Assembly: GCA_044356455.1 (NCBI GenBank)
Contig: JBIKWF010000129.1
Location: 1 to 11,224 of the forward strand
Direction of reading: 5' to 3'
From: Bdellovibrionota bacterium
Lineage (GTDB): Bacteria; Bdellovibrionota_C; UBA2361; JBGSMV01
DNA length: 11,224 nucleotides
The notes beneath the pieces were generated by a model. That model saw only the letters and a list, made by a program, of their open reading frames with translations. It ran no database searches and had not been told where the DNA came from. Positions 1 through 11,224 of this stretch are shown here, piece after piece. Numbering within the stretch: position 1 is the stretch's first letter; each line of letters starts with the position of its first letter. The position numbers were made by a program, and so were the translations under genes.

Positions 1-841
1 TGTCGAACGTGATTGAATGACCAGAGGTATTTCCCACGGTAATCACTCGTCCTCCGCGGCGTACAGCCCAGAGTGAGTTTGAGAACGTGGCTGCGCCCAC
101 ATTATCAATGACAATATCTACTCCACGGCCCTTGGTGAGCTTCAGTATCTCAACGTGCCATTTTGGAGTGTCGCGATAGTTGATGACGTGCTGAGCCCCG
201 AGCGCAAGCGCTCGGTCGGCCTTTTCCTTGCTGCCGGCGAGTGCGTACACCGTTGCCCCCGCAGCTTTCGCGAGCGGAATGGTGAGAGAATTAACGCCGC
301 CTCCAGAGCCAACAACAAGTACGGACTCACCGGCGGTAAGCTTCGCGCGGCGAAAAAGCATACGCCAGCAGGTAGTGCCCACAAGAAGCGGGGCGCAGCC
401 ATCTTCAAAGCTCACGGTTTCGGGAAGCTTGAACACATTCTTAATAGGAACGGCAACATATTCGGCGAGGCCGCCCGGAATATGTTCACCAATAATGCGG
501 TACCCTGGGCTGAGGCTTTCTTCTCCGTTCCTGGTCCACTCGTCATCTGCCGTGCTAATTCCAGGATTTACAATGACGCGGTTACCGGGAGCCCAGTTAG
601 ACCCGTTATGAGAGGAGACTCCGTTCACGGAAACAATTTCGCCGGCAATATCACTGCCGCCGATATGGGGCATTTTTAGCTTAAGGTTTTCCCAACCTTT
701 ACGAACCCACACGTCGAGGTGATTAAGCGCTACCGCTTTGACGCGAATCAGGGCTTCGCCCGGGGCGGGAGTAGGATTCGGAAGATCTGCGTATTTGAGG
801 ACCTCAAGACCGCCGTGGTGTTCAAAGAAAATCGCTTTCAC
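1..841 (-). CDS. Medium-chain dehydrogenase/reductase (zinc-binding-ADH-like / quinone oxidoreductase-like family), 3' end beyond the window
   Basis: Translated by hand (absent from the ORF track because it has no stop in the window). GTG at 841, 6 nt after GAGGAGG. MKAIFFEHHGGLEVLKYADLPNPTPAPGEALIRVKAVALNHLDVWVRKG...PHIGGSDIAGEIV...GEHIPGGLAEYVAVP...GESVLVVGSGGGVNS...TKGRGVDIVIDNVG..., i.e. a GroES-like domain plus a Rossmann glycine-rich motif; open frame to position 2. Confidence 0.92.
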   Translation of the reverse strand, partial: MKAIFFEHHGGLEVLKYADLPNPTPAPGEALIRVKAVALNHLDVWVRKGWENLKLKMPHIGGSDIAGEIVSVNGVSSHNGSNWAPGNRVIVNPGISTADDEWTRNGEESLSPGYRIIGEHIPGGLAEYVAVPIKNVFKLPETVSFEDGCAPLLVGTTCWRMLFRRAKLTAGESVLVVGSGGGVNSLTIPLAKAAGATVYALAGSKEKADRALALGAQHVINYRDTPKWHVEILKLTKGRGVDIVIDNVGAATFSNSLWAVRRGGRVITVGNTSGHSITFD

Positions 842-868
842 TTACATCCTCCTCGTTCTTACCTTCCT

Positions 869-929
869 TAGGGTCTGTCCCGAAAAAATTCTCACCACTA
901 CAGGTGTGGCGACAACGGGACAAACTCCT
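869..929. repeat. Family-A palindromic miniature element (REP/MITE-like), copy 1
   Basis: TAGGGTCTGTCCCG...CGGGACAAACTCCT imperfect terminal inverted repeats; internal AAAAATTCT-CACCACTACA-GGTGTGG aligns with 6901-6966. Confidence 0.75.
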
Positions 930-949
930 CACCGAGTGCCGTAGCAAGT

Positions 950-1053
950 CTCTCGGTTGGATTTAGGTGTTTATAAACCAGAAGGGCTCCTGAGAATACA
1001 CCGAAATCTCCGTGAGCCCTGTGGTTCTTTAACGCTTTATTTAGACCACCGAG
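950..1053. repeat. Family-B 9-nt-period hairpin repeat, degenerate copy
   Basis: CTCCGTGAG-CCCTGTGGTT (1008-1026), AT-rich loop, GACCACCGAG (1044-1053); AACCAGAAGGGCTC (976-989) is also partly complementary to 1015-1026. Same grammar as 8490-8571. Confidence 0.55.
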
Positions 1054-1073
1054 ATTGCAGTGTCGGCCCTTAT

Positions 1074-2060
1074 TTAGGCTCGCGATGACTCAAATACTAT
1101 CATGGCCCAGTCGCCCCGTTCTTCGGTTCTCACTATCTTGAGGCCAGAAGCGCTGGCTTGATAGTGAGTCCGAACCCTCTCAAGCAGGGCAGCGGCGATG
1201 CCTGATACTATGAGGAGACCTCCCGGATTAACTTTCGCTGCAAGGTCTTCGGCTAGAGTTTCAAGTACCTCGGCATATAGATTCGCTACGATGAGATCGT
1301 AGCTACCTTGAAGGACCCCAAGTTCTCCCACGATGAGAGTAATGGATTCTTCGCGGCCATTCAGGGCGAGATTATCGCGCGCATTGCTTAAGGCGAGTGG
1401 GTCGATGTCAACCGCATCAACTGCAATCTCGAAACATTCGCAAATGCCTAAGGCGAGGATGCCGCTACCTGTGCCCACGTCTAACGCGCTCTTGGGCCAA
1501 GAAGGGCGCTTCTTGGCTTGCTGCGCAGCGTCATTCTGGAGGGCTTCCAGTATCATGGCCGTGGTGGGGTGATGCCCCGTTCCAAAACCAAATCCGGGGA
1601 TGAGCCTTAACTCGCGGGGTGGGCGAGGGGTTTGAGGAGCGGCTTCGAGGGAAAGCACTGGATTAAGAGTTAGCGTTCCCAGGCGCAGAGGTTGCCAAAC
1701 ATCGGAGCATTCCTGAACCCAGTTTCTGTCACCTACCACGTTTCGCTTACAGAGAACGAATCCAAAGCTTTCGGCGCAGGCAAGTAGCTGACTCTCGTTG
1801 ACGGTTCGAATTGAGCTTCCAATATTTGTGCCTGCGGCCGGACTCCCTGCGGTTGCCGGACTCTCTGAGGACAACTGTGAGCCCTCGGCCTTGAAGAAGC
1901 AGCGCACTCGGGAGTCTCTCTCTACGGTCGCTCCGGAGGCTCCGTGCTCGATGAGCATGGCCCCAAGATCTTCAGCGATGATTTCCGAGTTTTCTCCTCC
2001 GAACTGGGGACCAGGCCTAAAAAGGAGTTCTGACCACTGCCTTGAATCGCGATGCTCCAT
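1074..2060 (-). CDS. prmA: Ribosomal protein L11 methyltransferase
   Basis: PGFGFGTGHHPTT signature, SAM motif I LDVGTGSGIL, VDIDP, YDLIVANL, GGLLIVSGI and the linker NWVQECSDVWQP; RBS GGTGAGGA upstream of the ATG. Confidence 0.93.
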   Translation of the reverse strand: MEHRDSRQWSELLFRPGPQFGGENSEIIAEDLGAMLIEHGASGATVERDSRVRCFFKAEGSQLSSESPATAGSPAAGTNIGSSIRTVNESQLLACAESFGFVLCKRNVVGDRNWVQECSDVWQPLRLGTLTLNPVLSLEAAPQTPRPPRELRLIPGFGFGTGHHPTTAMILEALQNDAAQQAKKRPSWPKSALDVGTGSGILALGICECFEIAVDAVDIDPLALSNARDNLALNGREESITLIVGELGVLQGSYDLIVANLYAEVLETLAEDLAAKVNPGGLLIVSGIAAALLERVRTHYQASASGLKIVRTEERGDWAMIVFESSRA

Positions 2061-2229
2061 TACCAGTCCTCACCTTACCGCTAACTTGCTGGGTAGTCGT
2101 TATTATGGCGCGGGAGGCTAATAAGGGAAGGGGATGGAAGCGAAAAAGGAGGCCTAAAAGGGGGACTACGTATGGTCGCTCCTTGCCCTCAGCTGCCCCT
2201 CGCCCCCTACTGCACGTCGTGGGCTACTC

Positions 2230-2259
2230 TTCCCATAGGCGCAAGCTCGGCGGTATACT
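2230..2259 (+). promoter_or_regulatory. Possible sigma70-type promoter for the ferritin-like gene
   Basis: TTCCCA (2230-2235), 18-nt spacer, TATACT (2254-2259). Good -10, weak -35. Confidence 0.3.
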
Positions 2260-2283
2260 CTAAAGGATCGTGACTATATTGCA

Positions 2284-2313
2284 GGTATATGTCTCTACAG
2301 GGCACACTCCTAG
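2284..2313. repeat. Family-A element remnant (right end)
   Basis: GGTATATGTCTCTACAGGGCACACTCCTAG aligns with GGATTTATGTTTCTATGGGACACACTCCTAG at 6986-7016. Confidence 0.55.
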
Positions 2314-2336
2314 GGACTTCGCAGAAGGAGAATTGA

Positions 2337-2798
2337 ATGGAACAGAAAAAGAAGATTCAGAAAATCGTTGATGCGCTTCTTAAAGCCTATTGGATGGAGA
2401 TGGAGACGCTTCAGAATTATCTTGCCTGCTCCGCTAACCTCGATGGCGTGCGTGCCGAAGAAATTAAGAAGGCGCTCGCAGCTGACATTACCGTCGAGCT
2501 CGCGCATGCCCAGCAACTTACTAAGCGTATCCGGGTTCTCGGGGGCACGATTCCAGGAAGTTTTAGCTTTAAGGCGGAGCAGAAGTCTCTTCAGCCCCCT
2601 AAGCGTAGTACTGATGTTGCCACTGTCATTCGTGGCGTAATTGACGCGGAGGATGCGGCAATTAAGCAGTACAAGCATATCATTTCGCTTTGCGAGGGCT
2701 TGGATTATCCGACCCAAGATCTCTGCACGCAGATTCTTGGCGATGAAGAAGATCATCGCAGGGAGTTCGTAGGCTTCCTCTCAGAGTATGAGGACTAA
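2337..2798 (+). CDS. Ferritin-like di-iron four-helix-bundle protein (bacterioferritin/DPSL-related)
   Basis: 153 aa with the di-iron carboxylate pattern E (EMET..Y), ExxH (ELAH), RIxxLGG, E (DAED..Y) and ExxH (EEDH); RBS GAAGGAG. Lacks the haem-ligating Met of classical Bfr at the equivalent position (ITVELAH). Confidence 0.88.
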   Translation: MEQKKKIQKIVDALLKAYWMEMETLQNYLACSANLDGVRAEEIKKALAADITVELAHAQQLTKRIRVLGGTIPGSFSFKAEQKSLQPPKRSTDVATVIRGVIDAEDAAIKQYKHIISLCEGLDYPTQDLCTQILGDEEDHRREFVGFLSEYED

Positions 2799-2807
2799 GC
2801 CCCGCCT

Positions 2808-4964
2808 CTAGTCAGCCCGCGGTATGCCTGCAGCCGCACTTGAAGACGTGGTGCTGGAAGACTTGGTGTTAGAAGGCTCTAGGTCTTGCTGCGCTGAGCC
2901 TTCTTCTGATGCATGATTGTCTTGAGCAAAATCAGTGCTTCTACGGGTCTCAGAGTGTGGAATATCGGCGTTTCTTGTTTCTTGCGTCGCCAATCTTTTC
3001 GATAAGGGAGCCTTGGCTGAGTCAGGGGTGCGCGACTGAGCAAAACTTGACTGAGCAAAACTTGACTGAGCATAATTTGACTGAGCAAAACTTGTAGACC
3101 GAGACAGCGCCGCAGGAGAGAATCGAATTTGCGATGATGCCTCACCCGACAGATTCTGCCCTGAAGACAGCGGACGGCTCATCCTTGAAAAAGCCGAGGC
3201 TTCCGAAGCCCCACCCGACGAACCCGAGAGGCTCGCGCTGGTCGTTCCTTGACCCGTGGTTCGAACGTTGCGGTCGCGCTTAAGCTCTACGTAGCCACGC
3301 GTGAGGGTTGAGGAGCGGTATGGGTGAGTAGTCTGACTTAGTCCGCGTGATTCAAGGATAGCAAAGAGATGGTCTCTGCCCCGAGCCGCGAGTAGGGCGG
3401 CTTCATCGCTCGCTAAACCAAGCACGGTAGCGTAGTTGAACGGCCCATCGCACGCCAATTGTTGCAGTCCGAATGTTGAGCAAGAGGTAAGAAGCAGAGA
3501 GCGAAGCTTCGAGTCAGAGGCGCCCGTAATGGAGCGCCCAAGCGCGAGCGCTGCGTTTGCGCGTAGGGGATTCATGCGATCAGAGGCGAGAAGGAGTGCT
3601 CCTGCAGCTAGCAGGCAGCTCACGAAACTTGGGACTGCGCTAGGCGCACCGGAGCGGTCGTGTTTGAGTTCAGCTTCGCCCATCCCAAATCGCCCGAGAA
3701 CCGCAAGGGGAACTCTAATGACAAGTTCATGGCGCAGCTTCTGGCGTGGATTGCCAGTGAGGCTTGCTGAGCGAAGCCCGTCAGTAACAAATATGGCGCC
3801 TCGTTCCTTTTTGGAAGGATCGGTGCCTGCCACTTCGCTGGATGCTGCGCTAGGTACAGGATCAAGGAATAAGGCAAAGGGAATGCTGTCTATTGAAAGA
3901 CTGTAATCGCTAATTACGGATTCGGGGAACCCGAGTTCCTTAAGTGTTGCGGACAGAGGGATAGATCCCGTCTTAAGCGCGGGGCCAAGAACGGCAGACC
4001 AAAGCTCCCAAGCGTTCTCAAGGACAGGACGAGAGAAACGCTGGGCAGTCCCAAGCGAAAGGGGGCGCGTTTGGCGTGGAACCATGAAAATATCAGCGCC
4101 GGCAAACCAATCTGAGGGGCTCAGCCCCTGCCGGTTATGCAGCGCGAACATTTGCCCTGCGCCACGCAATTGGTCTGAAAATCCGAGGGCAACCACTTCT
4201 GTTCGAACTTCGCGGATGAAGTCTATGAGTAAGCGGCGGAGTTCTCTTTCGGACCACCTGAGCTGTAAGGGGAGGGGGAGTCGCGAGTAGATACTTTGAA
4301 CAAGCTCTCGCGTGTCGACAAGTCGTGCATACATGTCGAGATTGAGCCCGGCAGTATCTTCGCACTTTTCGAATTCGAGAGTCTGGAGAGTTTCCTCTCG
4401 CACGATGCCCCAGTCTCCAAAGTGGTGGGTGCGAGTTTGCTTCTTGCGGATAGGGCGTACAATTCCAAAGCCTTCGAGCACCACCGATCTTTCGGCTTGG
4501 GTGAAGTGAAGGAGTGCCGAGTTCAGTTCAAAGCGTAAAATCTCTCTCGTTTCAACGTCAAGCGCTTTGCGATGTTCTGTCGGAAGCCGGTTGTGAGACC
4601 TGGTCGAGGCAGTGCTCGCGTGCGTCGTGCGAGAGGCCTGAGTTGCTTGAGCCTGCGAAGCTTGACTCTGACCTTGACTCAGAGTGCTGTCGCGCTGTGA
4701 ATCAGCAAGCTGTGAATCAGCAAGCTGTGGTTCTGCAGGGTGGTGTTCTGTGCTCTGCGGATGGAGAGTTTGTGATCCAACTTGTGCAGAGGAATTCTCA
4801 GTCTGCGAAGCAGAAGTCGAATCAGCAGGGGATGAAACAGCAGTCGGCGATACTTCAGTTGACGAAGCTGATGGCGCATTGCTCAGCGCAGGTCGTTTCC
4901 CCTCGCCTTCGGTTCCCTCGAGGGAATCGTAATTCGAAGATGTGGAATCGTTCGATGAAAGCAT
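2808..4964 (-). CDS. 718-aa multidomain protein: disordered N-tail, two HU/IHF-like folds, SUFU-like domain, disordered C-tail
   Basis: Long ORF. aa 1-130 and ~565-718 are Ser/Gln/Ala-rich. aa ~135-200 SVVLEGFGIVR...LEFE and aa ~214-296 TRELVQSI...SERELRRLLIDFIREV...QLRGAGQMF resemble HU/IHF. aa ~318-552 FVTDGL...HELVIRV...SKLRSLLL...DGPFNYATVLGLASDE...TTHPYRSS resembles suppressor-of-fused. Domain calls by eye; exact start uncertain. Confidence 0.75.
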   Translation of the reverse strand: MLSSNDSTSSNYDSLEGTEGEGKRPALSNAPSASSTEVSPTAVSSPADSTSASQTENSSAQVGSQTLHPQSTEHHPAEPQLADSQLADSQRDSTLSQGQSQASQAQATQASRTTHASTASTRSHNRLPTEHRKALDVETREILRFELNSALLHFTQAERSVVLEGFGIVRPIRKKQTRTHHFGDWGIVREETLQTLEFEKCEDTAGLNLDMYARLVDTRELVQSIYSRLPLPLQLRWSERELRRLLIDFIREVRTEVVALGFSDQLRGAGQMFALHNRQGLSPSDWFAGADIFMVPRQTRPLSLGTAQRFSRPVLENAWELWSAVLGPALKTGSIPLSATLKELGFPESVISDYSLSIDSIPFALFLDPVPSAASSEVAGTDPSKKERGAIFVTDGLRSASLTGNPRQKLRHELVIRVPLAVLGRFGMGEAELKHDRSGAPSAVPSFVSCLLAAGALLLASDRMNPLRANAALALGRSITGASDSKLRSLLLTSCSTFGLQQLACDGPFNYATVLGLASDEAALLAARGRDHLFAILESRGLSQTTHPYRSSTLTRGYVELKRDRNVRTTGQGTTSASLSGSSGGASEASAFSRMSRPLSSGQNLSGEASSQIRFSPAALSRSTSFAQSNYAQSSFAQSSFAQSRTPDSAKAPLSKRLATQETRNADIPHSETRRSTDFAQDNHASEEGSAQQDLEPSNTKSSSTTSSSAAAGIPRAD
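3034..3093. repeat. In-frame 15-bp tandem repeat x4 (SFAQS/NYAQS)
   Basis: GACTGAGCAAAACTT x2, GACTGAGCATAATTT, GACTGAGCAAAACTT, within the C-tail of the 718-aa ORF. Confidence 0.95.
4694..4729. repeat. In-frame 15-bp tandem repeat x2.4 (QLADS)
   Basis: GCTGTGAATCAGCAA x2 plus GCTGTG, within the N-tail of the 718-aa ORF. Confidence 0.9.
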
Positions 4965-5131
4965 GGGGGAAGAGTGTCCTCTACTCGCTAAGCAAAAAAG
5001 AAAACAGAAATATGTTCAGGCCGAGAGTCTAGCAAAATTCTTAAAGACAAAAAATCAAAGTCAGAAATAACTTTCCTACGTAAACCAAGTTTCGCCGAGC
5101 CGTAGCATGCAAAGTGAGGGAATGCCCCAAG

Positions 5132-5277
5132 TTCTTGCGAGAGCGGGTCTCTCTCCTCTGACGAGTGGATCGCCATGGGGACGCGCAGTTTCTTAGTGCG
5201 TACAGTGCTTGCCTGCGCTCTCTGTCGGGGGCGACCGTTCGCCGCCCGGGTGCGCAGGATTTCCCGCCAGCCAGGAA
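5132..5277 (+). ncRNA. Candidate structured RNA (four-way junction), family unknown
   Basis: Closing helices 5132-5137/5272-5277 and 5143-5147/5263-5267 enclose three hairpins (5154-5181, ~5181-5201, 5212-5258); wobble pairs are G-U on the + strand. Confidence 0.3.
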
Positions 5278-5360
5278 TTAATTGCTACTAAAGTTTAAAG
5301 ATCGAAAACTTGCGAAGCCGCTCGGAAGCCAGGCTCGCCGAAGTCCTAAGGCGTAAGCGA

Positions 5361-5433
5361 CCCCGCGTTGTGAAATATTTTTCAATCAACGCGGAGAGCG
5401 CAGGGTACGCAGGGAAGCAGGGTACGCAGGGAA
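5361..5433. repeat. Family-B hairpin repeat (CGC variant) with a 17-bp tandem duplication
   Basis: CCGCGTTG-tgaaatatttttcaat-CAACGCGG followed by ~9-nt units AGCGCAGGG/TACGCAGGG; GCAGGGTACGCAGGGAA is exactly duplicated (5400-5416, 5417-5433). Lies downstream of trxA. Confidence 0.65.
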
Positions 5434-5481
5434 ATAGTTTTTCAGAGGCTCTTTAAGCGATCGCAGCTTAGGCGATGCAGC

Positions 5482-5811
5482 TTAGGCGATCGCCTTGTTT
5501 ATCGCTGCAACAAGAGTTTCTTTTGGAACTGCGCCCACGATCTGCTCAAGGACTTTGCCATTCTTGAAGATCACGAGATTTGGAATTCCACGAACATTGT
5601 AGCTCGAGGGGGTGCGAGGATTGTCATCCACGTTCATCTTGGTGACTTTGAGCTTTCCACCAAACTCTTTCGCGAGCTCTTCAAGAATAGGGGCAATGCT
5701 TTTGCAGGGGCCACACCAAGGTGCCCAAAAGTCGACTAGGGTTGGCACCGCTGATTGAAGAACATCAGCATCAAAAGAAGTGTCGGAAATTTCTTTAACA
5801 TTTTCAGACAT
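5482..5811 (-). CDS. trxA: Thioredoxin
   Basis: 109 aa; VDFWAPWCGPCK active site; VRGIP cis-Pro motif; GAVPK; RBS GAGG upstream. Confidence 0.97.
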   Translation of the reverse strand: MSENVKEISDTSFDADVLQSAVPTLVDFWAPWCGPCKSIAPILEELAKEFGGKLKVTKMNVDDNPRTPSSYNVRGIPNLVIFKNGKVLEQIVGAVPKETLVAAINKAIA

Positions 5812-5918
5812 TTGCTACCTCGTCAGATCACCTGAATAACAGGCCCATAGTCTAACATTCGGCTTGGGAGGCATGTCAACCGCTGGCGCTCGAGAAGGCT
5901 CGTTCACTCTTACTTTAA

Positions 5919-5975
5919 ATAACTTGAACCTTGGAATCGAGGGGCGCATCATAACTTTAAGTGGGTTGAAGTTAT
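5919..5975. promoter_or_regulatory. Candidate operator: ATAACTTnAA inverted repeat plus a third half-site
   Basis: ATAACTTTAA-GTGGG-TTGAAGTTAT (5951-5975) and ATAACTTGAA (5919-5928) in the divergent trxA / radical-SAM-like intergenic region. Confidence 0.4.
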
Positions 5976-6027
5976 AGCCAAGGGGGTACTGGTAGAAACA
6001 TTTACAAACCACGAGCGGAGCGAGCGT

Positions 6028-6903
6028 ATGAACATGAATGATACCGAGGTAAAGAAGCAGAAAACGTCGTTTCTAACCTTTACGGTTGATTCCTTTGCTG
6101 ACGGCATTGCCTTTGGTCAGCATCGCCTTGAAGCAGGACAGGACCCTCGCGATTTTTATGACCTCAAGGTAAGTAGCGAAGGGGAGGTGCCTCGGCTACG
6201 GAGCCGCTATGCGCTTCATAAGGCAAACCCACTCTGGGAGCTCGAGAAGGCACTCATGAGGCTCTCGCGCCAGGGAGTGCTCAGCTCTTCCACCATCCAT
6301 TTTGGGACCACCTCAGACCCGTTCTTCCCCTTCGAGGGCAAGTTCGATGCGAGCATGAAATTTCTGCAGCTTTTTGAGCGGTATACTCCAGGATTGCTGG
6401 TAGTGCAGACACGCTCGCCGCTTCTGGTAATTGCCATGCCAGTATTGAAAAAGCTCGGGAACAGAGCTGCGGTCACCATAGCCCTTGAGACTCCGCTCGA
6501 TGACATGGTTAAGCGGTATACCCCTGGATTTACGCGAGTAGAAGAGCGACTACGGGCGGCAACTGCCCTTAGACGATTTGGTGTCGAGGTAACTATGCAG
6601 GTTTCCCCAGTTCTGCCATACGGCGACTGGAAAAAGGATGCTGCTCCCTTTGCTCAGATGCTCGCCGACCACGGGGACTATGTTTATGTGAGGTCCATTA
6701 CCGATGGGTCACCAGATCGGGAGCGGCAGCTCAAAGCGTCCTCAGTTGGGAAGAGGCTCGCCCAAGACAGGAAGTTTCAGTGGCTAAGACCGGATTCGGC
6801 GAACCCTCTCATTACCGCACTAGAGGCGATCTGCCCGGATAAACTAAAAATTCCAGACCGCAAGCTGCACGAGAAGCGCCAATTATCGATTTTCGCGGCC
6901 TAG
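6028..6903 (+). CDS. SplB/COG1533-like radical-SAM-fold protein lacking the CxxxCxxC motif
   Basis: IHFGTTSDPFFPFE, VQTRSPLL, VTIALET, ERLRAATALRRFGVEVTMQVSPVLP match the core blocks of spore-photoproduct-lyase-like radical SAM proteins. Only one Cys in 291 aa; ends RQLSIFAA; GGAG 7 nt before the ATG. Confidence 0.78.
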   Translation: MNMNDTEVKKQKTSFLTFTVDSFADGIAFGQHRLEAGQDPRDFYDLKVSSEGEVPRLRSRYALHKANPLWELEKALMRLSRQGVLSSSTIHFGTTSDPFFPFEGKFDASMKFLQLFERYTPGLLVVQTRSPLLVIAMPVLKKLGNRAAVTIALETPLDDMVKRYTPGFTRVEERLRAATALRRFGVEVTMQVSPVLPYGDWKKDAAPFAQMLADHGDYVYVRSITDGSPDRERQLKASSVGKRLAQDRKFQWLRPDSANPLITALEAICPDKLKIPDRKLHEKRQLSIFAA

Positions 6904-7015
6904 GAGTCTGTCCCGTAGAAAAATTCTACCACTACAAGTTGTGGTGGCAACGGGACAGCCCCCCTACGGATTGTGTCCAAAATGAGGATTTATGTTTCTA
7001 TGGGACACACTCCTA
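6901..7015. repeat. Family-A palindromic miniature elements, two tandem units
   Basis: Outer ends TAGGAGTCTGTCCC (6901-6914) and GGGACACACTCCTA (7002-7015) are 13/14 inverted repeats. Unit 1 (6901-6966) matches 869-929; unit 2 (6965-7015) has a degenerate left arm. Confidence 0.78.
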
Positions 7016-7028
7016 GCCGTTCCCTATC

Positions 7029-7084
7029 CTTAGTGGTCTTGGTGTTCTTAGTGGTTGTCCTAATAAACCACTAAGAACACTAAG
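7029..7084. repeat. Family-B 9-nt-period hairpin repeat (CTTAGTG variant)
   Basis: CTTAGTGGT CTTGGTGTT CTTAGTGGTT-gtcctaata-AACCACTAAG AACACTAAG; 19-bp stem 7038-7056/7066-7084 with one G-U. Confidence 0.8.
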
Positions 7085-7159
7085 TGCGGCGCAGATCCCG
7101 GCTTTCAGCGAACCGGGAACCCTACTACCCTTATCAGGTACTTCTGAGAGGGGGCCTTT

Positions 7160-8413
7160 ATGGAAAGAGTAGCCGTAGTTGGTGGGTGCCGGACACCTTT
7201 TGTCAGGGCAGGGGGGGCGTTTGGGCGCCTTTCATTCATGGACCTTGGGGTTCATGTAGTTAAGGCCACCGTACGTCGTCTTTCACTATCTCCAAGCGAC
7301 ATTGAAGAGTTCATATTTGGAACAGTCCTTGTAGATCCGCGCGCATCAAATTTCGCCCGCGAGATTATCTTTAGAAGCGGTCTTCCGCGCTCCATCACTG
7401 CTCATGCCGTCTCCAATAACTGTATTAGTGGCCTCGTGGCGGCGACCATGCTGGCCGAAGGAATTCAGTCCGGACGAATCAAGGGCGGGCTCGCGGGGGG
7501 AAGTGAGTCTATGTCCCGGCCTACCCTGACCCTTTCTCCCAAAGGGGAAGACTGGTTTCTTGGTCTTGCACGGGCGCGGACGACAGGTCAGAAGCTACAA
7601 AAATTGCTGGGGCTTCGTCCAAAGTACCTTTTCCCGCAGGCCCCGAGCCCGAAAGAGCCTTCAACCGGGCTCACCATGGGACAGCACTGTGAGATAACCG
7701 CGAAGGAGTTTAAGATCTCCCGGTCGGTGCAGGATGCGATTGCCTTGCGGAGCCATCAGCGCGCCGCGGCTGCTCAAAAATCAGGGTTCCTTTCCGAAGA
7801 AATAGAGGCACTCGGAGAAGTTGCGGCTGACAATTTCATTCGTGCAGATACCACGCTTGAGAAACTAGGTGCACTTAAACCAGCCTTTGATCGGTCCCCA
7901 GCGGGAACGCTTACTGCAGGCAATTCGAGCGGGCTTACGGACGGTGCTTCTGTGGTGTGCCTGATGGCAGAAAGTTTGGCGCGGGCCCAGGGGAGAGAGA
8001 TTCTTGGCTTTATTCGAGCCACTGAATACGCATCCATTGCGCCAGACGATGGTCTACTTATGGCGCCTGCCGTTGCGCTGCCTCGGCTGCTCGCGAAGCA
8101 GCGGCTCACGGTTGGTGATATTGATTGTTTTGAAGTGCACGAGGCCTTTGCCGCGCAAGTTGCGGCAAATATGGCGAGCTGGGAGAAGGGCTGGCCAAAG
8201 GTAAAGGGCGCCGATGTGATTGGTGCCATTCCCGAAGAAAAGTGGAACGTAAATGGAGGCTCGATTGCCATCGGCCACCCTTTTGCAGCCACGGGCGGAA
8301 GGCTCATTCTTTCAGCCCTTAATCACTTAAAGCGCACCAACAAGAAAAGGGCAGCGATAAGTGTTTGTGCCGCAGGTGCTATGGCTTGTGCAATGTTGCT
8401 TGAGCGGGAATAA
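7160..8413 (+). CDS. fadI: Acetyl-CoA C-acyltransferase (3-ketoacyl-CoA thiolase), FadI/TFE-beta type
   Basis: RTPF, nucleophile NNCISG, GGSESMS, TAGNSSGLTDGAS, HEAFAAQ (His variant typical of FadI/TFE-beta rather than NEAF), GGSIAIGHPFAATG and C-terminal CAAG. Confidence 0.9.
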   Translation: MERVAVVGGCRTPFVRAGGAFGRLSFMDLGVHVVKATVRRLSLSPSDIEEFIFGTVLVDPRASNFAREIIFRSGLPRSITAHAVSNNCISGLVAATMLAEGIQSGRIKGGLAGGSESMSRPTLTLSPKGEDWFLGLARARTTGQKLQKLLGLRPKYLFPQAPSPKEPSTGLTMGQHCEITAKEFKISRSVQDAIALRSHQRAAAAQKSGFLSEEIEALGEVAADNFIRADTTLEKLGALKPAFDRSPAGTLTAGNSSGLTDGASVVCLMAESLARAQGREILGFIRATEYASIAPDDGLLMAPAVALPRLLAKQRLTVGDIDCFEVHEAFAAQVAANMASWEKGWPKVKGADVIGAIPEEKWNVNGGSIAIGHPFAATGGRLILSALNHLKRTNKKRAAISVCAAGAMACAMLLERE

Positions 8414-8489
8414 GCTCGCTCAAGAGCCCCCGCAGACAAATCCATCTCAGCCCTTGAGAGACCTCTTAGGGAAACTCTGAGAAAGTTCA

Positions 8490-8571
8490 CTCCGTGATCT
8501 CTGTGACCTCTGTGGTTGATTTAAATATTTGAAAAACCACAGAGGGCACAGAGGGCACAGAGAACACAGAG
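8490..8571. repeat. Family-B 9-nt-period hairpin repeat (CTCTGTG/CACAGAG)
   Basis: CTCCGTGAT CTCTGTGAC CTCTGTGGTT, 17-nt AT-rich loop, AACCACAGAG GGCACAGAG GGCACAGAG AACACAGAG, between convergent genes. Confidence 0.85.
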
Positions 8572-8607
8572 AGAATAAATGAAATATCCCGGTTTTTCAG
8601 AGATTCC

Positions 8608-9096
8608 TTAGTAGCGCCGATCGGAGTTCGAGCGGTCGTCGTAGCTTCTATCGTCATAGCGCCTATCATCATTGCGTCTGTCCGCAGGTCGGTCTCGCCT
8701 ATAGCCGTCATCCCGGTATTCACGGTCGCTATAGCCACGATCTCTGCGCAGGTCTTCAAGTTCGCGGCGTTGACGTTCAAGCTCTTCATCCTGACGCCGA
8801 AGTCTTTCGTCCTGCTCTGACTGCCTTCCTGCGGTATTGTCTGCTTCGTTTCCAATCAGGCCACCCGCAATTGCCCCGGCAGCCGCGCCAATCGCGATGC
8901 CAGCGCCTGTGTTGCCAGCTTGATTACCGACTATGGCGCCTAGTCCTGATCCTAGGGCGCCGCCGGTGAGAACGCCTGTCTCTCTTCGGCTCAAAGGCTG
9001 TGAGCTGCAAGAGGCAAGTAAAAGTGCGGCGCTTGCGGCGAGTGAAATTACTAAAAAAGAAGGGCCACCAACGATTTTAGCAGTGTGCATGCGCAT
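8608..9096 (-). CDS. Glycine-zipper lipoprotein with coiled-coil and Arg/Asp/Tyr-rich tail
   Basis: Signal peptide with lipobox LLAS|C; GxxxG zipper GVLTGGALGSGLGAIVG...GIAIGAAAGAIAGGLIG; then QDERLRRQDEELERQRRELEDLRR. The ORF extends to 9105, but GAGGA abuts that ATG and is better spaced (9 nt) for the ATG at 9096. Confidence 0.85.
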   Translation of the reverse strand: MRMHTAKIVGGPSFLVISLAASAALLLASCSSQPLSRRETGVLTGGALGSGLGAIVGNQAGNTGAGIAIGAAAGAIAGGLIGNEADNTAGRQSEQDERLRRQDEELERQRRELEDLRRDRGYSDREYRDDGYRRDRPADRRNDDRRYDDRSYDDRSNSDRRY

Positions 9097-9227
9097 AAAA
9101 AGCATTCCTCAAGAGGCAAAATACACAATTACGAATTCACCTCTAGTATTTCATAAGCCGGAATTCAGCGCAAAGTGCCGGTATTCCTTAATATTTCAAG
9201 TATTCTTGTAGCGGCAAAAATATCCCT

Positions 9228-9254
9228 TAAGGCTTTTAGGCCCCAGTCCGTTAC
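9228..9254 (+). promoter_or_regulatory. Sigma28 (FliA/SigD)-like promoter of flagellin 1
   Basis: TAAG-N15-TCCGTTAC versus consensus TAAA-N15-GCCGATAA; an equivalent element sits at a similar distance before flagellin 2. Confidence 0.7.
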
Positions 9255-9339
9255 CCAATCTTAGAAGTTAGCGAACAATTCAAGCGGCACCTCAGCAATT
9301 AAGTAACGCGCCCACGATACTTAAGCGTTGAGAGCCGTG

Positions 9340-9430
9340 GAACAAGGATTCGGCCTCGGTTTAGCCCGAGAGCGAGAGCTTATTCGTCGAAGGATTGACG
9401 GAAGGTCCGAGTCTTCACATTCAAGGAGGA
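9340..9430 (+). promoter_or_regulatory. CsrA/RsmA-like GGA sites in the flagellin 1 leader
   Basis: GAA-CAAGGA-TTC (9340-9351), CGTCGA-AGGA-TTGACG (9385-9400) and AAGGAGGA at the RBS. Confidence 0.6.
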
Positions 9431-9437
9431 ACTATCC

Positions 9438-10298
9438 ATGGCAGTTACTATTGGGTCTAATATTGCGTCCCTTCAAGCTCAGCGTCGGTTGTCAACCGCA
9501 ACTGATGCCCTCGGTCGTACATTTGAAAAGTTAAGTTCTGGTCAACGCATTAACCGTGCATCTGACGATGCCGCCGGTCTTGCGATTGCCGACAGTTTGC
9601 GCGCTGATCAGCGTGTTGCCACCGTTGCTATCCGAAATGCGAACGATGGTATCTCGACGATCGCGATTGCAGACTCTGCACTTGGTCAGGTTGGTAACGT
9701 ACTTTCTCGTTTGGCAGAACTTGCCGAGCAATCAGCGAACGGCGTGTTCTCGCCGACGCAGCGCTCTGCACTTTCAAACGAGTTCGTGGCGCTTGCCTCT
9801 GAAATTGAGCGTATTGCGATTACTACTGAGTTCAACGGCGTTCGCCTGATCTCTGGTGGTAATGCTCTTACCCTCCAGATCGGATTTAACTCGAAGTCGA
9901 CCTCACAGATTTCGTATACCGGCGTGCAAGGTACTCTTGCCGCGCTTGGTCTTGCCACCACTGGTTCATCGGCACTTGTATACTCAATCAGCGGAACAAG
10001 CATTGAAGATGGTCAGTCATCTTCTCGTCTTGCTCTCGATGCGATTAACGGCGCCATCAGCTCACTTGCCTCTCAGCGAGGTGTGCTTGGTGCGACGGAA
10101 TCGCGACTCCAAGTGGCGATTAACAGCCTCACGGTTGCTCGTGAAAACTTCGCATCTGCGGAAAGCCGCATCCGTGACGTTGACGTAGCGACTGAAGCAG
10201 CCGAGCTTACTCGGTTGAACATCTTGCAACAGGCTGGTTCGTCCATCTTGGCGCAGGCCAATCAGCAGCCATCGCTGGCTCTGTCACTGCTCCGGTAA
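9438..10298 (+). CDS. fliC: Flagellin (short, 286 aa)
   Basis: LSSGQRINRASDDAAGLAIA, RNANDGIS, ESRIRDVDVATE and NILQQAGSSILAQANQQPSLALSLL conserved D0/D1 blocks; RBS AAGGAGG. Confidence 0.97.
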   Translation: MAVTIGSNIASLQAQRRLSTATDALGRTFEKLSSGQRINRASDDAAGLAIADSLRADQRVATVAIRNANDGISTIAIADSALGQVGNVLSRLAELAEQSANGVFSPTQRSALSNEFVALASEIERIAITTEFNGVRLISGGNALTLQIGFNSKSTSQISYTGVQGTLAALGLATTGSSALVYSISGTSIEDGQSSSRLALDAINGAISSLASQRGVLGATESRLQVAINSLTVARENFASAESRIRDVDVATEAAELTRLNILQQAGSSILAQANQQPSLALSLLR

Positions 10299-10309
10299 CC
10301 CTCATAAAA

Positions 10310-10342
10310 CCCTAGCGGGCTCTCGTAAGAGAGCCCCTAGGG
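10310..10342. other. GC-rich hairpin with GTAA (GNRA) tetraloop just after flagellin 1
   Basis: CCCTAG-C-GGGCTCTC-GTAA-GAGAGCCC-CTAGGG. No U-tract on +; the AAAA before it would give a short U-tract only on the - strand. Confidence 0.75.
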
Positions 10343-10761
10343 GGGGAGCACCATCGCTCCCCCGAGAGAGGAGTTACCTTACCACTAACGTAATGGTGCT
10401 CCTTGTCTCGAAGGTAGTGCAAGCTCTTAGGTGTGTAGCGACACGTCGGTCGCTATTGCTTGAGAGCTTCGAAGCCGGGGCCGTTCGTGATGGTAGCAGT
10501 AGGGTCGAAAGTAGGTGGTTCAGAGCGTCATCTCTGGCGTGTAGGTTACTGCGAGCGAAAGCCCGCAGTGAGTGCGGCATGCAGCAGATACTCGTATCGT
10601 CCTATCTAAACCCTTCAGCGTGGTCCCGGCCGTAAGAAGTAGTACTCGACAGGTCGGGCTCTAGAAATATTCTGGGTGCTAAATTTAGTGCCTCGCTAAC
10701 TTTTCGGGCCTCGAGTTGCAGATGAAGGGACGCGGATCCCCTGCAACTCGGGGCCCTTTTT
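10341..10761 (+). ncRNA. Candidate large structured non-coding RNA between tandem flagellins, family unknown
   Basis: Near-continuous ~21-bp hairpin 10421-10469; long-range helix 10474-10483/10621-10630 enclosing a multibranch domain with a GAAA-capped stem; 3' three-way junction; terminator at the end; many G-U wobble pairs on +. Confidence 0.55.
10706..10761 (+). terminator. Intrinsic terminator-like extended hairpin
   Basis: GGGCCTCGAGTTGCAG (10706-10721) pairs with CTGCAACTCGGGGCCC (10741-10756; 16 bp, one G-U); inner GGGA/TCCC stem; followed by TTTTT. Confidence 0.7.
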
Positions 10762-10837
10762 GTATGAAATGCGCGAACGAGTCCAGACCCTTAGGTGCCC
10801 ACCAACCAAAATCTTGGTGAGATTCAAAGATTCTGCT

Positions 10838-10864
10838 TAAGTTTCCCGTTGCCCCCGCCGTTCA
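10838..10864 (+). promoter_or_regulatory. Sigma28 (FliA/SigD)-like promoter of flagellin 2
   Basis: TAAG(TTT)-N15-GCCGTTCA, ending 176 nt before the ATG (184 nt for flagellin 1). Confidence 0.72.
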
Positions 10865-10983
10865 CCTCTTCTGTAGATGGTGTGTGTTCGGTGTCGGGTG
10901 CGGAGCTATCTCTCAAGATATCTTCGCACCCCACCTTGTAAGTTGAACTGATTGAGTCGGTTGCCCCGGGTCTGGTTGCAACT

Positions 10984-11030
10984 CTTGGTCAAAGGATGAC
11001 CAAGGACCTCAATTAGGTAGTCACGGAGGA
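10984..11030 (+). promoter_or_regulatory. CsrA/RsmA-like GGA sites in the flagellin 2 leader
   Basis: Perfect 8-bp hairpin CTTGGTCA-AAGGA-TGACCAAG (10984-11004), an adjacent AAGGA, and ACGGAGGA at the RBS. Confidence 0.65.
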
Positions 11031-11039
11031 TGTGGTGGT

Positions 11040-11224
11040 ATGGCAGTTACAATTGGTTCTAATATTGCGTCCCTTCAAGCGCAGCGTAGGTTAAGCACCG
11101 CGTCTGACGCCCTTGGAAGAACATTCGAAAAACTAAGCTCTGGTCAACGCATTAACCGCGCATCTGACGATGCTGCCGGTCTCGCGATTGCCGACTCTCT
11201 GCGCGCCGATCAGCGCGTAGCGTC
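11040..11224 (+). CDS. fliC: Flagellin, second paralog (5' part only)
   Basis: MAVTIGSNIASLQAQRRLSTASDALGRTFEKLSSGQRINRASDDAAGLAIADSLRADQRVA; 60/61 complete codons encode the same residue as flagellin 1; RBS GGAGGA. Confidence 0.96.
   Translation, partial: MAVTIGSNIASLQAQRRLSTASDALGRTFEKLSSGQRINRASDDAAGLAIADSLRADQRVA

Follow-up and report, generated by a model that had tools for sequence, protein, structure and literature searches.

A conserved hairpin and seed at the end of a flagellin 3′-UTR in Bdellovibrionota as a candidate family of flagellin-regulating small RNAs

A flagellin 3′-untranslated region (UTR) from a Bdellovibrionota bacterium ends in a unit of about 90 nt, consisting of a palindromic hairpin, a single-stranded seed and an intrinsic terminator, and sequence comparison with relatives identifies this unit as the conserved element, not the 420-nt body as a whole. 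We consider it fairly probable that this end represents a family of FlaX-like small RNAs (sRNAs) derived from flagellin 3′-UTRs, which likely repress their targets and are of apparently separate origin. A preceding sequence-only reading had suggested, by analogy with FlaX and FliX, that the region coordinates flagellin paralogs; the complement of the seed is enriched in flagellin leaders in silico, and such a role is probable. The same reading had treated the conserved end merely as a junction and a terminator, and the hairpin and the seed were missed.

Genomic setting and transcription

The window, i.e. the whole stretch of 11,224 nt analyzed here, is an entire contig (G000:C148) of a 4.7-Mb genome that is 93% complete. 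Flagellin A (9438–10298, + strand), whose mRNA is the parent of the UTR, encodes 286 aa with the Pfam domains Flagellin_N and Flagellin_C, while flagellin B (11040–11224, + strand) runs off the contig end. A flagellin end located on contig C49 of the same genome, which carries a seed of class G (see below), is probably the 3′ half of flagellin B. Upstream of flagellin A, a promoter of the form TTAAG-N15-TCCGTTAC (9227–9254, + strand) was found, which resembles the sigma28 consensus. Its pattern recurs upstream of many flagellins in relatives, and transcription would start near 9261–9263. The best match to a FliA model in the genome was partial, below the cut-off and at a contig end. Flagellin B has a separate sigma28-like promoter (10837–10864, + strand), and since each flagellin gene has its own promoter pattern of this type, the interval between A and B is not an operon spacer. 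CsrA-type ANGGA boxes and the Shine-Dalgarno (SD) sequence of flagellin A are located at 9390–9429 (+ strand); one to three ANGGA boxes are present within the last 60 nt of 109 of 111 flagellin leaders, and the genome contains two csrA genes and one fliW. In class G leaders a conserved UGUGUG-rich motif was also observed just past the predicted transcription start, for example at about 10875–10890 in the window.

Elsewhere in the window, a palindromic repeat at 8471–8580 looks like a member of a REP/MITE-like family, for which 433 HSPs mark some 237 loci spread over 115 of the genome's contigs. The ORFs at 2808–4964 (− strand, 718 aa) and 6028–6903 (+ strand, 291 aa) had no Pfam match; by eye, the latter resembles a radical-SAM/SplB-like protein without the cysteine motif.

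Transcription from flagellin A probably reads through into the UTR, as proposed for a flagellin-coupled RNA on the + strand. Weak support comes from one contig of an RNA library, which belongs to a related strain, shows 47 differences and spans 9273–10660 in one piece; such contigs cannot show RNA ends, and RNA libraries can hold DNA. A contig piece from a second RNA study ends at 10659, so that the ends at 10660 and 10659 are at most a hint of a boundary. Four RNA runs gave no cover of 8800–9204 or 10663–11148; the gap at 10663–10761 carries no weight. The AU-rich stretch at 10661–10686 (+ strand) is a candidate processing region with sites at 10667–10671 and 10681–10685 of the RN/WUU type, which is given as the RNase E cleavage consensus in PMC5222698. 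RN/WUU sites occur at most 25 nt from the seed in 43 of 63 UTRs versus 97 of 342 background windows, a difference inflated by the conserved hairpin. RNase E/G is present in the window's genome; RNase J, ProQ, Jag_N and Hfq were not found in this 93% complete assembly, and Hfq was detected in one of 91 genomes of the order.

Folding and conservation of the UTR

The interval 10341–10761 folds with a minimum free energy (MFE) of −191 kcal/mol and exceeds shuffled sequences, with a z-score of −7.2 on the + strand versus −3.7 on the − strand (−5.0 versus −1.9 without the terminator). A bias towards the + strand, as first proposed, is seen for the interval as a whole but not for its core at 10474–10630 (z −2.7 on +, −3.5 on −). 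All seven helices first described within 10421–10630 pair fully. Pair probabilities are mostly 0.94–1.0 for four of them (10421–10431/10459–10469, 10435–10442/10449–10456, 10474–10483/10621–10630 and 10537–10542/10577–10582), whereas the inner helices 10501–10505/10610–10614 and 10511–10515/10601–10605 reach only about 0.35 and the hairpin at 10521–10536 about 0.62. Both the stem capped by the GNRA loop and the terminator of 16 bp and T5 (10706–10761) belong to the MFE structure. A three-way junction proposed at 10640–10681 was not confirmed: the region 10631–10706 folds at chance level (z −0.5). Local hairpins and the terminator account for most of the fold stability. The structure also begins before the proposed start at 10341: two post-stop hairpins without U tract lie at 10310–10362 (+ strand), the first of them at 10310–10342. 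The segment 10299–10363 has a z-score of −7.7, and both hairpins are kept in a close relative (L151). They may form a 3′ barrier for the mRNA after cleavage; in 57 of 63 seed-bearing UTRs, the initial 75 nt reach a folding energy of −15 kcal/mol or lower.

The UTR body (10363–10660, + strand), which holds most of the domains first described, is strongly folded and lineage-specific. A blastn search with 10299–10800 against 60 relatives gave no body homologs; 14 relatives matched, all at about 10670–10710 only. None of the 62 other seed-bearing flagellin UTR bodies matched the body at 10363–10660, and neither further copies of the spacer within the genome, nor matches of 10299–10765 in E. coli genomes (E up to 1), nor matches of the UTR in a plasmid search were obtained. 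An Rfam scan of the window gave chance-level matches only with no family reaching its threshold, in agreement with the expectation of no known family, and RNase P RNA (C107) and tmRNA are encoded elsewhere in the genome. UTR bodies are well folded in all classes, whatever their sequence (class median z −3.8 to −5.1), and that of the window has the most extreme value among class H UTRs (z −9.6). The distance from stop codon to seed in class H ranges from 42 to 392 nt, with the window at the upper end. Within the body, 10411–10419 can pair with 10694–10703 and mask the seed (probability about 0.4), and 8 of 9 pairs of this helix are kept in L151; internal masking is significant in just 7 of 63 UTRs and thus not general.

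Comparison with L151, whose flagellin is 95% identical to flagellin A and which has a homologous UTR, localizes the constraint. Identity is 96% at 10661–10706 and 89% in the terminator, while it drops to 46% at 10501–10615. The outer helices are kept with some one- and two-sided changes, the core is partly refolded and 5 of the 11 pairs of the GNRA stem are broken. Low core identity, broken GNRA stem and refolding indicate that selection maintains the folded state rather than a particular fold. In the related-strain contig X1, the 17 differences within the UTR on which the comparison of strains rests comprise 6 that keep a pair, 4 that break one and 7 at unpaired positions; 8 further differences lie outside this count. 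The body is likely a fast-evolving, nuclease-resistant spacer.

Three other identities were discarded. An 80-aa ORF (10393–10635), considered earlier as a possible conserved unit, has no Pfam match and is not kept in L151, where its region has another start and stop and a frameshift. The single copy in the genome, the lack of a plasmid match and the absence of the motif from viral contigs speak against an IS, MITE or REP element. A resemblance to raiA, noted by eye, was dropped because no Rfam match was obtained.

The conserved unit starts with a palindromic 7-bp hairpin with AAUU loop (10675–10692, + strand), the element defining class H. It is followed by the conserved, single-stranded seed CCUCGCU(A)ACUUU (10691–10704, + strand) and by the intrinsic terminator of 16 bp and T5 (10706–10761, + strand), whose sequence varies between genomes while its position is kept. 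In 24 distinct hairpin sequences, 97% of the cells are paired and one pair is broken in 5; variant pairs comprise four one-sided G-U types, and two-sided changes are absent. The palindrome center remains self-complementary after changes from AT to GC (G049) or CG (G090 L102) and after a palindromic insertion in G019; an insertion in G058 abolishes this property.

Of 91 genomes in the order, 20 contain the pattern of hairpin plus seed, covering 10 families, and none contains a control pattern; flagellin is present in 87. All these patterns were chosen after the data had been seen, and the genomes compared are related. Among 117 flagellin genes with at least 66% identity, a seed precedes a terminator in 65, belonging to 36 of 53 genomes and 12 families. 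This comparison used 60 flagellin regions, some of which had been selected because they carry the motif. These 65 comprise 22 genes of class H, 26 of class G, which have a GGGGCG-type terminator loop, and 17 others. In family f8, no seed was found for 18 genes with enough downstream sequence. Four f8 loci (L074, L078, L095 and L096) have a different conserved structured element 100–300 nt past the flagellin stops, a long GC-rich stem followed by a terminator with a shared start, which is possibly a replacement sRNA in this seedless family. Of 124 genomes examined in the phylum, 22 contain the class G pattern, and the 33 from outside the order are all without it. Flagellin is encoded at 21 of the 26 loci, while three resemble chance matches and two are located at the start of a contig. 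A more distant group of flagellin paralogs has no 3′ seed, and an 8-nt site was found in 6 of 44 of its upstream regions.

Within the window's genome there are exactly two strong sites of seed plus terminator, the one in the window and one after the flagellin end on C49. The genome has more than 20 flagellin-like genes on 21 contigs, mostly with long central inserts, besides short ones, and no seed with terminator was found at the remaining ones. The hairpin-plus-seed loci that were checked sit 3′ of flagellin and 5′ of a terminator, apart from the short contig L059, which holds no gene. An exact-pattern scan of genome contigs yielded 22 loci, of which 12 were set aside as chance matches because 10 misfit the full motif and two more are without flagellin. 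Loci with motif and flagellin belong to metagenome-assembled genomes labelled Bdellovibrionales, Bdellovibrionota, Deltaproteobacteria, Ca. Dadabacteria or 'bacterium'. In a metagenome scan, six of nine motif loci adjoin flagellin and three do not; viral contigs contained none. Coding sequences often cluster by genome or family in a protein tree, whose deep branches are weak and which served only to show this clustering, while the UTR classes persist across families. This suggests selection on the UTR elements themselves.

Complementary sites in flagellin leaders and proposed mechanism

The exact 9-nt complement of the seed, GTAGCGAGG, is present in 11 of 110 full-length leaders from seven families, compared with a mean of 0.07 and a maximum of 1 in shuffled leaders and with 8 of 3294 generic upstream regions. 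The 110 leaders came from 51 genomes, with shorter leaders and genes below 66% identity dropped. When G-U pairs were allowed, 15 of 110 leaders had a site versus 0.65 in shuffles. The reverse-strand control gave none, and none of the 21 f8 leaders contained the exact complement. Tested against shuffles, the seed of the own genome shows significant pairing for 13 of the 21 leaders in class H, the other 8 being without significant site, and for 12 of 17 other seed-bearing leaders. The corresponding numbers are 2 of 24 for leaders in class G, 4 of 11 for seedless genes whose genome has a seed elsewhere, 0 of 8 for truncated genes and 3 of 30 for leaders of genomes in which no seed was found.

Recurring sites are of two kinds, site 1 at the predicted transcription start and site 2 further inside the leader. 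The window's leader carries site 1 only (9263–9274, + strand; hairpin site 2 is lost), a predicted target at the mRNA 5′ end with 12 bp to the seed nucleotides 10693–10704 and −16 kcal/mol (p=0.02 versus leader shuffles), located 164–175 nt upstream of the flagellin A start. It also occurs in L151, G042, G023 and G050. Within the window's genome alone the site is unremarkable, ranking 171st of 1307 genome-wide matches, which speaks against an sRNA. No seed site is present in the flagellin B leader (p=0.44). A site-1-like sequence is retained in three f8 leaders, and no flagellin-linked seed was found among 26 places checked there; site 1 may thus be conserved for another reason.

Further information comes from family f2, in which the seed reads CCUCGCAAC. 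Its leaders contain TGCGAGG in 3 of 4 cases versus 1 of 34 elsewhere and GGTAGTT in 3 of 4 versus none of 34, while TAGCG(A/G)G is found in none of the 4 versus 18 of 34. On sequence grounds the change of seed and site is compensatory and represents one evolutionary event in related genomes. The f2 terminator loops contain GCCCC/GGGCCC. Perfect sites of 13–14 nt are also present in leaders of genes without a seed in their own UTR (G019 L067, G033 L112 and G033 L188). In L188 (G033:C118) the perfect 13-nt complement is located 60 nt before the start of a distant flagellin paralog and was seen in one genome only; it looks like a recently gained target. A search for other targets gave 116 perfect 13-nt places, of which 41, none at already known flagellin loci, were fetched, with 20 places in f8 and f3 and two in the window's genome left out. 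Of the fetched complements, 33 lie in long ORFs and 8 are intergenic; judged without Pfam annotation of the neighbors, flagellin was the sole context to recur among the 41. As a possible second pairing module, (C/T)GCCCC occurs in 8 of 21 class H leaders versus 1.5 expected and is complementary to the conserved GGGGCG terminator loop of class G, e.g. near 19070 on C49.

In the mechanism that we propose, sigma28-dependent transcription would continue through the post-stop hairpins to 10761, and RNase E would cut near 10660–10685, thereby releasing the last ~90 nt as a small RNA and freeing the seed from partial masking by the long body. The predicted probability of an unpaired seed is 0.28 in the whole UTR and 0.65–1.0 in products starting at 10661–10675, with a fully open seed for a start at 10675. 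Once freed, the seed would bind the leaders of flagellin mRNAs and probably reduce their translation. In most relatives, it would bind a leader site whose purine half otherwise closes a hairpin with a pyrimidine-rich arm; opening of this site-2 hairpin would release the arm, which could then pair with the SD sequence 135–290 nt downstream. Class G paralogs, which provide a seed and rarely carry a site, would regulate those of class H in trans. The window's genome has lost site 2, and its seed, which contains one extra A, is perfectly complementary to the 5′ end of its own mRNA, so that autoregulation would result.

When the site was blocked in silico, predicted SD accessibility decreased in 11 of 27 leaders and increased in 2, compared with 37 and 74 of 320 controls, and the freed pyrimidine arm was predicted to gain pairing with the SD sequence in 10 leaders. 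In a smaller promoter-anchored set, the predicted change at the ribosome binding site was downward in 5 of 10 leaders and upward in none. The mean effect on the SD sequence is small (−0.06), and the window's genome shows none (0.50 to 0.49). The decrease of SD accessibility favors repression modestly within the sRNA model. A leader-attenuator model was dropped because of inconsistent U tails after the site hairpin.

Among the alternatives, it is conceivable but rather unlikely that no sRNA is released and the seed acts from the uncut mRNA, where its pairing with the 5′ leader in the same molecule (a closed loop) or in a different full-length flagellin mRNA would control stability or translation. 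In the folded transcript 9261–10765, the helix 9263–9274/10693–10704 has a probability of 0.6–1.0, the extra A of the window's seed matches its own leader, site-bearing genes of f2 and f7 also carry the matching seed, and the icaR mRNA (PMC3868564) provides a precedent for 5′-3′ UTR pairing. However, MFE structures of whole mRNAs join the seed to the leader of the same gene in 6 of 21 genes of class H and 5 of 21 of class G, without a difference between the classes; some leaders in these folds were shortened by a guessed promoter position, and equilibrium folding takes no account of ribosomes. Also, class G seeds are conserved despite the rarity of own sites, and perfect sites occur in seedless genes.

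We regard it as improbable that hairpin and seed determine mRNA stability or localization as a nuclease or protein-binding site, with secondary leader complementarity. A near-invariant hairpin without two-sided covariation would fit, as would the missing Hfq and ProQ and the site-1-like sequence in seedless f8; the more than 100-fold enrichment of the exact complement in leaders, the compensatory change in f2 and the class-specific distribution of sites argue against it. Similarly speculative is a chaperone- and processing-free RNA-RNA network of looped messages, class H palindrome dimers and class G loop-leader kissing that would set filament composition. For the 18-nt palindrome, a dimer is predicted at about −23 kcal/mol versus about −13 kcal/mol for two hairpins, and such a network would count or co-assemble paralog mRNAs.

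The 420-nt multi-domain RNA with ribozyme- or scaffold-like complexity that was proposed first is very improbable and largely refuted. The significant folding of interval and body and the outer helices kept in L151 agree with it, while the lack of a homolog beyond this one close relative, the variable stop-to-seed length, the divergent core with its damaged GNRA stem and the strong folding that is usual for such UTR bodies contradict it. Still harder to believe is a DNA-level role, with the palindrome as operator or recombination site and seed and leader site as inverted repeats flipping the flagellin gene: the 18-bp near-palindrome, its self-complementary center in 3 of 4 variants and the inverted orientation of seed and site around the gene are countered by four retained pair variants that are all G-U on the + strand, by listed seeds that precede terminator-like stems with no inverted arrangement noticed, and by class G, which is without a partner site.

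Significance and comparison with known systems

If correct, the sRNA reading would add a further, apparently independent origin of flagellin 3′-UTR cross-regulation, far from Vibrio and E. coli. A separate origin in such a distant lineage would support 3′-UTR cross-regulation as a general design for multi-flagellin filaments. Of specialist interest are the lack of a detected Hfq or ProQ, the single seed common to paralogs across the order and the visible co-evolution of seed and target; the predicted long-distance switch, with an SD decoy holding the anti-SD arm, is also distinctive. Since all parts are short, the pairing can be tested in vitro or with E. coli reporters despite the origin from metagenome assemblies. 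A prior description of such an element was not found in the literature searched, which excluded most subscription journals.

According to PMC3868564, icaR of S. aureus pairs directly with the SD sequence, whereas the sites described here are at the 5′ end or far upstream; moreover, seed donors without sites exist in the window's order. The pair FasX-ska of S. pyogenes is similar in that, according to a review (PMC4691137), the sRNA binds the very 5′ end of the mRNA, as would occur at site 1, and differs in being independently encoded and in stabilizing its target. As FasX stabilizes from the mRNA 5′ end, site 1 could activate rather than repress, and a FasX-like stabilization is possible for the window's genome.

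FliX, the sRNA from the E. coli fliC 3′-UTR, is described in PMC10578931 as sigma28-dependent and processed from the flagellin mRNA, with many chimeras of fliC 3′ and 5′ ends and negative feedback on flagellin. In contrast to the system proposed here, it was found by Hfq RIL-seq, pairs inside coding sequences and belongs to a single-flagellin species, and the window's UTR has no DNA similarity to E. coli genomes. FlaX, the sRNA from the flaA 3′-UTR of Vibrio cholerae (PMC11879080), is closer. According to this paper and a study on V. parahaemolyticus (bioRxiv 10.64898/2026.08.28.747715), it originates from a major flagellin's 3′-UTR and pairs with paralog 5′-UTRs at several sites, other Vibrio flagellins carry their own 3′ sRNAs, and FlaX of one species has a lineage-specific 5′ extension of about 160 nt, comparable to the long body in the window. 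According to the same sources, FlaX is bound by ProQ, driven by sigma54 and covers the ribosome binding site and standby sites, and its sibling sRNAs are non-homologous. In the system of the window, neither ProQ nor Hfq was found, all promoters look sigma28-type, the sites lie 135–290 nt upstream of the start and the paralogs share one seed. Chaperone binding as in FlaX and FliX thus finds no counterpart in the window's genome, while the location in a flagellin 3′-UTR with a shared terminator and the in silico complementarity of the seed to flagellin mRNAs are common features. By analogy, the element of the window, for which no Rfam match was obtained, would work like FlaX and FliX without being assigned to either family.
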